This document shows, piece by piece, positions 1 through 54,874 of a DNA stretch of 54,874 bases (the first letter of the stretch is position 1; every line of letters begins with the position of its first letter). The stretch is taken from assembly GCA_043800725.1 (NCBI GenBank), contig JAZDMR010000023.1, positions 1 to 54,874 on the forward strand, read 5' to 3'. The notes below the pieces were generated by a model. That model worked only from the letters and a program-made list of their open reading frames with translations. It was not told the origin of the DNA and ran no database searches. Both the position numbers and the translations under genes were made by a program. The stretch is from a bacterium (GTDB taxonomy: Bacteria; Patescibacteriota; Patescibacteriia; HK-STAS-PATE-3).

Positions 1-134
1 CTAAAAACACTAATCTTGCTACGGTGACTGATGATGAACTTCAGGCCATAGAAGACCGGATCAACAACCGCCCCCGAAAGAAACTTAATTACCTGACCCC
101 TAATGAGGCTTTGGGTGTTGCACTAAATTCCTGA
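1..134 (+). mobile_element. IS30-family transposase, C-terminal 43 codons only (the rest lies outside the window)
   Basis: The frame starting at nt 3 reads KNTNLATVTDDELQAIEDRINNRPRKKLNYLTPNEALGVALNS-stop. The NNRPRKxLxYxTPxE block is the conserved C-terminal signature of IS30-type DDE transposases. Confidence 0.6.
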
Positions 135-341
135 GTTCAAAATTTTGTTATTTTTGGATTTCTTTTAGTAAATCTTCGACTGCTTAAATAATGGAAGATT
201 TTGGCTGATTTTATTAGTACAACTGGCAATTGTTTCTTCGCCAGTCCTGGTATAAAAAGTATAAATAATTTCTATCCCATCAGCAGCTGTTGGACAATCA
301 TCCGTAAACGGCTGCTTTCTAATTAATTCGAAATCCGACGA

Positions 342-626
342 TCAAATCAGTGCTTGTAGCTCTTTAATTGTTATTGTAGATACTGAGCCTGAATTTATTG
401 TTTCTATCCCGCTTTCTCTTTTACTAGTAACTAAATAACTACTGTCCGTATTAACTATTGTCGTTTCATTACAATCTCCCCAAGGACACAGCCCTCCATG
501 AGAATATACCCTGATAATTATATTGTCATTTTCTGATTCGATTTTTACTTCCTGGATATTTAGAAAAAATAAATAAGCTGATAGGCCTAAGCCCATTACA
601 ATAATAATTAATACTAGTTTTTTCAT
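342..626 (-). CDS. small membrane-anchored hypothetical protein (an in-frame TGA at 342-344 is followed by 58 more sense codons)
   Basis: 94-aa ORF with an N-terminal hydrophobic helix. Its ATG overlaps the stop of the upstream gene (ATGA). Confidence 0.5.
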   Translation of the reverse strand: MKKLVLIIIVMGLGLSAYLFFLNIQEVKIESENDNIIIRVYSHGGLCPWGDCNETTIVNTDSSYLVTSKRESGIETINSGSVSTITIKELQALI

Positions 627-1315
627 TCTATTACCGTCCCTCGAAAAGCCCTGCCCGATAGTGCTTTTTTAAGCTCGGACAAGCGCTGGCCCTTAATAAT
701 ATAAACTGAAATATTATTATTTTTTGCCAACCTGCTGGCTTTCGGGTCAAATGGAGAATTTAGTCGCGGTTTCCATTTTTTGGGAATTATTTTGAAATAA
801 TCAGACCAATTAATTTGCTTTATCGGCTTGGCTTCAGGAAATCTATCCGGATCTTTATCATAAACATGGTCAATGTCAGACAGATTAATTACAGTTTTTA
901 TGCCTAGGGCCTTGGCAATCAAAACCGCATCTACATCCGAGGAATGACCCGGTTGATAACCGCCCCCAAATAGTATTGGTTTTACAAATTTTGGCGGTTT
1001 CTCGGGATTGTCATACAAAACTGGATGAGCCCACTTGCCAAAAATGCTTCTGAGCAAGTGAGCATGCAGTTTAGTCGCGGCAATGCCAATCCAATCTAAA
1101 TCAACTGGAGCGATCTTGGTAATCTCACGAGCTGCCATATTATATCGTTTATTGGTCTTCCCCCCTCCCGTGATAATACAAAACCGATAACCCCGTCTAA
1201 CCCAGGCCAGAATAACTTTTTTAAAGTTTTTTAAATACTTGACATCTATCTCGTCAGGAGCAATCAAAGAGCCGCCTAATGATATCACAAATAATTTATT
1301 TAAATTTTTTTTCAT
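623..1315 (-). CDS. pyrH: UMP kinase, archaeal-type (amino-acid kinase fold)
   Basis: 230 aa. Motifs SLGGS and ITGGG with a PGHSSD block, and a length typical of archaeal-type uridylate kinases. Confidence 0.7.
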   Translation of the reverse strand: MKKNLNKLFVISLGGSLIAPDEIDVKYLKNFKKVILAWVRRGYRFCIITGGGKTNKRYNMAAREITKIAPVDLDWIGIAATKLHAHLLRSIFGKWAHPVLYDNPEKPPKFVKPILFGGGYQPGHSSDVDAVLIAKALGIKTVINLSDIDHVYDKDPDRFPEAKPIKQINWSDYFKIIPKKWKPRLNSPFDPKASRLAKNNNISVYIIKGQRLSELKKALSGRAFRGTVIE

Positions 1316-2391
1316 TCTAGATATTTAAGCCTGTTAGCATTGTGCTCTTCCAGCGTTCTGCCCCAATGAGTATTTTTATCCGAATCAGTTAGGTAATAGA
1401 AATTATCATTAGGAATAGGATTAAGCGCTGCTTCAATGGCATCTAGGCCGGGATTGCAAATCGGACCCGGGGGCAAGCCAACGTTTTGATAGGTATTGTA
1501 GGAACTTTCAGTTTCTAAATCATCAAATGACGGTCTTGGATTGCTTTTACCTGTCGCGTAATTAACGGTCGCATCAGACTGCAGCGCCATGCCAAGGTCC
1601 AAGCGCCTCCAAAATAAATCCGCTGCCATGCGCCTGTCCTCACTCGTTGTCAGCTCTTTTTCTAATATTGAAGCCATTATTAAATTATCGTAAAAAGAAC
1701 GGCTGGAGGCGTCAATCTGAGCCATAACATCGTCATCCAATTGAATATTAAAGTTATCCAGCATTCTGACAGCTACTTCAGTCGGGGTAGCATCTTTATA
1801 AAAACGATACGTATCCGGAAAGAAAAAACCTTCTAGGGTATTTTCACCTGGTTTAAGACTGAAGTAACTGCTGTCCAATGGCTGGTCGCTTAATTGCGAC
1901 GGCTGAGTCCTCTGCAGTTCATTAAAAAAGCTTCCCTCCAAAACGGTTTGACTTATTTCAGTATTGGTTGAATGCTGAGCATTTAAAGCAAATTCTTCTG
2001 CTAATCGTTGAGCTAATTCTACATTGGAAAGCCCCTCTGGAATAGTTACGATAATCTCATTGATCAGCCCTTCTCCCGAAGATAAGGCTCGGGCGATTAC
2101 ATCAGCGCCTTGGCTGGCATCTAATTGGTAATCCCCTGCTTGAATTTGAGCCGAAAGCCCTTGCCATCTAATATACAGAATAAACGCTGTTTCATTGCGT
2201 ATAATATTTTCCTGTTTTAAATTATTGGCAATAATCTCTACGCTACTGCCTGAAGCCACGGTGAAATCTACCAGCCGACTATTATCCTCCGGGGCCGACA
2301 AATTATTTTTTAACCACAGCCAACCGGCTAATCCAATAACTACTATTATCACCAGAACGGCGATAATTATTTTTACGGTTAGTTTAGTCAT
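1312..2391 (-). CDS. mltG: endolytic murein transglycosylase MltG (YceG family)
   Basis: N-terminal TM helix, EGFFFPDTY motif and overall YceG-like layout. Confidence 0.8.
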   Translation of the reverse strand: MTKLTVKIIIAVLVIIVVIGLAGWLWLKNNLSAPEDNSRLVDFTVASGSSVEIIANNLKQENIIRNETAFILYIRWQGLSAQIQAGDYQLDASQGADVIARALSSGEGLINEIIVTIPEGLSNVELAQRLAEEFALNAQHSTNTEISQTVLEGSFFNELQRTQPSQLSDQPLDSSYFSLKPGENTLEGFFFPDTYRFYKDATPTEVAVRMLDNFNIQLDDDVMAQIDASSRSFYDNLIMASILEKELTTSEDRRMAADLFWRRLDLGMALQSDATVNYATGKSNPRPSFDDLETESSYNTYQNVGLPPGPICNPGLDAIEAALNPIPNDNFYYLTDSDKNTHWGRTLEEHNANRLKYLE

Positions 2392-2432
2392 GGTTTCTTA
2401 TCAACCTCAATAACGCAAAAACGGCCAATAAA

Positions 2433-3521
2433 TTAAAGCAACTCTTCTAGATTTTTCTTTTTTAGCATTTGAACAATCTCTTTCACTTCGCTGGAAAAGC
2501 TCTGATGCGCCACTAGAATTGCATCTCCGGTATCTACAATAATCATGTCTCTCAATCCCAAGACTGAAATTAGCCGATCTTTGGAAGCAAATACCAGCGT
2601 TCTTTTAGTATGATGAGTAAGAGCTTTCCCGCGAACCACATTATTCTGAGCATCGTGAGGCAGCAGTTCGTAAATTAAATACCACTTACCCGTATCAGAC
2701 CATCCCAAGCGCCCGGCTACTGCGCCCATTTTTGGAATAAAACGAGTTACCGCTTCTTCAATAGACATTGGGGGCAAAGCGTGATATTCACGCTTTAATA
2801 CCGATAAAAATTTATTAGTACCAACCGCATTAGCTATCTTTCCCAAGCGGGCATAGATAAAGGGTTGATACATTTCAAAATAAGACAGAATGGTTGAAGC
2901 TTTCCAGATGTATTGCCCGGTATGTGCCTGAAATTTAGGATTCTTCATTATCCGCTTCAGCATTGCTGCCTTAGGCTTTTCTACCCAGCGTTTGGCAATA
3001 TGAAAATTCTGCCCTCTGTCTCGGCCAATATGCTGTCCTAGCTCAATATAACTTAGTCCTTGATCCGGCCTCTGTACTGACGAAGCTATCGCCAATGCAT
3101 AAAACGGTTTCTTCTTTAAAAACTGTTCGGAAGCCTTTAATAATGTTCGAAACCGGCCCACCTCGCCAAAAACATCATCCACGGTCAGGCTAGCTATTAC
3201 CGGATCTTCATCAGGCTTGGTTCTTGATTGAATTATCACTGATTCCAGCCCAATGGCCGGACCGGTATTTTTACCCACTGGCTCAACAATAATATTTTCT
3301 TTTAGAACTTTGGGCAGCTGTTTTTTTACGACTGGTATAAAACCTGGAGGCACAGAAACAAATAAGTCTTTTGGTGATTTTAAAAGCGGCTCAATCTCTT
3401 CATACTTGGATTGTAATAATGACTTCTTTCCCAATAACGGCAAGAATTGTTTCGGGCTTTTTGACCTAGACAACGGCCAAAGCCTTGTCCCGCACCCTCC
3501 AGCACGAATTACAATCTTCAT
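2433..3521 (-). CDS. sugar-1-phosphate nucleotidyltransferase (mannose-1-phosphate guanylyltransferase-like)
   Basis: N-terminal AGGCGTRLWPLSR nucleotidyltransferase signature; 362 aa. Confidence 0.7.
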   Translation of the reverse strand: MKIVIRAGGCGTRLWPLSRSKSPKQFLPLLGKKSLLQSKYEEIEPLLKSPKDLFVSVPPGFIPVVKKQLPKVLKENIIVEPVGKNTGPAIGLESVIIQSRTKPDEDPVIASLTVDDVFGEVGRFRTLLKASEQFLKKKPFYALAIASSVQRPDQGLSYIELGQHIGRDRGQNFHIAKRWVEKPKAAMLKRIMKNPKFQAHTGQYIWKASTILSYFEMYQPFIYARLGKIANAVGTNKFLSVLKREYHALPPMSIEEAVTRFIPKMGAVAGRLGWSDTGKWYLIYELLPHDAQNNVVRGKALTHHTKRTLVFASKDRLISVLGLRDMIIVDTGDAILVAHQSFSSEVKEIVQMLKKKNLEELL

Positions 3522-4057
3522 ATTATTTTTCTCCGATAGACTATTTGGTAAGCGCGTATTAATGCTATGGCTGAATCAGCGTTGCTAAGTATACCATCAA
3601 TTGCCATTTTTGCCGCTTTTTTTAAGGGTACTTTTTTTACTCTAATATCTTCATCCTCATCACCTGATAATTTATTAGATGACAAGTCGCGAGCTAAATA
3701 CAAATATCTTGGCCATTTCCACGAGCCTCCGCCCTGAAAAGAATAAAGCATCTGAAATTTCTTGGCCCGATAGCCAATCTCTTCTTGCAATTCACGATTT
3801 GCGGCTTTTCGCGGTTGCTCTCCTGGTTCTAATCTGCCGCTGGGTAAATGCCAAACAAGTTTATTGATAGCACTTCGATATTCCTGGATTAAGAAAGTGT
3901 TCTTTTTATCATCTACTGCGACAATAATTACTGTTGCTGGTCTTTCTATTACCTCTCGTACAACTCTCCTGCCATCAGGTAAAGTAATAAAAAGAGAATT
4001 AATTTGAAAAACATCGCCACGAAATATATTTTTTGATGAAATTACTTTTTCATTCAT
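3518..4057 (-). CDS. NUDIX hydrolase
   Basis: Nudix box GRLEPGEQPRKAANRELQEEIGY. Confidence 0.75.
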   Translation of the reverse strand: MNEKVISSKNIFRGDVFQINSLFITLPDGRRVVREVIERPATVIIVAVDDKKNTFLIQEYRSAINKLVWHLPSGRLEPGEQPRKAANRELQEEIGYRAKKFQMLYSFQGGGSWKWPRYLYLARDLSSNKLSGDEDEDIRVKKVPLKKAAKMAIDGILSNADSAIALIRAYQIVYRRKII

Positions 4058-4066
4058 GTAATTCGC

Positions 4067-4684
4067 TTAAGTCACCAGAGGCACAAAACGCCAGCCTGGA
4101 AACTCTTGATATGAAATTTTTTTATCAGCACTTTTAGACACTAATACCAAAGACTGGCTTTCATTATCACCTACCGGGATAATCATTCGCCCTAGACTGT
4201 TCAACTGATCAATGAGCCTGTCTGGAACCTCAGAGCTAGCAGCAGCTACATGAATTATGTCATAAGGAGCCTGCTTTGGTAAACCTTGGCTGCCATTCTG
4301 TAATATAAATGAAACATTTTGATAGCCCATAGCTAGTACATTTTCCTGTCCAAAATTCTTTAATTCTGGAATTCTTTCAAGGGCATAAACGTGACCTAAA
4401 GGACCCACAATCTCAGCAAATAATGCTGAAGTCCAGCCTGATCCACTACCAACATCCAACACCTTTTGTTTAGGTCGAGGTTGCAGCTTTTCCAGCATAA
4501 AGGCCACAGTCAAGGGCTGAGAATTAGTCTGGGAACTGCCTATGGGTATTGGCGCATTAATCTCAGCTTCAAATATCCTTGATTTTGGCAAAAAATTTGC
4601 TCTAGGCACGGACTTAAAAGCGCTAATGATGCGAGGAGTAAAAAGCACACCCTGCTCAATTAAACTATCAATAAGTAATGCCAT
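4067..4684 (-). CDS. pcm: protein-L-isoaspartate O-methyltransferase
   Basis: SAM-binding VLDVGSGSGW motif; length and layout typical of Pcm. Confidence 0.8.
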   Translation of the reverse strand: MALLIDSLIEQGVLFTPRIISAFKSVPRANFLPKSRIFEAEINAPIPIGSSQTNSQPLTVAFMLEKLQPRPKQKVLDVGSGSGWTSALFAEIVGPLGHVYALERIPELKNFGQENVLAMGYQNVSFILQNGSQGLPKQAPYDIIHVAAASSEVPDRLIDQLNSLGRMIIPVGDNESQSLVLVSKSADKKISYQEFPGWRFVPLVT

Positions 4685-4801
4685 AAATTTAAATAAAACA
4701 ACTTTCGGTTTTAGTATATCAAAGAAACATGAAGGGCTGAATTTGACTTTTTTAACTAATATTAGTGTTTTTTTATTTATCTCCGCTTCAGTCGCAGAAT
4801 A

Positions 4802-4832
4802 TTGACAATATCCTGACTATTGTGATATAAAC
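4802..4832 (+). promoter_or_regulatory. candidate sigma70-type promoter for the surface-protein/sortase cluster
   Basis: TTGACA at 4802-4807, an A/T-rich -10-like TGTGATATAA about 17-19 nt downstream, and an AGAGAGG RBS before the ATG at 4932. Confidence 0.3.
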
Positions 4833-4931
4833 CAAAGTCGTGTTATTATCGCAATGTGCTGAATTTCTGTATTAACAACAGTTAGGAGATCAGCATGCTA
4901 AATTATATTATTAATTATTAAGAGAGGTACT

Positions 4932-6911
4932 ATGCTAAATTTCAAACATCAAGCATTACCCCGACTAGCGGATCCTATCCGTTTTCTTCTTGTTGGGGCA
5001 GTAGTTTTCGGGCTGATAATTCAACCAATAAGTTCCATTGCTTTTTCCAAGGCTGAGCAAGGCCCAGAAGGAGATGGCACCGGTGTATCAGCAGTAATTG
5101 GGTATAGCATCCAGGGATATGTCTGGGATGACAATGCTGTTGATAAATCATTCGATCCTGCTGATATTGGGCTCGAGGGCTGGACAGTTGAAATCTCAAA
5201 AGCCCCAGCCCCAGGAGAATCTATTCTGCCAATTCTAGGCCCTGAAACGACTGATGCTACCGGCTTTTATAAATTTGAAAACTTACGTCCTGGCACATAC
5301 ACAGTCTGTCAGGTCGATAAAGTTGAGTTAGGCTGGAAACAAACTTTTCCTGATTCCACATCTGATAACCCCTTCGGCTGTCATGAAATAACAGTCGAAC
5401 TAGCCACCAATAGAGATGAGGGACCAGCTAATTATAACTTTGGCAACTTTCTAATGGGTTTTGGTTCAATTTCAGGTGTTGTTTGGAACGATGCTGACGG
5501 AGACGCCACTCGGATAATTCCTGACGAAGTTGGTTTGGAAAACTGGACAGTGAATCTATTGACCAGCTGCTCGGAAGATTTTAATCGTTACGACCTTAAT
5601 CTTGATAGCGTTATTGATCCGACAGATTTTTCTTTATTCACCGGCCTATTCAACACCTTTTCAGTAAGTGCTGACTTGAATGGTGATGGATTATTGACTC
5701 AGCCAGATGAAGACTGCTTTGGCATCCTTTACAGTGGCGGTTCAATTGATAGTCCTCTCACAGTGATTGGAACAACCACATCTGACGCTGATGGAAACTA
5801 CTCATTCGCTGATCTAGGCTATGGCAACTACTGGGTAAATGAGGATGTTCAGGTTGATTGGACGCAGACCAAGCCAGGCGGCGATGGAGTTTACGGACCT
5901 TTAGGCGTGGCCCCGACAACCAGCTGGACCGAACAAGACTTTGGCAACTGGATTCCGGTTGCTGAAGAGCCTGTGATTGAAGAGGAAGAACCAGTTGAAC
6001 CGGCAGGAGAAGAGGTTGTGATTGAGGAAGAAGAAGTCGTTCTGCCTGTTATAGAACTGGACAAAATCGCTTCGGCAAATTCAGTCATTGCTGATGCTCA
6101 GGTAACTTATACCTTCAATTACACTGTTTCTGACGCAACTGCCAGCTCAGTGGTTTTAAGCGACCCGCTGCCCGACTACATGACTTTCGTTTCTGCCAGC
6201 GATGAAGGCGCTTACGACCCATTAACCAATGTGGTTACTTGGAATTTGGGCGACAAAGAGCCGGGTAATTATCTGACAACCATGACCGTGCAAGTCGATG
6301 GGGTAATTACTAATGGCACTAAAATTGAAAATGTCGCAACAATCTCAGCCAGCGAAATTGAACCCGTAACTGACAATGCTATAGTAACGGTAAATTCTCG
6401 ACCAGTTTTAACTGTAAAAAAAATGATCGACCAAGACACGGCTTCCCGAGGCGACACCCTTCTCTACACTGTTCTGATTACCAATGAAGGTACCGATACT
6501 GCCAAGAACCTAACAGCCAAAGACATTTTGCCACAGGGTTTCACTACCAAGGATGATCAGGTGAGCGAATTCTCCGTTAAATTTAACGACCTGGAAGTGG
6601 ACAAATCAGTAGCCACCTCTTATGAGGTCGTGGTGGGCGATCAAGTGGCTAAGGGTAGCTATGACAACACTGTTACAGCTTCGGCGGATAATACTGAATC
6701 GGTTAGCGCCACTGCCACAGTTGAAATTGAAGTCTTGGGAGAAGTATTAGGCGTTGAAACTGTTGCTGAGCCGGAAGTACTAGGAGCAGAGGCTACTCTT
6801 CCAGAAACAGGATTGGGTTTAATTGATCTGTTGATTATGATTACTGGCCTTCTCACTATCAGTGGCGGAGTTTATCTGACTCGCCGACAAACCGGTCTCG
6901 CTATAAAGTAA
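4932..6911 (+). CDS. large cell-surface protein with a C-terminal LPXTG-type sorting signal
   Basis: Signal/TM at the N-terminus, SdrD-B/DUF11-like repeats, a dockerin/EF-hand-like DLNLDSVID..DLNGDG segment and an acidic E-rich linker. The C-terminus is LPETG followed by a hydrophobic helix and RRQ. Confidence 0.8.
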   Translation: MLNFKHQALPRLADPIRFLLVGAVVFGLIIQPISSIAFSKAEQGPEGDGTGVSAVIGYSIQGYVWDDNAVDKSFDPADIGLEGWTVEISKAPAPGESILPILGPETTDATGFYKFENLRPGTYTVCQVDKVELGWKQTFPDSTSDNPFGCHEITVELATNRDEGPANYNFGNFLMGFGSISGVVWNDADGDATRIIPDEVGLENWTVNLLTSCSEDFNRYDLNLDSVIDPTDFSLFTGLFNTFSVSADLNGDGLLTQPDEDCFGILYSGGSIDSPLTVIGTTTSDADGNYSFADLGYGNYWVNEDVQVDWTQTKPGGDGVYGPLGVAPTTSWTEQDFGNWIPVAEEPVIEEEEPVEPAGEEVVIEEEEVVLPVIELDKIASANSVIADAQVTYTFNYTVSDATASSVVLSDPLPDYMTFVSASDEGAYDPLTNVVTWNLGDKEPGNYLTTMTVQVDGVITNGTKIENVATISASEIEPVTDNAIVTVNSRPVLTVKKMIDQDTASRGDTLLYTVLITNEGTDTAKNLTAKDILPQGFTTKDDQVSEFSVKFNDLEVDKSVATSYEVVVGDQVAKGSYDNTVTASADNTESVSATATVEIEVLGEVLGVETVAEPEVLGAEATLPETGLGLIDLLIMITGLLTISGGVYLTRRQTGLAIK

Positions 6912-6969
6912 AAAAGTAACTTTGACATTCCCCTGGCCGCTAACGCGGCCGGGGGAATTTGGAAAAACT

Positions 6970-8004
6970 ATGTCCGGTAATATTAAAACAATCGCCTTTG
7001 TTGTACTGGTAAGCTCGTTAATCGCGGGTCAGTTTGTTTATGCTCAGGGGGTTGAAAAACCCAGTCAACTTTTTGTGCCTATTGTCGATTTAGAAATCAT
7101 CGGTTTAAATAAGATTTCCGCGGACAGCGTTACTGTTTTAACGATTAATTTTACTGTCAGTGAATACCCGATAACTGACGCAGTGTTGGATTTTACCTTG
7201 CCTGAGATGGTATTATTTGATTTTGCTAGCGGAACGGGCCAAATCAGTCAAGATAATATTATTACTTGGCACTACGAAAGCTTAGCCCCCGGTAATTATA
7301 CTGAAACTGTTTCAATAAGCCCGGTCTCACCTATTGCCAACGCAACAGAACTAGAATTTGACTCAAGCCTGTACTCCCGCGAAACCGTGGCTATCACGGA
7401 TACTTTCGTGATGACTGTCTTATCGGTCCCGCTCCTTAAAGTAATTAAAACTATCACGCCGACTTCCCTTTCTGCCGGAGAGCAAGCTGTCATCAGCGTT
7501 GAAATTTCCAATCAAGGAACTGATTCAGCCGAGAACGTGACAGTTACGGAAATTACATCTAATCAAATAGAAATAACCAACAGCGAAAAAACCAGAAAAA
7601 TCGGACAAATACCCGCTAACACGTCACAAACAATAGACTTTCAAATACGCTTAATATCAAATTCAAGCTCTGAGACAATTTCAACCGAAACAGTCATCAC
7701 TGCCGATAATCACGAAAAATTACTAGCCCTGGCTGATGTAAAAATAATTCCTGAGATTGTCTTGGTGCCTGAAGTCCAGGAACTTGAAAATATATTGAAG
7801 CCTGATGAGATAGCCACACCAGTGACAGAACAGATTGAACCATCTTCGACAGGTCAAGTTCTGGGCGCATCAACAAGCGCGGATGGATTAACTGAAACGG
7901 GAATCGGCTTCCGGGACTGGTTAACTGTCTTTGTTGCCACGTTTCTGATTACTGCTGGTATTACGACTTTACTTTTTTACCCATTCTCAAAAAACGGAAC
8001 TTAA
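6970..8004 (+). CDS. DUF11-like surface protein with an LTETG sorting signal
   Basis: ATG at 6970 with a GGGGGAA RBS (the ORF-track start at 6922 is a non-ATG extension). The C-terminus is LTETG followed by a hydrophobic helix. Confidence 0.7.
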   Translation: MSGNIKTIAFVVLVSSLIAGQFVYAQGVEKPSQLFVPIVDLEIIGLNKISADSVTVLTINFTVSEYPITDAVLDFTLPEMVLFDFASGTGQISQDNIITWHYESLAPGNYTETVSISPVSPIANATELEFDSSLYSRETVAITDTFVMTVLSVPLLKVIKTITPTSLSAGEQAVISVEISNQGTDSAENVTVTEITSNQIEITNSEKTRKIGQIPANTSQTIDFQIRLISNSSSETISTETVITADNHEKLLALADVKIIPEIVLVPEVQELENILKPDEIATPVTEQIEPSSTGQVLGASTSADGLTETGIGFRDWLTVFVATFLITAGITTLLFYPFSKNGT

Positions 8005-8007
8005 ACT

Positions 8008-8718
8008 ATGCCAGAGTTGAAACGCTCAGCCCCGGGGGAGGCTAACAAACCAATGCCCTCGGACCGTCTGAAAACTGCTAGGCCAATTTCGCCTACCCGT
8101 CATAAAATCATCAAAGCCGCAGCCATAACCTTAATTATTATCGGAGCTGTCATCTTAATATATCCATTTGTGCCGATAATCCGCTATGAAATTTTCCAGC
8201 CGGATCCGGTTTATCCATACGCTACTCTGTTGACAAATACCGAACAAACAGACAATCTAGAAATTCCTACTGAGCACCTGCCTTCTATTGAAAATAAGCT
8301 ACCTGATGCCAGCCGCTTGGTAATACCGAAAATCGGAGTGAATATGCCAATTGTGGAAGGTGAGAATGAAAAGGCACTATTTCGGGGTTCTTGGCGCGTC
8401 CCTGAAACCTCTACCCCTGATAACGGCGGTAATACGGTATTAACAGTTCATAGATTTCAGTATTTAGCCGGTCCAAACACTTTAGCGCTGGCTGACCGCT
8501 TAGAGGTGGGAGATTTAATTATTGTTTACTGGAAATCGGCAGACGACACCATTACAGAGTTTGATTATCGTATCTCAAAGACTTACCTTGTGGAACCCAA
8601 TCAAGTTGAAATACTTGATAACACGGTGGAAACTAAGCTAACATTATTTACTTGCGCTCCAATGTTCTCAACTAAAAATAGATTGGTGATAGAGGGGTCA
8701 CCGATAGAAAATCCTTAA
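8008..8718 (+). CDS. sortase (cysteine transpeptidase)
   Basis: N-terminal TM helix, catalytic His context LTVHRF, TLFTC Cys motif and a downstream Arg (NRLVIEG). Confidence 0.85.
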   Translation: MPELKRSAPGEANKPMPSDRLKTARPISPTRHKIIKAAAITLIIIGAVILIYPFVPIIRYEIFQPDPVYPYATLLTNTEQTDNLEIPTEHLPSIENKLPDASRLVIPKIGVNMPIVEGENEKALFRGSWRVPETSTPDNGGNTVLTVHRFQYLAGPNTLALADRLEVGDLIIVYWKSADDTITEFDYRISKTYLVEPNQVEILDNTVETKLTLFTCAPMFSTKNRLVIEGSPIENP

Positions 8719-8730
8719 TCTAACAAACCT

Positions 8731-9804
8731 ATGTCATGTCATACACAAGCATCATCCCCCCTTTCGCTAACCAAGTCAGCTATTAAATCAGCCCTGCTTT
8801 TGCTGGGATTTGTCAGTCTAATAGCTTTCACTCCTTCTGCACGAGCAGAGTCAGGTAATTTATCACTAAGTTTAACGCCGGAATCCCCCACTGTTCGATC
8901 CGGAGAATCAATCGACTTTTTAGTAATCGCTAAAGACAAGAAAACAGATCATACCTGGGAAGTAAACGACTTTGCTGAATTTACCGTTACTGATCCGGCC
9001 GGGACGATTAATCAGGGTGTTTATCAGGCTGGCAAGGCTGGTACCTGGACTGTTTTGGCTAGCTATAACGGCACCTCAGCATCCACTCTGGTGCGAGTCC
9101 AGCCTGGACCGGTCAAGAAAATCGAGATCAGCCCAAATTCAAAACCAGAAATCATCGCTTTGGGCAATCGAACCTCTTTCAAGGCAGCGGCATTTGATAG
9201 TTTGGGCAACTCAATAACCAACCCAACAGTTACTTGGAGTCTCGAAGGTTTAATTGGCACATTAGATTCTGGCGGTAAATTCTCCGGAACTAATCCTGGC
9301 AACGGCTCTATCATCGCAAAAATTGATGGAGTTAAATCAGTAGTCGACATTGCCGTAACTCAACCAGCTGCACAAAAAACTGAAACCATCGTCTCCGAGA
9401 CAACCGAAGAGACAAATAATACCAGCATCTCGGGAACTTTTGAAACAGATATCCAAGAAGGCGAGGTATTGGGTGAACAAGATGAAGTTAACGAAGACAA
9501 CAGCAATCAAAAAGAATCAGCCTCTGAGGCAACTTGCTGGGATATTAAATGGTGGGGCTGGTTAATAGTTATGATTGGCTTTTTAGCGCTGCTCTTGGGC
9601 TATTATTACCTTGTTCGCGCTACTAAATCAGCTTGGTTTTGGGCAGTGCCATTATTGCTCATTGTTGCGTTGCTGGTAGTTTTCTTTTCTTTCCGCTGTG
9701 ATAGCGCGGCTGGCTGGTTTCCCTGGATAAGCATTATTGCGGCCTTATTGATCACTCTATTTAGGCCAATGCGTTTCATTCCTACCAACGGAGATTCGCT
9801 CTAG
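8731..9804 (+). CDS. Big_2 (bacterial Ig-like) domain protein with a C-terminal multi-TM region
   Basis: Signal peptide, two Ig-like repeats (SPNSKPEIIALGNRTSFKAAAFDSLGN), an acidic linker and several C-terminal hydrophobic helices. Confidence 0.65.
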   Translation: MSCHTQASSPLSLTKSAIKSALLLLGFVSLIAFTPSARAESGNLSLSLTPESPTVRSGESIDFLVIAKDKKTDHTWEVNDFAEFTVTDPAGTINQGVYQAGKAGTWTVLASYNGTSASTLVRVQPGPVKKIEISPNSKPEIIALGNRTSFKAAAFDSLGNSITNPTVTWSLEGLIGTLDSGGKFSGTNPGNGSIIAKIDGVKSVVDIAVTQPAAQKTETIVSETTEETNNTSISGTFETDIQEGEVLGEQDEVNEDNSNQKESASEATCWDIKWWGWLIVMIGFLALLLGYYYLVRATKSAWFWAVPLLLIVALLVVFFSFRCDSAAGWFPWISIIAALLITLFRPMRFIPTNGDSL

Positions 9805-9826
9805 CCAATTATTAAAAAATACTCCC

Positions 9827-9855
9827 TAAACCGCTCCCGTTAATGGAGCGTTTTA
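9827..9855. terminator. hairpin between convergent genes (possible bidirectional terminator)
   Basis: CCGCTCC-cgttaat-GGAGCG stem followed by TTTT, with A-rich sequence on the other side. Confidence 0.4.
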
Positions 9856-9863
9856 GGTATTAG

Positions 9864-10688
9864 CTAAAAAATCAAAAAGACTACCAGCACTGTTAATCCC
9901 AAAACTATTCGGTAATAAGCAAATCCTCGCAATGAGTGATTCTGGAAAAGTTTCAATAAAAACCTAAGCGCTGAAATTCCTACAAATGCAGAAAACACAA
10001 AGCCGATAATAATGACATTCCATTCTGAATTGGGTAAACCTTCCTTAGTCAAATCAAATATCTTTTTTATCGATGCCCCAAATACAATCGGCAAAGAAAG
10101 CAAAAAAGAAAAGCGGGCTGCTTGATAGTGTGAAAGTTTTAATGCCCTGCCTGCGGCAATCGTGCTCCCAGAACGTGATACTCCGGGAATAAAAGCCAAG
10201 ACTTGAGCCATGCCGATTATCAAGGCATGGCTGATTGTTAAGCCAGACAGATCTCTGCTTGTTTCTGCAGTAATTTCTATTAGTAAAAAGACCAAGCCGC
10301 CCAAGATAAGCATTATGCCCACCCAAACCATTGACCTGAATATTTTCTCAATATCAGACTCAAAAAAGAAGCCTATCACTGCTGCCGGAATAGTACTAAC
10401 AATAATTAGCCAAGTAATCCTCGAATTATAAATGGTCTTTTCAGTACGATCGTTTCTCAAATAGCTAACCGTCGATCCGATCAGATTAATAATATCATTT
10501 CTAAAAAAAACTATCAGAGCGATTAAGGTTCCGGCATGAAGCGCCACATCAAAACCAAGCTGGTCAGAAGCGGCAAAATTTGGCCAAATCTCATGAAAAA
10601 ACACTAAATGCCCTGAGCTTGAGACGGGTAAAATTTCAGTAATTCCCTGTACCGCCCCAAACAGAGCAGCTAATAAATAATCAATCAT
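9864..10688 (-). CDS. uppP: undecaprenyl-diphosphate phosphatase
   Basis: N-terminal GITEILPVSSSGHL motif; polytopic membrane protein of 274 aa. Confidence 0.85.
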   Translation of the reverse strand: MIDYLLAALFGAVQGITEILPVSSSGHLVFFHEIWPNFAASDQLGFDVALHAGTLIALIVFFRNDIINLIGSTVSYLRNDRTEKTIYNSRITWLIIVSTIPAAVIGFFFESDIEKIFRSMVWVGIMLILGGLVFLLIEITAETSRDLSGLTISHALIIGMAQVLAFIPGVSRSGSTIAAGRALKLSHYQAARFSFLLSLPIVFGASIKKIFDLTKEGLPNSEWNVIIIGFVFSAFVGISALRFLLKLFQNHSLRGFAYYRIVLGLTVLVVFLIF

Positions 10689-11555
10689 TTATTTTTGACA
10701 ATGCTTACAATAATGAGCTGAGCGACTGCCTATCTTTTTACGTATTATCACATGTCCACATCGGAAGCAAGGCTGTCCCGTACGCTGATATACTTTTAAA
10801 TATTTTTGCATGCCTCCTGGTTGGCCAAAACTATCGCGATAATCCTGAATCGTTGTCCCTCTTTTTTTAATAGCAAGTCTAAGTATATCAGGAATTGCCT
10901 GAAATATCTTTTTTTGCTCTGAAACCTTCAGGCTTTTTGCTCGTCTAGTTGGTTTAATACCAGCCTGATAATTTACTTCATCGGCATAAATATTACCTAA
11001 GCCTGAAATTACTGATTGATCAAGCAAAATATTCTTGATTTGGCTTCTAGGACGTTTTTTTAGCATCTTCTGGAACCGCCTAAAGGTGACTTTATTATCA
11101 AGTGGCTCAGGTCCAAGTTTTAATCTATTAAACATCTCAGGAAGCTTATGAGTCATTAAAAGTCGAAAATAACCAAACTTTCTAATATCATTAAAATACA
11201 GCTTATCGCCCTTGTTTAACTCAAGAATTACTCTGGTAAACTTATTGGGCAATCCAACTGCGCCTCCTTCGATAGGATGCCCCCCTATGGCAACCCCGCC
11301 AAAAGCAGATTGATAAATTAATTGTCCGGTCATCTTTAAATGTATGACCAGAGAATACCCTCCTGAGAGATCAAGGATTAATAATTTGGCACGGCGGTGT
11401 ATGGCAACTATTCTCTTTTTACTTACTGACTTGATCGGGAGTGATTCTTGGTGGATAATCTTTTTTTCCAAAACACGCGCTTTCCGAACAAAGCGGTTAA
11501 CTATAACTTTCTTCAATGTTCTACGAACTGTCTCTACCTCGGGTAACTCGGGCAT
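10689..11555 (-). CDS. mutM: formamidopyrimidine-DNA glycosylase
   Basis: MPELPEVETVRR N-terminus and a C-terminal CxxC..CxxC zinc finger. Confidence 0.85.
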   Translation of the reverse strand: MPELPEVETVRRTLKKVIVNRFVRKARVLEKKIIHQESLPIKSVSKKRIVAIHRRAKLLILDLSGGYSLVIHLKMTGQLIYQSAFGGVAIGGHPIEGGAVGLPNKFTRVILELNKGDKLYFNDIRKFGYFRLLMTHKLPEMFNRLKLGPEPLDNKVTFRRFQKMLKKRPRSQIKNILLDQSVISGLGNIYADEVNYQAGIKPTRRAKSLKVSEQKKIFQAIPDILRLAIKKRGTTIQDYRDSFGQPGGMQKYLKVYQRTGQPCFRCGHVIIRKKIGSRSAHYCKHCQK

Positions 11556-11585
11556 ATTACTTACCTAAACCCTTGCTTAACCACC

Positions 11586-11915
11586 TTAAGATAAACCCAT
11601 TTGAGAAGGCTGAAATTCCTCCCATTCATGAGTTGTTTCGTTAAATTTTAACGCCTTTAAAAAGTCTACTTGATCATCTTTGGAAAATATTTTTTCGATT
11701 TGCACGTCGCTTCCGATTCTTTTAGAACCTATTGCTTTTTCGCCCACCACACGATCTCTGGTCGTACGCTCGAGTTTGATCCTACCTAATGGAGAATTAA
11801 CGATTACGCTATGAACTTGTCCATGACCATCTTCCAAAGGTTCGGTAGACTCATCAACCACCTCAAACTTTTCTCTCATCATTTCCAATATTTCTTGCCA
11901 GCGCTCTTCTTTCAT
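11586..11915 (-). CDS. hypothetical protein
   Basis: 109-aa ORF in the operon orientation with no recognised motif. Confidence 0.45.
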   Translation of the reverse strand: MKEERWQEILEMMREKFEVVDESTEPLEDGHGQVHSVIVNSPLGRIKLERTTRDRVVGEKAIGSKRIGSDVQIEKIFSKDDQVDFLKALKFNETTHEWEEFQPSQMGLS

Positions 11916-11939
11916 AATAATTTACCTTTTTTTATGCTT

Positions 11940-12425
11940 CTAAGCATATTGTCTTTCTTCGGGGGTAAGCTTATTGTGCTCACTGAGAGCGTATTCCTCA
12001 GCTTTGATAAAGCCGATAACATTATCATCAACATGCAGTTTTGGCGCTTTGCCAGTTAAAACATCTTTAACGCGATCAACCAAAACAGCCGGCTGAATAT
12101 TGGCTTTTACAATAAAAGCGCTGGCTCCTAAATAAGCGGATTTTTGCTGGCTTACTGGATCGCCTAAATTGGAAATTATAACTACGGGTACTGATTTTGT
12201 TTCGGGCGTTCCTTTTAAAAGACGCAGAGCTTCATAACCGTCAATTTTGGGCATTAGTAAATCAGTAAGCACAATATCGGGCATAAATTTTTTTGTTTTA
12301 TCAATGACTCCCCTAGCATCACAATAGGCTCGTACTTCAAATCCGGCCTTGATAAATAAACTTCGATATAATCGTCTAATTGACTTATCATCTTCTAGAA
12401 TAATTATTCTTTGCTGATTAACCAT
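11940..12425 (-). CDS. stand-alone response-regulator receiver domain protein
   Basis: IIILEDD .. DIVLTDLLMPKIDGYE receiver signature, with no DNA-binding output domain. Confidence 0.75.
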   Translation of the reverse strand: MVNQQRIIILEDDKSIRRLYRSLFIKAGFEVRAYCDARGVIDKTKKFMPDIVLTDLLMPKIDGYEALRLLKGTPETKSVPVVIISNLGDPVSQQKSAYLGASAFIVKANIQPAVLVDRVKDVLTGKAPKLHVDDNVIGFIKAEEYALSEHNKLTPEERQYA

Positions 12426-12463
12426 AATTGTATTGATAGACTAACAGATATGAGTTTTTTTCG

Positions 12464-13240
12464 CTATATTTGAGTTTTTTCGCGGGATGAGCTGTCTTTT
12501 GAAATTTTTTCCAAGGCGCGCTCCCAGGGTATTTTAAGAAACACATAAATACCAACTATTACGATTGCTACAAAAAAGCCGTTTATCAATACCCCCGAGT
12601 TTTTTAGCTCCGCCTTAAAGAAAAAATCATAAGCATAGCTTCCGGAATATGCAATGACTAATCCGGCAATAAACTTGCCGATTGTGGTCGGTATCAGGAG
12701 TTTCCATAAAGAATACTTGACCATTCCCAAAGGGACAAACAAAACATCATCAGGCAAAGGCAATACCCCAAAAATGAAAAGCAGTAAAGGTATCAACTTT
12801 GGCCGGCGATCAATTAGTTGACGCACTGCATTATACGATTTTGGCTTTTTTTCAGCAAACAATCGAGAACTCCCGCGTCCAATCACATAGCCAGTCAGCT
12901 CCCCTAGCTCTGCCCCAATTGCCATTAACAACGCTAATAAAATTGGACTTAAACCAACAGCGGCTAGAAAAAATATCACCACGGTATAAGGAAGCGGTGA
13001 AAATAAACTCATATTGCCGACGACAGCGCTGATGAACGCTCCCAAGTAACCATACTCAATGGCAATATTCTGCCAGCTTTCTGACCATCGCTCTAAAGAT
13101 AAAGTTAATGAAGGATTAGCTAAAAATACCCCTACCGCTAATATTACTAATAATAATCCAATAATTAAAAATAGCTCTTCTGCGCCAATATGGAATGATC
13201 TATTGCCATACCTTTCGCGATTTTTTAAAAAAGCGATCAT
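12464..13240 (-). CDS. DedA/VTT-family membrane protein
   Basis: Polytopic membrane protein with a SNARE-associated/VTT-like layout. Confidence 0.6.
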   Translation of the reverse strand: MIAFLKNRERYGNRSFHIGAEELFLIIGLLLVILAVGVFLANPSLTLSLERWSESWQNIAIEYGYLGAFISAVVGNMSLFSPLPYTVVIFFLAAVGLSPILLALLMAIGAELGELTGYVIGRGSSRLFAEKKPKSYNAVRQLIDRRPKLIPLLLFIFGVLPLPDDVLFVPLGMVKYSLWKLLIPTTIGKFIAGLVIAYSGSYAYDFFFKAELKNSGVLINGFFVAIVIVGIYVFLKIPWERALEKISKDSSSREKTQI

Positions 13241-14568
13241 GTTTTTTTCTTAACCATTTTAGATTGTTTCTTGTTTGGGTCACGATACGGAATAAAATAT
13301 TTTTTTCCTGACAAATTTGCCGGTAGGTAGGCCTGCCCACCCTCTTCTTTGGAATAATAGTGTGAATACTTATAATTTTTACCATAGCCCAAATCCTTCA
13401 TCAGACTAGTCGGTGAGTTGCGCAGATGAAGTGGCACTGGCTCATTCAAGGTTTTTTTTACATCTTCTTTTGCGCGACCTAGAGCCTCATAAGTGGAATT
13501 ATTTTTTGGCGCCAAAGCTAATGCGATAGCGCAGTGCGATAAATTAATTTCACATTCAGGCGGGCCAATTAATTGAGTAGCCTTAAAAACTGCCACTGCT
13601 AAAGGCAAGGCGCTATTATCAGCCAAAGAAATATCCTCTGAAGCAAAAACTACCATTCTCCGGGCAATAAGAACTGGATCTTGGCCCGCTTCTATCATTC
13701 GAGCAAGCCAATAAACCGCTCCATCAGGATCTGATCCCCGCATTGACTTGATAAAAGCTGAGATTACGTTGTAGTGTTCCTCTCCTTTCTTGTCAAATAA
13801 TAAGTGTCTCTTTTGTACGGCTGCTTCTAATAGTTCTAAGGTTAGATGTCTGATATTGTCTTTATCCAAGCGAGCTGACTTGATGGCAATTTCTAAAGCA
13901 TTTAATAATGCCCGGGCATCACCATTGGCCTCACCTAGAATAAAATCAAGCGCTTGAGGTTCAATTTTGGTCCGAAAGCCGCCATATCCCTTTTCTTTAT
14001 CAGTAATCGCTCTTTTGGCTAGTTTAGCCAAATCGGATGGTGCTAGCCTCTCTAAGACATAAAGCTGGCAACGGGACAGCAGGGGCGCAATAACCTCAAA
14101 AGAGGGGTTCTCAGTGGTCGCTCCTATTAAAACAATTGTCCCGTCTTCCACATAGGGCAAAAGAGCGTCTTGCTGTGCCTTATTCCAGCGATGGATTTCG
14201 TCAACAAATAAAACAGTTCTTTTTCCCTCATACTTCCAGTCTGATTCTGCTTGTCGGACAATCTTTCTCAAATCATCAATTCCGGAAGTAACCGCTGATA
14301 TTTGATTAAATATTGAATTAGTTTTCTCGGCAATTAATCTAGCCAGGGTAGTTTTCCCGGATCCTGGCGGCCCCCACAAGATCATCGAATAAAGCTCGTC
14401 GTTTTCAATGGCTTTTCGTAAAGTGCTTTTATTATTAATTAATCGAGTTTGTCCAACAAATTCCTTAAAACTCTTCGGCCGCAACCGATCTGCTAATGGA
14501 GCTTGTTGCCTTTTTTCAGACTCTCTGGCTTGAGAAAATAAATCTTTCATAGCACACAAAAACAGCAT
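13237..14568 (-). CDS. rarA: replication-associated recombination protein A (AAA+ ATPase)
   Basis: GPPGSGKTTLA Walker A, DEIHRWNK Walker B/sensor and a MgsA C-terminal region. The true start may be the internal MKDLF. Confidence 0.85.
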   Translation of the reverse strand: MLFLCAMKDLFSQARESEKRQQAPLADRLRPKSFKEFVGQTRLINNKSTLRKAIENDELYSMILWGPPGSGKTTLARLIAEKTNSIFNQISAVTSGIDDLRKIVRQAESDWKYEGKRTVLFVDEIHRWNKAQQDALLPYVEDGTIVLIGATTENPSFEVIAPLLSRCQLYVLERLAPSDLAKLAKRAITDKEKGYGGFRTKIEPQALDFILGEANGDARALLNALEIAIKSARLDKDNIRHLTLELLEAAVQKRHLLFDKKGEEHYNVISAFIKSMRGSDPDGAVYWLARMIEAGQDPVLIARRMVVFASEDISLADNSALPLAVAVFKATQLIGPPECEINLSHCAIALALAPKNNSTYEALGRAKEDVKKTLNEPVPLHLRNSPTSLMKDLGYGKNYKYSHYYSKEEGGQAYLPANLSGKKYFIPYRDPNKKQSKMVKKKT

Positions 14569-14601
14569 ACCTTAAAACACCCCTCAAAGGAAGTATATTG
14601 A

Positions 14602-15276
14602 TTAAGTAATAATATTAATAGCCGGTTTTTTAGAGGAGTAAAATCTTCTGGCGAGTTTTTGGCCGTATTTCCAGCTCACCCAGCCAATTAAAAGTCCGGC
14701 AAAAATATCCGGCACAAAATGCTGTTTTAGCAGTAAAGTGGAGGCGATAATGCTTAGAGCAATTAGAGCGAAGAATATTTTCCAAGGATTTCTAACTAAT
14801 GGAATGGTGCTAAAAAATAGGATGGTTGTCGACAAGGTATGGCCTGACGGAAAAGCGTTAAACCTATGGTCAGTGCTATAAAGCCAGTCCAATATCTGAG
14901 TGAAAATATTAGTCGGCTCTATTATCGGACGCGGTACGGTCGTTTGAAAAATAATATACAAGATATAAGCAATAAGGCAGCCAATCACAAATGAGGCCAC
15001 AATACGAATAAAGATGACTGGCTTAAAAATTAGAGTGTAAATAATTAATAAACTTCCCCAGGAAAAAAAGAAAAGTACATAAGGAATTACCATGGCTGAA
15101 ACTAGGGGGATATAACCATCTAAAGGAGTTTCTAAAATATGAACTGGCCCCCAGTTGTGATTCAGGGAAAAATATAAAGAAAATAGCGCTAACAACAGCA
15201 CTAACAAAGTAAGCCGGCCTATCAGGCTGGTAAGGTCTAATACTAATGGCGAATCATTTTTTTTCCTTCTAGGCAT
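14602..15276 (-). CDS. PAP2-family membrane phosphatase
   Basis: PAP2 motifs PRP, PSGH and H..D (KQHFVPD) in a polytopic protein. Confidence 0.65.
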   Translation of the reverse strand: MPRRKKNDSPLVLDLTSLIGRLTLLVLLLALFSLYFSLNHNWGPVHILETPLDGYIPLVSAMVIPYVLFFFSWGSLLIIYTLIFKPVIFIRIVASFVIGCLIAYILYIIFQTTVPRPIIEPTNIFTQILDWLYSTDHRFNAFPSGHTLSTTILFFSTIPLVRNPWKIFFALIALSIIASTLLLKQHFVPDIFAGLLIGWVSWKYGQKLARRFYSSKKPAINIIT

Positions 15277-15279
15277 AAC

Positions 15280-15972
15280 CTAGGTTCCCCCAAATCGTCG
15301 TTGTCGATTTTTAAATTCAGTAATTGCTTTAATTAAATCCTTTTTTGTGAAATCTGGCCAGTACTTATCTACAAAGACATACTCAGCATACTCGGATTGC
15401 CAAAGTAAATAGCCGGAAGTTCTATGTTCGCCAGAAGTTCTAATAATTAAATCTGGATCAGGTAATTCAGGTGAATATAGATTTTTTTGAATAGTTTCTT
15501 TATCAATCTTTGCGGCAGGGATTTTATTTTTTATGATTTTTTTTACCGCATCGACTATTTCAGTTCTCCCGCCATAATTTAGGCAAATATTAAGAATTCC
15601 TCGGGTGTTGTTTTTTGTTTTTGCTACAGCTTTACGGATATAACCCTGTAATTTCTTGGGAAACTTCTCAATTCTGCCTGATACAATAAGTCTAATATTT
15701 TCTCGATGAAACTTATCAACCTTGTTTAAAAAAACTTCTTCCAAGAGATGGAATAAATACTTCACTTCCTTTTCTGATCGCTTCCAGTTCTCTGTCGAGA
15801 AAGCCCAAAAAGTAAGGACTTTCACTCCTTGCTCAATCGCCACATCACAAATTTCCTCGGTTATCTCAACGCCCTTTTTATGTCCAACCAGAGAAGGCAG
15901 ATGTTTTGATTTGGCCCATCGCCGATTTCCATCTGGGATGATCGCAATATGTTTAGGTGTAGGTAAACTCAT
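15280..15972 (-). CDS. uppS: undecaprenyl diphosphate synthase (cis-prenyltransferase)
   Basis: HIAIIPDGNRRWA and RTSGE..LWQ motifs. Confidence 0.9.
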   Translation of the reverse strand: MSLPTPKHIAIIPDGNRRWAKSKHLPSLVGHKKGVEITEEICDVAIEQGVKVLTFWAFSTENWKRSEKEVKYLFHLLEEVFLNKVDKFHRENIRLIVSGRIEKFPKKLQGYIRKAVAKTKNNTRGILNICLNYGGRTEIVDAVKKIIKNKIPAAKIDKETIQKNLYSPELPDPDLIIRTSGEHRTSGYLLWQSEYAEYVFVDKYWPDFTKKDLIKAITEFKNRQRRFGGT

Positions 15973-15980
15973 ATAATTTC

Positions 15981-17075
15981 TTATCGATTCCTATTTACAC
16001 TCAAATCAGAGATAACGGACAGCATATTAGCACATTTTTTATTAATATGTCGAGATCTGGCAATCGTAGTTTTTCCTTTTTGGGCAAGATTTATCGCTTG
16101 TTTTTTAATAAATGATAAAGCTGGCGTTTGACCAACCAGACTTCTGATTTGATCAACCTCGCGGGTATTTCGATGTTCTTTTTTAATTAACAAATCCAGC
16201 TTTTTGCGATCCTTGGTCTTTAAATATTTACGAGCTTTTAGGATTATTGCAGAAATTTTACCTTCTTTTATGTCGTTAGACGATTTTCCCGATTCTTTGC
16301 TGCCGATGAAGCCGATAATATCATCGACTAATTGAAAACCAATTCCTACTGGCACTGAATATTTGGTCAGCGTTCTACGAGTACTTTGACTAGCACCAGC
16401 GAATACCGCTCCAATTTGCAATGGTCCGTTAAAAGTATAATACGCTGTTTTATATTCAGCAATTTTTTCTACTAGTTTGCTGTTAACCCGCCTCTGCCAG
16501 GTCTGCTCAACATCCATAAACTGCCCAACAAGGGTGTATTCAAGCAAGTTCTTATAAACCTCGTCTAAGCTCTGCCTTATCTTGTCATCAGGCCAGGTGG
16601 ATTTAATAAAAACTTTATAGGCTAAATTTGAAGCATAATCGCCAATTAAGATGGCTAAAGCTACTCCTCGAAACCGCCTCTCCTGGGTACTGCCGGATAA
16701 TTTCCGACGGAATGCTTCATGAACAGTCGGACCGCCTCGCCTTAATTCATCACGATCAATAATATCATCGTGAATTAACAGATAACTATGAATTAATTCA
16801 ACTGCCGCTGATATGTCAGCCAGCTTTTTGGGAGGACGTTTTCCAGATGACTGATAACCCAGTTTTACTAAATAAGCTCTAATCCTCTTACTGGCCGATC
16901 TCATAGTAAATTCCTCTAGTTGATGAAAGCCCTCTCGAAGCGAGGGTGAAGTATTTCCAATACTCTTGCGTTCATTTTGGAAAATTATCCATAATCTTTT
17001 TTCAACAATTTTTTTCCAATCTGCCAAATCAGCCAGGCATGCGTTAATATCAGTCTTGGATTGATTATTCATCAA
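15981..17075 (-). CDS. trans-polyprenyl diphosphate synthase
   Basis: Two aspartate-rich motifs: LIHDDIIDRD and VDDIIG. Confidence 0.8.
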   Translation of the reverse strand: MMNNQSKTDINACLADLADWKKIVEKRLWIIFQNERKSIGNTSPSLREGFHQLEEFTMRSASKRIRAYLVKLGYQSSGKRPPKKLADISAAVELIHSYLLIHDDIIDRDELRRGGPTVHEAFRRKLSGSTQERRFRGVALAILIGDYASNLAYKVFIKSTWPDDKIRQSLDEVYKNLLEYTLVGQFMDVEQTWQRRVNSKLVEKIAEYKTAYYTFNGPLQIGAVFAGASQSTRRTLTKYSVPVGIGFQLVDDIIGFIGSKESGKSSNDIKEGKISAIILKARKYLKTKDRKKLDLLIKKEHRNTREVDQIRSLVGQTPALSFIKKQAINLAQKGKTTIARSRHINKKCANMLSVISDLSVNRNR

Positions 17076-17132
17076 TTATTTATTAGTCAATTACTAATCA
17101 GGAAATACTTATACGTTTTTATTGTGCCGATT

Positions 17133-17205
17133 CCCTCATCGAACGTTTGGGACTGATGAGATTAAGCGTGAGAAGGGAGATGCGCTGTATGATCTCTTCT
17201 TTCCA
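17133..17205 (+). repeat. tRNA-end element family, truncated copy A (5' domain only)
   Basis: CCTCATCGAACGTTTGGG..ATTAAGCGTGAGA matches the conserved 5' module of the full copies. Confidence 0.6.
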
Positions 17206-17300
17206 ATACCGAACACTTGGGGCCGATAGGATTAAGTGTGAGGAATAAAGGAGCATGCTTGCGAAGGGTGAAGTCCCGATGTACGTTTAGAATACACTCT
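17206..17300 (+). repeat. tRNA-end element family, degenerate copy B
   Basis: CCGAACACTTGGGGCCGATAGGATTAAGTGTGAGG plus CATGCTTGCGAAGGGTGAAG. P2 is compensated (ACACTT/AAGTGT), and the 3' strand of the long-range helix is missing. Confidence 0.6.
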
Positions 17301-17459
17301 CCCTCATCGAACACTTGGGCCCGTCCTCCGAAGCTACGCTTCGTAGGAGCGGAGCTAGGGTTAAGCGTGAGATGAATAAGGGACATCCTTCCTAAGGACG
17401 AAGTGGGCTCGACTTTTTCGAGTACACGTAGTTCGCAGGAAGAGATGGCCCGCGACCCG
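17301..17459 (+). ncRNA. tRNA-end element family, full copy C abutting tRNA-Pro (strand tentative)
   Basis: Carries the conserved module and all helices of the family. Its last base is adjacent to the TGG (CCA complement) of tRNA-Pro. It has an extended P2 cap hairpin. Confidence 0.6.
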
Positions 17460-17536
17460 TGGTCGGGCTGGTGGGACTTGAACCCACGACCTCGTCGACC
17501 CGAACGACGCGCGCTAGCCAACTGCGCTACAGCCCG
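17460..17536 (-). tRNA. tRNA-Pro (anticodon CGG), CCA encoded
   Basis: The reverse complement folds as CGGGCTG-TA-GCGC-AGTTGGCTA-GCGC-G-CGTCG-TTCGGGT-CGACG-AGGTC-GTGGG-TTCAAGT-CCCAC-CAGCCCG-A-CCA. Confidence 0.95.
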
Positions 17537-17567
17537 TTATTTTAAACTAGCCTCAACCATAGACTGA

Positions 17568-17599
17568 TCCGCCTAAGGCGGAAACTGCGCTACAGCTCG
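17568..17599 (-). repeat. GC hairpin plus a duplicated 5' 17 nt of tRNA-Pro
   Basis: TCCGCC-TAA-GGCGGA hairpin (17568-17582), followed by AACTGCGCTACAGCTCG (17583-17599), which is 16/17 identical to tRNA positions at 17520-17536. Confidence 0.8.
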
Positions 17600-17723
17600 T
17601 AATAATTTTACAGCTCAATTACATATTTTTTAAAAAGCCTAGTATGATATTCCAGAAAAAGCTAAATAAGTGTACGAAATACAAAACTTTTGGTCAAGCC
17701 TTGTTTGATTAGAAAATACTGGT

Positions 17724-18383
17724 CTACCCAGAAAAGGATAGCGTTTTGGCAATTTCGGTAAAAATTAAATAATCATTCATATCAGCTGCAGAATCCGTAA
17801 ACACAGTAAACAAAAAGCTGCCACGTACAAAAGTATAGCCTTTATTTTGGTTGCCGATAGTCAGCTTGTTTGCAATCAGCTTGGAACCAAGTTCTTCTGT
17901 TTCATCAAGTTGCCGATAGTCTAGACTGAAAAATACCTGCTCTTTTTTATCAGCTGGAATAACTTGAATTACTGCTAAGCGATTTGAGTCAGAATACAGA
18001 GTCCATTCATTATAGATGTTTTGCCTCGTATTACTTGTACTAGTATAAGTGTAATTGTCTTGTTCTGCATATTCAACAGTGTAGCCAAACTCAAGACTGT
18101 GATACTTTGTCAAATCTTGAGTTTTTATGGCAGTGTCTGTATTAGTGAAGGTAGCGTTGGTCGCAACTGACTGATTGGTATTACTGGTTGCTGGATTTAC
18201 ATTTGTATCGGAAGCAGCCGGGTTATCTGTCGTGTTGGTTATCGTATCATTAGCCGCTGATTTATTGGTAGCATAATAATATGCCAATCCTGCAATTATT
18301 AATACTACAGCAATTAAGCCAAACCATATCCAAGTCATTGACCTCGGTTTTTGTGGCGATGGATTTAAAGCATCTCCATTCAT
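17724..18383 (-). CDS. membrane-anchored hypothetical protein (N/T-rich linker)
   Basis: 219-aa ORF with one N-terminal TM helix. Confidence 0.5.
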   Translation of the reverse strand: MNGDALNPSPQKPRSMTWIWFGLIAVVLIIAGLAYYYATNKSAANDTITNTTDNPAASDTNVNPATSNTNQSVATNATFTNTDTAIKTQDLTKYHSLEFGYTVEYAEQDNYTYTSTSNTRQNIYNEWTLYSDSNRLAVIQVIPADKKEQVFFSLDYRQLDETEELGSKLIANKLTIGNQNKGYTFVRGSFLFTVFTDSAADMNDYLIFTEIAKTLSFSG

Positions 18384-18440
18384 AATACTCAGTATTAATT
18401 AATTAGCCTGGATATTATACCAAATTTGCATAATGCCGGT

Positions 18441-19157
18441 CTATTCTACCACCGGTTGGAGCCATTGTTCAGTAACAATATTTTCTCGAGGCACTCCTAA
18501 ATCAGCCAGTTCCTTGATTATACTGATCACTAACTGAGGGGAGCCGCAAAGGTAAAACAAAGGGATACGGTCCTTTTTTATATTAACTGCGATTTGTTCT
18601 TGATTCATCCTTTCTCGCTGGCCTGTCCATTGGCTGTCCGGGGGCTCCTGCGTCAGGGCTACTAAAAGACTGAACTGGGGCCAGCACTTATCCAGCTCCT
18701 CGAATTCTTTGCGAAAAATAATATCAGAAGATTTTCTGGTACAGTAATAAAGCTTTATTTCTTTTTTAAACTTTATATGTTGAAGATACTTGATTAATGA
18801 ACGAATCGGCGCGATGCCTGAACCTCCGGCAATAAACACCAAGTCCTCTTTAATCTCATCAGGAAGAATAAACTTGCCTTTGGGCTGACTTAGCAATAAC
18901 CGTGAACCCACTTCCAAATCATGCAAAGCGCTGGTAACCAGACCGGTTTTTTCAATGGTTAGCTCTATATCTGAGTCACTCGGGCTTGAGGAAAATGAAA
19001 AAGCCCTGGCCGGTAGATGGGTCTCAGGAATTTTAACCATGGTAAACATGCCAGCAGAGTATTTATATTCAATGGGCTGGGTAGGAGTGAGAGACAGGGT
19101 TATTACTTCTGACGCTTCTCTGATTATTTTGGCAATTTTGAATTCAGTATAGTCCAT
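18441..19157 (-). CDS. FNR-type FAD/NAD(P)-binding oxidoreductase
   Basis: RAFSFSS (RxYS-like FAD motif), FIAGGSGIAPI (NAD motif) and C-terminal LCGSP. Confidence 0.7.
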   Translation of the reverse strand: MDYTEFKIAKIIREASEVITLSLTPTQPIEYKYSAGMFTMVKIPETHLPARAFSFSSSPSDSDIELTIEKTGLVTSALHDLEVGSRLLLSQPKGKFILPDEIKEDLVFIAGGSGIAPIRSLIKYLQHIKFKKEIKLYYCTRKSSDIIFRKEFEELDKCWPQFSLLVALTQEPPDSQWTGQRERMNQEQIAVNIKKDRIPLFYLCGSPQLVISIIKELADLGVPRENIVTEQWLQPVVE

Positions 19158-19483
19158 AAAACAATTGTATAGGTATGCTCAAATTATCGCAATTTAAAAA
19201 AGACCGCACAGGAGAGCTGATCTAGGGTAAAGAAGTCCGTGAAACCCGCAACCCCCAGCCAACTTCCCATGCGGTGCAAGAATGGTGGAGAGGTGGTTTC
19301 CAATCTTTTGCTAAAACAAAGTTAGTTGGCCGTTTTTTGAACACCCATCTTTGGCCAACCAAACCGGATTACAAGTACTAATTCCGCCCCTCCAGATATT
19401 TATACTCTGTTAAATAGCCAATGCATGTTATCAAAAACTGTCTGCTTGTCAATAACCAGGCATTATGAGATTCTTAAACTATT

Positions 19484-20101
19484 ATGAATATTAAACAAGA
19501 AAAACTAGCCATCGACATCGCCCTCATCCCTCCTCAAAATATCATAGACTTGGCAAAACAATATAATTTGTCGATCAATAGTCAAAATCCTGATGGCATA
19601 ATGCTGGATGAAACGCATCTTCCTCACGTCACTCTTGTGCAATTATTTATTGACACCAATAAACTAACCTTGCTCAATCAAGCTATTGAAAACACACTAA
19701 AAGATTTTAAGCCCATCAGTTTAAAGATTAATAATATTGATTCTCTGATGTTAAGCGATGGTAAAGAAGCTTCGTATTTCTTATTTGAAAATATTGCACA
19801 AATTCAAGCAATGCATGAAACTCTCATGGAGGTAAGCAAGCCTTTTGCGGTAAATGGTGATGGCAAATCTTTTGTTTCAGACCCAGGCGAGCAAATACTA
19901 TCAAGTAGTGTGGACTGGGCAACAAATTTTCGAGAAAAAGCTTCCGGACCAAATTTTGAAGCCCATATCACCTTGGGAATCGGATACAAGCCGAATCTTG
20001 AAAAAGAAGTGGAATTTATAATAGACCGATTAACTGTCTGCCATTTAGGCAATTTCAATACCTGCCGAAAGATACTTAAAGAGTGGCGATTTATAAAATA
20101 A
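19484..20101 (+). CDS. 2H phosphoesterase superfamily protein (LigT/cyclic phosphodiesterase-like)
   Basis: Two HxT/S motifs: HLPHVTLVQL and FEAHITLG. Confidence 0.65.
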   Translation: MNIKQEKLAIDIALIPPQNIIDLAKQYNLSINSQNPDGIMLDETHLPHVTLVQLFIDTNKLTLLNQAIENTLKDFKPISLKINNIDSLMLSDGKEASYFLFENIAQIQAMHETLMEVSKPFAVNGDGKSFVSDPGEQILSSSVDWATNFREKASGPNFEAHITLGIGYKPNLEKEVEFIIDRLTVCHLGNFNTCRKILKEWRFIK

Positions 20102-20108
20102 ATATTTG

Positions 20109-20504
20109 CTAAGCTACGATTGGGGGTGCCCGCCAACCAAAACCACCCTGGTGATGCATCATGCCCAGAGTAGTCTGGTCTTCAGCAATTATCCTGGCAG
20201 AAAAAGAACGATTAGCAAGGTTCATAGATTCATCCGTGCTTTTACTCGCCTGATTAGCCAAGTCATGGAAGACTAATCGGCTTCTGGATACGCTCCGGTC
20301 AACGTAGCACGGGTTGCCAGTTGACTGCTGAAAAATACTTTCAATTTTTTCGATTTCCAGATCACTATAGTTCTCATCTGTTAATTCTAGTGAAATATCA
20401 ATCTCACCTGCAGTATTTGTGTTGACAATAATGGGTATGTCCGCAAAACAGCTACTGCCATATAGCCCAGATATTATTGAAATTGATATTAGATAATGTT
20501 TCAT
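20109..20504 (-). CDS. secreted hypothetical protein
   Basis: 131-aa ORF with an N-terminal signal-like segment. Confidence 0.4.
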   Translation of the reverse strand: MKHYLISISIISGLYGSSCFADIPIIVNTNTAGEIDISLELTDENYSDLEIEKIESIFQQSTGNPCYVDRSVSRSRLVFHDLANQASKSTDESMNLANRSFSARIIAEDQTTLGMMHHQGGFGWRAPPIVA

Positions 20505-20634
20505 ATTCTATTCCTATTCTTTATACAATTGTTATCCGACGGTTATTTCAAGATTAATCTGTCTACCATGGCCCAAAAAAACAATACTAAAAGAAGTCGC
20601 TTAATAACGGCTCCTTTTAGTCAATAGATATTTT

Positions 20635-20751
20635 CTAAACCGATTCTTCCTCGTTACCTCCCTCATCTTCCGGCATATCTCCGGAATGTACTTCACGATT
20701 GTGGGCCTCGAGATCTTCTACTTCCATTGCACATTTTTCACAATTTGGCAT
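20635..20751 (-). CDS. 38-aa acidic mini-protein with a CxxC..HxxxxH pattern
   Basis: GGAGGTGAG RBS 5 nt upstream of the ATG. Translation is MPNCEKCAMEVEDLEAHNREVHSGDMPEDEGGNEEESV. It is too short to appear in the ORF track. Confidence 0.35.
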   Translation of the reverse strand: MPNCEKCAMEVEDLEAHNREVHSGDMPEDEGGNEEESV

Positions 20752-20777
20752 TAAGGCTCACCTCCTCTCTATAAGCT

Positions 20778-21101
20778 TTATTGATTAGGCTGTGTCATAT
20801 AAAAAACCAATATACCCACCAGCAACAGAATCGATATTATAGTAGTCAGAATCATGAGAATTTTTAGATTATGCATCAGCTGCCACTTTTTCGCCAGTGA
20901 ATACCAGACTACATATATGCCCATCAGAGTAATCAGCAGATTTGCTAAATCTGGATCATAGCTGTTTAGAGATTTGTGAAATATACGCACTAATACAATA
21001 ATCAGACCAAAAATAAACAAAGCTCCATAGCTGCGAAGCCACTGTCCCATCGACATAGAGCTTTTTATGTCAGGCTGTGGTTGATTTTTCTGATCCTCCA
21101 T
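20778..21101 (-). CDS. small membrane protein
   Basis: 107 aa with 3 predicted hydrophobic helices. Confidence 0.5.
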   Translation of the reverse strand: MEDQKNQPQPDIKSSMSMGQWLRSYGALFIFGLIIVLVRIFHKSLNSYDPDLANLLITLMGIYVVWYSLAKKWQLMHNLKILMILTTIISILLLVGILVFYMTQPNQ

Positions 21102-21190
21102 AATTATTTAAATAATCTCATATTTTAAAAAGTCTGACAATAGAACTATTAATAAGGATTTTATTAAGTAATTTTGTGAATATTTTAAAA

Positions 21191-21218
21191 AGGAGCTTGC
21201 TGGTATCAACAAGCTCCT
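21191..21218 (-). terminator. rho-independent terminator candidate
   Basis: On the minus strand, GGAGCTTG-ttgatacc-CAAGCTCC is followed by TTTTTAAAA, just downstream of the small ORF that ends at 21229. Confidence 0.45.
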
Positions 21219-21228
21219 ATTGATCATT

Positions 21229-21375
21229 CTAATCTGGGTGCAGTCTGAGATACTCGCTGCCTTGCTTTTCCTTGGAGCGAATGTGGTTCATAATCCAGAT
21301 TCCCGCACCTAGACTGAATAGCGCCATCAAACAACCCAGTGCGATAAGAACAATTATGATTATTGGCCACCACAT
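21229..21375 (-). CDS. 48-aa single-TM protein
   Basis: GGGAGGA RBS. Translation is MWWPIIIIVLIALGCLMALFSLGAGIWIMNHIRSKEKQGSEYLRLHPD. Its start overlaps the end of the preceding small ORF. Confidence 0.4.
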   Translation of the reverse strand: MWWPIIIIVLIALGCLMALFSLGAGIWIMNHIRSKEKQGSEYLRLHPD

Positions 21376-21533
21376 AGGTCCTCCCAATCAACCTCGGCAG
21401 GAAACTCAATTGGTGTTTCGGATTCCCGGACATATATGTGCATTAATAAAGCGCCAATGCCAGAAAGAATGCCCAATAATATAACTATTAAAACAACGAA
21501 ACCAAACAATGCATATCCTATGATGGTCCACAT
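21360..21533 (-). CDS. 57-aa single-TM protein
   Basis: GAGAGGAGGGA RBS. Translation is MWTIIGYALFGFVVLIVILLGILSGIGALLMHIYVRESETPIEFPAEVDWEDLCGGQ. The track ORFs at 21224-21618 on either strand look spurious. Confidence 0.4.
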   Translation of the reverse strand: MWTIIGYALFGFVVLIVILLGILSGIGALLMHIYVRESETPIEFPAEVDWEDLCGGQ

Positions 21534-21587
21534 TTTCAAGTCCCTCCTCTCTACTATTCACTCTACTTTGCTGTCAAGATTTGTCAA

Positions 21588-21869
21588 TTACTTTTTACGC
21601 CAGCTCTGTTCAATATAGACTATTTTCCACCAAAAACGGCCTAGGAATAATCCGCCCACAGCGCCCAGAATGGGCAGGCCCACCTGAATGACCGGATGGA
21701 GCGAACAGCCCTGATACCGGGTTATTTCGCCAGCCTTAACGCTGTTTAGGTATAAAGTCTCAATAATCGCATGGACAATACAACTCAAAATTACGCCCAA
21801 CACCGTTGCGGAGATTAGATAAACAACATGCTTGGACTTGGTCGGTATTGGCCGGGTTCGATGAAACAC
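21588..21869 (-). CDS. small membrane protein
   Basis: 93 aa with two hydrophobic helices. Confidence 0.5.
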   Translation of the reverse strand: MFHRTRPIPTKSKHVVYLISATVLGVILSCIVHAIIETLYLNSVKAGEITRYQGCSLHPVIQVGLPILGAVGGLFLGRFWWKIVYIEQSWRKK

Positions 21870-21872
21870 GGA

Positions 21873-22121
21873 TTACTTTTTAATTACGATAATCGTACAC
21901 TTGGTTAGTAAAGCTGCTGCTGCGCCCACAGCGGCCAAAGCAGGTGCAAAAATTGCGCCCACAACACCAATTGTTACCGGTATCTCGATAATAGATTCGC
22001 CCTTTTCATTCTTGATGATAATTCGCCGGGCATTACCTTCGTTTATCAGCTGTTTGACCTTTTCAACTACTTGATCGCCGCTGACTTTAAACTCTTCGCT
22101 TTGTTCGTTATTTTCTGACAT
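21873..22121 (-). CDS. DUF4342-like protein
   Basis: Matches the DUF4342 pattern as I remember it: EFKVSGDQVVEKVKQLINEGNARRIIIKNEKGESIIEIP plus a C-terminal hydrophobic segment. Confidence 0.6.
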   Translation of the reverse strand: MSENNEQSEEFKVSGDQVVEKVKQLINEGNARRIIIKNEKGESIIEIPVTIGVVGAIFAPALAAVGAAAALLTKCTIIVIKK

Positions 22122-22325
22122 ATAATTATTGATTAATTAAAAAGGATATTCCAAATCCATTAATTTATGCGAAACGCTTAAATAAACTCGATCAATCATA
22201 TTATTAATGACAAGCATTGATATTATACCAAGCTAACCTAAAAAAATGAAACTTTGACAGTTTTAATAGTATCTACTATATTTGCCCCAGACCGTTCTTT
22301 GACCTCGAACCAATAAGGAGGTAGC

Positions 22326-22685
22326 GTGAGAAAATTACCTTGGCATTTAATTGCTAGCTGTTTAGGATGGCTTGGGATAGCTATTCTAATAACCTCATAT
22401 ATTAATGGGCATCTTAGCCTCTTGAATACTGTTGGGATTTGGATAGGTGTTTCATGTGGCGTCTATGCTATGGCCACCCTGGAAAAGGAGCGCGACGTGT
22501 TTGATCATACCTGGTATCATTTCAATTCAGAACGCCCTTGGTGGATAGCAGCTTTCTTTACTTTTTTACCTGTTTCTATAGCTATCACCTTGCTATTTAT
22601 ACACATCTTTCACGTTGTATCTCAAGGCCCCCGGCCACCCAAGAAAACCAGGGGTAATTCAACCCATTCGGTCCGCTGTATTTAA
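22326..22685 (+). CDS. membrane hypothetical protein
   Basis: 119-aa ORF with hydrophobic helices and an AAGGAGG RBS. Confidence 0.45.
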   Translation: MRKLPWHLIASCLGWLGIAILITSYINGHLSLLNTVGIWIGVSCGVYAMATLEKERDVFDHTWYHFNSERPWWIAAFFTFLPVSIAITLLFIHIFHVVSQGPRPPKKTRGNSTHSVRCI

Positions 22686-22704
22686 TTACAGCGGACTGTT
22701 TACT

Positions 22705-23997
22705 TTATGCTTCCCTGAGGTATCCCCAGCTATGCAGCCGATCGCTGTCTTCCAGCCATCGATTGCCAATATCGTTGCGATAATACATATTGGGAATCAG
22801 AATATTTTTTATCCGATTATAAGCTTGGTCCTGAGCTTGTTTCATGGTTAATCCCGAACCGACCACGATTAAAGCCACACCAGCTGCACCAGTCAGGGTC
22901 CATTCGCTGTTGACCAATTTTACATCTTCAATATGAACGCCTTCCAGGTTTTTGCCCTTGAAAACAATTACCGCGTTCTTGGAATACACATCGAATATTT
23001 TTTTATCATGGTAGGGGTAAGGAGGCACCACCAGCCGGATACCGACATGGAAACCCTTTTTCACCTTGAATTCCCTAAGCTCTCCGGTGGCTAGGCCATA
23101 AAGAAACTCGCCAATCGGCAGATTCATGCTGTCCTGCTGAATGCTGATGGTTGGATAACCGAATCTAGCAGTAAACTCCAGCGGATAAATCCCATAGCTG
23201 TTGACTATGCAATTCAAATCAATATAGCCGACATAATGTTCTTGGGCTAATCTTCGTTCCATTTTTTTCAGCGTACTATTAAACAATTTATTTGTTCCGC
23301 TCCAAAACATGCTGGTGCCCATTTCCCCGGTGGCCGGTCCGAGATCATGAGGAAACATCTTTTTATGCTCGAAATTAATATTGATCGGATAAACAAACTC
23401 ATAGCCGTTGAAAAATGCTCCGACGGCAACCTCGACTCCGGTTACTTTGCGCTGAAGCTGAAAACTTTTAATTTTGCTCGACCAAACCCGCCGGTACGCT
23501 TCCAGTACGCGAATCACGTCTGAACCGTCTTTTTCCATACCGACAAACAGTAGGTTCTTATTATTCTGGGCTTCGCCGCTGGGCTTAATCACATATTCAT
23601 CCGGCTTTGTCCTTACAAACTCAATTGCCGCATCGAAATTATCAAATTGATTGTAAGATAGTATTTGTACGCCGTTTTTCTTCAATTCTTCCTGGCCAAA
23701 CGACCGTTCGTCTTCCAGGCAATCCGTATACGAGGTGCCTCCGATCACCAGCTTTCCCTGCTGCCTTAGTTTCTGTGCTTTTATGCCCATACCCAGCACA
23801 TCATCAAAAACCACTAGATCTGCCCAATCTACTTCCTTGCGCCAATCGTCGGTCTTGGGCACAAACCCGTCCGCAATGTCTGATTCAATTTTTTCACTGA
23901 TATAATACTTTACTTCATAGCCCTCTTTGACCACCTGCCAGGCAATATCAGAAATCAAAGCTCCGTCAGAGACAAAGAGAAATTTCTTTTTTTCCAT
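22705..23997 (-). CDS. PurD-like ATP-grasp ligase (phosphoribosylamine-glycine ligase family)
   Basis: ATP-grasp layout. FEHKKMFPHDLGPATGEMGT resembles the PurD DHKR..GD.GPNTGGMG block, but the N-terminal GGREH motif is absent. Confidence 0.6.
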   Translation of the reverse strand: MEKKKFLFVSDGALISDIAWQVVKEGYEVKYYISEKIESDIADGFVPKTDDWRKEVDWADLVVFDDVLGMGIKAQKLRQQGKLVIGGTSYTDCLEDERSFGQEELKKNGVQILSYNQFDNFDAAIEFVRTKPDEYVIKPSGEAQNNKNLLFVGMEKDGSDVIRVLEAYRRVWSSKIKSFQLQRKVTGVEVAVGAFFNGYEFVYPININFEHKKMFPHDLGPATGEMGTSMFWSGTNKLFNSTLKKMERRLAQEHYVGYIDLNCIVNSYGIYPLEFTARFGYPTISIQQDSMNLPIGEFLYGLATGELREFKVKKGFHVGIRLVVPPYPYHDKKIFDVYSKNAVIVFKGKNLEGVHIEDVKLVNSEWTLTGAAGVALIVVGSGLTMKQAQDQAYNRIKNILIPNMYYRNDIGNRWLEDSDRLHSWGYLREA

Positions 23998-24044
23998 AGT
24001 TTAATTAAAGGATAAATAATACTAGATAATTATAGGTACTTATT

Positions 24045-24083
24045 TAAAAAAGTAAAAGAGCCGCGGGATAAAACCGTGGCTCT
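24045..24083 (-). terminator. rho-independent terminator after the PP2C gene
   Basis: On the minus strand, AGAGCCACGG-ttttatc-CCGCGGCTCT (10-bp stem) is followed by TTTACTTTTTT. Confidence 0.6.
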
Positions 24084-24103
24084 TCTTGGCTTGTAGGACG
24101 ATG

Positions 24104-24868
24104 TTACCAGATTAATCGGATAATCACAGCTGTAAGATTATCCTTTCCCTGTTCTTGGCTAAACACCCTATTAACCAGCACTTCTCCGGCCTGTCTAGCG
24201 CTTTGACAAAACCGAATCATGGTGCCAATACTTTGATTGCCAACATGCGTATACAGCCCATCTGTTGCGGCAATCAGCCATAAGTCTTGCCTGCCAAGGT
24301 TGCGCCAGCCCGTCTCTGCTGTATGGATCACCCCATGCTCGCGAAACAGGCAATCGCCAAATGATCGGGAGTTCCGGACAAATACTTTTTCGTCTCCTGT
24401 AATAGGAACAATTATGCATCCCTGATCAGTGTTTGCGCCAGATGCTTGAACGCGTTCAAGCTCGTCTGCTCGGTCGACAGTATGATCCTCAGTTAAGGGA
24501 ATCGCGCCGTCAACTGTAACCACAATCAAACGAGAATCACCTGCATGGGCAAAGATCAGGCTTCTGCCTTTTAGGCTGAGCATCAGGGCTGTACTGCCAG
24601 GCACTCGCCCCTCCAGGGCTTTTCCAAATACCTCAAAGGTTTCTTGAAAAGCTTTTGTAGGACTTCCAGTACTGGCGAGTCGCCTGAAATATTCATCAGG
24701 ACTTTGCTCAGCTAACAACTTCGCAACCTCATGACCATTACCATCTTGCACGCTATGTCCATCAAAAACGCCCACGAACAATCGCCCATCCCTTTTATTA
24801 ACTACGTTAGAATCTTCCATGGCTCGGCGTGGTCCTTGTTCTAAAACAACCTCTATCTCATATCGCAT
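24104..24868 (-). CDS. PP2C-family Ser/Thr protein phosphatase
   Basis: MEDS, VFDGHS, ATDGLY and DNLTAVII metal-binding motifs. Confidence 0.8.
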   Translation of the reverse strand: MRYEIEVVLEQGPRRAMEDSNVVNKRDGRLFVGVFDGHSVQDGNGHEVAKLLAEQSPDEYFRRLASTGSPTKAFQETFEVFGKALEGRVPGSTALMLSLKGRSLIFAHAGDSRLIVVTVDGAIPLTEDHTVDRADELERVQASGANTDQGCIIVPITGDEKVFVRNSRSFGDCLFREHGVIHTAETGWRNLGRQDLWLIAATDGLYTHVGNQSIGTMIRFCQSARQAGEVLVNRVFSQEQGKDNLTAVIIRLIW

Positions 24869-24969
24869 ATTTTACCCCCATTTATCCGGATTAAAAAGAA
24901 CGATCCAGTGTTTAATTTGAACATTAGACCTTAGCCTAAAAAGGGCTGGGCGTCAAGTGGTAATTTTAA

Positions 24970-25167
24970 TTATAAACTAGGATCAGGCAGATCATCCATG
25001 GGCATGCCTAAACATGTAGCAAAGGGAAAAGTATAATCACATTTTTCAAGTCCCTCATCTTTTTTCGACTTCATATCTGCCATATAAATTACAGCGTAAG
25101 TCAACAAGATAATAAATATTATCATTGGAATAACCACGTTTGGTCGTTTAAAAATATTAGATTTCAT
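24970..25167 (-). CDS. small membrane protein
   Basis: 65 aa with one TM helix. Confidence 0.4.
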   Translation of the reverse strand: MKSNIFKRPNVVIPMIIFIILLTYAVIYMADMKSKKDEGLEKCDYTFPFATCLGMPMDDLPDPSL

Positions 25168-25315
25168 AGCTAACTGTTTAACTACCTATTATTAAATATT
25201 TCCCCGAACACACTTTGCGGATCATCAGGGTTTTTTAACTTACAGACTGTTCTCTGCTAATTTATAAACCGGCTGTTGGTTATTCTTGTTTGTTACAAAT
25301 AATAATCAAATATAG

Positions 25316-26197
25316 TTAATTACGATTCGCGCTGCCAAACAGTTTAATTTTTTCCTCAACCACTTTTTGAATCGCATTTACGACGGGCGGCATAAGTATA
25401 TAAGGAGAGTATTCTTTGGGGTTTTCTTTTAAAGCCTTTTTTAAACCCTCAATGTATGCAATGCGTAGTTCAGTACTGACATTTACTTTATTAATCCCCT
25501 CCTTGACTGCTCTTCTAACGTCCCCGGCACGAATGCCTGATCCGCCATGCAATGACAGGTAACAATGCAGCCGTTTCCGAATCTCTCTCAATCTCTTGAA
25601 ATCCAGTTTTGGCGGCTGGGCATACACTCCATGAACGTTGCCGATAAAAGACGCGAAAATATCAATGTTGGTTTGTTTTACGAAATCTTCGGCTTGTGCC
25701 GGATCAGTATAGGAGCTTTTCAGCTGCTCTTGGGAAACGCTCTTGCCTTTATGCCATGACGAGCTGCCGGTAATATAATTTTGCTCGCCTTCGACTAACC
25801 GGCCTTTCCGATGAGCTATCGGAACGATTTTTTTCAATATTCTAATATTCTTCGATCTGGGCATCTTGGATCCGTCAAAATGCAAAAGTTCATAACCAGC
25901 TTTCAGGGCATTCATGACATCGGCGTATGTGTGGGAATGGTCCAAATTTATTAAAATCGGCAGTTTTAATGTTCGTTCCTGGGAATCGAGCATAGCCGCC
26001 TGCATCTCCGCTCCGATATATTCTGTTTCGCCGCTGGAGGTCTCGATAATCACAGGAGAACGCATCTTATCGGCTGCCTGAAGAACTCCCTTCAGCATTT
26101 CCAGAGTCGAGACATTAAACGCGCCAATAGCATAGCCGCCTTGCTTGGCTCTTTTTAATACTTGTTTAGTTGTTGGAATTTTTTTCTGTTTAGGCAT
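25316..26197 (-). CDS. fba: class II fructose/ketose-bisphosphate aldolase
   Basis: GGYAIGAFNV, NLDHSH and LHGGSG motifs. Confidence 0.85.
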   Translation of the reverse strand: MPKQKKIPTTKQVLKRAKQGGYAIGAFNVSTLEMLKGVLQAADKMRSPVIIETSSGETEYIGAEMQAAMLDSQERTLKLPILINLDHSHTYADVMNALKAGYELLHFDGSKMPRSKNIRILKKIVPIAHRKGRLVEGEQNYITGSSSWHKGKSVSQEQLKSSYTDPAQAEDFVKQTNIDIFASFIGNVHGVYAQPPKLDFKRLREIRKRLHCYLSLHGGSGIRAGDVRRAVKEGINKVNVSTELRIAYIEGLKKALKENPKEYSPYILMPPVVNAIQKVVEEKIKLFGSANRN

Positions 26198-26255
26198 GGG
26201 TCCTTTATATTAATAACTCCCCCAATTATGACTGAATAAAAATGTTTCGTCTATA

Positions 26256-26759
26256 TTAATTATTACTATCACTGCTGATAACTTGAATTATCTCATCAGC
26301 AACTTGATCGGCATTTTTATCATCGGTATGAATTGTTTTACCAACTGTTAACTTTGATACTAAATAATGCACGGCCTTGACGGACTCCTCCCCGATTGGC
26401 TTGGTTCTTTGCTTGTCTCTTTTAATACACTCGCCCAATCCAGCGTCTAAGGTAAAAATGAATTTTTTACTTGGCAATCTTTTTTCAAGATTATCAATTT
26501 GTGATTGAAAATAATAAGCCGCATCAAATATCACGACTCTGTCATTATCAAGATAATTCTTTGCTTGAGGAATGATTTTATCCTGCGCTTTCAATAATTG
26601 CGACTCCGGAACACAATATTTGGTAGAATCATCCAGGCCCAATTCTTGGAGAATTTCATCGATAGAGAAATATACGCCCGACAATTTATCAGCCAATTTT
26701 TTTGCTATGGTTGTTTTACCTACTCCGGCTGAGCCTCTGAGGATAATATAATAACTCAC
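26256..26759 (-). CDS. P-loop kinase/ATPase (small AAA-like)
   Basis: Walker A GSAGVGKTT at the N-terminus; 167 aa. Confidence 0.6.
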   Translation of the reverse strand: MSYYIILRGSAGVGKTTIAKKLADKLSGVYFSIDEILQELGLDDSTKYCVPESQLLKAQDKIIPQAKNYLDNDRVVIFDAAYYFQSQIDNLEKRLPSKKFIFTLDAGLGECIKRDKQRTKPIGEESVKAVHYLVSKLTVGKTIHTDDKNADQVADEIIQVISSDSNN

Positions 26760-26905
26760 TGCACTATTGTATCAAATATCAGCAGTATTGCCACGGTTAG
26801 TTTAAAATATTGACCCATTAATAAAGATGATGCCTGAACCGATATAAGCCAGTATTTCTAAAAATTTTAAATTCTGCAGCCAAATCTATTTTATTTTTAA
26901 GCGAC

Positions 26906-27898
26906 TTATTTAAAATATTTGCGATCGTGATACTCGTCATGAATTTCTCCGACTAATTCTTCAATAATATCTTCAAGCGTTACAATACCCACCTGCTTCT
27001 TTTCTTTATTCTCAACGACCGCGACATGTATTCTTTGATTCTTCATCTGGGAAAAAACATCAGTGATATCGCTATTGTCGCTGACGATTCTGGGCTCTCT
27101 TAAATAATCCTTTAGCTGGCCCTCCCTTTGACCAAGTATGTCTTTGCTATAAATTAGACCAATAATTTTCTTGTCCTTAACCACCGGTACTCTGGTAAAG
27201 CCTCTTTTGGTAATCATGACCTTAGCTTGCTCAACATCGATATCATGGTCCAGATAAAAAACCTGTTTAATCGGCACTATAATATCTTTTATTTTTAAAT
27301 CTCCAAATTTGAATAACTTATGAATAATATCCCGCTCGATTCCTTTTATGCTCCCCTCTTGCTCCCCCAGGGTGGCCATATCTTTGATGTCCTGATCGGA
27401 AACCACTAAATGTTTCGGCTTTTTATCGCTGACTACGCGCAAGAAAAGATTGGCGATTGAAATGAATACCGTAATTAACGGGCTTAAAAAGATCGTTAAA
27501 AAATATAACGTCCTGGCATTTTTCAAGGCAATTTTTCTACTATCCAATAGGGATCTGGACTTAGGCGTAATCTCGCCGAAAATGATGACCACCAGGGTTA
27601 CTACCCCAATTGCTATAGAAACTCCTATGGTATGAAATACCTCATTAGCAATCAAGGCGACCATGGCAGACAAGACAATGTTAACCACGTTATTGCCGAA
27701 TAACAGGGTAATGATCGACCGGTCAAGATTACGGCGTAGCCTAATCACATATTTAACATGCTTCTCGTTTTTTGCCCTCATATCAGCAATCTCAGCACTA
27801 TCCAAATTGGTCAACGCTGTTTCCATGCCAGAAAACCAGCCAGATAAAAATATCAAGACTATAACAACTATTAGTATGACTATAAAGGTAATTGTCAT
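26906..27898 (-). CDS. CNNM/HlyC-CorC-family transporter (DUF21 plus a CBS pair)
   Basis: Four N-terminal TM helices followed by two CBS-like repeats. Confidence 0.8.
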   Translation of the reverse strand: MTITFIVILIVVIVLIFLSGWFSGMETALTNLDSAEIADMRAKNEKHVKYVIRLRRNLDRSIITLLFGNNVVNIVLSAMVALIANEVFHTIGVSIAIGVVTLVVIIFGEITPKSRSLLDSRKIALKNARTLYFLTIFLSPLITVFISIANLFLRVVSDKKPKHLVVSDQDIKDMATLGEQEGSIKGIERDIIHKLFKFGDLKIKDIIVPIKQVFYLDHDIDVEQAKVMITKRGFTRVPVVKDKKIIGLIYSKDILGQREGQLKDYLREPRIVSDNSDITDVFSQMKNQRIHVAVVENKEKKQVGIVTLEDIIEELVGEIHDEYHDRKYFK

Positions 27899-28357
27899 AT
27901 TATCAATTATATTGTCTATTACTCAAGAAAAGTCTTGTGATTTTATCACTTTTTTCCCGATTATACAAGAAAACAACCAGACAAGTCCAACTAGTTAAGA
28001 TTACCCATAGTAAATAAAATTCCTCTCCAAAATATAGTCAGCCGGCGCTGGATCGCTATCATCCAGTTCAATAGTAAGCACATATCTCTCATGATCAGTC
28101 AGGTTAATATTTGAAGGATAATTATTAGTATATGCGCCGTTTATTTTCTATACTTGTCCAGTGCTGACTATATCGGTTAATCAACAGCCAGCAATCGCTG
28201 GGTATTATTATGTTCGGCTAGTTCGGTTATACTTAAAGACACGACTGGTTCGCCATCGAATGACTCACGCTAGGGTGACTATGAACAATTATTTTCATAA
28301 TACAAATTATCAGCCAGATCATTATGAAAAGTAATATAAATCAGTACACATCAATAA

Positions 28358-28816
28358 TCATTCAATCTTTGTCGGATTCAAAGCTTCAAACTCTTTTTGA
28401 GATCGAATATTAATGCCATATGAATCGCCGTATGTGTATAGCGTCACATGAATTGGCGGGAGTTCACCGAGATCAATGCCAGCTTCTTTTGCTTTATTGT
28501 AAAACTCTCAAAAGGCAGGCAGTTCAACCATTTGGATAATCGCTTCTCTGTGTAATACCACAGTTTCAGAATTATTCTTCAATAAACCAGCTTTAACCAG
28601 TCTGTTTTTCTCGGTATCGGTTAATTGCTCTGTTTTTCTGTCTTGGGTAATATGATATTTTTCCGGTTTCAGAGTAACATCAGTCCAATTCAAACCACTA
28701 ATAATTCTATTAAATTCATTTTCAAGTTCTGGACGCTCTTGAAAAGCTTCAATAAGCTTGCGGCCTGTTGCTGAATCAAGCACAGTAATATGAAACTCGG
28801 ATTTTTTATTAAACAA
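28358..28816 (-). pseudogene. frameshifted 2H phosphoesterase-like gene
   Basis: The ORF at 28508-28816 carries the first HxT motif (EFHITVLD). A different frame downstream continues as FYNKAKEAGIDLGELPPIHVTLYTYGDSYGINIRSQKEFEALNPTKIE-stop and carries the second HxT motif. Confidence 0.5.
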
Positions 28817-28987
28817 TTTGCCTTCAATCTCAAGTGTTTCTGATAGTAAATCGAGTTCAGAGAATTCAACCGGAACAACAAGTTTTTTTCTCTCAGGGCT
28901 TAATTCAACGGTTTTTCTGGTTGAGGTTCATTTCTTTGCTCAGGATTTTTTCTAGTTTCGTTGATATTAATAACTGATTGCAGAATA

Positions 28988-29530
28988 CTAATTAAAATCC
29001 TTACCAGACATTAAACGAAAACTGCGAATAGTCATCTGGACGATAGTAACTACAAATCCGATCCACAATACGATAAGGAATGCCGTACCCAACCATCCCC
29101 AGCCCGACCAGACTGAGAAATCAAACGGGAATATCGTAGCAGTCACCCACAAACTCCAAAGGCTAAGTAAATCGATCAGAGTCTTACCAAAGTAGAAAAT
29201 ATTTCTTGGATGAATCGGAATCATAATTACCCAAACGACGATAGTGGAAATACAGACAATATTAGCGACCCGTAATATTTCCCCCCACTGATCAGTTAAG
29301 ATCGGAAACCCCCACCCCTCAAGATTGTTAGCAATAAACAGACAGATAGCTGTCCCAATAATACCACCAATAGCATCGCTGATTTTATAACCTTTTTTCT
29401 TTTTGGGCTTGTCTTTGTCTTCTCCGGTGACATTCTTTTCAATCTCCTTACCGACTTCTTTACCAATTTCTTTGCCAATTGTTCCGCCGATTTGTTCACC
29501 GATTGATTCTTTAATAGGATTGTCATTCAT
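28988..29530 (-). CDS. membrane hypothetical protein
   Basis: 180 aa with a K/E/G-rich N-terminus followed by 4 hydrophobic helices. Confidence 0.5.
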   Translation of the reverse strand: MNDNPIKESIGEQIGGTIGKEIGKEVGKEIEKNVTGEDKDKPKKKKGYKISDAIGGIIGTAICLFIANNLEGWGFPILTDQWGEILRVANIVCISTIVVWVIMIPIHPRNIFYFGKTLIDLLSLWSLWVTATIFPFDFSVWSGWGWLGTAFLIVLWIGFVVTIVQMTIRSFRLMSGKDFN

Positions 29531-29615
29531 ATAATTTTCGACTAATAAGGTGTTTCTTATTTAATATACCAAAAAAAACTTCTAAAAAAACCGTAAACAT
29601 CAAAAAATAAGGTTT

Positions 29616-31394
29616 TTAAGCCTTCCGCGACCTATGGCGATCGGCTTCTTTTAGGTATTGCTTGCGAAGCCGGACATGATGCGGGGTGATTTCCAAATAC
29701 TCATCGCCGCTCATGAATTCCAGCCCGCGTTCAATTGACAATTCAATAGGCGTGACAAGATTGATTGCTTCATCAGAGCCTGAAGCGCGCATGTTAGTCA
29801 GATTTTTGCCTTTGATGGGATTAACGGTCATTTCATCCCCCTTGGCAGTATTGCCTATCACCATGCCCTCATAAACTTCTGTGTTCGGGCCGATGTAGAG
29901 CTGTCCTCGATTTTGCAGATTGTATAAAGCGAAACCCAGCGCTTTGCCGGTGGCCATGGAGACCATTGAGCCGACATCTCGGGACTGAATTTCTCCGGCG
30001 TGCTTACGAAAGCCTAAATTTTCAGAAGACATAGTGCCCTCACCTCTGGTGTCAACTATAAATACACCACGATAGCCCAGTAATCCACGAGTAGGAACTT
30101 CAAACGTCAGTCGCGTAGTTTCTTCGGTCCGCATACTAGTCATAACGCCTTTGCGACGCTGGAGCTTTTCAATAACGGTGCCGGACATCTCATTAGGTAC
30201 ATCAATAGTGACTAGCTCAAACGGCTCAACACGCTCTCCATTCTCTTCTTTGAAAATGGCATGCGGCTGGGACACCTGCATTTCATAACCTTCCCGCCGT
30301 ATCTGCTCTAGTAAAATAGCCAAGTGCATTTCTCCGCGGCCGAATATTGTATAATACTCTTTATTGGAAAAATCAATTTTAAGGCCCACATTCACCTCAA
30401 GCTCTTTTTCCAAACGCTCTTTAAGCTGGCTATTAGTCACCCGCGTGCCATCCTTGCCGGCAAACGGCGAATTATTCACCATGAAATGCACGGAAATGGT
30501 CGGTTCATCCACATGAATGGCAGTTAACAATTCCTGGTCCTCGCTATGACAGACTGTCTCGCCGATATCGATATCTTCCACACCGGCAAACATGATAATG
30601 TCCCCTGCCTCCGCGCTATCCACCTCTTTGCGATCAAACCCTTGGAAAGCATAAATCTTGGTAATGGTAGCATTGCGAGTTTCACTGGTAGACTTCTTAA
30701 TCACCACACGTTCACCTTTCCTAAGGATTCCTTCATAGATTCTGCCGATGCCCATGCGACCAAGATAATCATCATAAGCTAAGTTAAATGGCTGTAAACG
30801 AAGCGGTAAACTTGTTTCATGGGGTGCTAGAGGCACATGTTCCAAAATCATATCCAAGATCGGAGTTAAGTCTTTGGCTTCATCAGTAAGATTCCGTTTG
30901 GCAATGCCTTTCGAGCCGATGGCGTAGACATGCGGGAAATCCAGCTGCTCGTCGTTGGCGCCCAGCTCCATGAATAATTCCAGCACCTTTTCTTCCGCTT
31001 CAGGAATATTGGCGGCCGGCTTGTCGATTTTATTGAATACCACAATCGGCTTTAGTCCCAGCTCCAATGATTTTTTTAACACATAGCGCGTTTGAGGCAT
31101 GGGGCCTTCTTGCGCATCCACCACCAGTAACACGGAATCAATCGAGCGTAAGACACGCTCTACCTCCGAGCCAAAGTCGGCGTGTCCCGGCGTGTCAACG
31201 ATATTGATCTTGGTATCCTTGTAAAACAAAGACGTGTTTTTTGCGTAGATGGTAATACCACGCTCTTTTTCCAGCGCATTTGAATCCATTGATAGCGTGT
31301 CATCGGCCATGCCGGTCTGGCGAAGCAAGGCGTCCGTCAGCGTAGTTTTGCCATGGTCTACATGGGCTATAATAGCAATGTTGCGAATATCCAT
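29616..31394 (-). CDS. typA: translational GTPase TypA/BipA
   Basis: AHVDHGKTT and DTPGH GTPase motifs, 592 aa, BipA-type C-terminal region. Confidence 0.95.
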
Positions 31395-31528
31395 ATTTAT
31401 TCAAAAATCCGACTCTTTTCGAGAGCCGGCTAAATATTCTCTCTGGTTAAGATAATGAGGAATTATACAGGAAAACGGACGGAAGTCAAGGCTTTATGCT
31501 TTTTACTGAGAACTCCCTGAACCGAATA

Positions 31529-31723
31529 TTATTGATTAATATCCTGCACCCGGCCCACTTCTCCTGTTTCTAGACGGACTTTGATTCCATGCGGATGGGT
31601 TGGTGAGTTTGTCAGAATATCAGCCACCGCCCCATCAGTTAATTTTCCGGTCCGCTGATCCTGTTTTTGCACAATGGAAACACGTAAACCCGGATATATA
31701 TGGTTTCTATTTTGTCCGTCCAT
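31529..31723 (-). CDS. YwbE-family small protein (DUF2196)
   Basis: 64 aa with the QRTGKLT.G.V..ILT.S..HP.GIKVRL pattern. Confidence 0.7.
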   Translation of the reverse strand: MDGQNRNHIYPGLRVSIVQKQDQRTGKLTDGAVADILTNSPTHPHGIKVRLETGEVGRVQDINQ

Positions 31724-31783
31724 GTAATTAGTATATCAAAAAAACCTTTACATCGAAAGATAAAGGGCTTCGCAAGCCGGTAT

Positions 31784-32119
31784 TTATTCGAAATCAAGCG
31801 CAACGCATGGTTCACCGCCAATCACCCAGGCATCATGATTAGGGCCGACTTCAAAGGCTTCTCCCGGATAGACCGCAATTTCTTGGCCGGTCGTATCTTT
31901 GATCATTATACTGCCTGAAATAATGTAGCCGATATGCCGGGCTGATTCTTTACCGGTTTGCGAGCCAGCGTGTTCGGACCAGCGCCAGCCGGGCTTATAA
32001 ACACCTCTGCTAATAGAGAGCGTCGGTAAATTTGCAACGTTTCGTTCGCTGCCATCAGCGAATACCCGCTTATTTTTTTCATAACTGGGATTTTTAATGC
32101 TGGCGCTTTTTTCAACCAT
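31784..32119 (-). CDS. cupin-domain protein
   Basis: 111 aa with a beta-barrel-like G.H..G..ISG...I motif. Confidence 0.6.
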   Translation of the reverse strand: MVEKSASIKNPSYEKNKRVFADGSERNVANLPTLSISRGVYKPGWRWSEHAGSQTGKESARHIGYIISGSIMIKDTTGQEIAVYPGEAFEVGPNHDAWVIGGEPCVALDFE

Positions 32120-32265
32120 GTATTCATTTTACCACAAAACTGCCTGTCATCGGACTATTCGCTGGGAGATTACACCGACATAAACAATCAGTCGTGAATT
32201 CTATCAGAATCAAAATAGTCTAATCCGGAAAAAACTTAAACTCCTCGCCTTTAAATGGTTTTTTA

Positions 32266-32658
32266 CTAATTGTCCAAACACAGTGATTCTTTTGAAACTG
32301 TCCCAAGAATTACCTGTTTAACACAGCCTTCAACAAGTTCTTCCGGGTAGCAGGTGCCGGTTATACCGCTTACTTCTCCGCTGGATAATGCTGCTTGCTG
32401 TCCTTCAGTCAAAGCGGAAGGGAAACAAACTCCTGATTGGCATTGTCCTCCATCGGTACAAATTTCACCGGCTGCCTTGTTTGCCAAGAGACAACTGTTA
32501 TGCTCATTTGACCATTCCCCGCCTACGCTTTCGCATGACTGCCTATCTCTCTGCGGATGATGTTCGGGCAATGATGAATAATAAAAACCTAAAGCAATGC
32601 CGCACAAAGGTATCGCTGCAATGATTATTAAAGGCAAATATTTTTTTATTTTATGCAT
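32266..32658 (-). CDS. secreted Cys-rich hypothetical protein
   Basis: Signal/TM at the N-terminus and 8 cysteines. Confidence 0.45.
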   Translation of the reverse strand: MHKIKKYLPLIIIAAIPLCGIALGFYYSSLPEHHPQRDRQSCESVGGEWSNEHNSCLLANKAAGEICTDGGQCQSGVCFPSALTEGQQAALSSGEVSGITGTCYPEELVEGCVKQVILGTVSKESLCLDN

Positions 32659-32699
32659 AGATACAATTTTAAACTGCGACTGGAATTACGTATTAGGAC

Positions 32700-33251
32700 C
32701 TATTCTGTCTTTTGATACTGGATGTACTGGTTGAGCGTGGAAATGCGCGTAGTTGCGCTTTCACCGTAGGTCGTACTATAGGGCAGGTTATTCCGAAAGC
32801 CATGGCCAAAATAAAGACCTTCCGCAGTTAGGCTGTATATATCATAGATATTCTCGCCTTCCCCCATATCTACGAGATTGATTTGATCCGTGCCCGGGAA
32901 CTCAATCAGATACTCACTGGTAATCGTGTTCATGGTTCCGGTACAGCCGGGCTGATTCCAATCCCAGCGGGTATGGGTGGCCCAAGCCTCGCTGTCAATT
33001 TCAAACTGGTGCATTTCCGACCAAGGGCTGTCTGGGTCGGGCGTCAGGCAGACAGATTTCCAAGTACCAATTAACTCCTCCGGAACAGCTGACTGGCTGG
33101 CTGACGCGCTGGTATTCTGATTTAGCGTGGAATTTGTTTTGGTATTAGCGGATTGGTTGGCATTTTGATTGTTATTTTTTTCACAACCAGCGCCAGTCAA
33201 AAAAACGCCGACGGTCAGAATGAGCGCGAAATACATTGCTTTTTTGTACAT
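32700..33251 (-). CDS. putative lipoprotein
   Basis: Lipobox-like LTGAGC after a signal peptide, with an N/Q-rich linker. Confidence 0.55.
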   Translation of the reverse strand: MYKKAMYFALILTVGVFLTGAGCEKNNNQNANQSANTKTNSTLNQNTSASASQSAVPEELIGTWKSVCLTPDPDSPWSEMHQFEIDSEAWATHTRWDWNQPGCTGTMNTITSEYLIEFPGTDQINLVDMGEGENIYDIYSLTAEGLYFGHGFRNNLPYSTTYGESATTRISTLNQYIQYQKTE

Positions 33252-33328
33252 CGTTTTATTATTAAATTTTTATAACTACGCTTTTACTATACCACTGCTA
33301 ATAAACCCGGTAAATATCAAGCACAGGA

Positions 33329-33354
33329 GGCAGGCCACTCGAGTTCAGTGCCCC
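33329..33354. repeat. 26-bp exact direct repeat, copy 1
   Basis: GGCAGGCCACTCGAGTTCAGTGCCCC, identical to 34681-34706. Confidence 0.9.
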
Positions 33355-33539
33355 ACCCTTGCAAGTATTAATCTATACAGAATATCTTGTCTTATTTTTA
33401 GTATTAATTTAGCTTTCCTCTGTACAATATTGTTAGGTATAATTGCCCAATCAAGCGGGCCTTAACGTGCCAGCCCAAATCCCGCATCACTTATGGATTT
33501 ATGTGCGGAGCAGGCTCGCCATAACATTCAATTCAATTC

Positions 33540-34331
33540 CTACACCGGCCTTAGTGTCCCCGCCCATACCTGCCAGGCCAAAAGAGACTTGGCCACCAGT
33601 GAGAGGACGATGTAGGTTTTTTCTCCGTAAAGATAATCCCTCCACTTCCCCACCTTCTTGTATTGCATGACCATGTTAACCGCGAAGCTATTGAAGAACA
33701 GGAAGATTGAGAAATAAATCCAATAGACAAATGCTGGTGGGCCTTGATCCCCGCTACCTGAACCAAATAAATAAATACCGACAGCTACCCAGGGTACAGC
33801 TCCGGCAATTACTCCAAACCAATAAGAGGTCCAGTTGGTCTTATCCGTTGTTTGATTATGCAGTTCCATCATCCAGCCAAACAATATCATCATGGCATTC
33901 AAGAAAAATAAAAGCATTATACTGACTATGTCATAGATGCCTACCAGCATAGCGATAACTACTATCATCAACGACGAACTAAAAGCATACTCAATCCAGC
34001 GGGCATAGTTCGCGCCTTTGGTTAAGTTCTTCACATACCAGCGATAACCGCCTCCGACTGATACTGCTAAGTGAGCAATAGCCGATATAAACAAAAAGCC
34101 GGCGACTAAGGGACCAATCCGCCATTCGCTTATCGTATCCAAGACTGGTGTTAGTTGTTGAGTTGTTGCATTAAATTTAAGAAACGCTGTGGTAACTGGT
34201 ACTGCGAAATCGCTTGAAAGTATAAGCATCAGCACGCCTTGGATTGCATGCAAGAAAAACATAATCAAATTGAACTTTCGTAGCCCTTTAGTTCGTTCTT
34301 CGATTTGTGGTTGTGTGTTTTGATCGTTCAT
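33540..34331 (-). CDS. heliorhodopsin
   Basis: 7-TM protein with a long N-terminal cytoplasmic lead. Motifs remembered from heliorhodopsins: ARWIEYAFSSSLMIV, FGWMMEL, FVYWIYFSIFLFFNSF. The retinal-lysine context is YIVLSLVAKSLLAWQVWAGTL. Confidence 0.85.
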   Translation of the reverse strand: MNDQNTQPQIEERTKGLRKFNLIMFFLHAIQGVLMLILSSDFAVPVTTAFLKFNATTQQLTPVLDTISEWRIGPLVAGFLFISAIAHLAVSVGGGYRWYVKNLTKGANYARWIEYAFSSSLMIVVIAMLVGIYDIVSIMLLFFLNAMMILFGWMMELHNQTTDKTNWTSYWFGVIAGAVPWVAVGIYLFGSGSGDQGPPAFVYWIYFSIFLFFNSFAVNMVMQYKKVGKWRDYLYGEKTYIVLSLVAKSLLAWQVWAGTLRPV

Positions 34332-34430
34332 ATGTTTTATAAGTTAATTTTATATGGCAGAGTATATTAGATGCGGCTCGAAAGGGTGGCAGGGCGTGGT
34401 CAACGTTATCAGAACCAAATTATTATTGAA

Positions 34431-34667
34431 CTACTCGTTATTTTTATTAACTGTCACCGTCTTCGATGCTATCCACATCCAGACAATTACCGTCGGTACC
34501 CAATAAGGGAAGACGCCATACAACGTATCACTAACAGAATGCGACGAGCGATCGATAGCTAAGAATGTTTGTAGGCAAAAAACAAGCGCGAGTAAAGTTA
34601 TCAGCCAGCCGACAAACGAACTTAGCCGGTAGAACCAGCCCCATGTTTTAAACCAGATTGTTTTCAT
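34431..34667 (-). CDS. small two-TM membrane protein (upstream of heliorhodopsin)
   Basis: ATG at 34667 (MKTIWFKTWGWF..). The longer track ORF to 34910 overlaps the next gene and runs through the repeat, so the short start is preferred. Confidence 0.45.
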   Translation of the reverse strand: MKTIWFKTWGWFYRLSSFVGWLITLLALVFCLQTFLAIDRSSHSVSDTLYGVFPYWVPTVIVWMWIASKTVTVNKNNE

Positions 34668-34680
34668 AATATACTTTATT

Positions 34681-34706
34681 GGCAGGCCACTCGAGTTCAG
34701 TGCCCC
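34681..34706. repeat. 26-bp exact direct repeat, copy 2
   Basis: GGCAGGCCACTCGAGTTCAGTGCCCC, 13 nt upstream of the ATG at 34667. Confidence 0.9.
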
Positions 34707-34831
34707 GCCAATGGGGGTATTGTAAGGGGTTTTGAGGTATTTTGCTAGTAGCGACTTTGAGGCACATGGGTAGGGGTCTGAAAAACAGAATGCGACAAAT
34801 GAGACAGTACTAAGGGGATTTGGGACGTGTC

Positions 34832-35395
34832 TTATTTTCTTATATTGCCCTTGTTTCTCGTTACTCCACCGGACGAATTGAGTTTGTAGAGGTCTTTCGT
34901 TAAAGCCCACCAGAGCGAGGTTTTTGTGATGTTTGATTCTGAGCCGGCTACGTCGGGTTGGATTGTTAACACATCATCATCGATTTTTGTATAAATGTAT
35001 TTACCAGAGGTAAAAACGTAAACGTACTTTGGAAGATCCGGTCTGAAACTCGACAGGAGTTTTGTCTGGCCATCTTTAGTGTACACTTCGTTCATCAGTA
35101 AAACAGGCTCGTAGCCACCTTCGGAAATCTGGAAGGGATTACCATCGGGAGCAAGTGCTGAATACGCGTAGAATTTGAAACCGCCGGCAAACGCGGGATT
35201 CAGATGATAATAAACGCCGAGTAAGATGACAGAGAATCCGATGAATGCAAAGAAGCCACCAGCAATCATAGTCACACGTTTAACGAGTGCTCCTTTTATC
35301 CGTACTATGTACCAAATAATTCCCCCGGCTACGACTACCATTACTGGAAAAATGACCAGCCAGGTGACGAGATTTGTTCCGATATGAGATTCCAT
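34832..35395 (-). CDS. membrane hypothetical protein
   Basis: 187 aa with two N-terminal TM helices. Confidence 0.5.
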   Translation of the reverse strand: MESHIGTNLVTWLVIFPVMVVVAGGIIWYIVRIKGALVKRVTMIAGGFFAFIGFSVILLGVYYHLNPAFAGGFKFYAYSALAPDGNPFQISEGGYEPVLLMNEVYTKDGQTKLLSSFRPDLPKYVYVFTSGKYIYTKIDDDVLTIQPDVAGSESNITKTSLWWALTKDLYKLNSSGGVTRNKGNIRK

Positions 35396-35489
35396 AATGG
35401 TTTGCGCGGGATCAGTTCTAGATCACATTGTAGGCTCTGGCGTAGAGGTTCCAAAGCGATTTTCCATTCATGTAATGATTATACCATAA

Positions 35490-35681
35490 AACGGCCGACT
35501 TTTTCATTCAATGGGATCAAAGGCTGAAAAACTTCCGGATGACATAGAAGTGAATACTCGCAAGTACGCCAAATACCTACTCAAACAAGGCAGTATGACT
35601 GAGAAGCGTGAACTATTAGGGAATCTGCGGAGTCGGTTGGTCTATAAGGATAAAATCATATCACTGGTGCAAGAAGCGTAG
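35490..35681 (+). pseudogene. possible C-terminal remnant of a large serine recombinase
   Basis: An isolated 63-codon frame ends ..[42 protein letters not shown]-stop. It resembles the C-terminal tails of recombinase-family proteins as I remember them. No catalytic domain is present. Confidence 0.3.
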
Positions 35682-35686
35682 AAACT

Positions 35687-36175
35687 CTACGTAGACTTAA
35701 TAATGACCTCAAATTCATCTTTTGAGAGATTTTCATTCAGGCCAAGTTGTTTTAATTGATGATGTCGCCATCCTTCAACTGAGTTATCATGATCCCACGC
35801 GGCTCTTTGTTTATCTTCATCAAAAAAGAAAAGTTTCATTGTCGTCAGCATTGATTTTTTCGATGCCTTGGGAATGAAAATTTTAAAGTGTGCTATTAAT
35901 AAAAGAACTCCGAAAAATATACCCGTATATAAAAAAATTATTCTATGATCTGGCGGGAAAACAAGACCTACCAGAACGGTTAGGTTACCCATGACGTAAA
36001 CTATAATACCGACAAGAGAGGAGATGCGCTGACGCCCAAAAGATTTAGCCAAGACAAGATTGTAGCCATATTTACTAATTGATAATTGTGCATCTCCAAG
36101 TGGAGTTTTACTAGCAGCCCCAATAGCCAAAATAATGGATCCACTTAATGCGATTATTAGACCAAAAATATCCAT
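35687..36175 (-). CDS. membrane hypothetical protein
   Basis: 162 aa with 4 hydrophobic helices; AT-rich like the host. Confidence 0.5.
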   Translation of the reverse strand: MDIFGLIIALSGSIILAIGAASKTPLGDAQLSISKYGYNLVLAKSFGRQRISSLVGIIVYVMGNLTVLVGLVFPPDHRIIFLYTGIFFGVLLLIAHFKIFIPKASKKSMLTTMKLFFFDEDKQRAAWDHDNSVEGWRHHQLKQLGLNENLSKDEFEVIIKST

Positions 36176-36219
36176 ACTCTGATGTTTTCTTTTAATGCGT
36201 TTAATCCGTCCACCAACGA

Positions 36220-36293
36220 TGGCAGGGGCGGAAGGTGTCGCACCCTCGTTGCCGGTTTTGGAGACCGGTGTTCTACTGTTGAACTACGCCCCC
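36220..36293 (-). tRNA. tRNA-Trp (anticodon CCA), CCA encoded, with non-canonical D- and T-loops
   Basis: GGGGGCG-TA-GTTC-AACAGTA-GAAC-A-CCGGT-CTCCAAA-ACCGG-CAAC-GAGGG-TGCGACA-CCTTC-CGCCCCT-G-CCA. The acceptor pairs fully (G1.U72). The D-loop lacks GG, and the T-loop is TGCGACA rather than TTCRANN. Confidence 0.8.
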
Positions 36294-36536
36294 ATCATCG
36301 ATGTTGGACAATCAAATATTTTTAGCACGTATCGCGCTGTTGTTCAATGGTGGGCTTCACACATGAGTCGCGTTCGATACTCCGTACCCCTGGCAGGGGA
36401 AAAGCGGCTCGAACTACATGGGTCGCCCCTCGTGTATTATTTCGGAAATATGGAGAAAATTCAATAGCTTCGGAAACTGATTTGACTTGATACTATTATT
36501 CATATATAATCTCATATAGTCATTATATATGATACT

Positions 36537-37589
36537 ATGGACCGTAGAGAACAGCGAATCGCAAGTATTCCCCAACACATCTGGTCGCTGGTCAATCAAA
36601 TTGATCAGTTGAAAGGCCAATGGATCGGCGGGGCTCAATTAAACCCCCAGGCACTCGGGCGGCTGAAGCGTTCGGTTTTGGTTACGTCGAGCGGTGCCTC
36701 CACCCGTATTGAAGGAGTAAAATTGTCAGATGAGGACGTGGAAAAGCTCATGCGCGGACTTTCGATTACCAAATTCGCCGACCGGGACAAGCAGGAAGTC
36801 TGGGGATACTACGAACTCCTTGAAAATGTCTTCAATTCCTGGAAGCACATTCCGTTTACGGAGAGCACAATCAAGCACTTCCACAAGGAGCTCTTGAAGC
36901 ACGTGAACAAGGATGCGCTGCATCGAGGTGAATATAAGACTTCGGAGAACAGCGTGGAGATATTCGACGAGAACGGAAAATCGCTCGGGGTCATCTTCAA
37001 AACGATTCCGGCCTATCTCACTCCGAAGCGAATGCAGGAATCGGTAGAATGGACGCGATGGGCCTTGAAGGAAGAGACACAGCATCCACTATTCCTCATG
37101 GCGAACTTCATTGTCGAGTTTCTCGCTATTCACCCGTTCCAGGACGGGAACGGCCGGCTCGCGCGCATTCTCACGAATCTGCTCATGTTGAAAAGCGGCT
37201 ACGCCTATGTGCCGTACGTTTCCCATGAAAAACTTGTGGAAGACAACAAGGCCGATTACTATGTCGCGCTCCGGAGAAGCCAGATAACATTCGGTACTAC
37301 GAAGGAAACAATCGCGCCCTGGCTTGAGTTCTTTCTGGCCATTGCACTTACCCAAGCCCGCCAGGCGATTAATCTGCTCTCCCGTGAGAATATCGAGAAG
37401 CTGCTGTCCCCGAAACAACTCGCGGTTTGGCAGTATCTTGAGCAGGTTACGGAAGCGACGCCAGGACAAATTGCGAAAGCGGCTCACGTCGCTCGTCCGA
37501 CCGTGTCGCAGGCACTAGAGGTATTGTTACGCCTGAAGAAAATCGAGCGGATCGGGCAGGGCAGGACGACGCGGTATCGGAGGCAATAG
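36537..37589 (+). CDS. Fic-family protein (probable AMPylase) with an N-terminal inhibitory motif and a C-terminal wHTH
   Basis: Fic core HPFQDGNGRLARIL, upstream SxxxEG-type motif (ASTRIEGV) and a C-terminal HTH-like QIAKAAHVARPTVSQALEVLLRLKKIERIGQGRTTRY. Confidence 0.9.
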   Translation: MDRREQRIASIPQHIWSLVNQIDQLKGQWIGGAQLNPQALGRLKRSVLVTSSGASTRIEGVKLSDEDVEKLMRGLSITKFADRDKQEVWGYYELLENVFNSWKHIPFTESTIKHFHKELLKHVNKDALHRGEYKTSENSVEIFDENGKSLGVIFKTIPAYLTPKRMQESVEWTRWALKEETQHPLFLMANFIVEFLAIHPFQDGNGRLARILTNLLMLKSGYAYVPYVSHEKLVEDNKADYYVALRRSQITFGTTKETIAPWLEFFLAIALTQARQAINLLSRENIEKLLSPKQLAVWQYLEQVTEATPGQIAKAAHVARPTVSQALEVLLRLKKIERIGQGRTTRYRRQ

Positions 37590-37600
37590 AGATAATTTGT

Positions 37601-37855
37601 ATGGCAAAGAAGGTAAAGGCTCTTCATGCGCTCAATTGGTACTACGGCAACATCTGCTCGCGGAAGTGCCCGGAAGAGAAGCAGAAAAGCCACTACGACC
37701 GCATGCACGAGATCATCAAAGGGCACGGAGAGTTTCTTATTACCCATACAATGTTCATCAAGGTCATGTATAACAAGTACCACGTTTGCGGATTAAGCGA
37801 CGAGGAACTTCGACGGCCGACTCGGGATTTCTGGAGACTGAAGTGTCTTCCATGA
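37601..37855 (+). CDS. 84-aa Cys/His-rich hypothetical protein
   Basis: Starts 12 nt after the Fic stop, and its TGA overlaps the ATG of the next gene (ATGA at 37852-37855). It has 4 Cys and 7 His. Confidence 0.55.
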   Translation: MAKKVKALHALNWYYGNICSRKCPEEKQKSHYDRMHEIIKGHGEFLITHTMFIKVMYNKYHVCGLSDEELRRPTRDFWRLKCLP

Positions 37856-40008
37856 TTACTATCACAGACGAACAGCTCGCGCTCTATCAGTCGCTGTTTC
37901 GCGGACGTACCGATGTGTATGCGAAACGGTGGGAAAAGAACGGACGGTCCGGATATTACCCTGCCTATCAGTTCGATTGGGCCGAGTTTCTCATCCACCA
38001 GCGTCGCGGCGGAAATATGGCAACGTTCGAAGGCAAGACCCCGCTTCCGTTGACGCCTGACGTGGTCAAAAAGCACCTGATCGGGCAGTACACCGTAGGA
38101 GTGTATCCGTTACTCAAAAACAATACCTCATACTTCATTGTTGCCGACTTCGATGGTCCCCAGGCGTTCGATGACGCAAAGAAGCTGGTCAAAGCCTGCA
38201 GCGAACTTCGACTTCCCGCGTATATTGAGCGATCCCGTTCGGGCAACGGTGCGCATGTGTGGTTATTCTTCGAAAATGCGTTCCCGGCTGCCCGAAGCCG
38301 CATGATTATGCTTGAGTGTGTGCGCAAAGCACTGGGAATGTCCGCTTTCGAAAAGGAGGTATCATTCGACCGGCTGTTCCCGAATCAAGACATGCAAAGC
38401 GGAAAGGGGTTCGGTAACCTGATCGCGCTTCCTCTCCAGGGTATATCTCTCGGACAAGGGAATACTATTTTCCTTGACCCGAAAACACAGGCTCCATATC
38501 CCGACCAGTGGGTATTTCTCCCAACAATTCACCGAATTCCTTCGAGGACGCTGGACCAAGTATTTGATACGATCGTGCGAGGTGACATGAGCGCTACGAC
38601 GGACGCCGCATCGACCGGGAAAATCACTCTTCGCCTTGATTCAGGGATTCGCACAGCAAAAGTCCGGCTCGATAAGGAAACGGTCAGCTTTCTTCGGGAG
38701 GAATTGAATTTCCCCAATCTCGACTACTGGCTGAAACGCAAGCTCGGCAAGAGCACATATCAGACGGATAAGTTTTTCCGATTGATCGACGAGGAAGGAG
38801 AAGATGTTGTCCTGCCCCGGGGTTTTCTTTCCAAACTCACTGACCATTTCCGGATGCGGGGAATACCGTTTGTCATCCATGACAAGAGATCAGTACTGCC
38901 CGAAGTCACCTTCTCCTCCGCGATTGAGCTACGACCGTCTCAAGTCGGCCTCGTCGAGCAAGCAACGGAGTCCGACCAGGGCGTTCTTGTTGCACCGCCC
39001 GGGAGCGGGAAGACGGTTATGGGCCTTCAGCTTATCGCCCGCCGGAAACAACCGGCGCTGATTCTCACGCACCGGAAGCAGATCATGGACCAGTGGATCG
39101 GGCGCATCCAAGAATTTCTCGGGATACCGAAAGCGCACATCGGCCGGATTGACGGCGTGAAGAAAACAATCGGTGACAAAATCACTGTCGCGATGTTGCA
39201 GAGCATGAACCGTCGGGAGGACGCGAGCAAAATTCGTAACCGTTTCGGAACAATCGTCATTGACGAGTGCCAGCACCTTCCCGCAAAAACATTTCGCGAA
39301 GTTGTTTCTCATTTGAATGCCCGGTACTGCTATGGATTAACAGCAACACCGAAACGCAAGCACAACGACGAAAAACTCATTTATCTCTTCATCGGAGATA
39401 TTATTGCGGAACTGCCGGAGCAACTATCCGTTTCCAAGACGACCGAAGGGAATACGTCCGTTGCCGTACGTTCGGTGATTATCCACGAAACCGGACTTGA
39501 GATTCCATTCTCATTCACTGCCGACGACTACCAACTGCTGGCGCGTATTGTCTCGTTCGATCAGACTCGTAACCGTCTTGTCCTGAACGACATCCGTCAT
39601 TCCGTCGGGTTCGGATTGAAAACACTGGTGTTAAGCGAGAGAAAAGAACATCTGGAAGTGTTGCGCCTCTATCAAAAAGGGATCGCCGAATCCATCCTCA
39701 TCACTGGCGACGACTCCCTTGCATCGCGGAAAAGCAAATTTGCCCAGATTGCTTCCGGCCACTATCAGATTCTCTTCGCAACCGGGCAACTCCTCGGAGA
39801 AGGACTGGATCTTCCCGATATTCAAGCGGTTATCCTCGCATTTCCGCTCGCGTTTGAAGGAAAGCTCGCGCAATACATCGGACGCATCCGGAGCGACAAT
39901 AAGACCGTCTATGACTATCATGATGCGAAAACACCGTTTCTTGATCGTCAATTCAAAAAACGAAAAAAGTTCTATGAGAAGAACGGCTTTATCCTAACTG
40001 GTTCTTAA
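37852..40008 (+). CDS. AEP-type primase-polymerase domain fused to an SF2 (DExH) helicase
   Basis: N-terminal half: FRGRTDVYAKRWE, YFIVADFDG (DxD) and SRSGNGAHVWLFF (SGxGxH). C-terminal half: APPGSGKT, VIDECQH, GLTATPKR and QYIGRIRS. The start is set at the ATG coupled to the upstream ORF; the track ORF starts at 37786. Confidence 0.8.
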   Translation: MITITDEQLALYQSLFRGRTDVYAKRWEKNGRSGYYPAYQFDWAEFLIHQRRGGNMATFEGKTPLPLTPDVVKKHLIGQYTVGVYPLLKNNTSYFIVADFDGPQAFDDAKKLVKACSELRLPAYIERSRSGNGAHVWLFFENAFPAARSRMIMLECVRKALGMSAFEKEVSFDRLFPNQDMQSGKGFGNLIALPLQGISLGQGNTIFLDPKTQAPYPDQWVFLPTIHRIPSRTLDQVFDTIVRGDMSATTDAASTGKITLRLDSGIRTAKVRLDKETVSFLREELNFPNLDYWLKRKLGKSTYQTDKFFRLIDEEGEDVVLPRGFLSKLTDHFRMRGIPFVIHDKRSVLPEVTFSSAIELRPSQVGLVEQATESDQGVLVAPPGSGKTVMGLQLIARRKQPALILTHRKQIMDQWIGRIQEFLGIPKAHIGRIDGVKKTIGDKITVAMLQSMNRREDASKIRNRFGTIVIDECQHLPAKTFREVVSHLNARYCYGLTATPKRKHNDEKLIYLFIGDIIAELPEQLSVSKTTEGNTSVAVRSVIIHETGLEIPFSFTADDYQLLARIVSFDQTRNRLVLNDIRHSVGFGLKTLVLSERKEHLEVLRLYQKGIAESILITGDDSLASRKSKFAQIASGHYQILFATGQLLGEGLDLPDIQAVILAFPLAFEGKLAQYIGRIRSDNKTVYDYHDAKTPFLDRQFKKRKKFYEKNGFILTGS

Positions 40009-40054
40009 AAACCATCGTCGGTAGACACTCGGGTCGCACGATAACATTTCATCC

Positions 40055-40128
40055 CCGCAGAGGCAGAGGGAATCGAACCCCCGTTTCAGGTTTTGGAGAC
40101 CCGTGTTCTGCCACTGAACTACACCCCC
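40055..40128 (-). pseudogene. tRNA-Trp(CCA)-like gene with a non-pairing 3' acceptor strand (pseudo-tRNA or recombination junction)
   Basis: GGGGGTG-TA-GTTC-AGTGGCA-GAAC-A-CGGGT-CTCCAAA-ACCTG-AAAC-GGGGG-TTCGATT-CCCTC is followed by TGCCTCTGCGG instead of CACCCCC-N-CCA. Confidence 0.6.
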
Positions 40129-40133
40129 GTGTT

Positions 40134-40685
40134 TTATAGACCCAGTTGATCGCTAATGCCTTGCAGCGCGTCTATACAGTTTTGAATATGCTCTTCTAGG
40201 GGCAGATTTAACTCTTTTAGCCCCTGTTCTATCTCTTCACGGTTGACATTAGCAGCAAATGACGGCTGTTTCAACTTTTTAGTAACATTCTCTACAGTCA
40301 CCTCACTAAGCTTTTTGCTTGGCCGAATCAATGCCACCGCGATTATAAACCCGGATAACTCATCAACTGCAAAGACCACTTTCTTCATTTGGCTATCACG
40401 GGGCTCACCAGTATGGGGTGCGTGAGCCAGAACGCCTTTGATAATCTCTTCGGATACTCCTCTGTCTTTTAAGATAGCTGAACCTTTTTGGGGATGCTCG
40501 TCTTCGTTGGGATGGATCTCATAATCAAAATCGTGAAGCAAGCCAACAATACCCCACAGATCTTCATCTTCGTGATACTTCTTCGCATAAAATCGCATGC
40601 AAGCTTCTACGGCTAATCCGTGTTTGCGAAGATTCGAGTTCTTGGTGAACTCCTGCAGGATAGCTAAAGCTTCATCGCGCTTCAT
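40134..40685 (-). CDS. HD-domain metal-dependent phosphohydrolase
   Basis: The H..GLLHDFDY HD signature; 183 aa. Confidence 0.75.
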   Translation of the reverse strand: MKRDEALAILQEFTKNSNLRKHGLAVEACMRFYAKKYHEDEDLWGIVGLLHDFDYEIHPNEDEHPQKGSAILKDRGVSEEIIKGVLAHAPHTGEPRDSQMKKVVFAVDELSGFIIAVALIRPSKKLSEVTVENVTKKLKQPSFAANVNREEIEQGLKELNLPLEEHIQNCIDALQGISDQLGL

Positions 40686-40841
40686 CTATTTGGTTTCTTT
40701 ATGCTGGGTATGCTTTTTGCACCAGCGGCAGTATTTTTTCAGCTCTAAACGATTCTTAAGCGTTTTCTTGTTCTTGTGAGAATGGTAATTCAAACGCTTG
40801 CAGTTTGAGCACTCTAGTTTTATGAGATTATCTTGAGACAT
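40686..40841 (-). CDS. rpmG: 50S ribosomal protein L33
   Basis: Not in the ORF track (51 aa). Translation is [51 protein letters not shown], with the CxxC..CxxC L33 pattern. Confidence 0.85.
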
Positions 40842-40863
40842 TAGGTTGGTTGATTAGAGGATA

Positions 40864-40878
40864 GTTGATTGGTTAATT
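40864..40878. repeat. 15-bp inverted repeat, left arm
   Basis: GTTGATTGGTTAATT is the perfect reverse complement of 41279-41293. Confidence 0.85.
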
Positions 40879-40888
40879 GGGAAAATAG

Positions 40889-41263
40889 TTAATTGGATAT
40901 ATTCCTTTTACTAGCAAGATATTTAATAAACGCATTTAGACTTTTAAGTAGTTTTTCAAATTCGATATCTAGTTGTTGAGAAGTTTTTTTTATTAATGAA
41001 TTTAAGCCCCTTAGCTACTTTTATGTGACTTCTTGTTTCAAATATTTCTGCTCTTGCGATATATTATACTCGAATACGATCCGTATAGGAAAATCTTCCT
41101 TGGCTTTCTGCAATATTTGCAGTGATGCTGTTGGCAGATCGGCGAAGCTGGTTTGTTATTCATATTGCTCGGAAGAAGGGAAAGTACCGGTTACTTTATA
41201 GATCTCCATTGTCAGGTCATACGACAACTTCCAAACATCAAGTTTATTAAATGAATCAGGCAT
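40889..41263 (-). pseudogene. four-helix-bundle protein (23S rRNA intervening-sequence protein family), with a stop and frameshift
   Basis: MPDSFNKLDVWKLSYDLTMEIYKVTGTFPSSEQYE-stop, then other frames continue as ..ANSITANIAESQGRFSYTDRIR.. and ..LDIEFEKLLKSLNAFIKYLASKRN. This pattern is typical of the TIGR02436-like family as I remember it. Confidence 0.55.
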
Positions 41264-41278
41264 TTTTTCGATTTATCA

Positions 41279-41293
41279 AATTAACCAATCAAC
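41279..41293. repeat. 15-bp inverted repeat, right arm
   Basis: AATTAACCAATCAAC is the perfect reverse complement of 40864-40878. Confidence 0.85.
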
Positions 41294-41323
41294 TAATAAA
41301 CCAATTTATTTTAGTTTAACCCG

Positions 41324-41398
41324 TGGAGCCGGAGAGAGGATTCGAACCCCCGACCTTCACTTTACAAAAGTGTTGCTCTACCCCTGAGCTACTCCGGC
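41324..41398 (-). tRNA. tRNA-Thr (anticodon UGU), CCA encoded
   Basis: GCCGGAG-TA-GCTC-AGGGGTA-GAGC-A-ACACT-TTTGTAA-AGTGA-AGGTC-GGGGG-TTCGAAT-CCTCT-CTCCGGC-T-CCA. Confidence 0.9.
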
Positions 41399-41404
41399 GT
41401 ATTG

Positions 41405-41755
41405 TTAATTAATTTCTAACCTCGGAATAATATCAATGGGCGGTTCTTCATAAGGGTGGGCTGCTTTTAAGGCTTTAACTACTTCCTCTACTTTATCTTT
41501 GTGGCATAGTGTTTCGATCACTTCTTCCTCAACTTCTTCCAGCTTGCCTACCTCGCCAATACTGGGACTCGCACCTTGCTGAGGAATATATCGACCGATC
41601 GAAGTATGTGAACCGCTGGCATGAGAATAATTTCCTTGCACGCCGGCACCAGCATCACCCAAAGCTTTCCGCATCTTGTCTGCCTCCGCCTTAGGCACAG
41701 CTGTTTGAATTTTCACGTAATCTGATTCTCGTAGTAACATATTAATCTCCCCCAT
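41405..41755 (-). CDS. stand-alone Nif3/YqfO PII-like insert-domain protein (COG3323-like)
   Basis: GAGVQGNYSHASGSHTSIGRYIPQQGASPSIGEVGKLEEVEEEVIETLC..AHPYEEPPIDI resembles the YqfO insert domain. The true start may be the internal MLLRES, because the first codons overlap the repeat element. Confidence 0.6.
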   Translation of the reverse strand: MGEINMLLRESDYVKIQTAVPKAEADKMRKALGDAGAGVQGNYSHASGSHTSIGRYIPQQGASPSIGEVGKLEEVEEEVIETLCHKDKVEEVVKALKAAHPYEEPPIDIIPRLEIN

Positions 41756-41867
41756 CGAACGCTTGGGCCCGTAGGGTTAAGCGTGAGATGGAAAGGGGCA
41801 TGCGCCGTAAGGGCGAAGCAGAAGCGACTTGTTCGCTTCTACGCAGTCCGCACGGCGCAATGACCCG
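41751..41867 (+). ncRNA. tRNA-end element family, full copy abutting the tRNA-Tyr-like 3' fragment (strand tentative)
   Basis: CCATCGAACGCTTGGGCCCGTAGGGTTAAGCGTGAGATGG plus the second domain. Its last base is adjacent to the TGG at 41868. Confidence 0.6.
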
Positions 41868-42026
41868 TGGTGGGCCGAGTAGGATTCTCCCGCACAATAT
41901 TGTTTTTGAAGCGGTTTGCGGGATCCCGCTATGACGCGGGAGAACCTACGAAGGCGTAAGCCAGCAGATTTATGCCGCCTTGGGCGGCACCCCGCCAAAG
42001 GCGGTGGCAGTCTGCCCTCAACTCCC
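41868..42026 (-). pseudogene. 3' two-thirds of a second tRNA-Tyr gene (B), with a 35-nt anticodon-loop insertion and a 54-nt T-loop insertion
   Basis: Outside the insertions at 41973-42007 and 41888-41941, the sequence from the anticodon loop to the T-arm is identical to tRNA-Tyr at 42029-42114. The acceptor 3' strand is TCGGCCC-A-CCA. Confidence 0.7.
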
Positions 42027-42374
42027 TCTGGTGGGTGGAGTAGGATTCGAACCTACGAAGGCGTAAGCCAGCAGATTTACAGTCTGCCCCTGTTGACCGC
42101 TTAGGTATCCACCCACCAGAGAGATTTGAATTATTTTTTTAATAAGCTTCTTAATGGCTTCTCCACCTTTGTATGATTTGATTTGTCGTTCGCGCTGATA
42201 TGCTTTATTGCGCGATTGGAAGCTCTCGTAATATATCAGTTTCCATGGAATTCCAGATTTTGTGGAACGCACCTCACCTTTATTATGATCCTTTATTCTT
42301 TCCTTGAGATCTTCCGTCGAACCAACATAGTATCTGCCAATTCTTTCACTTTTGAGAATATAGGTTTTGTACAT
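42018..42374 (-). CDS. small GIY-YIG nuclease-domain protein (ORF reads through tRNA-Tyr)
   Basis: MYKTYILKSERIGRYYVGSTEDLKERIKDHN..YQRERQIKSYKGGEAIKKLI is a GIY-YIG/URI-domain pattern. There is no stop until 42018, so the last ~35 codons overlap the tRNA gene. The track start is at 42404. Confidence 0.7.
   Translation of the reverse strand: MYKTYILKSERIGRYYVGSTEDLKERIKDHNKGEVRSTKSGIPWKLIYYESFQSRNKAYQRERQIKSYKGGEAIKKLIKKIIQISLVGGYLSGQQGQTVNLLAYAFVGSNPTPPTRGS
42029..42114 (-). tRNA. tRNA-Tyr (anticodon GUA), long variable arm, CCA encoded
   Basis: GGGTGGA-TA-CCTA-AGCGGTCAA-CAGG-G-GCAGA-CTGTAAA-TCTGC-TGGCTTACGCCTTC-GTAGG-TTCGAAT-CCTAC-TCCACCC-A-CCA. Confidence 0.9.
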
Positions 42375-42417
42375 ACAACTACATTCAAATTTTATCGTCT
42401 TCATCTAGAATAATAGA

Positions 42418-42505
42418 AGTCTGCCCCGTTTTCCCGCCACTGAATTAATTAATATTGGTTGGCGGGACCCCGCAGAATGCGGTGGGACCGCTTCGGTATC
42501 GACCC
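42418..42505 (-). pseudogene. 5' third of tRNA-Tyr gene B (acceptor to U33), with a 54-nt D-loop insertion
   Basis: GGGTCGA-TA-CCGA-AGCGGTC-[54 nt at 42432-42485]-AAAC-GGGGCAGACT. GGGTCGA pairs with the TCGGCCC strand at 41872-41878, a compensated 5:68 pair relative to tRNA-Tyr at 42029-42114. Confidence 0.65.
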
Positions 42506-42535
42506 AAGTTAAGTTATTATGTGATGATCAAGGCG

Positions 42536-42653
42536 ACCGTCGAACGCTTGGGCCCGATAGGGTTAAGCGTGAGACGGAGAGGCACACTCTTGCGAAGGGC
42601 GCAGTGAAGACAACTTGTTTGTCTTCACGTAGCCCGTAGCAAGTGATGGGCCG
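42536..42653 (+). ncRNA. tRNA-end element family, full copy abutting tRNA-Thr(GGU) (strand tentative)
   Basis: CCGTCGAACGCTTGGGCCCGATAGGGTTAAGCGTGAGACGG plus the second domain. Its last base is adjacent to the TGG at 42654. Confidence 0.6.
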
Positions 42654-42729
42654 TGGAGCCCACGAGCAGACTTGAACTGCTGACCTACTCCTTACCATGG
42701 AGTTGCTCTACCAGCTGAGCTACGTGGGC
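42654..42729 (-). tRNA. tRNA-Thr (anticodon GGU), CCA encoded
   Basis: GCCCACG-TA-GCTC-AGCTGGTA-GAGC-A-ACTCC-ATGGTAA-GGAGT-AGGTC-AGCAG-TTCAAGT-CTGCT-CGTGGGC-T-CCA. Confidence 0.95.
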
Positions 42730-42785
42730 ATGATTATTTATACTAGGTTAATTGTGCCTAATAAATATCAAATGATTATGTAAAT

Positions 42786-42798
42786 CCGTCGAACACTT
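42786..42798 (+). repeat. orphan 13-nt start motif of the tRNA-end element
   Basis: CCGTCGAACACTT equals the P1 5' strand, GA and P2 5' strand of the family, with nothing further. Confidence 0.35.
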
Positions 42799-42801
42799 AG
42801 A

Positions 42802-43662
42802 CTATAATGCTTTAACCTGCGCTTCGTATTCCGGTAATCGATTATTTTCCGGATTAACCTCTTTTAGTTTATTAAATGTTCTAAGTGCTAAAAGTTTCTT
42901 TTTTGCTTCTATGGCTAGTTCCAGCGTACCGCTTAAAAACTTGGGATTATTGGGCATCAGCTTCAGGGCTGACTGACAGCTCTCGACAGCTTCATCATAC
43001 CTAGCCAAACCCTTAAAAGCCATACATAGATCATACCTTAAACAAGCTACTTGATTATTATACCCACCATATGTTTCAGCTTGTCCGCTACGGAATAATC
43101 GAGGACCCTTAACTCGATACTTACGAGTTCCCAGATCAATAGCATGAGTAAAAACTTCTCGGGCATGGTCATAATCTTTCATTTTCAAATAAATATCACC
43201 CAGCAACTCATAAGCATCTAAACTCTTTGGCTCTATGGCAATCACTTCAATACACCTTTGTTCGGCTTCTGTATATTTTTCCTCCTTCTCCAGCCCTCGA
43301 GCTTCTTCAAGCAACAATACCACCTTTTTCTGTGATTCGGCTCTCTGGGTAGGGCTGTTTAATTCTTGCGACTTTTTTCTATATTCTCTCTCAATCGATC
43401 GTAATTTTGCATATATTTGACGCGCAGATTGCCGTCCTTTTTGAATTTGCTTTCCAATCCGACCCAGAGTCTGTGATTGAAAATCACTAAACTTCCTTTG
43501 CAGCCTTTGCTCGATTATCACATTTCTGGTGCGAGCGTTTCGTTCACTGGTTATCGACTGGGTATTAATCGCTTTGAGTTTAGGCATTTTACGTATCAGA
43601 ATAGCAGCAATAATCCCCAGCCCGATAATAGCGATAAAAATTAGAACGAAGTCTAGAACCAT
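42802..43662 (-). CDS. membrane-anchored TPR-repeat protein
   Basis: N-terminal TM helix, a coiled/charged segment and TPR-like repeats (AYELLGDIYLKMKDYDHAREVF..). Confidence 0.65.
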   Translation of the reverse strand: MVLDFVLIFIAIIGLGIIAAILIRKMPKLKAINTQSITSERNARTRNVIIEQRLQRKFSDFQSQTLGRIGKQIQKGRQSARQIYAKLRSIEREYRKKSQELNSPTQRAESQKKVVLLLEEARGLEKEEKYTEAEQRCIEVIAIEPKSLDAYELLGDIYLKMKDYDHAREVFTHAIDLGTRKYRVKGPRLFRSGQAETYGGYNNQVACLRYDLCMAFKGLARYDEAVESCQSALKLMPNNPKFLSGTLELAIEAKKKLLALRTFNKLKEVNPENNRLPEYEAQVKAL

Positions 43663-43675
43663 TCTGGTTAATTAT

Positions 43676-44266
43676 CTACAGTTGAAATCGAATGAAATTA
43701 CCGATTTGAATATTTTCTCCAAATTTGACAACCGCCTCTGCTAAAAGCTGCTCAATGATCTTGTCTTCATCCTTGATAAATTTCTGTTTAAGCAAACAAG
43801 CTCCCTGGTAATACTTTTCCAGCTTGCCTTGGATTATTTTCTCCATAACTTGATCCGGTTTTCCTTTTACGTCGGGCGATTCTTGAGCAACTTCCTTTTC
43901 CCGATTTAATTCTTCTTCCGGTATGTCTTCGGGTTTTAAATATTGAGGATTAGCCGCCGCAACCTGCATGGCTAAATCATGAGCCAGGGCCTGGAAATCT
44001 TCTGTGCGAGCGACAAAATCAGTTTCACAGCTAATTTCAATTAACGCAGCGACTTTTTTATTCGGATGAAGATAATTGCCGATCACTCCTTCGCGAGTAG
44101 CGCGATCTTGTTTTTTCGCCGCCTTGACGAGACCCTTTTTTCTGAGCAGGTTAATGGCTTTATCCAAATCATTACCAGATTCAGCCAGAGCTTCTTTGCT
44201 TTCCAAAACACCTGCTCCGGTTTGTTCGCGAATTTTTTTTATTAATATTAGATCAATATCAGACAT
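43676..44266 (-). CDS. tsf: elongation factor Ts (short form)
   Basis: UBA-like N-terminus IKKIREQTGAGVLESKEAL and the ETDFVARTEDF core. Confidence 0.9.
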   Translation of the reverse strand: MSDIDLILIKKIREQTGAGVLESKEALAESGNDLDKAINLLRKKGLVKAAKKQDRATREGVIGNYLHPNKKVAALIEISCETDFVARTEDFQALAHDLAMQVAAANPQYLKPEDIPEEELNREKEVAQESPDVKGKPDQVMEKIIQGKLEKYYQGACLLKQKFIKDEDKIIEQLLAEAVVKFGENIQIGNFIRFQL

Positions 44267-44269
44267 TGT

Positions 44270-45058
44270 TTATTGTTTTAAAAGTTTTGATTGATTATCT
44301 TTATCAGCCTGTTCGTCTTTTTTCTTTTTAGCTCTTTCCATTTCGCTCGCCTCAGCCTGCTTGGCTGCTTCTTGGGCGATTGCTGTCCCCTGTTCTATTC
44401 CTTCAGCAATAACGCTAATAATCAAATCAATTGCCTTGGTCGCATCATCATTGGATGGGATTATGTGGGTGATCTCATCAGGATTCACGTTGGTGTCGGC
44501 AATCGCAATAATAGGGATATTCATTTTCCTGGCCTCTTTCACGGCTGTCCGCTCTTGCTTTAAGTCAACAACAAACAAAGCCGCTGGAAGTTTCTCAAGC
44601 TCAGTGATCCCACCAACTAATTCTTGTAAATTATCAATCTCTCTGTCAATCATTAATCGTTCCTTCTTGGTGTATTTTTCCAGTTCGCCACCTTCTCTTT
44701 GCGTCTTGAGCTTTTTAAACTTGGCAATTAATTTGCTAATAGTGGGAAAATTTGTAAAAGTTCCGCCAATCCAGCGATTAGAAACATAGGGCATACCCAG
44801 TTTTTTAGCTTCTCGTTCGATAATTTCCTTAGCTTGCCTTTTGGTTCCTACGAACAGAATACTGCCGCCTTCAGCACAAACCTGACTGGCAAACTTGGCG
44901 GCTGCCTCTAATTTAGACTTAGTCTTCTCCAAATCTATGATATAAATGCCGTTTCTAGCAGTAAAAATATACGGCTTCATCTTAGGATGCCACCGGCTGA
45001 CTTGATGACCAAAGTGAACTCCGGCCTTTAGTAGCTCTGCAAGGGTAATGTCTCGCAT
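44270..45058 (-). CDS. rpsB: 30S ribosomal protein S2
   Basis: LLKAGVHFGHQVSRWHPKM N-terminus, with the conserved rpsB-tsf order. Confidence 0.95.
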   Translation of the reverse strand: MRDITLAELLKAGVHFGHQVSRWHPKMKPYIFTARNGIYIIDLEKTKSKLEAAAKFASQVCAEGGSILFVGTKRQAKEIIEREAKKLGMPYVSNRWIGGTFTNFPTISKLIAKFKKLKTQREGGELEKYTKKERLMIDREIDNLQELVGGITELEKLPAALFVVDLKQERTAVKEARKMNIPIIAIADTNVNPDEITHIIPSNDDATKAIDLIISVIAEGIEQGTAIAQEAAKQAEASEMERAKKKKDEQADKDNQSKLLKQ

Positions 45059-45367
45059 AATAATATGATCCTTTCTCCCTGATTTTTTACAGGGTCCTCT
45101 ATCAGTTTCTCTATCTGGGGCCTAAAAAAGATTTTTAAGTCAGGGTCAGTTTAGAGATATATCCTAAGTTTACTAATTATTACTCGGATACTGGCTGATA
45201 TGTGTGATTTATTAATAAATAGGGCAAAAGATAACGGATCTCACTCTACCAAAATGGATCATTTTTGGCAAGGGGCTATTGATTAAGCCTTGTCAAAAGG
45301 CACAATCTCTGATAAGCTCAGTCCGCCTCCATTGAGTTTTTTTATTCAAAACAAGCCATTAAGAAGC

Positions 45368-45616
45368 ATGAAAAAAGATCTCCATCCTAAATATCACAAT
45401 AAAGTCCAAGTTACCTGCGCCTGCGGAAATACTTTCACCACCGGCTCGACCTCTTCCGAGTTGAGAGTTGAGATATGTTCCGCTTGCCATCCTTTTTATA
45501 CCGGAAAACAGAAACTTATTGACACGGCTCGGCGAATCGACCGCTTTAAAAAGATTATGGATAAAAAGCAGACGGTTGTTTCCAAGAAAAAGGGGCAAGT
45601 AAAAGCTAAATCATAA
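45368..45616 (+). CDS. rpmE: 50S ribosomal protein L31
   Basis: [10 protein letters not shown]..Cx[11 protein letters not shown]. The start is set at the internal ATG of track ORF 45290-45616. Confidence 0.9.
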
Positions 45617-45647
45617 TTTTAATTATTTGATCAGGGGCGAGAAGTCT

Positions 45648-46712
45648 ATGGACGACAAGCTCAGCGTTATTGTTGAACGCTTTAAAAATATTGAACAGGA
45701 ACTTCAAAATCCGGCCGTGGCTCAGAATCCGGATAAGCTTAAAGTATTATCAAAAGAATATACTGACCTAAAAGAAACAATTGACCTGGCCAATAGCTTA
45801 GAGAAAATTAAGCGGTCTATTCAAGAAACTGAACAAACTCTGAAAGATGAAACCGACGATGATATTAAAAAATTAGCCGTAGAGGAATTGGTAATACTTA
45901 ATGGTCAAGCAGATACAATTAAAACTAGTTTAACTAATAAGCTTGAACCCTCCGATCCGCTGGATGCCAAAGATATTATAATCGAAATCAGAGCAGGGGC
46001 TGGCGGAGATGAATCCGCCCTTTTTGCTGCGGAGCTGTTTAGAGCTTATAGTCAATACGCTGAATCACGGGGTTGGAAAATAAAACTTATATCGACAAAT
46101 CGAATCGGCATTGGCGGATATAAAGAAGTTATTTTCGAAATAACTGGTCAACAAGTTTATAAACATCTAAAACATGAAGGCGGCGTACACAGAGTCCAGC
46201 GAGTACCTGAAACAGAAAAAAGCGGCCGAGTGCACACCTCAACCGTGACAGTTGCGGTACTGCCAGAAGCTGAGGAGGCCGACTTAGAAATCAAACCGGA
46301 TGAGGTAAAAATTGAAGTTACCACTTCGGGCGGACATGGCGGTCAAAGTGTGAACACAACCTACTCAGCCGTTCGTCTCCATCACCTCCCCAGCGGTATT
46401 ATTGTGTCATGCCAAGATGAGCGCTCCCAAAAGCAAAATAAGGAAAAAGCCTTTCAGGTATTGCGAGCTCGCTTATTCGCAATTGAACAATCACGAAAAC
46501 AGAAAGAAGCCTCCAGTAACCGACTCAATCAAATCGGCACCGGGGACCGTTCAGAAAAAATCCGCACTTATAATTTTCCTCAGGACCGGCTGACTGATCA
46601 TCGCTTAAATCAAAACTTTTCCAACCTGAAAGCAATTATGGATGGACAGCTTGAGCCGCTAATTCAGGCGCTAGAAAACCAGCATGCCTCAAACAATCCA
46701 GCAGGCTCTTAA
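45648..46712 (+). CDS. prfA: peptide chain release factor 1
   Basis: PxT-type tripeptide (PET) in RVQRVPETE and a GGQ motif ([10 protein letters not shown]). The ATG is at 45648. Confidence 0.9.
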
Positions 46713-47571
46713 TCGGGCAACGGCCCAGATTAAAATAAATTCCAGCCAAGCGCGCCTAGAGGCGGAAGGCCTTTTGGGTTATGTGATAAATCAAAATCGC
46801 GCTTTTTTGCATGCACACCCACAAAAACAAATTACCAATAATCAATTATCAAATTACAAAAAGATAATCAAGCAGCGAACTAAAGGACAGCCGATCGCTT
46901 ATCTGACCGGCCAACAAGAGTTTTATGGTCTTGTTTTTTTAACTAAGCCGGGTGTTTTAATACCCCGTCCCGAATCTGAGCAGCTGATCGACCTAGCGCT
47001 TGAACTAATTCCAATAAATTCTCGATGGACAATTGCCGATATCGGCACCGGCTCAGGCTGTCTGGCAATTACCTTGGCCACTCTACGGCCGAACTGCACT
47101 TTTTTAGCAATTGATAAATCAACAAAAGCTTTAACTATTGCCAAATTGAACTTACGCAAACATAGGCTATTTCGAAAGATAAAAGTTATTCCTGGCAATC
47201 TACTCGCTCCCCTGTTGAATGAAACACTTAGCATGATAATTGCTAACCTGCCTTACGGCACTCCAATAGAAATAGCGAACGAACCAACCATAAAATATGA
47301 ACCCCGAATGGCAATTAGTGGCGGACCAGACGGCTTAAATCCTTATCGTGTTTTTCTGAAGCAGCTAAAACAACGCACTGATTATCCAATAGTCATTTTG
47401 GAAATCGACCCCCGAAGAAAGGCTAAACTCGGCCAACTAATAAAAACCCTCCAGCCCGGTTATCGGGTAACCTGGAAAAAAGACTTGAATGGCCGCTGGC
47501 GCTTTGCGATTCTTCAACCAATACTTTTTAAAAAAACTACTGATAGGGAAACTCCCGCCCTTCAGGAATAA
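46684..47571 (+). CDS. prmC: release-factor glutamine N5-methyltransferase
   Basis: [14 protein letters not shown] motif and the NLPY variant of the NPPY motif. It overlaps the end of prfA. Confidence 0.8.
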
Positions 47572-48685
47572 CCTCGACCCAAGTCTGGCCTCGATTTAAT
47601 TTCATTTCCGTTCCGTCTTCGGCAATAAATTTGGTTCTTTCTACTCTTAACGGCTTCTCCCAAGTTCCGGGAATCACCAAGCCGTCCCGAAATAGAAAAG
47701 CCTTGCCCTCTCCGGTTACATTCAGAACAATACGGCCTTTTTCCAAATAAGTTACAATCGGAGGCACAACTTGTACGATCACGTTCTTGGCCGCAATCTG
47801 CTCTTCGGTCGTACGATCTAAGTGCGGATCAGTGCCATTAAAACGAAGATAAGCGTTATTTTCTTTGTTATATTCGTAGCGGACATTATACGTGCCGGCC
47901 GAGTAATGCAGCTCCAGCCAATTAAAATCCCCGCGTCCGTCCAGAGCATCCTCGTCTTTAAACCGCCAAGTATCATATTCCGGTTTAACTTGTTCATATC
48001 CCAAATCTCTAATAGCATAGGCCAGCTTTTCATTATCAGTAAATAAATTATGGGGCGCGTATCCGGTATTATCGCGATAGCAATACCGTCCCCCGCTACC
48101 AATGCAGTTGACTGCCCTCAGATCAAAAGCGGAAATGGTTTGCAGGGCTTCAGGGCTGCCCCCCGCATGAACATACATGCCATCATATTCTGAAAGCCAC
48201 TCAAGATAATAAGGCCGAGCGCTGCGCACCGGGCCTATCCGGCCAGGCTGAACATCAGAACTGAATACGGCCATTAATCGAGTAGCCCCGCCCTCAACTA
48301 GGGTGTTGTAAACAACTGATGCCTGAGCCAATCCTGCTTGGGGCCTGGCTGCCGGATTATTATCCAGCATCACGGCATAGACGAATAAATTGGCCGCAGC
48401 CGGATCTACGATTATTCCATCCAAAGCTCGAGGCAGCTCTGTCGGCTCCGGTTCAGTTTGAAAAGTCGTATCGATATTTACTGCCTGATTAGCGCTCGCC
48501 TGATTAGCAGTATTTTTGTCAGCGGCTTTGGGCTGGGCGAATAAAATCAATCCGCCCCATAACAAAGAACCCGCCACCACCACAGCCCCGGCAACAATTA
48601 AATAAAGCGTTTTCCGTTTTTTTGGGAAATGGAAGCGTTCGTGAAAATTCGTCGGTTCATGGTGTTTTTGTTTTTTATTTTTCAC
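47537..48685 (-). CDS. DUF3048-family secreted/anchored protein
   Basis: N-terminal TM helix, plus GPVRSARPYY and YVHAGGSPEAL blocks. Confidence 0.7.
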   Translation of the reverse strand: MKNKKQKHHEPTNFHERFHFPKKRKTLYLIVAGAVVVAGSLLWGGLILFAQPKAADKNTANQASANQAVNIDTTFQTEPEPTELPRALDGIIVDPAAANLFVYAVMLDNNPAARPQAGLAQASVVYNTLVEGGATRLMAVFSSDVQPGRIGPVRSARPYYLEWLSEYDGMYVHAGGSPEALQTISAFDLRAVNCIGSGGRYCYRDNTGYAPHNLFTDNEKLAYAIRDLGYEQVKPEYDTWRFKDEDALDGRGDFNWLELHYSAGTYNVRYEYNKENNAYLRFNGTDPHLDRTTEEQIAAKNVIVQVVPPIVTYLEKGRIVLNVTGEGKAFLFRDGLVIPGTWEKPLRVERTKFIAEDGTEMKLNRGQTWVEVIPEGREFPYQ

Positions 48686-48700
48686 ATGTTCCCCTGAATA

Positions 48701-49780
48701 TTAATAAGTCACCTCTCGATCAGTAGGCACAACTTGAACCCAGGTTTGTCCCGCATTGAATACAATTTCCTTGCCAGCTGAATCGCTAAAAATAGTTCGT
48801 TTTGATGTTGAATCTTTTTCCCAGGTTGCCTCAATCGCTTGACCGTCAAGAAAAATAATCGCTTGGCCTGAGCCGACTGTTTCCATGGCTAAACGGCTAG
48901 CGTCAGCCAGGCTGGTTTTGACATATTGAACCACGACATTCTTCGGGCTGATTTGCACATTGGTCTTATCCAAAATTACGTGCGGATCATCAGCTTGAAA
49001 TCTCAGATAAACGTTGTTTTCGCGGTCATACTGATAAACCACCTGATAGCTCTGACTTGAATAATTGATAACTATCGGATCAATGCCTGACGGCCGTTCG
49101 CTTAAAGGCGCTTCGTCTTTAAATTTCCAGGGCGTAAAACTTCCTTCCTGAGGAGCCTCTTTATCCCGAAGGGCAAAGATCAGGAATTTTGAGGCGGTAA
49201 AGAGATTGTGTTCACGAGCTCGTGGCAGATCCTTCCTCCAGAAATATTGCTGATTATAAAACTGATCAAAATCAAACACATCTTTGGATCGGATATCGCC
49301 CAGAGCCTGCGGACTGCCGCCGACATGAACATACATAGCCCCAAGTTCATTGGCCCAGTCTACGTAATAAGGCCGAGCCGAACGGACTGGTCCAATGTTT
49401 TCAATCTGATCAGTCATCGCAAAAACTGCCATAAATCTGGTAATACCGCCTTCAACCAAAGCTTCATATACTATGCTAGCCTGATCAAGCCCGCCTTGAG
49501 GGCGAATCGAAGATAAATTTTCAATCATAACAGCGACTGGATGCAAATTTTCATTATTTGGGTGATCCAGCACGCCATCAATTAATCGCCTGACTAGCGT
49601 TTGATCCGACTGTCCGCTATTAGCCGTGTTTTTATTGGCAGAATCGCCTGAACTTTGGGTAATTAAATACCCTGTCAATGCAACCGCTGCTAACAATACG
49701 ACAACCAGAGTAATAATAACCGGCTTGCGCTGGAAATATTTTTTTAGTTTTGATTGAATGACTTGTTCTTCTTCAGGCAT
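48701..49780 (-). CDS. DUF3048-family secreted/anchored protein (paralog)
   Basis: Carries the same blocks (GPVRSARPYY, YVHVGGSPQAL) as the adjacent gene. Confidence 0.7.
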   Translation of the reverse strand: MPEEEQVIQSKLKKYFQRKPVIITLVVVLLAAVALTGYLITQSSGDSANKNTANSGQSDQTLVRRLIDGVLDHPNNENLHPVAVMIENLSSIRPQGGLDQASIVYEALVEGGITRFMAVFAMTDQIENIGPVRSARPYYVDWANELGAMYVHVGGSPQALGDIRSKDVFDFDQFYNQQYFWRKDLPRAREHNLFTASKFLIFALRDKEAPQEGSFTPWKFKDEAPLSERPSGIDPIVINYSSQSYQVVYQYDRENNVYLRFQADDPHVILDKTNVQISPKNVVVQYVKTSLADASRLAMETVGSGQAIIFLDGQAIEATWEKDSTSKRTIFSDSAGKEIVFNAGQTWVQVVPTDREVTY

Positions 49781-49826
49781 AATTTTGAATTACTTATTAG
49801 TAATTGCCAATTAATAAATATCTGGG

Positions 49827-50543
49827 TTATTTATCGGAATCTTTTTTATCTTCAGCTTTCTTTTCCACGGGCGCTTCCTCGGTTTTCCCGCCTTCTTCTG
49901 TTTCTGCTTCCTCTTTCTGTTTGATGCTTTCTACTTTCCCAACATCTTCAACTACATCTGTATCCAAAGCTTTCAGCTCTTCCTCCGTACGCGGAGGTGT
50001 AACAGTGGCCACCATGATCTCTGGTTTGTCTAATATGGTAATACCCTTGGGGACAATTATATCCTGGATTCTAATTTTGTCGTCAAAGGTCTTTAATACG
50101 CTTAAATCAACTGGGACATCATGAACTAAGTCTGTGGGTAAACACTCAACCTGCACCGATTCCAGGCTAGTCACCAAAATGCCTCCTTGCTCGGCAACTA
50201 CCGGGGACTGCCCTTCAAACTTCAAATGAATTTCAGCGGAAATGGTCTTGGCCATATCCACTTTTTGAAAATCAATGTGCAGAATTTCATCGGTAACAGG
50301 ATGCAGCTGGACATCTTGTATCAAAACCTTTAAAGCTTCTTGACCGTCGATTTTTAAATCAACCAGGCTCGATTCACCAGCCTGCTGATATAGTTTTCTA
50401 AATTCTTTTGCGTCTAATTCGAGCATCTGAGGAGAGATGTCTCCTCCATAGACAATTGCCGGAATCTTGTTTTCTTTTCTTATTTTTTTGTTAAGTTTCC
50501 CCTTGAGCTCTCTTCGCTGAGCAGTTAAATCAAATTTGTCCAT
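49827..50543 (-). CDS. rplY: 50S ribosomal protein L25/Ctc
   Basis: RRELKGK..IPAIVYGG N-terminus and an acidic C-terminal tail. Confidence 0.85.
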   Translation of the reverse strand: MDKFDLTAQRRELKGKLNKKIRKENKIPAIVYGGDISPQMLELDAKEFRKLYQQAGESSLVDLKIDGQEALKVLIQDVQLHPVTDEILHIDFQKVDMAKTISAEIHLKFEGQSPVVAEQGGILVTSLESVQVECLPTDLVHDVPVDLSVLKTFDDKIRIQDIIVPKGITILDKPEIMVATVTPPRTEEELKALDTDVVEDVGKVESIKQKEEAETEEGGKTEEAPVEKKAEDKKDSDK

Positions 50544-50921
50544 TTATTTATTCTTCTGAATTACTTGATGATTAATATATTTTGATAAAAGATTTTTTTG
50601 AAGCCATTGATGCAGGTTAATCAAATCGTCGGTATCTACCCGTTCACTTAAACTAAATCGCATGACATCTTCCGGGGTACAGTCGGTTAATAGTCCTACT
50701 GAGCTAACACCCAACATGTTGATCATGATTATTGCTAGTACAGCGCAGCCGCATTTTGTGCATTCTAGATGAATTAAATGAGCTTCCTCATTTTGAACCA
50801 ATACCCTGGCAGCTGAAGGGTAATAAAATGATTGGCAAATCGGGCAGTGGGAAATTACTTGATGATTCCCCCTGCTTCGGCCTTTGAATGCGTTATCTGA
50901 TAAGGGAATGGCAAAGGCCAT
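50544..50921 (-). CDS. Cys-rich hypothetical protein (two CxxC pairs)
   Basis: CPICQS..CTKCGC suggests a zinc ribbon; 125 aa. Confidence 0.45.
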   Translation of the reverse strand: MAFAIPLSDNAFKGRSRGNHQVISHCPICQSFYYPSAARVLVQNEEAHLIHLECTKCGCAVLAIIMINMLGVSSVGLLTDCTPEDVMRFSLSERVDTDDLINLHQWLQKNLLSKYINHQVIQKNK

Positions 50922-51026
50922 ATAAATAGAACTTTATAATTAATCAGTTTACGTGTTTATAGAAATGATTAATTTATGGTTATAGTATATCAGAATTTTC
51001 GTATTAGTCAAGCAAAATCAGCCTTT

Positions 51027-52139
51027 TTATTTATTTAACCGATATTGACGGATTAAAAAACTCTGAGCAATACCAATTAGGGCAAAATTAGAAATTATGG
51101 CGCTTCCACCATGGCTGACAAAAGGCAAGGGAATGCCGGTGATGGGTAATAATCCTAAATTCATGCCTATATTAACTGACATTTGAATAAATAACATCAT
51201 TAATATCGCGCTTAATAGTAACGTTGCATATGTGTCATTTGAAATCCTAATTGCTCTGTATAATCTGGCAAATATCAAGATAAATAAGCCCAAAATTAAG
51301 CAGGTACCTAAAAACCCCAACTCCTCGGCAATCACTGCAAAAATAAAATCAGTTGACTGTTCAGGTAAAAAATTCAACTGGCTCTGGGGGCCCAAGCCTA
51401 ACCCGCGGCCAAAAAGCTGTCCTGAACCAATAGCCACAATTGATTGAGTAACATTGTAGCTCCTCCCCAGCTGGTCATTGCTAGGATTTAAATAAGCAAT
51501 AAAGCGATCTTTCTGATAATCTTCAAGAATATAAAACCAGGAAACCGCGCTGACTGCTATTAATAAAACAATTACCAAGCCGACTTGCCAGCGCGGTATT
51601 TTTAAAAACAGGATGAAAATAAGCCAAATAGCGGCTAAGACGGCAGCATAGCCAAATTCAGGCTGCAATATCAGCAGAACTATAAAAATCATCGTTAATA
51701 ATCCAGAGACAACAATAGTGCGGAGAGTGCTGTCAGACTGCATTCTGGTAGTAAAATATCTGGCTAAAAACAAAAGATAAAAAATTCTGACAAATTCAAT
51801 CGGCTGGAAAGACTGTCCAAAAATTACAAACCACCCTTTGGTGCCCCGAATAGTCTCTCCAAATAAAAGCACTCCCAAAAGCAGTACTACTCCCAAAAAA
51901 AACGACAGCCAGCCAGATGACCACCACAGACGATAATCGAATTGGGCGCAAACCAAGAGAATAATTATTCCTATGACGGCAAAAATTATTTGTCTTGTCA
52001 GCTGGGTATAATCAGGATCATCAACATTAATTGTCACGCTATAGAGTGCTGACAAGCCTAAGGCTGCCAATAAGAAAGTGGCAATGAATAGAGACCAATC
52101 AAGGCGCTTAAGCGCCCCTATTAATGTGTGATTTTCCAT
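51027..52139 (-). CDS. rodA: SEDS-family peptidoglycan polymerase (RodA/FtsW)
   Basis: 10-TM layout with QLGRSYNVTQS, PEQSTDFIF and PFVSHGGSA motifs. Confidence 0.85.
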   Translation of the reverse strand: MENHTLIGALKRLDWSLFIATFLLAALGLSALYSVTINVDDPDYTQLTRQIIFAVIGIIILLVCAQFDYRLWWSSGWLSFFLGVVLLLGVLLFGETIRGTKGWFVIFGQSFQPIEFVRIFYLLFLARYFTTRMQSDSTLRTIVVSGLLTMIFIVLLILQPEFGYAAVLAAIWLIFILFLKIPRWQVGLVIVLLIAVSAVSWFYILEDYQKDRFIAYLNPSNDQLGRSYNVTQSIVAIGSGQLFGRGLGLGPQSQLNFLPEQSTDFIFAVIAEELGFLGTCLILGLFILIFARLYRAIRISNDTYATLLLSAILMMLFIQMSVNIGMNLGLLPITGIPLPFVSHGGSAIISNFALIGIAQSFLIRQYRLNK

Positions 52140-52152
52140 GTCTGTCTGGTAT

Positions 52153-53016
52153 TTATCTCAAATTCATATAATTACTATCGTCAAAAATGTCAACCACCGG
52201 CTGAACTATTATTTCTAGCGGGCTTGGAAGAGCATCAAACCACTGAGCATTAATGCTTTGGGTTTCTCCTGCGATAAACTGCCTTAACAGTATCTGTTTT
52301 AGGGCTACGGGCTGATTCCCTTTCAATAGAATTATTTGAATATCAACTGACCAATAGCCAAAAAGTGATCGGTTGGAAATTTGTCCTGTTACTCGCGAAA
52401 AGGTTTGACTACTGTTGGGCACTACCACATTAGACTCATAAACCACATCACTGACATCAAACTGAAAATTATTAAGCTTCACCCGATCTAAAATCCTTTG
52501 CCAGGAGATATTTTCAAGAACCAGCTCGGCCTGATCAGTATTAGACGTGGGGGTAATCGACTGTCCGGCCAGTATCAAGTATAAGCTCTGGCCCGGTAAA
52601 ATCTTGATCTCTTCTGAATCAGAGCTCTCGCCCGATAAATTAAAATGATAGGTAATTTTGGCCCACCAATCAGAATTTGGATTACTCACCAGGGAGATAA
52701 AATCAGTCTTGCCAGAAGAATTGACTAAATAATTGGAATTGAGAATTTCCAGGTCTTGCACGCTTACTTCGCGTACTGCCTGCGGGGGAGATAAAGCAAC
52801 GGCCGATTTTACTATTTGTCTGTCATATTTGCCGGCTAAAGCAAAAAAGAACAGCAAACTGACAATACTGTAAACAACTAGTCCAGTATCAGCTATTAAT
52901 ATTGCCAAAACCCACCATTTCCTCAACTGGAATTTATGGGCTAAATACCATTCATGTAACCTTAGGGTTAAATCTCGGGTTATTGCTTTATGGCCGGGGT
53001 TGTTGTATTCGCTCAT
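52153..53016 (-). CDS. membrane-anchored hypothetical protein
   Basis: 287 aa with one TM helix near the N-terminus. Confidence 0.5.
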   Translation of the reverse strand: MSEYNNPGHKAITRDLTLRLHEWYLAHKFQLRKWWVLAILIADTGLVVYSIVSLLFFFALAGKYDRQIVKSAVALSPPQAVREVSVQDLEILNSNYLVNSSGKTDFISLVSNPNSDWWAKITYHFNLSGESSDSEEIKILPGQSLYLILAGQSITPTSNTDQAELVLENISWQRILDRVKLNNFQFDVSDVVYESNVVVPNSSQTFSRVTGQISNRSLFGYWSVDIQIILLKGNQPVALKQILLRQFIAGETQSINAQWFDALPSPLEIIVQPVVDIFDDSNYMNLR

Positions 53017-53165
53017 ATCAATATAAAGCTATCTTAGCAAACCAAGCCATCTCAAGCCAGTAACAGACTGTACGTAATTCCAATTTATGCTATAGTGAGC
53101 CTGTTGAATTATTAACTATCCACTGTCGGAATTCGCCGGCAAGTGATCCTAAGGAACAGGTTAAA

Positions 53166-53474
53166 ATGTACTTCAATACAAGCCAAGATCTTCTTTTCTT
53201 CATCCTAGCAGTTGCCGTGGCTGTGATTTCGGTTTTTCTGGTCTGGGGACTTTACTATATGGTTATGATTCTAAAAAAAGCCTATCACGCTGTTCAAGAG
53301 GTTGAGGAAAAGCTAGCCTCCCTCGACGCACTATTTACCACGGTCAAAGAGCACTTGATGACTTCTAGCGAATCACTGAAAATCATGGCCACTGTTGTGG
53401 CCAAACTGATTAAGGTTTTCCAGCAGAAAAAAGAAAAAAAGCAAACAGACAAGAAGACAAATAAAGTAGAGTAA
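53166..53474 (+). CDS. small single-TM protein with a coiled C-terminus
   Basis: 102-aa ORF. Confidence 0.45.
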   Translation: MYFNTSQDLLFFILAVAVAVISVFLVWGLYYMVMILKKAYHAVQEVEEKLASLDALFTTVKEHLMTSSESLKIMATVVAKLIKVFQQKKEKKQTDKKTNKVE

Positions 53475-53501
53475 TCAATTAATCAAACCACCTCTGCTTT
53501 C

Positions 53502-54874
53502 ATGAGTTTTGTGCATCTTCACGTCCACAGCCACTACAGCCTGCTGGATGGACTTACCAAAATTGATCAACTAGTTGAGCGCGTCAAAAATCTCAACATG
53601 CCCGCAGTCGCTTTAACCGACCACGGTGTTATGTATGGCGCGATTGAATTTTATCAGAAGGCGAAAGCGGCGGGAATCAAACCGATAATCGGAGTCGAAG
53701 CTTACATGGCGCGAAATGGCCGATTTTCCAAACAACCGAAGATTGATGAGAAACCCTATCACCTGATCCTGCTGGCGGAAAACAATGCTGGCTATGCCAA
53801 TCTGATACGCTTAACCACCCAAGCCCACTTGGAAGGTTACTATTACCGGCCTCGGATTGATTGGGAGCTCTTGGAAAAATACCATGAGGGATTGATCGCC
53901 ATGACAGCCTGTATCGGAGGACAAATTCCTTCGCTTATTTTAAATGATGATTTGCCCGAAGCCGAAAAAATGACTGAGAAGTATTTGTCGATTTTCGGCC
54001 AAGACAATTTTTTCTTTGAGCTGCAAAGCCGGCCTACTCTGCCTCAACAAGCCTCAGTCACTGAGGGATTACTCAAGCTAAACCAGAAGTTTAAAGTGCC
54101 TTTGGTGGTTACCAATGACAGCCACTACACTACCAAAGAAGATGCCGACGCTCAGGATATTCTGCTTTGCCTGCAAACCAAGTCAAAAAAAGACGATGAA
54201 AACAGGATGAGCTATTTGGGAGAAGATTATTCCATTCGTCCGCCAGAAGAAATGGCCGGCTTGTTCCCTGATCATCCCGAAGCAGTCGCCAATACGGTAA
54301 AAATCGCCGAGCGATGCAATGTTGAAATTGAGCTGAATAAGATTCACTTGCCTGCCTTTGACGTGCCTGATAATACTAATCCGGAAAAGTATCTCAGAAA
54401 TCTATGCCAAGAGGGGCTGGTCAAACGCTATCCAGACGGACCCAGCTCGGAAGTGTCTCAGCGGCTGGAATACGAGCTATCTATTATTGTAAAAACAGGC
54501 TTTTCGGAATATTTATTAATTGTCCAGGATTTTGTTAACTGGGCCAAGGATAATAATATAGTTGTTGGCCCGGGTCGCGGTTCAGCTGCTTCTAGCTTGG
54601 TCTGTTACTTATTGAATATTACTGATATTGATCCGATAAAATACGAGTTGCTGTTTGAAAGATTTCTCAATCCCGAAAGAGTCACCATGCCTGATATTGA
54701 TACTGACTTTTCTGATTTAAGGCGCGATGAAGTAATCCGCTACACTGAATCAAAATATGGAAAAGATCATGTCGCTCAGATAATCACTTTTGGGACAATG
54801 GCTGCCCGAGCCGCGATCCGAGATGTGGGCAGAGTTTTGGACCATCCTTACCTTTACTGTGACCGGGTGGCCAA
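53502..54874 (+). CDS. dnaE: DNA polymerase III alpha subunit, N-terminal part (runs off the window)
   Basis: ATG at 53502. MSFVHLHVHSHYSLLDG is the PHP-domain signature. The frame stays open to the window end and is absent from the ORF track because there is no stop. Confidence 0.9.
   Translation, partial: MSFVHLHVHSHYSLLDGLTKIDQLVERVKNLNMPAVALTDHGVMYGAIEFYQKAKAAGIKPIIGVEAYMARNGRFSKQPKIDEKPYHLILLAENNAGYANLIRLTTQAHLEGYYYRPRIDWELLEKYHEGLIAMTACIGGQIPSLILNDDLPEAEKMTEKYLSIFGQDNFFFELQSRPTLPQQASVTEGLLKLNQKFKVPLVVTNDSHYTTKEDADAQDILLCLQTKSKKDDENRMSYLGEDYSIRPPEEMAGLFPDHPEAVANTVKIAERCNVEIELNKIHLPAFDVPDNTNPEKYLRNLCQEGLVKRYPDGPSSEVSQRLEYELSIIVKTGFSEYLLIVQDFVNWAKDNNIVVGPGRGSAASSLVCYLLNITDIDPIKYELLFERFLNPERVTMPDIDTDFSDLRRDEVIRYTESKYGKDHVAQIITFGTMAARAAIRDVGRVLDHPYLYCDRVA

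Follow-up and report, generated by a model that had tools for sequence, protein, structure and literature searches.

The window analysed here (the whole stretch of 54,874 nt) belongs to a small Patescibacteria-type genome, in which a cassette of ~3.7 kb lies beside a tRNA-Trp gene. An earlier note on this DNA had described a compact plus-strand operon between two tRNA-Trp copies, and indeed the operon and both tRNA-Trp(CCA) genes were recovered. The features of the locus are as follows.

35511–35681, plus strand: remnant of a large serine recombinase gene, last ~56 codons (tblastn)
35687–36175, minus strand: ORF of 162 aa, predicted membrane protein (GC 36%)
36220–36293, minus strand: tRNA-Trp(CCA) copy 1, inner, “replacement” type (ARAGORN; Rfam 58.4 bits)
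36353–36396, plus strand: X-box′, right-end module of the preceding cassette, abutting the core TGGCAGGGG (model R1, E 7e-4 in the whole window)
36389–36414, plus strand: core and tRNA 3′-half mimic (acceptor and T-arm), TGGCAGGGGAAAAGCGGCTCGAAC, forming the Fic cassette's left end (alignment A7)
36415–36436, plus strand: hairpin with loop GGTCGCC, then a T tract (terminator scan)
36482–36510, plus strand: predicted sigma-70 promoter, TTGACT-17-TATAAT (11/12 consensus matches)
36500–36532, plus strand: putative palindromic operator, TCATATATAAT N11 ATTATATATGA, spanning the -10 box and the start site (read from the sequence)
36537–37589, plus strand: Fic AMPylase, SoFic-like, 350 aa
37601–37855, plus strand: 84-aa orphan helical protein
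37852–40008, plus strand: IEE-family protein, AEP polymerase and XPB/Rad25-like SF2 helicase, 718 aa
40010–40059, plus strand: X-box, right-end module, adjoining tRNA-Trp copy 2 at its 3′ end (model R1, 26.5 bits, E 3e-7; alignment A6)
40057–40128, minus strand: tRNA-Trp(CCA) copy 2, outer (ARAGORN; Rfam 60.4 bits)

The island between the tRNA genes (36294–40056) has a GC content of 50.9% against 41.4% in the remaining window, and it is an outlier against same-size windows elsewhere (mean 41.3%, sd 1.9, maximum 45.6) as well as in tetranucleotide distance (0.438 between island and rest; 0.167 ± 0.021 for other windows). The value of ~50% GC estimated earlier by eye was accurate, whereas flanks “in the high 30s” were an underestimate: they are at 41–44% GC, with ~36% confined to 35600–36200. 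The GC-ending codons noticed at that time are borne out by GC3, which is 0.58–0.66 in the three island genes and 0.29–0.55 in the flanking genes.

The first gene of the operon encodes a protein with an N-terminal inhibitory helix, a Fic core and a C-terminal wHTH. As previously reported, its catalytic motif HPFQDGNGRLAR at aa 199 (H199PFQDGNGRLAR) is intact and an inhibitory motif, STRIEG, is located at aa 55 (S55TRIEG). The protein matches Pfam Fic (1e-16) and, over nearly the full length (positions 52–349 of 361), the PADLOC model of SoFic (3.6e-43), and on these matches it is classed as SoFic-like. SoFic acts as an anti-phage/toxin system of one Fic gene, and both its toxicity and AS1, the small antitoxin encoded downstream of E. 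coli SoFic, are described in PMC12249575; it shares with the window protein the Fic motif, the N-terminal inhibitory motif, the C-terminal winged helix and a small ORF directly downstream. There are also differences. The window Fic scores 53.8, far below the NCBIfam SoFic equivalog cut-off of 550, and its closest solved structure is 8uqu (1.8e-32), not SoFic (3eqx, 4e-8). Its downstream ORF encodes 84 aa with Cys/His residues and is missing in several relatives, and the operon runs on into an IEE-like gene.

This small ORF follows Fic as the earlier note had stated, although it starts 11 nt, not 12 nt, after the Fic stop. Its product carries invariant H9, C19, C23, H49 and C63, and its homologues form 19 clusters among 5.8 billion proteins, every one of them from Patescibacteria. 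An AF2 model (pLDDT 81) is helical with no fold match in PDB, and searches of Pfam, PADLOC, NCBIfam and PHROG gave no family match. It is a real but rare orphan and a candidate modulator or antitoxin. Because it is absent from the loci of several close relatives and present in only some others, it is not essential.

The third gene starts with ATG at 37852, overlapping the stop of the small ORF as ATGA, and the AEP primase-polymerase/SF2 helicase fusion recognized earlier is evident in matches to PF22548 (AEP-TOTE, Pfam 3e-76) and to ResIII, DEAD and Helicase_C. The protein has the length of its homologues and is 33% identical end to end to E. coli IEE (E 8e-113, about 99% coverage); the matched E. 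coli protein bears the full set of ten IEE residues numbered in PMC9943667. Motifs DFD at 99, SGNGAH at 130, GSGKT at 384 and DECQH at 471 are found, and PDB searches hit XPB (8e-18) and CAPP (7nqd, 2e-8). This alignment identifies the “primase-helicase” as a full-length IEE homologue of the AEP-TOTE family. IEE is the IS-excision enhancer of E. coli O157:H7, composed of an AEP “Z1568-like” domain and an SF2 helicase (Kusumoto 2011; Calvo 2023; PMC9943667), and is an end-joining polymerase that joins 3′ overhangs sharing homology of 4 bp or more (PMC9943667). The two proteins share the full-length architecture within PF22548, the AEP metal ligands, motif B histidine, Walker A, DExH and arginine finger, as well as horizontal spread and occurrence on integrative islands. 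In contrast, the window protein is shorter (718 versus 786 aa), lacks the ~45-residue N-terminal extension, and is encoded in a Patescibacteria operon with Fic, while E. coli IEE follows an “inovirus-type Gp2” gene (two loci). E. coli IEE works with IS3-family transposases, whereas no such partner, and no transposase at all, was seen in this window.

Other AEP systems are more distant. The AEP domain is Pfam “AEP-TOTE” and PGAP names the homologues so, but only this domain name is common to the operon and the TOTE system (2022, cited in bioRxiv 10.1101/2025.09.15.676423): TPR-cold-shock and TBP genes are absent both from the window and from the 124 ORFs that lie within about 3.5 kb of the polymerase-helicase in 26 other loci. 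The operon is not a canonical TOTE system. The AEP domain also resembles that of CAPP (PDB 7nqd; PADLOC PrimPol, 2.5e-64), and, like CAPP and the Ppol-Hel of Thermus ICETh2, combines AEP and helicase on a mobile element, an arrangement linked to defence against foreign DNA (PMC7693054). However, no CRISPR locus is present here, and the helicase is separate in ICETh2 and fused in the window protein, the likeness to the Thermus pair being one of architecture (PMC7693054).

The two tRNA-Trp genes are both full length according to ARAGORN and Rfam, and are 79% identical over 72 nt. The inner copy encodes CCA (3′ end GCCA), has an unusual T loop, UGCGACA, folds into a cloverleaf with six Watson-Crick and one G-U pairs in the acceptor stem, and is identical at 72 of 74 positions to a tRNA-Trp in a host relative (L100) that is flanked by pieces of a native-type tRNA-Trp. 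The outer copy, in the host position, follows the HD gene at a distance of 6 nt. Its acceptor stem consists of four G-U and three Watson-Crick pairs, its tail is GCGGG, its minimum-energy fold is not a cloverleaf, and CCA is encoded in the other five tRNAs of the window but not in this one. The outer tRNA is thus degraded (four G-U of seven pairs, no CCA), as had been claimed, but it is not truncated at the island edge. Similarly, the proposed replacement tRNA-Trp exists as the intact inner copy, but it is not carried by the Fic element: it sits to the left of X-box′ and is part of a neighbouring cassette remnant.

This remnant includes the recombinase tail, suspected earlier at 35490–35681 and now placed at 35511–35681, which is 61–67% identical by tblastn to the C-termini of large serine recombinases in related loci (L003/L004, L010, and L046 with three copies). 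The matched proteins have a Resolvase/Recombinase/Zn_ribbon_recom architecture, and in-frame stop codons lie upstream of the tail. The membrane ORF, for which neither a Pfam or PHROG match nor a homologue in host relatives L099–L101 was found, is probably cargo of the same remnant, its membership being uncertain.

The ends of the cassette are conserved. The tRNA 3′-half mimic (pattern match at 36391–36414) is conserved in this window and six other loci (L002, L003, L007, L011, L046, L094), and so is the following hairpin block GTGGGTCGCC with its T-rich tail (alignment A7); the hairpin may act as a terminator-like insulator upstream of the promoter. TTGACT-17-TATAAT has the best promoter score in 35400–40800, and the -35 and -10 columns, like the left-end blocks, are conserved across nine loci. 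An inverted repeat equivalent to the operator, AATCTCATA..TATGAGATT, is found in L003, L007 and L011, and the Fic wHTH could bind this palindrome. At the right end, the X-box model has 21 matches in 1.2 Mb, all in Fic-clade loci and on the strand of the module, and none in about 65 other loci; in the window, X-box′ and X-box are the only R1 matches with E below 0.5. X-boxes adjoin tRNA-Ser (TGA, GGA, GCT, CGA), tRNA-Trp in this window, mimics or unrelated DNA, and in L100 and L099 weak matches directly follow tRNA-Trp fragments on their 3′ side. Direct repeats 3.5–3.8 kb apart bracket the module in L002, L011, L046, L094 and this window, the X-box copies at both ends being direct repeats of 44–70 nt. 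Repeats this long are commoner at tyrosine-integrase att sites, or after accretion in tandem, than after one serine-recombinase event.

Fic adjoins the polymerase-helicase in 12 of 12 distinct loci examined in which the latter is at least 64% identical to that of the window, and genes are separated by 5–14 nt or overlap. Between loci, the identity of one protein tracks that of the other (r 0.76, Mantel p about 2e-4), and translational coupling and co-divergence persist to about 41–49% identity, in bins labelled Uhrbacteria, Saccharibacteria, Gracilibacteria and Adlerbacteria. Fic and the IEE-like gene are therefore co-inherited in relatives while the small gene is optional, and of the triad described earlier only this pair is conserved. 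The operon had been left unassigned; its individual genes can be assigned (SoFic-like Fic, IEE/AEP-TOTE), but PADLOC recognizes only single proteins and no system covering the whole. The pairing of Fic with an IEE-like gene in an integrase-less cassette with conserved ends is not described in the literature searched, and as far as that literature goes this pairing and cassette are new, the parts being from known families.

As the earlier note proposed, the module is a foreign, inserted segment: the same module with conserved non-coding ends occurs beside different tRNA genes in unrelated contexts, including tRNA-Ser genes in other genomes. We consider it probable that 36389–40056 is a ~3.7-kb non-autonomous mobile cassette with conflict-type cargo that was inserted at the host's tRNA-Trp 3′ end. 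The hot spot at this 3′ end would stack cassettes of one family in tandem; the present one is read as a tRNA mimic, an insulating hairpin, a promoter with operator, the three-gene operon and an X-box abutting the tRNA. The cassette encodes no recombinase, and serine recombinase genes lie directly upstream of it in L094 and L046 and downstream in L003 and L092. Most likely, a related cassette that is autonomous supplied the large serine recombinase that moved it in trans, and the decayed remnant at 35511–35681 would exemplify such a mover gene. Neither an excised form nor a truly empty site was found, and with no recombinase inside the cassette a serine recombinase is proposed as the integrating enzyme. 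The replacement tRNA-Trp of the neighbouring remnant may compensate for the damaged host copy. The Fic would be an auto-inhibited AMPylating toxin whose wHTH probably represses its own promoter and whose release stops growth, and the 84-aa protein a modulator specific to its lineage that might serve as antitoxin, as AS1 does for E. coli SoFic. The IEE-like enzyme, possibly coupled in function to Fic, may act as an error-prone AEP polymerase and SF2 helicase through end joining or priming, activities shown for E. coli IEE (PMC9943667); its substrates would be DNA ends or the ssDNA of elements that transpose or invade. The operon is probably conflict or defence cargo, and we infer defence from its context. 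Elsewhere the polymerase-helicase family is found in a conflict context, with RhuM, AbiEii, an M78 peptidase, AlbA_2/HATPase_c_4, and restriction or methylase genes as partners, and with full-length homologues on plasmids but in no phage record.

Other readings were weighed against this one. In host relatives L099–L101, with an HD protein 72–74% identical, the order S2-Tsf-TPR-tRNA-Thr-L33-HD-tRNA-Trp is kept and the loci then diverge, Fic and polymerase-helicase being absent from all three; this absence, the composition and the same ends at other tRNAs in other lineages contradict vertical inheritance of host genes between duplicated tRNA-Trp genes, which is extremely unlikely even with both tRNAs called full length and the operon intact. 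It is also hard to credit that the cassette moves itself, the IEE-like protein inserting at tRNA 3′ ends by microhomology joining at the core TGGCGG. The lack of an internal recombinase, the short junction core common to cassettes (6–10 nt) and the overhang joining by IEE (PMC9943667) fit this idea, but X-box units without polymerase-helicase exist (L011 far unit, L003/L094 methylase-recombinase units, the window tRNA-Trp1 unit, L100, L099), serine recombinases are repeatedly adjacent, and the long conserved end modules resemble protein-binding att sites.

A replication or maintenance module of an integrated plasmid-like element, with the AEP-helicase as initiator and Fic, alone or together with the small protein, as an addiction toxin or regulator that stabilises the element, appears improbable. 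In work cited in PMC11724360, fusions of AEP and helicase are the classical replicases of plasmids and other mobile elements; the module itself is mobile and found at tRNAs, and full-length homologues occur on 97 plasmids and homologues also in integrase-bearing E. coli islands. However, the helicase is XPB-like SF2, not SF3 or DnaB, none of 50,697 phage records holds a full-length homologue, and two of three inspected plasmids were typed by MOB-suite, both with their own replicon. Many family members have housekeeping or defence genes as neighbours and show no hallmarks of mobile elements. IEE, the relative that has been characterised, joins ends as a polymerase and is not a replicase (PMC9943667), and in Thermus a mobile-element primase-polymerase encoded with a helicase, likened to this family by description, was dispensable for element replication (PMC7693054). 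Alternatively, the enzyme would be a DNA-repair/IS-excision factor that benefits the host or the cassette by microhomology-mediated end joining after breaks, with Fic an independent SoFic-type toxin or defence passenger. The end-to-end homology with conserved catalytic residues, the established biochemistry of IEE (PMC9943667), the single-gene action of SoFic (PMC12249575) and the occurrence of polymerase-helicase without Fic in most of 80 sampled genomes speak for it; translational coupling and co-divergence with Fic, the lack of a transposase in the window and the tightly linked toxin-like partners of other family members speak against it, and we regard it as unlikely.

The non-autonomous cassette favoured here resembles tRNA-targeting islands, among them those of tycheposon type, in that it sits at the 3′ end of a tRNA gene and bears a repeat resembling a tRNA at the opposite end (bioRxiv 10.1101/2020.12.28.424599), and likewise in stacking at one hot spot, variable cargo and atypical composition. 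In contrast, the present cassettes are very small (3.5–3.8 kb) with a promoter of their own, the X-box lies outside the tRNA, the recombinases are large serine and not tyrosine enzymes, and the hosts are Patescibacteria. Tandem accretion is known for tRNA-targeting islands, which include integrase-less, cis-mobilisable elements (bioRxiv 10.1101/2020.12.28.424599).

The region between the two tRNA-Trp genes (36294-40056, here the island) has a GC content of 50.9%, which is 9.5 points above that of the host; the remaining window has 41.4%, and windows of the same size elsewhere in it have a mean of 41.3% (sd 1.9, maximum 45.6). In tetranucleotide usage the island is at a distance of 0.438 from the rest, where other windows show 0.167 +/- 0.021. 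GC3 is 0.58-0.66 in the three island genes and 0.29-0.55 in the flanking genes. The atypical composition that had been judged by eye in the earlier note is therefore borne out by calculation, although the flanks lie in the low 40s and not in the "high 30s". The three open reading frames are also as described there, and according to Pfam none of these genes, the only ones in the island, encodes a recombinase. The operon is intact and equipped with a promoter:

36482-36510, plus strand: promoter of the consensus type, TTGACT-17-TATAAT, 11/12 matches
36537-37589, plus strand: Fic ORF
37601 (start): 84-aa ORF, 11 nt after the Fic end
37852 (true start, ATG): polymerase-helicase ORF, ATGA overlap with the TGA of the small ORF, 718 aa, equal to homologue length

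The largest protein matches the family PF22548 "AEP-TOTE" (3e-76, 256 bits against a cut-off of 27), as well as ResIII (4.5e-25), DEAD and Helicase_C. AEP motifs A (hDhD), B (sxH) and C (hD) are present as D99-F-D101, S130GNGAH135 and FD173RLFPNQD, and their residues, invariant in 16 homologues, align with D142/D144, H178 and D216 of IEE; SF2 helicase motifs I, II (DExH) and VI are likewise present (GSGKT 384, DECQH 471, TATP 497, QYIGRIR). The helicase part resembles XPB/Rad25 (PDB XPB, 8e-18) and the AEP part the CRISPR-associated primase-polymerase 7nqd. All catalytic motifs are invariant among the homologues aligned, and the protein is predicted to be a catalytically competent enzyme of the IEE type. 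IEE, the IS-excision enhancer of E. coli O157:H7, became known in 2011 as a peculiar factor for the removal of insertion sequences. Its AEP polymerase is error-prone and depends on Mn; together with the helicase domain it joins 3′ overhangs via microhomology, and IEE promotes transposase-dependent excision of IS629 (PMC9943667). An E. coli plasmid homologue, which is found in 876 of 5,426 complete E. coli genomes and is named [quoted passage not shown] by PGAP, has Y128, D142, D144, S171, Q175, G176, H178, D216, K451 and R735, as IEE does (PMC9943667). BLASTP aligns the window protein with this homologue from end to end (query 5-713, subject 47-775, 33% identity, E 8e-113), and because of this alignment and the residues at the IEE positions, the "primase-helicase" of the earlier note is an IEE-family protein.

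The homologues form more than 7,800 clusters, which are 45-72% identical, mostly bear no label but "DEAD/DEAH helicase", and are distributed over Patescibacteria, Bacteroidota, Ignavibacteriota, Actinomycetota and others. Full-length homologues occur on 97 plasmids, and none was found among 50,697 phage records; a phage origin was rejected, as phages give helicase-domain matches only and the PHROG matches are generic helicase/primase families. As for the co-occurrence with IS3/IS629 that would be expected of IEE, no transposase family is among the Pfam matches listed for window ORFs of at least 100 aa (55 kb of genome). In two E. coli loci of the comparison set (L089 and L098), IEE follows AlpA, YfjI and an "inovirus-type Gp2" gene within tyrosine-integrase islands, and the IEE island of STEC346 adjoins a Zorya remnant and IS3 fragments.

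The Fic protein (Pfam Fic, 1e-16; sub-threshold winged-helix matches at 289-349) is matched by the PADLOC SoFic model with 3.6e-43 over model positions 52-349 of 361, and its structural relatives include 8uqu (1.8e-32) and SoFic 3eqx (4e-8). On the NCBIfam SoFic equivalog it scores 53.8 bits, far below the cut-off of 550, so that it appears to have the architecture of SoFic without being an orthologue. The HxFx(D/E)GNGRxxR motif is present as H199PFQDGNGRLAR and is invariant in 13 partner Fic proteins; N-terminal to the Fic core, the inhibitory helix motif (S/T)xxxE(G/N) is found as S55TRIEG60, of which S55 and E59 are invariant. Judged from these motifs, the protein is predicted to be a catalytically competent and auto-inhibited AMPylase.

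The 84-aa protein has no family match in Pfam, PADLOC, NCBIfam or PHROG. Nineteen homologous clusters were found in 5.8 billion proteins, all hypothetical and all from Patescibacteria; the protein is well conserved, with H9, C19, C23, H49 and C63 invariant in the alignment. A zinc finger or another known fold was rejected, since the AF2 model is helical (pLDDT 81) and the best PDB match has an E of about 1 and a TM of 0.41. In the E. coli SoFic system, a small downstream gene, AS1 (47 aa), neutralises SoFic toxicity (PMC12249575), and the conserved 84-aa ORF downstream of Fic is a putative parallel to it.

Conservation of this arrangement was examined in fetched comparison loci (numbered from L001 onward). 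In 12 of 12 distinct loci whose polymerase-helicase is at least 64% identical, Fic lies directly upstream of it, and the same is found in more distant loci labelled Saccharibacteria, Gracilibacteria and Adlerbacteria, with operon gaps of 5-14 nt or overlaps. Furthermore, pairwise identities among the Fic proteins are correlated with those among the polymerase-helicases (r 0.76, Mantel p about 2e-4, 14 loci, with noise added by L046, whose Fic appears disrupted or frame-shifted, the ORF call yielding 58 aa from the expected start), indicating that Fic and polymerase-helicase are inherited as a unit. As to the triad, it is the pair that is conserved; the small ORF varies between loci, being found in L002, L007/L095, L011, L012 and L096 and absent from L001/L006, L003-5, L092 and L094. 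In L001 and L006, whose operons are most closely related to that of the window, the opposite strand carries a PIF1-type helicase gene (6656-8528 in L006) between the IEE-like gene and the conserved right-end module described below, and several tRNA-Ser fragments lie upstream of Fic.

In most of 80 sampled genomes, the polymerase-helicase is paired with partners other than Fic. For example, RhuM is directly upstream in seven Bacteroidales loci; other partners are AbiEii, an M78 peptidase, restriction/methylase genes and a Ser/Thr kinase with TPR repeats, and housekeeping genes are sometimes neighbours. In six Bacteroidota-labelled loci and the Paceibacterota-labelled L022, an ORF of ~440 aa is found 13-40 nt downstream of the IEE-like gene (L022, L049, L056, L062, L065, L069 and L074, about 10.1-11.5 kb). 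Family counts (Schlafen AlbA_2 in seven members, HATPase_c_4 in six) point to an AlbA_2 plus HATPase_c_4 protein. It looks as if the partners of the IEE-like family, toxin-like or regulator-like genes, change from phylum to phylum. RhuM was also compared with Fic as a possible fold relative, and no relation was detected (hhalign probability 1.2%, shallow profiles). In a preprint, the TOTE conflict system is described with TPR-OB (cold-shock) and TBP-domain proteins beside an effector (bioRxiv 10.1101/2025.09.15.676423). No TPR-cold-shock or TBP gene is present in the island or among 124 ORFs that lie up to ~3.5 kb from the polymerase-helicase genes of 26 other loci, and therefore the window operon and the family loci examined are not canonical TOTE systems.

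The site of the island is framed by two complete tRNA-Trp(CCA) genes, both called on the minus strand by ARAGORN and Rfam: the inner one, Trp1 (36220-36293), and the outer one at the host position, Trp2 (40057-40128), which are 79% identical over 72 nt. Trp1 folds into a cloverleaf, with an acceptor stem of six Watson-Crick pairs and one G-U pair and a GCCA end. Trp2 has four G-U pairs among its seven acceptor pairs, a GCGGG end and a minimum-energy fold that is not a cloverleaf, and it alone among the six tRNAs of the window is missing the encoded CCA. It is indeed degraded where it adjoins the island, but the earlier statement that acceptor complementarity is lost there went too far, as every position can still pair. 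Three host relatives (L099-L101; HD protein 72-74% identical) share with the window the gene order PrmC-RF1-L31 / S2-Tsf-TPR-tRNA-Thr-tRNA-Thr-L33-HD-tRNA-Trp. Synteny ends at tRNA-Trp, beyond which gene content differs in each of the three, and Fic, the polymerase-helicase and the left-side genes of the window are found in none of them. Absence from the same site in these relatives, together with atypical composition, marks the region as an inserted island, as proposed, but the exact empty site was found neither in them nor by a metagenome scan with the HD protein, which returned only relatives of 51-58% identity without synteny; no record of the window's own polymerase-helicase was found either.

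The relatives carry traces of other insertions. L099 has a tRNA-Trp 3′-half remnant with a T-loop insert (7745-7864) ~110 nt after its intact tRNA-Trp, and in L100 (7553-7861) a native-type tRNA-Trp is split into 5′ and 3′ fragments around a complete tRNA-Trp that is identical to Trp1 at 72/74 positions, with unrelated flanks. The best matches to the right-end module in L100 (E 0.028) and L099 (E 0.95) are weak and lie immediately 3′ of tRNA-Trp fragments. These remnants and matches indicate that tRNA-Trp is an integration hot spot in this lineage. Among all fetched loci, L100 is the only other one with a tRNA of the Trp1 type, and no exact match to it was found on viral contigs. tRNAs of the Trp1 type act like replacements that arrive with inserted DNA.

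Conserved ends delimit the element. In many loci, a minus-strand tRNA lies ~50-130 nt past the polymerase-helicase stop with its 3′ end toward the gene: tRNA-Ser with TGA, GGA, GCT or CGA anticodons elsewhere, and likewise Trp2 in the window. The elements of both ends are as follows:

Right end, last 45-55 nt before the tRNA: X-box, AGGCAC.CGGGTCGC.CGATAC.AAATTGTC, then TGGCGG
Left end: core, TGGCGG in the family and TGGCAGGGG in the window, matching a tRNA-Trp end
Left end, after the core: T-arm-like mimic of a tRNA 3′-half, ..AAAGCGACTCGAAC
Left end, after the mimic: hairpin with the loop GGTCGCC, then a T tract
Left end: inverted repeat spanning the -10 box and the start site

The TGGCGG after the X-box is the complement of the ..CCGCCA end of a tRNA. 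A sequence model of the X-box has 21 matches in 1.2 Mb of fetched DNA, all on the operon strand and all in loci of the Fic clade, and no match in about 65 other loci; the blocks of the left end, including the promoter that comes after the hairpin, are kept in nine loci. In the window, X-box and core at 40010-40059 abut Trp2 and are repeated at 36353-36396 beside the mimic. This layout, insertion at a tRNA 3′ end with the junction repeated at the far end, also occurs in L002, L011, L046 and L094. The window, L094, L011, L046 and L003 have another X-box ahead of the left core, so that direct repeats 3.5-3.8 kb apart flank the module. In L007/L095 and L002, ordinary host DNA or a remnant of tRNA-Ser lies to the left. 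X-box and core can be followed by a genuine tRNA, by a mimic or by unrelated DNA (right end of L011, L092, L003).

The simplest reading is that a family of cassettes recombines at the very 3′ end of tRNA genes that encode CCA, piling up in tandem, with 36389-40056 as the Fic cassette and the X-box at 36353-36396 as the right end of an earlier one. Both junctions have no more than about TGGC(A/G)G in common as a core, and at its right junction the window is without the "TG" of CCA. As the repeats are too long for a single serine-recombinase event, tandem accretion has to be assumed. Trp1 and the start of the right-end module of the earlier cassette are 12 nt apart, and Trp1 is therefore part of that remnant, so that the replacement tRNA-Trp does not belong to the GC-rich element to which it had been assigned. 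The remnant includes Trp1, probably ORF162 (35687-36175, minus strand), and perhaps the recombinase tail at 35511-35681, which lies outside the island and is confirmed as the C-terminal remnant of a large serine recombinase. Neither a third X-box nor a second mimic, which would mark the left limit of the remnant, was found in the window. About 2 kb to the left of the recombinase tail, in a region without synteny to the host relatives, a heliorhodopsin gene is located (33540-34331, minus strand; PF18761, 4.8e-99).

No integrase or recombinase of its own is encoded in the island, and the cassette would be mobilised in trans by adjoining large serine recombinases. In L094 and L046, genes for such enzymes directly precede the left X-box; in L003/L004 a serine recombinase lies 6 kb downstream, in a methylase-bearing unit, and in L092 a fragment follows the X-box. 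L094 and L003 hold the same two units in opposite order, which fits independent cassettes sharing one site. In L046, a single Fic cassette has three serine-recombinase C-terminal tails (171-299, 6401-6517 and 9896-10054) less than 10 kb away, suggesting heavy cassette traffic.

Both enzymes are inherited together on a mobile cassette, and the preferred reading, drawn from genomic context, is that the operon is conflict cargo: Fic would be a toxin or abortive-infection effector as SoFic is, the 84-aa protein an optional modulator, and the IEE-like enzyme would work on the DNA of elements that invade or transpose. The toxin-like partners across the family, carriage by plasmids and not by phages, and defence-rich surroundings argue for this reading. 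A bolder reading is rather unlikely: Fic and the IEE-like protein would constitute a two-enzyme immune or anti-mobile-element module, in which the IEE-type enzyme detects or processes invading or transposing DNA ends and gates the Fic AMPylase toxin, delivered by an undescribed class of promoter-bearing, recombinase-less cassettes that stack at tRNA 3′ ends in Patescibacteria, in much the way that integron cassettes stack at attI. A replicase combined with an addiction module is unlikely, as the helicase is SF2 and XPB-like, not of the SF3 or DnaB type expected of a replicative primase-helicase, the 50,697 phage records hold no full-length homologue, and, of three plasmids inspected, both with a MOB-suite replicon type have their own replicon. 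That two independent genes simply travel together is just as unlikely, and self-mobilisation by end joining is very improbable. If the two-enzyme module proved true, the IEE family, so far enigmatic, would acquire a general role in biology.

The SoFic-like Fic family and the IEE/AEP-TOTE family are known already, and tRNA-targeted islands are classical. In the searchable literature, no description was found of the conserved Fic-IEE operon, of the orphan 84-aa gene, or of a small promoter-bearing, recombinase-less cassette with X-box and tRNA-half mimic. With an IEE-like gene and the gene of a SoFic-type toxin co-evolving in one conserved operon, there is a concrete and testable hypothesis, that the family and a toxin-like partner act in genetic conflicts, and family members beside RhuM, AbiEii and AlbA_2-type genes point in the same direction. 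The conserved ends (X-box, tRNA-half mimic and built-in promoter) define a small type of mobile cassette in Patescibacteria and are candidate att sites for large serine recombinases, useful as tools. The tRNA-Trp pair appears to show a mobile cassette supplying a tRNA that makes up for integration damage to a single-copy one.

There is a second tRNA-associated insertion in the window. A GC-rich insert (about 0.54) at 41324-42729 separates tRNA-Thr(tgt) from tRNA-Thr(ggt) and contains tRNA-Tyr (42029-42114), an overlapping GIY-YIG ORF (42018-42404; PF01541, 1.5e-15) and a 116-aa ORF without family. L099 and L101 have the two tRNA-Thr genes a short way apart, and a tRNA-Tyr was called in none of L099-L101. 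A GIY-YIG ORF is also found in L095 (8368-8622), after the tRNA-Ser that bounds the Fic cassette, echoing the one beside tRNA-Tyr in the window.

Follow-up and report, generated by a model that had tools for sequence, protein, structure and literature searches.

A structured non-coding element fused to the CCA end of tRNA genes in Patescibacteria, and its possible spread as a mobile element

Introduction

Several described systems come close to the element reported here, and each of them shares some of its features. Small repeats such as REP/BIME, Rickettsia palindromic elements (RPE), Correia/NEMIS and other MITEs are likewise short, non-coding, multi-copy and lineage-restricted, with a structure marked by compensatory changes, a variable presence and a tolerance for positions in or beside RNA genes. 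The palindrome-associated elements of the IS200/IS605 type (PATE), which move by “peel and paste”, insert in one orientation right 3' of a short fixed sequence, produce no target duplication and carry hairpins at both ends. Integron attC sites also keep a fold rather than a sequence, have unpaired or bulged bases and a variable loop, and stand at the 3' end of a gene unit. Moreover, some RNAs are matured from tRNA 3' trailers, including E. coli 3'ETS-leuZ, plant tRNA-snoRNA and MHV68 tRNA-miRNA; these share the tRNA's promoter and lie directly downstream of it, as does the present element, which may likewise be transcribed from the tRNA promoter and would obtain its 5' end from tRNA 3' processing. 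Finally, the reverse transcriptase of the Neurospora Mauriceville/Varkud retroplasmid joins sequence exactly at the mature tRNA CCA-3' end (PMC9925561). Retroplasmid and retroviral tRNA priming resembles our case in that the DNA shows a CCA which the gene itself need not encode.

Here we analyzed a 54.9-kb stretch of Patescibacteria DNA, referred to as the window, together with retrieved sequences from related genomes (designated by L numbers).

Results

Copies and relics in the window

The element is a non-coding unit of about 115–120 nt with two hairpin domains, in which pairing rather than sequence is kept. A covariance model trained on seven copies was searched over the whole window and recovered the three full copies that an earlier note, made from the sequence alone, had described. 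The copy at the CCA of tRNA-Thr(GGU) (42536–42653) scored 126.1 bits (E 2e-23), and the reference copy (41751–41867), which adjoins the CCA of a broken tRNA-Tyr, scored 121.6 bits. The copy adjoining tRNA-Pro(CGG) (17301–17452) was matched over 17310–17452 with 76.3 bits, and has a hairpin of about 32 nt inserted in its domain A cap (about 17323–17354). Read on the + strand, the reference copy comprises domain A (41752–41791, with P1 CCATC/GATGG, a tandem GA/GA, P2 ACGCTT/AAGCGT and a cap), the linker AAA (41792–41794), domain B (41795–41866) and a final G at 41867. No Pfam match was obtained for the open reading frames crossing the copies (17162–17521, 41777–41998, 41742–41897 and 42528–42698); the earlier note had called the first two spurious.

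The same model found two degenerate copies beyond the Pro copy. Pro_b (17205–17278, 40 bits) aligns over domain A and the 5' part of domain B and has lost the tRNA-proximal part, while the oldest copy, Pro_a (17135–17191, 23.3 bits), aligns over domain A and only the start of domain B. The remaining matches with E < 1 were weak (21–30 bits) and lay on the reverse strand over the three full copies, so the 54.9 kb hold no further copies. Two shorter relics were recognized by comparison with relatives. The sequence CCGTCGAACACTTAG (42787–42801) is the tRNA-distal end of a copy that is deleted here and kept in a sister species (L007, 2109–2155; 35 bits, cut by the contig end). The sequence CGGGTTAAA (41315–41323, minus strand) stands immediately 3' of the CCA of tRNA-Thr(UGU) and is probably what remains of the start of a copy; in L027 the CCA of the same tRNA is followed directly by CGGGTCAAAG and a full copy.

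The junction with CCA

All three tRNA genes joined to full copies lie on the minus strand. tRNA-Thr(GGU) occupies 42654–42729, and its CCA is fused to the element. The reference copy is fused to the CCA of the 3' part of tRNA-Tyr “B” (41868–42017), a relic that runs from the anticodon stem to CCA and contains hairpin insertions in the anticodon loop and the T loop; another tRNA-Tyr gene is called nearby (42029–42114, minus strand). tRNA-Pro(CGG) occupies 17460–17536, with CCA encoded. The earlier note reported no spacer at any of the three junctions. This is true of the Thr and Tyr copies, where the last base of the element is a G (42653 and 41867, respectively) and the TGG encoding CCA comes next. 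At Pro, in contrast, the newest copy reaches its canonical end GATGGCCCG at 17452, where the model match stops, and 17453–17459 intervenes before TGG. These seven nucleotides, CGACCCG, repeat the terminal heptamer, so that an element-type terminus touches TGG here too, only not that of the newest copy; the heptamer is probably left from the tRNA-proximal end of an older copy.

Across the window and its relatives, an element terminus touches the TGG encoding CCA in seven of eight full copies, namely Pro, Thr(GGU) and Tyr-B in the window, Thr(GGU) in L007, Tyr and Trp in L014, and Thr(UGU) in L027. The sole exception is Tyr-B of L007, in which a secondary hairpin insertion of 70 nt separates the two. 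This insertion is flanked by CCAC repeats, and thus the element copy is still directly preceded by a CCA, though a duplicated one, as an insertion of the PATE kind would have it. The orientation is identical in all copies, with the base of domain B, the long hairpin, fused to the CCA of the tRNA gene.

The tRNA-Pro gene of the sister species L024 is 100% identical to that of the window and carries neither CCA nor the element: after GCCCGA, L024 continues with CAGAGGG and the window with CCA and then CGGG. This suggests that CCA may travel with the element, at this one locus and in a clade where most tRNA genes encode CCA anyway. A faint remnant of domain A, CCCAAACG, is perhaps present in the L024 spacer; if so, L024 would represent a deletion and not an empty site.

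Fold and covariation

Shuffle tests on both strands gave z values of -5.8 to -7.6, and 0 of 200 shuffles folded as well. In the alignment 94.3% of the cells pair, compared with 32–44% after the partners are shifted. Both sides differ in 23 of 40 pairs, and none of 500 shuffles attained these values. These figures bear out the earlier proposal that selection acts on a fold and not on a protein. RNAalifold independently yielded the same two-domain fold. Domains A and B show no kinship in sequence or shape. At its foot the long hairpin has either GGG/CCC or GGC/GCC, alternatives linked by a compensatory change, and next to these comes a purine-purine mismatch (A.G or G.A) that is invariant. Two further structural details of the earlier note had to be corrected. 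The stretches regarded there as conserved and unpaired form an invariant motif, G.A / N-N' / A.G, whose middle pair covaries (AU, GC, UA, CG). A supposed GGGCC pseudoknot is not supported: relatives have unrelated sequences in place of the cap hairpin, and the partner of the 3' tail is the 5' strand of domain B. In all copies the first bases of the element could also pair with the acceptor 3' strand of the tRNA; this is not needed, since these bases covary with domain B's own 5' strand.

The two strands are not equivalent. In the + sense the invariant mismatches are G.A/A.G and the conserved unpaired bases purine-rich, whereas in the tRNA sense the mismatches become C.U/U.C and the unpaired bases pyrimidine-rich. 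The consensus energy is -54.8 kcal/mol in the + sense versus -50.8 kcal/mol in the tRNA sense, and the + sense folds better by 7–15 kcal/mol in all four independent comparisons. Wobbles in domain B are near balance, with 7 G.U on the + strand versus 8 A.C, or 7 versus 3 without ambiguous bulge columns. In the tRNA sense, pairing begins at +2 in every copy. According to GC skew, the better-folding + strand is the leading-strand template, and the lagging-strand template is the strand on which the element follows CCA.

Distribution and turnover

Homologues were found in three other Patescibacteria genomes (L007, L014 and L027), and the positional link to tRNA 3' ends seen in the window holds in all of them. 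Altogether, five tRNA species carry the element in four related genomes: Thr(GGU), Thr(UGU), Tyr, Pro and Trp. No copy was seen at any site in the retrieved loci L009–L011, L015, L017–L023 and L028–L031, L018 and L029 among them, and judging from these sequences the element appears restricted to a small group of Patescibacteria. Even within this group its presence varies from site to site. There are three copies at tRNA-Pro in the window versus none in L024; tRNA-Trp has the element in L014 and not in the window; tRNA-Thr(GGU) has it in the window and L007 and not in L014; and tRNA-Thr(UGU) has it in L027, a relic of it in the window and none in L007, L014 and L029.

Where copies form arrays, the full copy is beside the tRNA and truncated older copies are farther out. 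The partial copies all keep domain A, have lost the tRNA-proximal half of domain B at scattered truncation points, and sit distal to the full copy. About eight full copies in four genomes are known. Each copy of an array is most closely related to the others of that array, so duplication in place explains the arrays without transposition. Caps and P1 sequences are in part peculiar to a genome and domain B to a locus, as if copies had exchanged sequence with one another. The loops of the element tolerate hairpin insertions.

Between the window and L007 (1847–1968), domain B of the orthologous Thr(GGU) copy is 84% conserved, with compensatory changes, versus 52–58% for neutral spacers. We did not take the 93% identity of the Tyr copy between the same genomes as purifying selection. 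A whole block, which starts at GIY-YIG, takes in tRNA-Tyr A and the Tyr-B relic and extends to domain B, is about 90–100% identical, against 78% for the neighbouring ORF, so this block may have been exchanged recently.

Database searches

In Rfam 15, gathering-score matches in the whole window were confined to tRNAs, nothing relevant appeared between 41300 and 42900 at E <= 10, and L007, L014, L018, L024 and L027 gave only tRNAs at E <= 0.1. The element therefore does not belong to a known RNA family, as the earlier note had judged, and IS605-associated families are not matched either. Literature searches turned up no described equivalent. Distant blastn searches against phage and plasmid collections gave no match, nor did domain-A and domain-B patterns in viral contigs. 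Scanning metagenome contigs with the domain-A pattern returned six loci, of which L007 alone is genuine: the matches L003–L006 lie inside coding sequence reading as ABC ATPase, and L002 is probably a chance match. In genome contigs the same pattern gave one chance match, within coding sequence, which we take to read like CheA, of a Deltaproteobacteria MAG. This pattern was too strict. L027 is without a canonical domain A, and thus such scans underestimate the distribution. Among about 60 ORFs scanned in the window no reverse transcriptase, transposase or recombinase was found, and none was seen in the fetched flanks.

Discussion

Spread of the element

We tentatively prefer, ahead of the other readings but at somewhat less than even chances, a non-autonomous mobile element that is specific for tRNA 3' ends and spreads via a folded single-stranded intermediate. 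The earlier note had kept an element targeting tRNA ends as its fallback, and this now fits best, given the variable presence, the one site without element and CCA, the truncated copies and the relics. The fold would be selected because the single-stranded intermediate of propagation requires it. The junction could be made by joining at the RNA level, with a reverse transcriptase that jumps between the element transcript and the mature CCA-3' end of a tRNA, or that is primed by this end; the tRNA gene would then take up the tRNA-element product by recombination. Alternatively, a structure-guided single-stranded-DNA transposase may produce the same junction. We prefer RNA-level joining because the boundary is an RNA landmark, the mature CCA end, and not a DNA landmark, and because the occupied Pro gene carries a CCA that is missing from its empty L024 counterpart. 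Once inserted, the element would be part of one transcript, as 3' trailer of the tRNA and as 5' leader for the gene that follows. An enzyme that mobilises it is hypothetical, since neither the window nor the flanks encode a candidate. Further points count against mobility: the element has no terminal inverted repeats and no target-site duplication, the better-folding + strand has no obvious route to transcription, and the conservation of the Thr orthologue, judged from the alignment, also fits a host function.

Such a host function is the most serious competitor, although we consider it less probable. The element would be a cis-acting RNA module of tRNA-mRNA co-transcripts on the tRNA strand, and the processed RNA would start with the domain B hairpin, insulating or stabilising the downstream mRNA or directing tRNA 3' maturation; alternatively the helix may be an RNase III-type processing helix. 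In either case functional selection would hold the spacer at zero. In fact, each copy has a tRNA on one side and, downstream, a gene in the same orientation (ORF111, polyprenyl synthetase or GIY-YIG, rpmG in L027, and a 121-aa ORF in L014), and by sequence-based prediction neither a promoter-like nor a terminator-like site separates the two, while the opposite sense has no conserved promoter. The pairing from +2 in every copy also agrees with such a module, as do a hairpin pair inserted in L007 that likewise starts right after CCA, structured trailers at other tRNAs of the clade, a purine-rich, Shine-Dalgarno-like GGGAG run after domain A in five copies, and orthologous copies that are more conserved than spacers. 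However, a stabilising hairpin needs neither invariant internal loops nor a second domain, and the tRNA strand is the one with C.U/U.C mismatches, pyrimidine-rich unpaired bases and weaker folding. Sporadic presence, relics, truncated copies and the 70-nt junction insertion speak against an important function, and the arrival of homologous copies at five tRNAs, with exact junctions, would be left unexplained. As for the terminator module raised in the earlier note, an intrinsic terminator should show a GC-rich hairpin and a U-tract; no U-tract and no terminator-like site were found on either strand of 41300–42900 and 16900–17800.

Returning to mobility, a more specific version deserves mention, though we hold it to be unlikely. 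The element may be a retro-mobile RNA that uses the mature CCA-3' end as primer or template-switch acceptor, the fusions then returning to the chromosome. Two further observations would follow from the same RNA-level process, namely that GC-rich hairpins are inserted only in loops, those of tRNA genes and those of the element itself, and that a “graveyard” of broken tRNA copies surrounds the live ones. A retro-copied junction should bear CCA, and the occupied Pro junction does while the unoccupied L024 gene does not, at one locus only; no ORF in the window reads as a reverse transcriptase.

The element could also be a recombination site of folded single-stranded DNA, like integron attC or CTX attP, at the 3' end of tRNA gene “cassettes” that a tyrosine recombinase inserts, excises or replaces. 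Its mismatches, bulges and variable terminal hairpin do resemble the R box, unpaired spacer, L box, extrahelical bases and variable loop of attC, and again structure is kept while sequence varies. L007 has element, spacer, tRNA and element in series, each element at the end of a gene unit, and in the window the upstream unit is missing except for the last 9–15 nt or so of its element; tRNA genes of the clade show heavy turnover in general. Nevertheless, we judge this improbable: the ends lack GTTRRRY/RYYYAAC pairing, no integrase is encoded in the window or flanks, the two-domain architecture exceeds any known site in complexity, the truncation points are scattered and do not mark one crossover point, and the better-folding strand is the leading-strand template, opposite to attC usage.

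Still less can be said for a self-cleaving ribozyme on the tRNA strand, which the earlier note had considered and which would cut at its own 5' end to release the tRNA at CCA. A start exactly after CCA, a conserved fold and invariant internal-loop nucleotides would suit it. No HDV, hatchet, hammerhead, twister, pistol or other family was matched at E <= 10 (E <= 0.1 in relatives), however, and both covariation and RNAalifold give two independent hairpins on either strand, without a pseudoknot, which is neither the nested double pseudoknot of HDV nor the P1–P4 core of hatchet. Moreover, A76 would end in a 2',3'-cyclic phosphate after the cut, 70 nt lie between the L007 Tyr copy and its tRNA, and domain A is dispensable in L027. 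We rate just as low an independent small RNA read from the + strand, which would converge on the tRNA in antisense and might receive its 3' end from RNase P cutting a mirror-tRNA downstream. Against the better folding, the G.A/A.G mismatches and the purine-rich unpaired bases, as seen in structured RNAs, stand the lack of an upstream promoter-like site, upstream flanks that are unrelated between copies (antisense of ORFs, tRNA relics, other copies), transcription head-on into tRNA genes and the near balance of wobbles.

Under either of the two leading readings, mobile element or trailer module, the family is new, structured and strongly covarying, and Rfam does not contain it. If mobile, it would be, to our knowledge, the first bacterial element to insert at the exact mature tRNA 3' end, and if the retro-mobile version is true, the first bacterial chromosomal counterpart of the retroplasmid and retroviral use of tRNA 3' ends. 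As a trailer or leader module it would instead reveal how tRNAs are separated from downstream mRNAs by organisms with a reduced set of RNases. The element gives a sequence-defined handle on the rewriting of tRNA genes in ultra-small Patescibacteria genomes with striking tRNA turnover, and as its DNA boundary is an RNA processing site, RNA-mediated gene rewriting becomes directly testable.

Comparison with known systems

Several candidates were tried and set aside. The hammerhead motif CUGAUGAG occurs in one cap only and the three-way junction is missing; a K-turn would need a 3-nt bulge, which is missing; T-box, riboswitch and SRP RNA have no Rfam match. A retron msr/msd is contradicted by missing a1/a2 repeats and reverse transcriptase, and a TnpB/IscB guide-RNA scaffold by the lack of a nuclease gene and of an Rfam match.

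Unlike REP/BIME, RPE, Correia/NEMIS and MITEs, the element has no terminal inverted repeats or target-site duplication, folds into two domains with invariant purine-purine mismatches, occurs in very low copy number in the sequence examined, and shows absolute specificity for one position, the base next to tRNA CCA, in one orientation. In particular, a MITE was rejected because the ends CCATCGAAC... and ...ATGACCCG share just a weak CCATC/GATGG motif and the flanks show no duplication. With PATE the element shares, in addition, that the CCA-bearing strand is the lagging-strand template. However, the hairpins at its two ends are not related, the foot of the hairpin is just 1 nt away from the junction, and a 3-nt target alone cannot account for the restriction to tRNA ends; without similar subterminal hairpins, and with no Y1 transposase/TnpA or TnpB in the window, we did not assign it to this class.

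The integron attC differs by its R''/R' core (RYYYAAC...GTTRRRY) and its IntI, whereas the element has an extra long hairpin domain and its cargo would be tRNA genes. The 5' sequence ATCGAAC fits RYYYAAC at six of seven positions, but the 3' partner is GTGAGAT(GG) and not GTTRRRY, and no integrase domain of an IntI-type tyrosine recombinase was found among the roughly 60 window ORFs scanned. Retroplasmids and retroviruses are eukaryotic, organellar or viral and have their own reverse transcriptase, while the element lies in a bacterial chromosome with none in the window. Finally, the known RNAs from tRNA trailers are single-locus or host-specific, whereas the present element is a repeat family found at several tRNAs, with turnover and truncated copies.

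Copies and junctions in the window

ARAGORN and Rfam identified six minus-strand tRNAs in the window, including tRNA-Pro(CGG) (17460-17536), tRNA-Tyr (42029-42114) and tRNA-Thr(GGU) (42654-42729). The element, a non-coding repeat with two hairpin domains (A and B), was found at all three loci where the earlier note had placed it: 41751-41867, beside a broken second tRNA-Tyr gene (tRNA-Tyr 'B'), 42536-42653, beside tRNA-Thr(GGU), and 17301-17452, beside tRNA-Pro. The claimed zero spacer to TGG, the complement of the tRNA's CCA end, is correct at 41867 and 42653, where the final G is followed by TGG, but at the Pro locus the canonical element ends at 17452, not 17459; the intervening 17453-17459 (CGACCCG) repeats the element's terminal heptamer and looks like the stub of an older copy. 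The supposed tRNA-Tyr-like 3' fragment (41868-42017) is indeed a 3' tRNA part, not merely Tyr-like, however, but the 3' part of the second tRNA-Tyr gene.

A covariance model of the kind proposed in the earlier note was made from seven copies and run unfiltered over the whole window. It found the three full copies (126, 122 and 76 bits) and two degenerate ones in the Pro array, at 17205-17278 (40 bits) and 17135-17191 (23 bits). The only other matches below E = 1 were weak (21-30 bits), on the reverse strand over the three full copies. Two short conserved motifs matched exactly in the window six and five times, at element sites only. The element is a discrete unit, and the ORFs crossing its copies, earlier called spurious, have no Pfam match.

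Fold and strand

Read on the + strand, domain A starts with P1 (5 bp), which a tandem GA/GA loop separates from P2 (6 bp); an invariant GGG/TT follows, then a cap hairpin that varies between copies. In the long hairpin of domain B, the closing helix is GGG/CCC or GGC/GCC, and the mismatch next to it is invariantly A.G or G.A. Beyond it come 9 bp of helix interrupted by one bulged base, a 3x3 loop (NAA/GYA) and 4 more base pairs. The invariant motif G.A / N-N' / A.G, whose middle pair covaries, leads from there to the apical helix of 8-10 bp with its CUUGU-like loop.

Among seven copies, standard pairs occupy 94.3% of cells versus 32-44% with the 3' partners slid, both sides have changed in 23 of 40 pairs, and none of 500 shuffles did as well as the real alignment in pairing, number of double changes or covariation score. 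When only domain B is considered, in eight copies, pairing is 92.6% and 16 of 27 pairs have double changes. RNAalifold gives the same structure with none supplied, and z-scores for folding of single sequences lie between -5.8 and -9.0 for the + strand and between -3.8 and -7.5 for the - strand. The fold is under selection, as had been claimed. The GGGCC pseudoknot also put forward then is not supported: in relatives the cap is exchanged for hairpins unrelated to it, and the partner with which the 3' tail covaries is the 5' strand of domain B.

As RNA, the + sense (antisense to the tRNA) folds better by 6.8-15.5 kcal/mol in 4/4 independent comparisons; it also folds better as DNA in the two copies tested, and the RNAalifold consensus is -54.8 kcal/mol on + versus -50.8 on -. 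All invariant mismatches are purine-purine (G.A) on + and C.U if read on -, and the unpaired bases that are conserved are rich in purines on +. Against the + sense, domain B has almost equal wobble counts (7 versus 8, or 7 versus 3 leaving out ambiguous bulge columns), the copies do not share related upstream flanks, and no promoter-like site was found there on the + strand. In favour of the - sense, it would be the transcribed one, since every copy has a tRNA on one side and a co-oriented gene on the other and no terminator separates the two. The GC skew of the + strand is also negative, so the - strand would be the lagging-strand template.

Copies in relatives, gain and loss

The organism belongs to the Patescibacteria. 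Related loci were fetched via neighbouring proteins; homologues of the neighbouring 111-aa protein carry the names Patescibacteria, Magasanikbacteria and Nomurabacteria. Copies are present in three further genomes. The sister species S2 (loci L007, L008, L012 and L024), with neighbour proteins 72-89% identical to the window's, carries orthologous Thr(GGU) and Tyr-B copies, an additional truncated copy beside the Tyr copy, and another upstream of tRNA-Thr(GGU), where the window retains only a 15-nt relic. L014 (CP060223.1, a record named Candidatus Nomurabacteria bacterium, with its TPR protein at 57% identity) has copies immediately after tRNA-Tyr and tRNA-Trp, and a truncated one beyond the Tyr copy. 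L025-L027 (GCA_018824475.1) have a diverged copy directly after tRNA-Thr(UGU), its domain A shrunk to a plain hairpin. The element is absent from L018/L019 and L029, which have the same tRNAs.

The known set is only eight full copies from four genomes, at five tRNA species. Orientation is identical in all eight and an element terminus touches TGG in seven; the positional link to tRNA 3' ends holds in relatives too. In the eighth (S2 Tyr-B) a 70-nt double hairpin flanked by CCAC repeats intervenes, and CCA still precedes the element. If the element landed at random in a genome of ~1 Mb holding a few dozen tRNAs, the chance of one such junction would be about 1e-5. The junction is exact and orientation-specific at the five tRNA species.

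Presence varies between relatives at every locus. The Pro locus has three copies in the window and none in S2, the Trp locus has the element in L014 only, the Thr(GGU) locus has it in the window and S2 and lacks it in L014, and at the Thr(UGU) locus only L027 has a full copy, the window keeping a 9-nt relic (CCA|CGGGTTAAA) and the others nothing. The element acts as an insertion with turnover, being gained, lost and truncated and leaving relics. The tRNA-Pro genes of S2 and the window are 100% identical; the former is followed by CAGAGGG, without CCA or element, and the latter by CCA and then the element. This comparison appears to link the element to CCA, at a single locus and in a clade where most tRNA genes encode CCA; the S2 spacer may hold a faint element relic.

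The partial copies (four or five) all keep domain A, lack the tRNA-proximal half of domain B and are separated from the tRNA by a full copy. Array members have derived features in common, such as the AATAA linker of the Pro array, and caps and P1 are partly genome-specific whereas domain B is locus-specific, which points to local duplication and part exchange among copies. Hairpin insertions are tolerated in the cap, in the linker and at the junction.

tRNA gene turnover at the same loci

Loci with the element also show unusual tRNA gene turnover, with broken older copies flanking live tRNAs, and the two should best be studied jointly. The 5' part of tRNA-Tyr 'B' (42405-42510, minus) has a 53-nt double hairpin in its D loop and the 3' part (41868-42017, minus) has hairpins in its anticodon and T loops; with the insertions taken out, a perfect tRNA-Tyr(GUA) reassembles. 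Inside the split gene are a GIY-YIG ORF (from 42404) and the intact tRNA-Tyr 'A' (42029-42114), a layout shared by S2 (L007). The arrangement looks like a homing-endonuclease cassette bringing its own replacement tRNA. The GIY-YIG frame (42018-42404, - strand) stays open into the intact tRNA-Tyr gene and across it.

At least 12 GC-rich hairpin or double-hairpin insertions were found in relic tRNA genes, all in D, anticodon, variable or T loops and none in stems (rough chance of all-loop placement, 0.36^12). Hairpin insertions lie at 42405-42510, 41868-42017 and 17323-17354 in the window and at L012 1600-1784, L008 1040-1145, L018 7887-8050 and L027 4340-4600 in relatives. The loops of the 115-nt element hold the same kind of insertion, which suggests a process acting on folded single strands.

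Beside live genes, older versions of the same tRNA persist as 5' and/or 3' fragments, a 'tRNA graveyard' (window 17570-17600, with 18 nt from the 5' part of tRNA-Pro and a hairpin; L007 300-407; L018 6860-6959, 7690-7790 and 8700-9215; L027 4340-4628), which implies that tRNA genes have been replaced repeatedly in this clade. The two tRNA-Trp genes (36220-36293 and 40057-40128) are 79% identical, and only the first encodes CCA. Over 36220-40128 they bracket a + strand island with genes for a Fic-domain protein (36537-37589) and for a protein joining an AEP-TOTE primase and a helicase (37786-40008); the island probably integrated at tRNA-Trp. A four-helix-bundle gene of the 23S_rRNA_IVP/bAvd type adjoins tRNA-Thr(UGU) and rpmG in relatives (L008 1201-1563; L018 ~8110-8460; L025 6347-6700) and is a frame-broken pseudogene in the window (~40900-41263, - strand).

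Several live tRNAs of relatives lie within GC-rich leader/trailer inverted repeats that would lengthen the acceptor stem (L018 7773-7790 / 7867-7887 and 6943-6959 / 7036-7047; L014 11673-11689 / 11766-11780), possibly processing stems or the termini of inserted tRNA units. Two S2 assemblies (L008 62-147 versus L007 1301-1386) disagree over the 5' half of the live tRNA-Tyr. The L008 gene, without an upstream GIY-YIG, combines a 5' acceptor strand of B type (GGGTCGG) with a 3' strand of A type, giving a C.C mismatch; this points to recombinant tRNA alleles in the population.

Interpretation and comparison with known systems

We tentatively favour, at slightly under an even chance, a non-autonomous copy-and-insert element specific for tRNA 3' ends. 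A cis-acting module of tRNA-mRNA co-transcripts is a possible but less probable explanation. The gene order fits, orthologues show compensatory changes and the Thr orthologue is better conserved than spacers (84% versus 52-58%); after a cut at CCA, the downstream RNA would begin with a hairpin paired from +2, and in E. coli and B. subtilis mRNAs such 5'-terminal stem-loops protect from 5'-end-dependent decay. However, the module would leave unexplained the invariant loops, the second domain, the turnover and the origin of exact junctions at five tRNAs. The readings are not exclusive, as a trailer role can be taken on by a mobile element. It is improbable that the element is a recombination site of folded single-stranded DNA serving tRNA 'cassettes': the design is attC-like, but attC core boxes and an integrase are missing. 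We give very little credence to a 5'-cleaving ribozyme, which has nothing positive besides position, and equally little to a + strand small RNA, whose fold looks best but which lacks a route to expression.

For the tRNA-end mobile element, the fold would be needed in a single-stranded intermediate, and the boundary would be marked in RNA, by the mature CCA end, and not in DNA. Given this landmark and the joint presence of CCA and element at the Pro locus, joining at the RNA level by a reverse transcriptase would be the most economical source of the repeated junctions, although we consider it unlikely in itself. The enzyme of the Neurospora retroplasmid copies tRNAs and has a preference for acceptors with 3'-CCA (PMC9925561). 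No mobilising enzyme is encoded in the window.

In the window and relatives, Rfam 15 matched only tRNAs, in line with the motif having gone unrecognised in the earlier note, and no described equivalent was found in Rfam or the literature searched. Phage, plasmid and viral collections gave no match; the capped scans of sequence collections relied on a domain-A pattern, to which diverged copies would be invisible. Among known kinds, we rate the element with small structured repeats or trailer RNAs; if the retro route is true, it could be categorically new. Alternatively, a structure-guided single-stranded-DNA transposase of the IS200/IS605 kind could mobilise it. The element resembles that family in insertion 3' of a fixed motif, absence of target duplication, hairpin ends and the lagging-strand template, but differs in its dissimilar ends and a target of only 3 nt.

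Follow-up and report, generated by a model that had tools for sequence, protein, structure and literature searches.

Mobile endonuclease ORFs (mORFs) that carry a foreign end of the gene in which they lie have been described from fungal mitochondria, namely those in atp6 of Allomyces macrogynus and in atp6, atp9, cox2 and nad3 of Glomus (PMC3630166). In those cases a free-standing LAGLIDADG or GIY-YIG ORF sits in an essential gene beside a foreign part of it; the hybrid gene continues to work, and the displaced native portion persists as an unused remnant. Sequence differences between this remnant and the inserted portion reveal a horizontal origin (PMC3630166). The bacterial tRNA-Tyr locus analysed here resembles the mORFs in all these respects, but its target is a tRNA gene of a bacterial chromosome rather than a mitochondrial protein gene, the supplied copy comprises an entire tRNA or the 5' part of one, and the working copy is usually found downstream of the ORF. 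The protein, moreover, is a bare 80-aa catalytic domain, with GC hairpins as its constant companion.

Hairpins of similar form are known as double-hairpin elements (DHEs) from the mitochondria of chytrids and fission yeasts (Paquin et al., 2000, as cited in PMC10085805). DHEs share with our elements a length of about 35 nt, a very high GC content in an AT-richer genome, a two-hairpin fold, a location in intergenic DNA and structural RNA genes, insertion/deletion polymorphism between relatives and near identity across distant species, and their mechanism of movement has been a long-standing question since their discovery in fungal mitochondria (PMC10085805). The likeness is one of form, and compared with the DHEs of that account the present elements are bacterial (from the candidate phyla radiation, CPR), occur chiefly in loops of tRNA pieces that have been displaced and are tightly linked to a GIY-YIG gene.

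Among nucleases, phage T4 SegB is a free-standing GIY-YIG homing endonuclease of a tRNA cluster (PMC2330249) for which amplification has also been described (PMC13096335). As in our family, a GIY-YIG gene stands among tRNA genes and tandem amplification is possible (compare the arrays at two of our loci, L051 and L069); cleavage and repair bias the inheritance of the adjacent tRNA genes, as would also be the case here. Unlike the present family, SegB is a phage protein with extra DNA-binding parts, is encoded between intact tRNA genes, and comes with neither a split target, nor a carried replacement of the same tRNA, nor hairpin elements. The GIY-YIG ORFs in insertion sequences of CPR rRNA genes (PMC11270868) occur in the same group of organisms and likewise lie in structural RNA genes within neither group I nor group II introns, but that article, from which the word tRNA is absent, reports no tRNA targets and no duplication of tRNA gene parts, nor does it use the words hairpin or palindrome. 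Finally, the multi-intron and split tRNA genes of the archaea Thermoproteales, Nanoarchaeum and Caldivirga (PMC10714607) have short inserts in the D-loop, anticodon loop and T-loop and come in pieces, and related inserts recur in different tRNAs, described as intron transposition (PMC10714607). Here, in contrast, the host is bacterial, no bulge-helix-bulge was seen on inspection, an intact copy always accompanies the pieces, most of which are truncated or chimeric. No published description of the present arrangement of nuclease, tRNA and hairpins was found in the literature searched.

Anatomy of the split tRNA-Tyr gene

The locus lies on the minus strand at 41868–42505 of the window (the whole stretch of 54,874 nt that was analysed). 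A tRNA-Tyr gene, here called B, is divided into five pieces around a 400-bp insert (42417–42018) holding a GIY-YIG nuclease gene and a second tRNA-Tyr, A. The insert contains this ORF and this tRNA only; no tyrosine or serine recombinase is encoded in it, and an integrase-type island in a tRNA gene was rejected on that ground.

The 5' fragment of B begins at 42505 with piece E1 (42486–42505; positions 1–20, comprising the acceptor 5' strand, the D-stem 5' strand and the start of the D-loop), is interrupted in the D-loop by the 55-nt insert a (42431–42485; two tandem GC-rich hairpins), resumes with piece E2 (42418–42430; AACGGGGCAGACT, from the D-stem 3' strand to U33) and ends in ...GGGGCAGACT at 42418, where the gene is broken. 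A spacer or leader (42375–42417) runs from the break to the start codon of the nuclease gene, the 80 codons of which (MYKTY...KKLIKK; 42135–42374) were assigned by Pfam PF01541 and by homology to relatives. Next come a leader arm (42115–42129), which pairs with 42018–42032 in a 15-bp helix lengthening the acceptor stem of tRNA A; the intact tRNA-Tyr(GUA) A with its encoded CCA (42029–42114; called by ARAGORN and scoring 58.6 bits with the Rfam tRNA model); and the 11-nt spacer gagggagttga (42018–42028), which is the trailer arm of the extended helix and ends in the TGA that stops the ORF. The arms, taken over 22 nt, are 91% complementary. The 3' part of B begins at 42008–42017 with the GGGCAGACT repeat (anticodon stem 5' strand to U33) plus G34, followed by the 35-nt hairpin insert c (41973–42007; CCACCGCCTTTGGCGGGGTGCCGCCCAAGGCGGCA) between G34 and U35, piece E4 (41942–41972; U35 to C56), the 54-nt insert d (41888–41941) in the T-loop between C56 and G57, with two tandem hairpins of the same family as a, and piece E5 (41868–41887; G57 to CCA, with the acceptor 3' strand TCGGCCC), ending in ...TCGGCCCACCA at 41868. 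The 9-nt GGGCAGACT is thus present twice, at 42426–42418 and 42017–42009.

A preliminary description of this DNA had already recognized the intact tRNA, the GIY-YIG ORF, the limits of the outer fragments (42505–42418 and the end at 41868) and the 9-nt repeat at the break, and our analysis agrees on each, the part of the ORF homologous to relatives being 42374–42135. It had allowed only two nucleotides between tRNA A and a 3' fragment starting at 42026; there are 11 (42028–42018) before GGGCAGACTG, and the fragment starts at 42017. The 391 bp that it gave for the insert is the distance from one tRNA start to the other, the insert itself measuring 400 bp. Its picture of a gene split into two fragments was right in that pieces of B lie on both sides, but missed the three hairpin inserts within these fragments.

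When joined, the pieces of B are called by ARAGORN as a perfect 85-nt tRNA-Tyr(GUA), a result far beyond chance, and the same program makes no tRNA call on the unspliced gene. In the predicted fold of its pre-tRNA, B retains the cloverleaf and the hairpins project from it. Piece E1 is identical to tRNA A at 18/20 positions. The acceptor strands of B (GGGTCGA/TCGGCCC) pair with each other and carry C5:G68 where tRNA A (GGGTGGA/TCCACCC) has G5:C68, a compensated difference that the preliminary description had pointed out; position 69 (G in B, A in tRNA A) and the D-stem pair 12:23 (G:C in B, T:A in tRNA A, again compensated) also differ. The identity of the 3' fragment to tRNA A, earlier described as running from the anticodon loop to the T-arm, holds over 31 nt (31/31 in E4), as far as the T-loop. 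tRNA-Tyr A is presumed to be the working copy and, standing on a 22-bp processing-type helix, is probably released by RNase P, RNase Z or RNase III from the transcript of the nuclease gene.

Conservation in related contigs

An independent JGI metagenome contig (L001; JGI 3300014656) has the layout of the window, and two ENA contigs (L002 and L003) carry the same arrangement, which excludes an assembly artefact. Between the window and L001 the B pieces are identical at 84/84 positions (E1 20/20, E2 13/13, E4 31/31 and E5 20/20), tRNA A at 86/86, and the 10-nt stretch of repeat plus G34 at 9/10; the spacers are 33–75% identical, the nuclease leader (42375–42417) being at 33% not homologous, and 17 of the 80 third-codon positions of the nuclease differ. 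With a dN/dS of 0.13 in this comparison, the nuclease is under purifying selection. Insert d is 80% identical, with changes mostly in loops, and insert a contains in L001 an extra nested 55-nt double hairpin that is absent from the window. The extended acceptor helix of tRNA A is kept in L001 through compensating changes, and the B-specific compensated pairs are present in both genomes. Such conservation of the B pieces is higher than expected for a simple dead remnant.

Among close relatives we found no empty (uninvaded) tRNA-Tyr allele, the sole close relative, L001, sharing the cassette, so the mobility of the window cassette is something we infer and have not seen. Next to it, the tRNA-Thr(UGU) of the window is still the resident, unreplaced gene, and L001 has a different intact gene together with a 3' remnant of the window-type gene, a replacement polymorphism in which no nuclease gene is involved. 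Homologues of the neighbouring 110-aa gene, at about 70% identity, sit in other contexts with no tRNA-Tyr upstream and yielded no empty tRNA-Tyr site.

The GIY-YIG nuclease

The nuclease ORF matches Pfam PF01541 above the curated cut-off (E=1.5e-15) and has 12/12 family-invariant residues, including Y5, Y16, G18, R26, H30, N31 and E62, which are invariant among 35 relatives. Its top PDB matches are UPF0213 BH0048 (E=2e-4) and then SLX1; the protein is COG2827/UPF0213-like, UPF0213 being a widespread family of unknown function. The relatives, 79–91 aa in length, consist of the catalytic domain only, with no separate DNA-binding domain. I-TevI and SegB have a DNA-binding domain beyond the catalytic part, which the ~80-aa protein of the window type does not. 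The window ORF has no stop of its own before the tRNA and reads through it to the TGA at 42020–42018, its 38-aa tail being this read-through; compared with L001, the missing stop comes down to one additional A in an A-run. The ORF sits inside the split tRNA gene, with no group I or II intron found there by Rfam, and is in this sense free-standing. The window's own protein has no record in the contig index, and a search for a phage origin in 2.9 million viral contigs returned one distant relative of the nuclease and zero matches to the hairpins.

The hairpin inserts

The three GC-rich inserts of B are precise and occupy its D-loop, anticodon loop and T-loop. Insert a, the hairpin closest to the nuclease gene in the window, has a predicted fold of -23.6 kcal/mol. 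The 101 distinct precise inserts that we compared have a median length of 37 nt and 64% GC (against 42% for the window) and share a tandem-hairpin structure in which 93% of pairs are formed and five pairs are changed on both sides, a value reached by 0/500 shuffles. The arms of the element covary, and as a whole it is a near-perfect palindrome. The GC clusters of yeast mitochondria are a further comparison for such elements.

Nearly identical copies of the 35-nt element c occur in about 18 MAGs, most of them Patescibacteria (the labels outside this group being one Omnitrophica and two UBP2 or 'uncultured bacterium'). Without exception these copies lie in intergenic DNA or in tRNA pieces that have been displaced, and at 11/11 of the hairpin-c tRNA loci examined the same tRNA is present next to the pieces as an intact copy free of inserts. 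Hairpins also accompany displaced pieces with no nuclease gene present, at a tRNA-Pro of the window and at L006, L009, L012 and L030. Where the nuclease is present, the inspected chains have the ORF-proximal hairpin 5–15 nt away from the break, on one side of the ORF or the other, and an all-GC hairpin is found within 100 nt of the ORF at 72/76 loci (of the best 80 of the survey described below), compared with 107/570 control stretches. Both the hairpin structure and its insertion/deletion polymorphism are observed; we take the hairpins to be part of the module and also to move independently of it.

The left flanks of the inserts have no common target sequence, and for this reason miniature elements of the IS200/IS605 type (two hairpins, no target duplication) were set aside. 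A generic dispersed repeat was likewise discarded: outside the tRNA-Pro remnant and the pieces of B, the only GC-rich hairpins of the 55-kb window are scattered, isolated ones unlike the insert family. No bulge-helix-bulge motif was seen when the exon–insert boundaries of a, c and d and their predicted folds were inspected; the two boundaries of insert c fall within a 6x6 internal loop and not in bulges of 3 nt spaced 4 bp apart.

Occurrence of the arrangement in other genomes

A scan of metagenome contigs gave at least 600 candidate stretches, at least 510 of them encoding relatives of the nuclease, from which the best 80 loci were retained. Among the 77 of these best 80 with enough downstream sequence, 63 have a tRNA on the same strand starting -8 to +111 nt after the ORF (Ser 35, Tyr 18, Pro 6, Thr 2, Cys 1 and Lys 1), the background rate being 0.018 tRNAs per equivalent stretch. 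The preliminary description had named, as grounds for giving up its reading, an ordinary COG2827 gene with synteny unrelated to tRNA; the synteny is instead tied to tRNA (63/77 of the best 80 against about 0.02). Also among the best 80, 49/57 loci have upstream a 5' piece of the same tRNA (scoring above the 99th percentile of shuffled controls), and 20/52 have a 3' piece downstream. At most loci nothing more than a truncated 5' piece is present, which cannot form a tRNA and yet is equally well kept.

Displaced 5' pieces show 0–1 mismatch in 35 to the tRNA of their own genome and 2–10 differences from the tRNAs of other genomes that have related nucleases and hairpins. In two further genomic contexts, L004/L046 and L037, the displaced 5' piece pairs with its 3' counterpart and both differ from the intact copy, and chimeric pairs of displaced pieces with T-stem or acceptor mismatches occur at L004/L046 and L092, as expected of co-conversion. 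The module is found in both orientations and in tandem arrays (L051, L069), with the same architecture at at least 10 tRNA species (by anticodon) in unrelated genomic contexts. Nuclease clades track hairpin type (and hairpin position, across Ser, Tyr and Cys) more than tRNA identity; a correspondence of one nuclease clade to one tRNA type was rejected, Tyr, Ser, Pro and Thr being interleaved in the tree. The arrangement is not peculiar to this locus and belongs to a large CPR-wide family: the cassette design and the GC-rich double-hairpin inserts are present in hundreds of tRNA genes of these ultra-small bacteria, with several tRNA species targeted.

Origin of the arrangement

The explanation that we favour, and consider probable, is that tRNA-Tyr B was invaded and functionally replaced by a mobile homing-type module made up of a mini GIY-YIG gene, tRNA-Tyr A and GC-rich double hairpins. 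A nuclease with its own tRNA-Tyr inside a resident tRNA-Tyr, disrupting the gene yet replacing it, was also the reading of the preliminary description; the window supports it and the pattern is repeated elsewhere. DNA cleavage, homing, the target of the nuclease and the part played by the hairpins are what we infer, as follows. The nuclease would break DNA in or beside a tRNA gene, and repair would copy the occupied allele, with tRNA sequence serving as homology arms. The copied segment would bring a whole or partial tRNA, so that an intact tRNA is re-formed by the nuclease gene, and the displaced parts of the resident gene would stay behind as 5' and/or 3' pieces. Invasion would be tolerated because the host retains a working tRNA. 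An endonuclease ORF, a supplied gene copy and a displaced native remnant are observed together at this locus, and the same architecture is observed across the family. The module reading is further supported by the B pieces on both sides of the insert, the compensated differences between A and B, the layout of L001, the survey and the tRNA-Thr polymorphism, as well as by the occurrence of the same module in different host tRNA alleles, the differences between displaced and intact copies, the nested hairpin of L001, the maintenance of the nuclease, the two orientations and tandem arrays, and the joint travel of nuclease and hairpin type. Against it stand the failure to find an empty tRNA-Tyr allele in a close relative, the bare catalytic domain of ~80 aa, the 84/84 conservation of the B pieces and the window ORF without its own stop; moreover, a target inside the tRNA would persist in the regenerated intact tRNA, and the module reading does not account for immunity from self-cleavage.

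The hairpins could alternatively be primary, as autonomous selfish DNA inserting in tRNA loops and killing a tRNA copy, the partial or whole tRNA duplications being a rescue and the Slx1-like nuclease either a structure-specific enzyme that cuts extruded hairpins or cruciforms, with the hairpin and not the tRNA as its target, or a passenger. We regard this as unlikely. In its favour are the hairpin 5–15 nt from the break and the all-GC hairpin near the ORF at 72/76 of the best 80 loci, nuclease clades that follow hairpin type and position and not tRNA identity, hairpins with displaced pieces where no nuclease is encoded (the window tRNA-Pro; L006, L009, L012 and L030), insertion/deletion polymorphism between close relatives, the near-perfect palindrome with covarying arms and the structure-specific nuclease SLX1 among the nearest solved relatives. 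A hit on a single-copy essential tRNA would, however, be lethal, so a spare copy would have to pre-exist; the hairpin is already present in displaced pieces that are young (no different from the intact copy), which argues for co-transfer over later accumulation; and the left flanks of the inserts lack a common target. That B is itself functional, the hairpins and the 400-nt cassette being removed from RNA (possibly with the GIY-YIG protein acting on RNA) to give two tRNA-Tyr species, seems improbable. The inserts are indeed precise, lie in loops (D-loop, 34/35 and 56/57) and leave a perfect cloverleaf on removal, with the predicted pre-tRNA keeping its cloverleaf and the hairpins sticking out; the pieces are kept like tRNA A (84/84 and 86/86, with one change in the repeat and 33–75% identity in the spacers), and the B-specific compensated pairs persist in both genomes. 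Nevertheless, the same tRNA is present alongside, intact and insert-free, at 11/11 of the hairpin-c loci inspected, most loci have a truncated 5' piece only, equally conserved but from which no tRNA is possible, and the chimeric pairs at L004/L046 and L092 carry T-stem or acceptor mismatches. Bacteria are not known to have a splicing endonuclease for such inserts. The exon–insert junctions show no bulge-helix-bulge on inspection, ARAGORN is blank on the unspliced gene, and Rfam finds neither a group I intron (no Intron_gpI at E<=10 in 41300–42800, nor at the gathering score across the window) nor, even at permissive thresholds, a group II intron. An archaeal-type spliced intron or split tRNA was rejected on the missing bulge-helix-bulge, the adjacent intact copy and the truncated or chimeric pieces.

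It is more improbable still that nothing here is mobile and that a tandem tRNA-Tyr duplication decayed in place beside an ordinary conserved COG2827 housekeeping gene that neighbours tRNA genes by chance. The closest relative does share the arrangement, and the nuclease is under purifying selection and belongs to the widespread UPF0213 family. This reading is, however, largely refuted by the recurrence of the architecture at at least 10 tRNA species (by anticodon) in unrelated contexts, by the displaced tRNA pieces of the survey loci and by related nuclease–hairpin modules in divergent host tRNA alleles. Against it also stand compensated pairs, which mean that A and B are not simple duplicates, the tRNA-Thr replacement polymorphism, the tandem arrays and the two orientations; decay in place would also leave unaccounted for precise, conserved hairpin inserts shared across phyla.

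A more far-reaching reading appears possible but doubtful: the mini GIY-YIG protein and the double hairpin may form a two-component mobile system new to bacteria, in which an Slx1-like, structure-specific nuclease would recognize its own palindromic hairpin or cruciform, instead of a DNA sequence bound by a dedicated domain, and the two would colonize tRNA loops with a tRNA copy carried or regenerated, the hairpins being counterparts of mitochondrial DHEs. A still bolder variant, compatible with the 84/84 conservation of the B pieces, would have hairpin-bearing pieces processed into functional tRNA by a novel bacterial pathway.

Implications

If the module reading is true, the tRNA genes of CPR/Patescibacteria are a major habitat of a selfish element that enters essential RNA genes without an intron and, by bringing or rebuilding its target gene, has a route around the problem of inserting into an essential gene. 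The element would account for the stray tRNA fragments, duplicated tRNAs and the many 'GIY-YIG family protein' ORFs found beside tRNAs, with consequences for tRNA counts and tRNA pseudogene calls in these genomes. It would also give the large UPF0213/COG2827 family a concrete function open to testing, and offer a tractable system for studying how GC-rich double-hairpin elements move and a route for the horizontal exchange of tRNA alleles.

Anatomy of the split tRNA-Tyr locus

All features of the split locus lie on the minus strand. ARAGORN and Rfam call a single intact tRNA-Tyr(GUA), hereafter A, at 42114-42029, directly downstream of a GIY-YIG ORF (Pfam E=1.5e-15) whose portion common to relatives comprises 80 codons (42374-42135). 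A second tRNA-Tyr, B, lies in pieces around this pair. E1 (42505-42486, positions 1-20) is followed by a 55-nt hairpin insert in the D-loop (insert a, 42485-42431) and by E2 (42430-42418), which ends on U33; then come the 400-bp cassette of nuclease gene and tRNA A (42417-42018) and the 9-nt repeat GGGCAGACT with G34 (42017-42008). A 35-nt hairpin insert between G34 and U35 (insert c, 42007-41973) precedes E4 (41972-41942, U35 to C56), and a 54-nt hairpin insert in the T-loop (insert d, 41941-41888) precedes E5 (41887-41868, G57 to CCA). Joined, E1, E2, G, E4 and E5 give a perfect 85-nt tRNA-Tyr(GUA) call. The split reported in the preliminary description, around a nuclease ORF and an intact tRNA-Tyr, is thus real, but the three small inserts had been overlooked; the spacer after A is 11 nt rather than 2 nt, and the 391 bp given for the insert corresponds to the distance from one tRNA start to the other.

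Comparison of the joined B with A recovers the compensated acceptor change described previously (C5:G68 in B, G5:C68 in A); B also has G69 in place of A69, one D-stem pair changed with compensation and a D-loop differing in length by one base. Inserts a, c and d belong to a single family, each being a tandem pair of GC-rich hairpins with the pattern CCACCGC..GCGGGG-T-CCCGCC..GGCGGGA. The acceptor stem of A is lengthened by a 15-bp flanking helix (arms 42129-42115 and 42032-42018). In the window (42115-42140, compared with 740-770 of L001, a closely related JGI metagenome contig), an extra A in an A-run removes the stop codon of the nuclease ORF, which reads through 38 codons across A to a TGA at 42020-42018, whereas the L001 ORF has its own stop. 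The extra base may be genuine or an error of homopolymer sequencing; the ORFs of several relatives also extend a few codons into their own tRNA (tails such as ...GGVA).

Comparison with a close relative

L001 encodes a nuclease 88% identical to that of the window at the protein level and is collinear over the entire locus, which rules out an assembly artefact as the source of the arrangement. Purifying selection acts on the nuclease (dN/dS 0.13, dS 0.43), and the helix flanking A is preserved in L001 by compensating changes. Insert a of L001 contains a second, nested 55-nt double hairpin, with more small hairpin insertions nearby, so that even close relatives differ by gain or loss of hairpin elements. 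A replacement polymorphism is seen at the following tRNA, Thr(UGU): the window retains the resident gene, while L001 (1674-1850) carries a different intact tRNA-Thr(UGU) and then a chimeric 3' remnant of the window-type gene, which has a hairpin in its T-loop and ends in the sequence of the window's gene. No nuclease gene is present at this L001 site.

The pieces of B are identical between the window and L001 at 84 of 84 positions, and A at 86 of 86, in a stretch where spacers are only 33-75% identical, hairpin loops have drifted and 17 of 80 third-codon positions of the nuclease differ. Such conservation fits the replacement reading poorly, and conversion of B by A cannot explain it because B-specific bases persist. 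Selection on the homology arms of the element, renewal of these arms at each new invasion and continued use of B are all possible explanations. Truncated 5' pieces at other loci are equally well conserved, though incapable of forming a tRNA, which tends to favour arm selection or renewal over B being in use.

A family of tRNA-associated nucleases

The nuclease is a UPF0213/Slx1-like GIY-YIG protein. Searching metagenome contigs with the nuclease alignment gave at least 600 candidate stretches and at least 510 confirmed relatives, the best 80 of which provide the counts in this paragraph. Sufficient sequence was available downstream in 77 of these loci, and in 63 of the 77 a same-strand tRNA begins -8 to +111 nt after the ORF (background for an equivalent stretch, 0.018), namely Ser (35), Tyr (18), Pro (6), Thr (2), Cys (1) and Lys (1); in most of the others, a tRNA is found a short way upstream or no more than 350 nt away. 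Upstream of the ORF, at a distance of 50-130 nt, 49 of 57 loci have a 5' piece of the same tRNA that begins with position 1, and 20 of 52 have a 3' piece downstream, both counts exceeding the 99th percentile of shuffled controls. In 72 of 76 loci the ORF has an all-GC hairpin no more than 100 nt away, compared with 19% of control stretches.

The usual plan is a tRNA 5' part with a D-loop or anticodon-loop hairpin, 5 to 15 nt of tRNA, a short spacer, the nuclease ORF, an intact tRNA and sometimes a 3' part with hairpins. The window fits this plan, with 13 nt from hairpin a to the break and then the ORF. Contigs L067, L069 and L077 show the mirror image (intact tRNA, ORF, hairpin, 3' part), and L026 and L030 contain serial remnants. 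Tandem arrays of a unit comprising tRNA piece, hairpin and GIY-YIG ORF (L051, L069) are reminiscent of nuclease-driven segmental amplification (compare PMC13096335). Nuclease clades track hairpin type and position better than tRNA identity: one clade combines the D-loop type CCACC...GGTGG with tRNAs for Ser, Tyr and Cys. The nuclease and its hairpin thus travel as a pair. The family was essentially absent from the viral contigs searched.

Hairpin elements

Chaining intact tRNAs against their own flanks yielded 101 distinct precise inserts (median 37 nt; GC 64% versus 42% for the window), 43 in the anticodon loop, 30 in the D-arm or D-loop and 16 in the T-arm or T-loop. A common flanking sequence was sought around the inserts and none was found; what they share is their placement in tRNA loops. 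The core of insert c, used to scan genomes, located the 35-nt element in about 18 MAGs, mostly Patescibacteria with a few labelled otherwise. Within tRNA sequence (11 loci; Tyr, Thr, Ser) it always occupies the anticodon loop of a tRNA fragment, with an intact insert-free copy of the same tRNA alongside in 11 of 11, and at several loci (L004, L010, L015, L026) a GIY-YIG ORF follows directly. It was also seen outside tRNA sequence (L005, L007, L019, L021, L024, L028, L035), MAGs labelled Omnitrophica and UBP2 among them, several such copies being followed by AAA(A)(G/C)(C)GAAG.

When 24 copies of the 35-nt class are aligned, 93% of the pairs in the two-hairpin fold are formed and five pairs are changed on both sides, a number reached by none of 500 shuffles; one covarying pair is G:C 16 times, C:G six times and U:A twice. 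A nested single-hairpin fold also fits. All four arms resemble one another and the loops are in part complementary, which makes the element a nearly perfect palindrome. As to function, the hairpin may serve as the structure recognized by the nuclease, shield the remnant from cleavage or block ORF-deleting recombination.

Other tRNA-linked features

A nuclease-free parallel lies upstream of tRNA-Pro(CGG) (17460-17536) on the minus strand (17568-17599): a tRNA-Pro 5' piece, CGAGCTGTAGCGCAGTT (17599-17583), the hairpin TCCGCCTTAGGCGGA (17582-17568), more insert, GGCTAG, a short spacer and the intact tRNA. On contig L115 (about 2245-2565), a tRNA-Tyr downstream of a GIY-YIG ORF carries an insert of ~190 nt, not a GC hairpin, after CTGTA in the anticodon loop; a gathering-level Rfam scan assigned it to no intron family.

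Structured elements of ~115 nt directly follow the CCA of the Pro, Tyr-B and Thr-GGU tRNAs (17340-17459, 41750-41867 and 42530-42653, minus strand), and L001 (1-50, 190-310, 1085-1290) has extra copies with small hairpins inserted in loops. Each is a long imperfect hairpin, variable in sequence but with pairing kept, followed by the stem CCRTC-TC-ACGCTT...AAGCGT-TC-GAYGG; no Rfam family matched. The motif AAG(C/T)GTTCGA(C/T)GG occurs three times in the window (41752-41764, 42537-42549, 42786-42798), 25-60 nt upstream of the starts of a 110-aa ORF, tRNA-Tyr B and tRNA-Thr-GGU. It could be a promoter -35 region since, by inspection, a -10-like hexamer follows TTCGAC after 17 nt in two copies.

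Two non-identical tRNA-Trp(CCA) genes (36220-36293 and 40057-40128; region 36220-40128) bracket a Fic-domain gene (36537-37589) and a gene for a 740-aa TOTE-type archaeo-eukaryotic-primase and helicase protein (37786-40008); the region is probably a conflict-system island, inserted with duplication or replacement of a tRNA. After tRNA-Thr(UGU), fragmented ORFs (MPDSFNKLDVWKLSYDL...; 41020-41263, minus strand) look like a decayed gene for a four-helix-bundle '23S rRNA intervening sequence protein', and an intact-looking version occupies the same place in L001. PF05635 genes lie near an L33 gene at further loci (L119-L121).

Proposed mechanism and relation to known systems

The preliminary reading, that a nuclease carrying its own tRNA-Tyr replaced a resident gene, was essentially right; we consider such a replacement the probable explanation of the locus, which is one member of a large family. 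Displaced pieces derive from a different tRNA allele than the intact copy in the window, L037 and L004/L046, and chimeric remnants have an inner part from the incoming tRNA and an outer part from the resident. At other loci, displaced 5' pieces match the tRNA of their own genome (0-1 mismatch in 35). Related modules occupy tRNA alleles differing at 2-10 positions, and the nuclease is intact-looking and selected. We infer that the nuclease would cut DNA in or beside a tRNA gene and that repair would copy the occupied allele, using tRNA sequence as homology. A working gene would be regenerated, because a tRNA copy or part is included in the copied segment, and the resident parts displaced. Invasion by a donor tRNA like that of the recipient would leave no more than a duplicated 5' part. 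With unlike tRNAs, the case in the window, acceptor strands of mixed origin would mispair, so the foreign tRNA would be kept entire and the resident gene would remain as its two ends. The long helix flanking tRNA A is probably where A would be freed from the transcript of the nuclease. The scheme requires an 80-aa catalytic domain to find its target and the regenerated tRNA to escape cutting. A stronger proposal, which we regard as rather unlikely, is that the nuclease and the hairpin together make up a new mobile system of two parts.

Archaeal multi-intron tRNAs are superficially similar, but the locus lacks their defining features. Phage T4 SegB is a GIY-YIG homing enzyme within a tRNA cluster, though without a split target or a carried replacement (PMC2330249), and CPR rRNA genes carry GIY-YIG ORFs in non-intron inserts (PMC11270868). 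The window locus shares the logic of fungal mitochondrial mobile endonuclease ORFs, which supply a gene end of foreign origin and turn the native end into a remnant (PMC3630166), and the hairpins agree with mitochondrial double-hairpin elements as these are described (PMC10085805). No account of this arrangement in bacterial tRNA genes came up in the literature searched, and this large family is apparently undescribed. Endonuclease-mediated gene replacement and double-hairpin elements are both already known; what appears to be new is their occurrence in bacterial tRNA genes.

Follow-up and report, generated by a model that had tools for sequence, protein, structure and literature searches.

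In fungal mitochondria (Allomyces macrogynus atp6; Glomus atp6, atp9, cox2 and nad3), mobile endonuclease ORFs are found with a replacement gene end: the ORF, lying in a host gene, comes with a foreign copy of part of it; an intact hybrid results, and the displaced native end remains alongside (PMC3630166). The ORF in Glomus atp9 is of the GIY-YIG type, and endonuclease activity has been demonstrated for the mitochondrial elements (PMC3630166). The double-hairpin elements of Allomyces mtDNA (Paquin, Laforest and Lang 2000) and the GC clusters of yeast mitochondria are, in the passages cited here, short GC-rich sequences with one or two hairpins, dispersed and polymorphic between close relatives, which occur in intergenic regions, in rRNA genes and, in frame, in var1; they are reportedly not removed from transcripts, and those of Allomyces are described there as lacking flanking duplications (PMC2800124, PMC4478555). 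Archaeal tRNA genes may carry several interruptions each, in the D, anticodon and T loops, and some of these introns are thought to transpose between tRNAs (PMC4090602, PMC4390854). Finally, a paper on rRNA genes from the same group of organisms as studied here described GIY-YIG ORFs in insertions belonging to neither the group I nor the group II introns; these insertions lie mostly at the tops or bases of RNA stem-loops and were judged to fall outside classical homing.

We analysed a bacterial DNA stretch of 54,874 nucleotides (GCA_043800725.1, JAZDMR010000023.1:1-54874; hereafter the window), the minus strand of which carries a tRNA-Tyr gene in four pieces (B) with an intact tRNA-Tyr gene (A) nested within it. 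The initial annotation had described three extra segments in the D, anticodon and T loops of B, and their coordinates and minus-strand sequences agree base for base with our reading. Piece 1 of B (42486-42505, GGGTCGATACCGAAGCGGTC) comprises the acceptor 5' strand, the D stem and the start of the D loop (positions 1-20) and is 90% identical to positions 1-20 of A. It is followed by a 54-nt double-hairpin element of the long-loop form in the D loop (42432-42485; CCACCGC-ATTCT-GCGGGG + TCCCGCC-22 nt AT-rich-GGCGGGA; fold z = -3.67), which fits the family pattern given below, recurs at the same site and in the same type in loci L084 and L001, and is at the same time the hairpin element upstream of a GIY-YIG gene, 58 nt ahead of the gene start. 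Piece 2 (42418-42431, AAACGGGGCAGACT) contains the end of the D arm and the anticodon-stem 5' strand, to U33.

The initial annotation was silent on a fourth interruption of B, the GIY-YIG gene and the replacement tRNA-Tyr, which is the context that best explains the locus. It begins after ...GGGGCAGACT (42418) and consists of 400 nt made up of a spacer, the GIY-YIG ORF, A and an 11-nt trailer, behind which the anticodon-stem 5' strand is repeated (GGGCAGACTG, 42017-42008). The GIY-YIG nuclease gene (42135-42374; Pfam PF01541, E = 1.2e-15) has 80 codons, as in its homologues; in the window, an additional A in an A-run removes the stop codon that is present in L001, so that the ORF continues through A to 42018. 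Next comes a leader arm (42115-42129, TCAAATCTCTCTGGT) that pairs with ACCAGAGGGAGTTGA (42032-42018) in a 15-bp helix lengthening the acceptor stem of A. The leader and trailer arms around A form an inverted repeat (I7) of 22 nt with 91% complementarity, and equivalent arms are present in L001, L050, L012, L042 and L055. A itself (42029-42114), the replacement gene of the cassette, is an intact tRNA-Tyr(GUA) with an encoded CCA (ARAGORN; Rfam tRNA, 58.6 bits). The trailer arm (GAGGGAGTTGA) and the repeated stub of the B anticodon-stem 5' strand together occupy 42008-42028, and the succession of a stub, a hairpin element and a 3' part is also seen in L050, L012, L085, L011 and L080.

Between G34 and U35 of B lies the anticodon-loop element (41973-42007, 35 nt; CCACCGCC-TTT-GGCGGGG + TGCCGCC-CAA-GGCGGCA; fold z = -3.15), a canonical family member, whose second hairpin has a compensatory G-C swap in common with the tRNA-Tyr loci L010, L011, L016, L058 and L080. 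Piece 3 (41942-41972), from U35 to C56, is 100% identical to 42079-42049 of A (repeat family D3). A hairpin pair of 54 nt, with two TCCCGC...GCGGGA hairpins (fold z = -3.93), then separates C56 from G57 in the T loop (41888-41941); an insert of the same type occupies this site in L005/L048, and canonical elements lie one base further on, after G57, in L012, L124 and L201. Piece 4 (41868-41887, GAATCCTACTCGGCCCACCA) supplies the remaining T arm, the acceptor 3' strand and CCA. When its inserts are taken out, B differs from A at six aligned positions: the acceptor 5' strand and D arm together, the D loop, and the acceptor 3' strand each account for two of them. Where the acceptor is altered, pairing is preserved (G5-C68 to C5-G68, and U4-A69 to U4-G69).

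Each of the three inserts folds into a pair of neighbouring hairpins (z = -3.1 to -3.9 relative to dinucleotide shuffles), and their assignment to one sequence family in the initial annotation is borne out: the motif CCACCGC-N5-GCGGGG-TSCCGCC occurs twice in the window and in none of 100 shuffles, even with two mismatches allowed, and it recurs in many genomes. Both A and L004, whose B-type tRNA-Tyr is intact, show the three sites without an insert (GCGGTC^AAACGG, GACTG^TAAATC and GGTTC^GAATCC), and by this comparison the insertions can be seen to be precise and to lack target duplication. The window holds a second relic of this kind, a 17-nt tRNA-Pro 5' fragment (17599-17583) whose D loop carries one TCCGCC-TTA-GGCGGA hairpin (the whole at 17568-17599, minus strand), 31 nt upstream of an intact tRNA-Pro(CGG); no GIY-YIG gene is present at this locus. 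The hairpin (17568-17582) had been noted before as lying upstream of tRNA-Pro, and it represents the same phenomenon because it is within the D loop of the relic, but its loop reads TTA on the minus strand rather than TAA. The string TCTGCGGGG at a tRNA-Trp copy, which had also been offered as a relative, does not belong to the family; its position is the junction of a 3.7-kb island that has integrated there.

A relative of the locus, L001 from JGI sample 3300014656, has the same architecture at about 85-90% identity. Between the two, all 85 nt of the B pieces are identical (20/20, 14/14, 31/31 and 20/20 for pieces 1 to 4), as are all 86 nt of A, whereas the inserts are 90-94%, the nuclease gene 89% and the spacers 58-81% identical. 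L001 has an additional 55-nt double-hairpin element nested inside its D-loop insert, and the window is without this copy, which constitutes a presence/absence polymorphism; its T-loop hairpins show two changes that break stems. The identity of the B pieces speaks against a dead relic, which should have diverged, and is only partly explained: about 50 of the 85 nt are common to A, and gene conversion could be a cause of their uniformity, and for the approximately 35 B-specific nt we estimate the chance of zero changes at only about 0.01-0.05. In L003, a 704-nt contig from another sample, the 5' part of A is joined to the T-loop insert, and no intact tRNA-Tyr copy is found within that contig. 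Elsewhere, an intact tRNA, a nuclease gene and a displaced 3' part form the layout of L011, L080 and L004; the relic is unlike the intact copy in L011, L085, L180 and L195; L097 has relics bearing three to four hairpins, and L012 and L062 have tandem arrays of a fragment and a hairpin element. In Bacteroidales and Ignavibacteria, a single hairpin stands in place of the D arm or adjacent stems of the extra tRNA copy.

Two of the three inserts match a 35-nt consensus, CCACCGCC-N3-GGCGGGG TCCCGCC-N3-GGCGGGA (hereafter HP), with a conserved unpaired A in the first stem, owing to which a perfect-stem scan overlooks the canonical form; long-loop (about 50-57 nt) and single-hairpin forms also exist. 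Further copies of the hairpin pair, on which the initial annotation had made its family depend, do exist, with more than 120 exact matches to the consensus in metagenome contigs among the matches listed. This sample was picked by the strict consensus and its figures refer to the matches listed, so that the proportions drawn from it are rough. Of the 25 nt in the CCACCGC-N5-GCGGGG-TSCCGCC motif, the 20 that are specified keep their exact register from one phylum or tRNA type to another. The listed stem variants are compensatory (TGCCGCC/GGCGGCA, TCGGCC/GGCCGA, TCCTGC/GCAGGA, CCAGCC/GGCTGG and TGCCTC/GAGGCA), from which the hairpin structure appears to be under selection; covariation is given as these variants because a MAFFT alignment of the diverse hairpin pairs was too ragged. 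HPs often sit in the loop of a stem-loop: pairing of their flanks over 5 bp or more was possible in 42 cases, compared with an expectation of 27.8 and a maximum of 39 in 200 shuffles. The preceding base was G in 85 of 105 cases among the matches listed, a rule that is broken at the D-loop and T-loop sites of the window, where it is C. The pattern occurs in 30 copies in the GIY-YIG loci and the window, every one on the strand of the nuclease gene and tRNA; HPs in anticodon and T loops are in the sense orientation without exception, and some of those in D loops are antisense to the tRNA. Collectively, HP is a dispersed and recently active DNA repeat that inserts precisely and without target duplication.

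The idea that the inserts are a tiny mobile hairpin element with a preference for tRNA loops thus survives in part: the large family, the polymorphism in L001 and the precise insertion uphold it, but the element is not confined to tRNA loops, makes no target duplication and has no transposase relative. In the unbiased metagenome sample, about two-thirds of the HPs are outside tRNA loops and about two-thirds have no GIY-YIG gene nearby, among the matches listed; the latter may be mobilised in trans, owe their movement to another agent or not move at all. No transposase family, HUH or DDE, recurs near HPs, and no HUH (Y1) transposase was found in the ORFs within 1 kb of 127 HPs (neighbourhoods only, among the matches listed). 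The sole protein family that does recur near them is GIY-YIG, at 21 loci versus 6 for the next family in the unbiased sample, again among the matches listed.

We therefore turn to this protein. The window protein scores 58 bits with PF01541 (cut-off, 22.6), is 88% identical to an 80-aa homologue (P0001), and contains Y5, Y16, G18, R26, H30, N31 and E62, all invariant in 27 homologues. A profile search of the PDB returned the UPF0213 proteins 1zg2 (3e-13) and 1ywl (6e-10) ahead of SLX1 (1e-6 to 3e-5) and I-TevI (3e-3), and the NCBIfam model for group I intron endonucleases gave 18 bits, below its cut-off of 56. By these comparisons, the protein appears closer to UPF0213 and to structure-specific SLX1 than to intron homing endonucleases. 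We know of no role established for the small UPF0213 proteins. Mean identity among the GIY-YIG proteins was 0.525 for those sharing a tRNA type and 0.519 for those with different types, and the lack of a deep partition by tRNA identity is in line with recognition of a shared structure and not of a particular tRNA sequence.

The linkage of this gene with tRNA genes was examined in about 95 related GIY-YIG genes, mostly from Patescibacteria. An intact tRNA on the same strand follows within 120 nt downstream in 64 of 96 copies (Tyr, 23; Ser, 33; also Pro, Thr, Glu, Val and Lys), and a tRNA is present on at least one side of the gene in 79 of 96. Most of these loci also have flanking pieces of the same tRNA, broken in hairpin-bearing loops; their ends typically fall at position 34 or 35 of the anticodon, or else within the D loop or the T loop. 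In the fragment nearest each gene, about two-thirds of the ends abut a hairpin element directly; the remaining nearest fragments are short tRNA stubs just downstream of a hairpin. A CCCGC...GCGGG hairpin lies within 160 nt upstream of the gene start in 51 of 95 cases, most often about 20 nt before it, which amounts to an approximately 40-fold enrichment beside the nuclease gene over a background of 0.0125 per 160 nt. HP and a minimal GIY-YIG nuclease gene, one of UPF0213/SLX1 type, are thus tightly linked. From the linkage alone, we infer that this nuclease may be what moves HPs.

HPs also lie deep within long ORFs, in both orientations, where 19 of 20 have a length divisible by three (36 or 54 nt); in tRNA and nuclease contexts, by comparison, the length leaves a remainder of two on division by three in 25 of 35 cases and is mainly 35 nt. 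The hosts of in-frame copies are nine housekeeping genes, including those for LigA, GatB, LepA, BipA, a P-type ATPase and the CCA-adding enzyme; one example of an HP-bearing ORF is that of LigA, TASGGVPPEGGK. The restriction to multiples of three implies that HPs are retained in the RNA there; they are evidently tolerated in frame within protein genes and hence, judging from the reading frames, kept in those transcripts.

On this evidence, B is probably the resident tRNA-Tyr gene, broken and functionally replaced by a small mobile cassette, with the inserts being copies of the companion element HP. The cassette would enter a tRNA gene with a whole or half tRNA, and an intact gene would be re-formed beside the nuclease gene; what was displaced of the old gene would remain as relics, and the cell would then rely on the cassette tRNA. 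Single-stranded HP or tRNA-gene DNA may fold into hairpins or a cloverleaf, and the structure-specific GIY-YIG nuclease may cut such folded DNA, leading to HP insertion and spread of the cassette, either by a hairpin-end mechanism like that of IS200/IS605 or by break-induced copying. The loops of relics, we propose, gather more HPs because they are good targets and have been freed from selection as tRNA. In the window, A, with an acceptor stem of a foreign type, would supply tRNA-Tyr, and B would not be expressed as a tRNA; A is presumably a foreign replacement, its acceptor stem being unlike that of B. To a nuclease that cuts plain tRNA genes, it may be objected that the intact tRNA of the cassette would be equally a target. 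More tentatively, these loci may represent a kind of bacterial mobile element that has so far gone unrecognised and that is common in Patescibacteria, with members in several further phyla. In such an element, a minimal structure-specific GIY-YIG nuclease would put 35-nt HPs into the loops of stem-loop DNA, its gene would secure a place for itself in that it breaks a tRNA gene and provides a substitute, and HPs would then seed 12-residue insertions in essential proteins.

A different division of labour, which we consider unlikely, would make the hairpins the cis-acting site of a homing cassette and not mobile elements in their own right: a GIY-YIG homing endonuclease would cut uninterrupted tRNA genes, the cassette and its replacement tRNA would be copied in by repair, and the hairpins would split or mask the recognition site within the displaced pieces, conferring immunity, or mark where the enzyme binds, all other copies being secondary. 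Such a role accords with the fact that almost all displaced fragments have a hairpin where they are broken, with the hairpin that precedes the nuclease gene by about 20 nt, and with the tRNA-Tyr cassettes of several lineages, which carry their own HP variant (TGCCGCC/GGCGGCA) as if co-travelling. The 5-15 nt of tRNA between HP and cassette DNA are expected if cutting or repair is distant from the bound site; the single hairpin that replaces the D arm or neighbouring stems in Bacteroidales and Ignavibacteria also agrees, and the mitochondrial mobile-ORF elements with a replacement gene end would be the nearest precedent (PMC3630166). However, most HPs in the unbiased sample are far from nuclease and tRNA genes, many of them inside ORFs, among the matches listed. 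The cassette tRNA is usually 100% identical to the displaced pieces and is therefore not visibly protected. Moreover, the protein is only an 80-aa catalytic core, without a DNA-binding domain of the I-TevI kind and nearest to structure-specific SLX1, and the nuclease sequences show no deep partition by tRNA target.

Removal of the inserts from the transcript, which the initial annotation had raised as its second option, is a good deal less probable. It would require a protein-dependent bacterial activity, perhaps GIY-YIG with an RNA ligase, by which B or recombinants like that of L003 would yield a working tRNA-Tyr. Each of the three inserts occupies a loop, the pieces of B are fully conserved in L001 where their surroundings are not, the acceptor differences between A and B are compensatory, and B without the cassette is predicted to fold into a cloverleaf with decorated loops that retains all four pieces; the constant sense orientation of anticodon- and T-loop HPs and the T-loop insert in the apparently sole local copy of L003 would also suit splicing. 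Yet the 400-nt cassette cuts B in two as well, and removal of HPs in silico gave an intact tRNA in 0 of 120 cases, among the matches listed. An intact isoacceptor lies within about 0.6 kb of HP-bearing fragments wherever the contig sufficed (19 were matched automatically; beyond these, the inspected cases with enough contig each had one, in a check that was not exhaustive). By these findings, the interrupted genes do not behave as the functional, often sole, tRNA genes in which archaeal-type introns lie. Many relics are mere stubs (for example, positions 1-14 or 1-20). In L001, the T-loop hairpins have decayed and the exons have not; the HPs in ORFs, at multiples of three and also antisense, are not removed there; and some D-loop HPs are antisense to the tRNA. 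Nor did the suggested bulge-helix-bulge geometry appear at the three junctions: when B is folded in silico with the cassette left out, its hairpins adjoin the exons directly inside the loops, and the archaeal-type intron signature of a 3-nt bulge, a 4-bp helix and a 3-nt bulge is absent, as is a group I core. Most likely, HPs are selfish elements at the DNA level and not spliced introns, and B is a displaced gene; the inserts are no good evidence for protein-dependent tRNA splicing in Bacteria, and the more exotic claim is thereby removed.

That the hairpins belong to the ordinary sequence of the host (palindromes of a terminator-like or RNA-stabilising kind, for instance) or are chance structures in a decaying pseudogene, with neither mobility nor a nuclease link, is scarcely credible: GC-rich hairpins are common in intergenic DNA and the window has some background of them (21 CCGC...GCGG hairpins versus 11 expected), but the exact register of the motif across phyla and tRNA types, the expectation of none by chance in the window, the presence/absence polymorphism among relatives and the roughly 40-fold enrichment beside the nuclease gene stand against it, and the recurrence of the family, the nuclease linkage and the in-frame copies in nine housekeeping genes already contradict it.

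Several familiar classes were also considered and rejected. A bacterial group I intron has a catalytic core (P3-P9) of usually 200 nt or more; the inserts have 35-54 nt, and Rfam detected no group I intron, ribozyme or other known motif at the locus. At the gathering threshold, the whole window gave tRNAs only, and at E <= 1 the locus gave, beyond tRNAs, two weak plastid-UTR matches over A on the opposite strand. A phage origin of HP was rejected, there being no match to the HP pattern in 2.9 million viral contigs and one distant GIY-YIG relative among them. A CRISPR-like array was dismissed on the finding of one or two HP copies per locus and no arrays with spacers, among the matches listed. 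For a classical MITE, A and the intact B-type gene of L004 show no target-site duplication at any of the three sites, and near HPs there is no recurrent transposase family that would point to an autonomous IS with related ends, among the matches listed.

If the preferred reading, a tRNA gene replaced by a nuclease cassette with its companion hairpins, is true, it would explain the nested, fragmented and seemingly duplicated tRNA genes in many Patescibacteria. Hairpin-bearing tRNA relics do confuse tRNA annotation: ARAGORN miscalled one hairpin-bearing fragment as a tRNA-Ser (97 nt) and one hairpin-substituted copy as a tRNA-Pro. It would also provide a possible, testable function for the very common small UPF0213 proteins, a source of recurrent 12-residue insertions in housekeeping proteins, and a hairpin repeat family tied to a GIY-YIG nuclease instead of an HUH transposase; further, it would amount to a bacterial counterpart of the fungal mitochondrial double-hairpin elements and gene-replacing endonuclease ORFs. 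Full-text literature searches returned no paper on a GIY-YIG and tRNA cassette or on the bacterial hairpin family, an absence there that is not proof of novelty.

Among bacterial repeats, REP/BIME sequences with RAYT transposases and IS200/IS605 elements with their miniature derivatives have hairpin ends, insert precisely without target duplication, prefer a short adjacent sequence, show strand bias and comprise many short non-autonomous copies with one linked nuclease gene; REPs are extragenic. HP likewise has hairpins, no target duplication and a preferred short target (G before 85 of 105, among the matches listed), but its linked enzyme is GIY-YIG rather than an HUH/Y1 transposase, and HPs are also found in ORFs and tRNA genes. 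The Rickettsia palindromic elements, reportedly described by Ogata et al. in 2000, are 100-150 bp long and, to our knowledge, are restricted to Rickettsia, have no associated nuclease gene and replace no tRNA. HP resembles them in its in-frame copies in protein genes (19 of 20 divisible by three) and differs in its 35-36 nt and in its hosts, the comparison being one of size and host and not of sequence.

The rRNA-gene paper on GIY-YIG insertions concerns rRNA genes only and makes no mention of tRNA, hairpins or palindromes. Unlike the interrupted and split tRNAs of archaea, the HP-bearing tRNAs occur in bacteria, with no bulge-helix-bulge, no evidence of splicing, and an intact copy wherever the contig sufficed. 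The Allomyces and yeast elements are unrelated to HP in sequence and reside in organelles, so the likeness is one drawn from the literature and not from a sequence test; the passages cited here do not tie those elements specifically to a nuclease gene or tRNA loops (PMC2800124, PMC4478555). With the mitochondrial mobile ORFs, the correspondence extends to the layout itself: an endonuclease ORF, a foreign gene copy and the displaced native part stand side by side in the window, L011, L080, L085, L180 and L195, and the layouts of L011, L080 and L004 correspond to those elements, the nesting of A inside B in the window being a variant. In contrast to the mitochondrial cases, the present loci are in bacterial chromosomes, and the target is a tRNA gene and not a protein gene; the putative nuclease, known from its sequence, is a bare 80-aa core of the UPF0213/SLX1 type; and it is often a whole tRNA that is brought in, nested in the old one, with a conserved double hairpin at the break.

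The tRNA-Tyr locus of the window is one instance of a widespread combination of a GC-rich double-hairpin element (hereafter HP), a minimal GIY-YIG nuclease gene, and a replacement tRNA. All of its parts lie on the minus strand, where piece 1 of the interrupted tRNA-Tyr (copy B), GGGTCGATACCGAAGCGGTC (42505–42486), is followed by a 54-nt insert in the D loop (42485–42432), piece 2, AAACGGGGCAGACT (42431–42418), a 43-nt spacer, the GIY-YIG ORF (start, 42374), a 15-nt leader, the intact tRNA-Tyr (copy A, 42114–42029) with its trailer GAGGGAGTTGA, a repeated 5' strand of the anticodon stem, GGGCAGACTG (42017–42008), a 35-nt insert in the anticodon loop (42007–41973), piece 3 (41972–41942), a 54-nt insert in the T loop (41941–41888), and piece 4, GAATCCTACTCGGCCCACCA (41887–41868). 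Re-reading this layout showed that the coordinates and sequences of the three inserts in B reported in the initial annotation were exactly right, and added a fourth and largest interruption, that is, the 400 nt carrying the nuclease gene and tRNA A. Copy A alone was detected at the locus by ARAGORN and Rfam; from about position 26 to 65, A and B have the same sequence, and their differences lie in the acceptor stem, where the pairs are kept, and in the D loop. Each of the inserts forms two adjacent hairpins (z = −3.1 to −3.9), and the motif CCACCGC-N5-GCGGGG-TSCCGCC occurs twice in the window and in none of 100 shuffles, even at two mismatches. The window, whose relatives are Patescibacteria, has the usual tRNA neighbourhood (Thr-Tyr-Thr-Trp) and encodes rpsB, rpmG, and a short tsf.

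A GIY-YIG domain was recognised in the ORF (PF01541, E = 1.2e-15), and homologues of the encoded protein are about 80 residues long. At the end of the gene, an A-run contains one extra A, by which the stop codon is lost (42018–42152) and the ORF runs on for 38 codons through tRNA-Tyr A; the extra A may be a genuine frameshift or a homopolymer sequencing error. The nearest solved relatives, as identified with a profile of 27 homologues, are the UPF0213 proteins BH0048 and EF2693 and the structure-specific endonuclease SLX1, I-TevI being a far weaker match.

A close relative, L001 (a JGI metagenome contig whose nuclease shares 88% identity with that of the window), retains the stop codon and has the parts in the same order. 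The four B pieces (85/85) and tRNA A (86/86) are identical in the two, whereas everything between and around the B pieces other than A has diverged (identities of 90–94% for the three inserts, 89% for the nuclease gene, 58–81% for the spacers, and 83% for the flanking ORF). The T-loop insert of L001 has two stem-breaking changes, and in its D-loop insert the 3' arm of the first hairpin harbours a further, nested double hairpin of 55 nt that is missing from the window; this is a presence/absence polymorphism of an HP family member between relatives. In L003, a contig that comes from a different sample and has no intact tRNA-Tyr within its length, positions 1–66 of A are fused directly to the T-loop hairpin insert (570–704), and the junction looks like a recombination across 31 nt common to A and B. 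As to the zero substitutions in B, about 50 of its 85 nt also occur in A, and conversion could maintain their uniformity; for the approximately 35 B-specific nt, the probability of remaining unchanged by chance is estimated at roughly 0.01–0.05, assuming 8–12% neutral divergence. The pieces were possibly selected as homology arms or as a folding scaffold of the cassette transcript, or possibly acquired recently and independently by the two lineages; a minority reading is that B works as a tRNA.

Scanning with the nuclease alignment, with one genome per species, gave 80 loci, mostly in Patescibacteria lineages, with some in Omnitrophota, Ignavibacteria, Bacteroidales, and others. Nuclease gene, tRNA, and hairpin are linked: an intact tRNA lies on the same strand within 120 nt downstream of 64 of the 96 nuclease copies (a tRNA on either side, 79/96), and for 51 of 95 copies the 160 nt upstream include a CCCGC...GCGGG hairpin (background, 0.0125 per 160 nt), most often about 20 nt ahead of the start codon. 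Of the cassette tRNAs, 23 are Tyr and 33 are Ser (four anticodons); the others are Pro, Thr, Glu, Val, and Lys. Insertion of the hairpin elements is precise. Most cassettes are bordered by pieces of the tRNA that they carry, usually matching the intact copy at 100% identity, with 5' fragments stopping at anticodon position 34 or 35 or within the D loop and 3' fragments beginning at 35 or 36 or within the T loop. The common layout consists of a 5' fragment, a double hairpin, 5–15 nt of the next tRNA segment, the nuclease gene, and the intact tRNA, sometimes extended by a short 5' stub, a second hairpin pair, and a 3' fragment; the mirror layout (L004, L011, L080) runs from intact tRNA through nuclease gene, stub, and hairpin pair to a 3' fragment. 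The window, L001, and L084 form a sub-type with the upstream hairpin pair in the D loop and cassette DNA beginning after position 33–34. Among the nuclease-less forms (L100, L180, L195), the displaced fragment in L180 and L195 differs from the intact tRNA, so that the intact copy came from elsewhere; judging from such differences, some replacement tRNAs are foreign in origin. The nearest neighbour of a nuclease belonged to the same tRNA type in 53 of 78 cases (27.8 expected), with mean identities of 0.525 within and 0.519 between types; this weak partition fits a nuclease that recognises a common structure and not a tRNA sequence.

Other arrangements were also observed. The tRNA-Pro relic of the window retains 17 nt of 5' sequence and a single hairpin in the D loop. 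At L005 (3435–3690; the same contig as L048), an intact tRNA-Thr(UGU) with a long extended flanking stem is embedded in an older tRNA-Thr, at the anticodon loop. The older tRNA-Thr also carries a TCCCGCC...GGCGGGA hairpin, and no nuclease gene lies between the nested tRNAs; several tRNA-Thr(GGU) 3' fragments and a 23S_rRNA_IVP gene are on the same contig. Next to the cassette, tRNA fragments form tandem arrays, in some cases with hairpin elements, at L014 (2951–3661, where the last 23 nt of tRNA-Tyr recur in nine 86-nt repeats), L012 (2863–3220), and L062 (2082–2300), which suggests frequent slippage or unequal exchange.

The hairpin pair has further copies outside the window; a metagenome scan with the strict pattern CCACCGCC-N3-5-GGCGGGGTCCCGCC found at least 127 copies at at least 120 loci. 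Among the matches listed, a nuclease gene lies on the same strand within 400 nt of 22 of 127 copies, and about 86 copies are near neither a nuclease gene nor a tRNA, the GIY-YIG nuclease being the only protein family that recurs nearby; the preceding base is G in 85 of 105 distinct copies, and pairable flanks (42 versus 27.8 expected) indicate that the copies tend to occupy the loop of a larger stem-loop. Across the window and the nuclease loci, all 30 occurrences of the strict double-hairpin pattern are on the nuclease/tRNA strand, with none on the opposite one. A few HP copies lie antisense to a tRNA, at the D-loop A14 site. The pattern was not found in viral contigs. Stems vary by compensatory changes, and Bacteroidales and Ignavibacteria have a single CCCCGCC-N-GGCGGGG hairpin able to replace the D arm. 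In a mirror-symmetric variant (L120, L140, L142, and copies ending GGCGGTGA), hairpin 2 is the reverse complement of hairpin 1, making the element one long palindrome without orientation; the 36-nt copies within ORFs that end GGCGGTGA are mostly of this variant.

The initial annotation had offered two options for the inserts, a mobile hairpin and a spliced intervening sequence. Splicing is unsupported: removing the hairpin pair in silico gave an ARAGORN-detectable tRNA in 0 of 120 cases, neither a bulge-helix-bulge, which does not form at the B junctions, nor a group I core was found at the tRNA-Tyr locus, and many relics are stubs incapable of forming a tRNA. Moreover, 19 of 20 non-redundant copies deep in long ORFs (14 antisense, 6 sense) are 36 or 54 nt long, whereas 25 of 35 lengths in tRNA or nuclease contexts leave a remainder of 2 on division by 3 (typically 35 nt); this frame constraint implies that the insert remains in the mRNA, and the copies are retained in frame. 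Nine such ORFs were scanned, encoding LigA, P-type ATPase, GatB, LepA, BipA, CCA-adding enzyme, a radical SAM protein, cysteine desulfurase, and ATP sulfurylase. Nor is an interrupted tRNA the sole copy: 19 of the 37 copies with tRNA-like flanks have a matching intact tRNA in the same locus, and the inspected remainder with enough contig show a canonical cassette with an intact isoacceptor about 300–600 nt away. From these four lines of evidence, HP elements most likely act at the DNA level and B is most likely a displaced gene; the mobile-hairpin option gains support from the polymorphism against L001, the precise insertion, and the spread of the family over many loci. Hairpin-bearing relics can inflate or distort tRNA annotation. 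ARAGORN reports a tRNA-Pro at L066 (2734–2810) in which a CCCCGCC-GGT-GGCGGGG hairpin takes the place of the D arm, and its 97-nt "tRNA-Ser" at L011 (2752–2848) is a hairpin-bearing 3' fragment of tRNA-Tyr.

Two further features were seen in the window. A structured element of 115–150 nt directly follows the CCA of tRNA-Thr(GGU) (42650–42535), tRNA-Tyr B (41866–41750), and tRNA-Pro (17458–17300), all on the minus strand, with four further copies in L001; it has a conserved 3' module, TCTCACGCTTAACCCT...GGGCCCAAGCGTTCGA, and inner hairpins varying by compensatory changes, and an Rfam search of the tRNA-Tyr locus, where two of the three window copies lie, gave no match to it. At tRNA-Trp (40128–40057), the 3' acceptor strand is mismatched, and a 3.7-kb island of higher GC follows (region 36220–40128), encoding a Fic protein and an AEP-TOTE primase-helicase and ending in a complete but unusual tRNA-Trp (36293–36220; T loop, TGCGACA). 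With this island, the window has two inserted elements that supply their own copies of the tRNAs they disrupt.

Presumably, the nuclease is a structure-specific enzyme whose targets are the DNA hairpins or cloverleaves into which the elements and tRNA genes, when single-stranded, fold. Its action on such folded DNA would drive the insertion of hairpins as well as the spread of the cassette, and the cassette would persist by replacing the gene that it breaks. If the nuclease attacks tRNA genes, the cassette's own intact tRNA would have to escape.

The combination is apparently previously undescribed, and a full-text literature search found no description of a hairpin/GIY-YIG/replacement-tRNA system. 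The nearest bacterial analogies of the HP system are the Rickettsia palindromic elements, which have in-frame copies, and REP/RAYT and IS200/IS605, which have hairpin ends, no duplication, and one linked nuclease but differ from it in enzyme family. In the same bacterial group, rRNA insertions include GIY-YIG ORFs within non-intron insertions at stem-loops, in a study that mentions neither tRNA nor hairpins (PMC11270868). The nearest precedents of the cassette and HP are mitochondrial, namely, endonuclease ORFs that supply a replacement for one end of a gene, the native end being left in a displaced position (PMC3630166), and double-hairpin elements and GC clusters that are without flanking duplications, polymorphic, and retained in transcripts (PMC2800124, PMC4478555).
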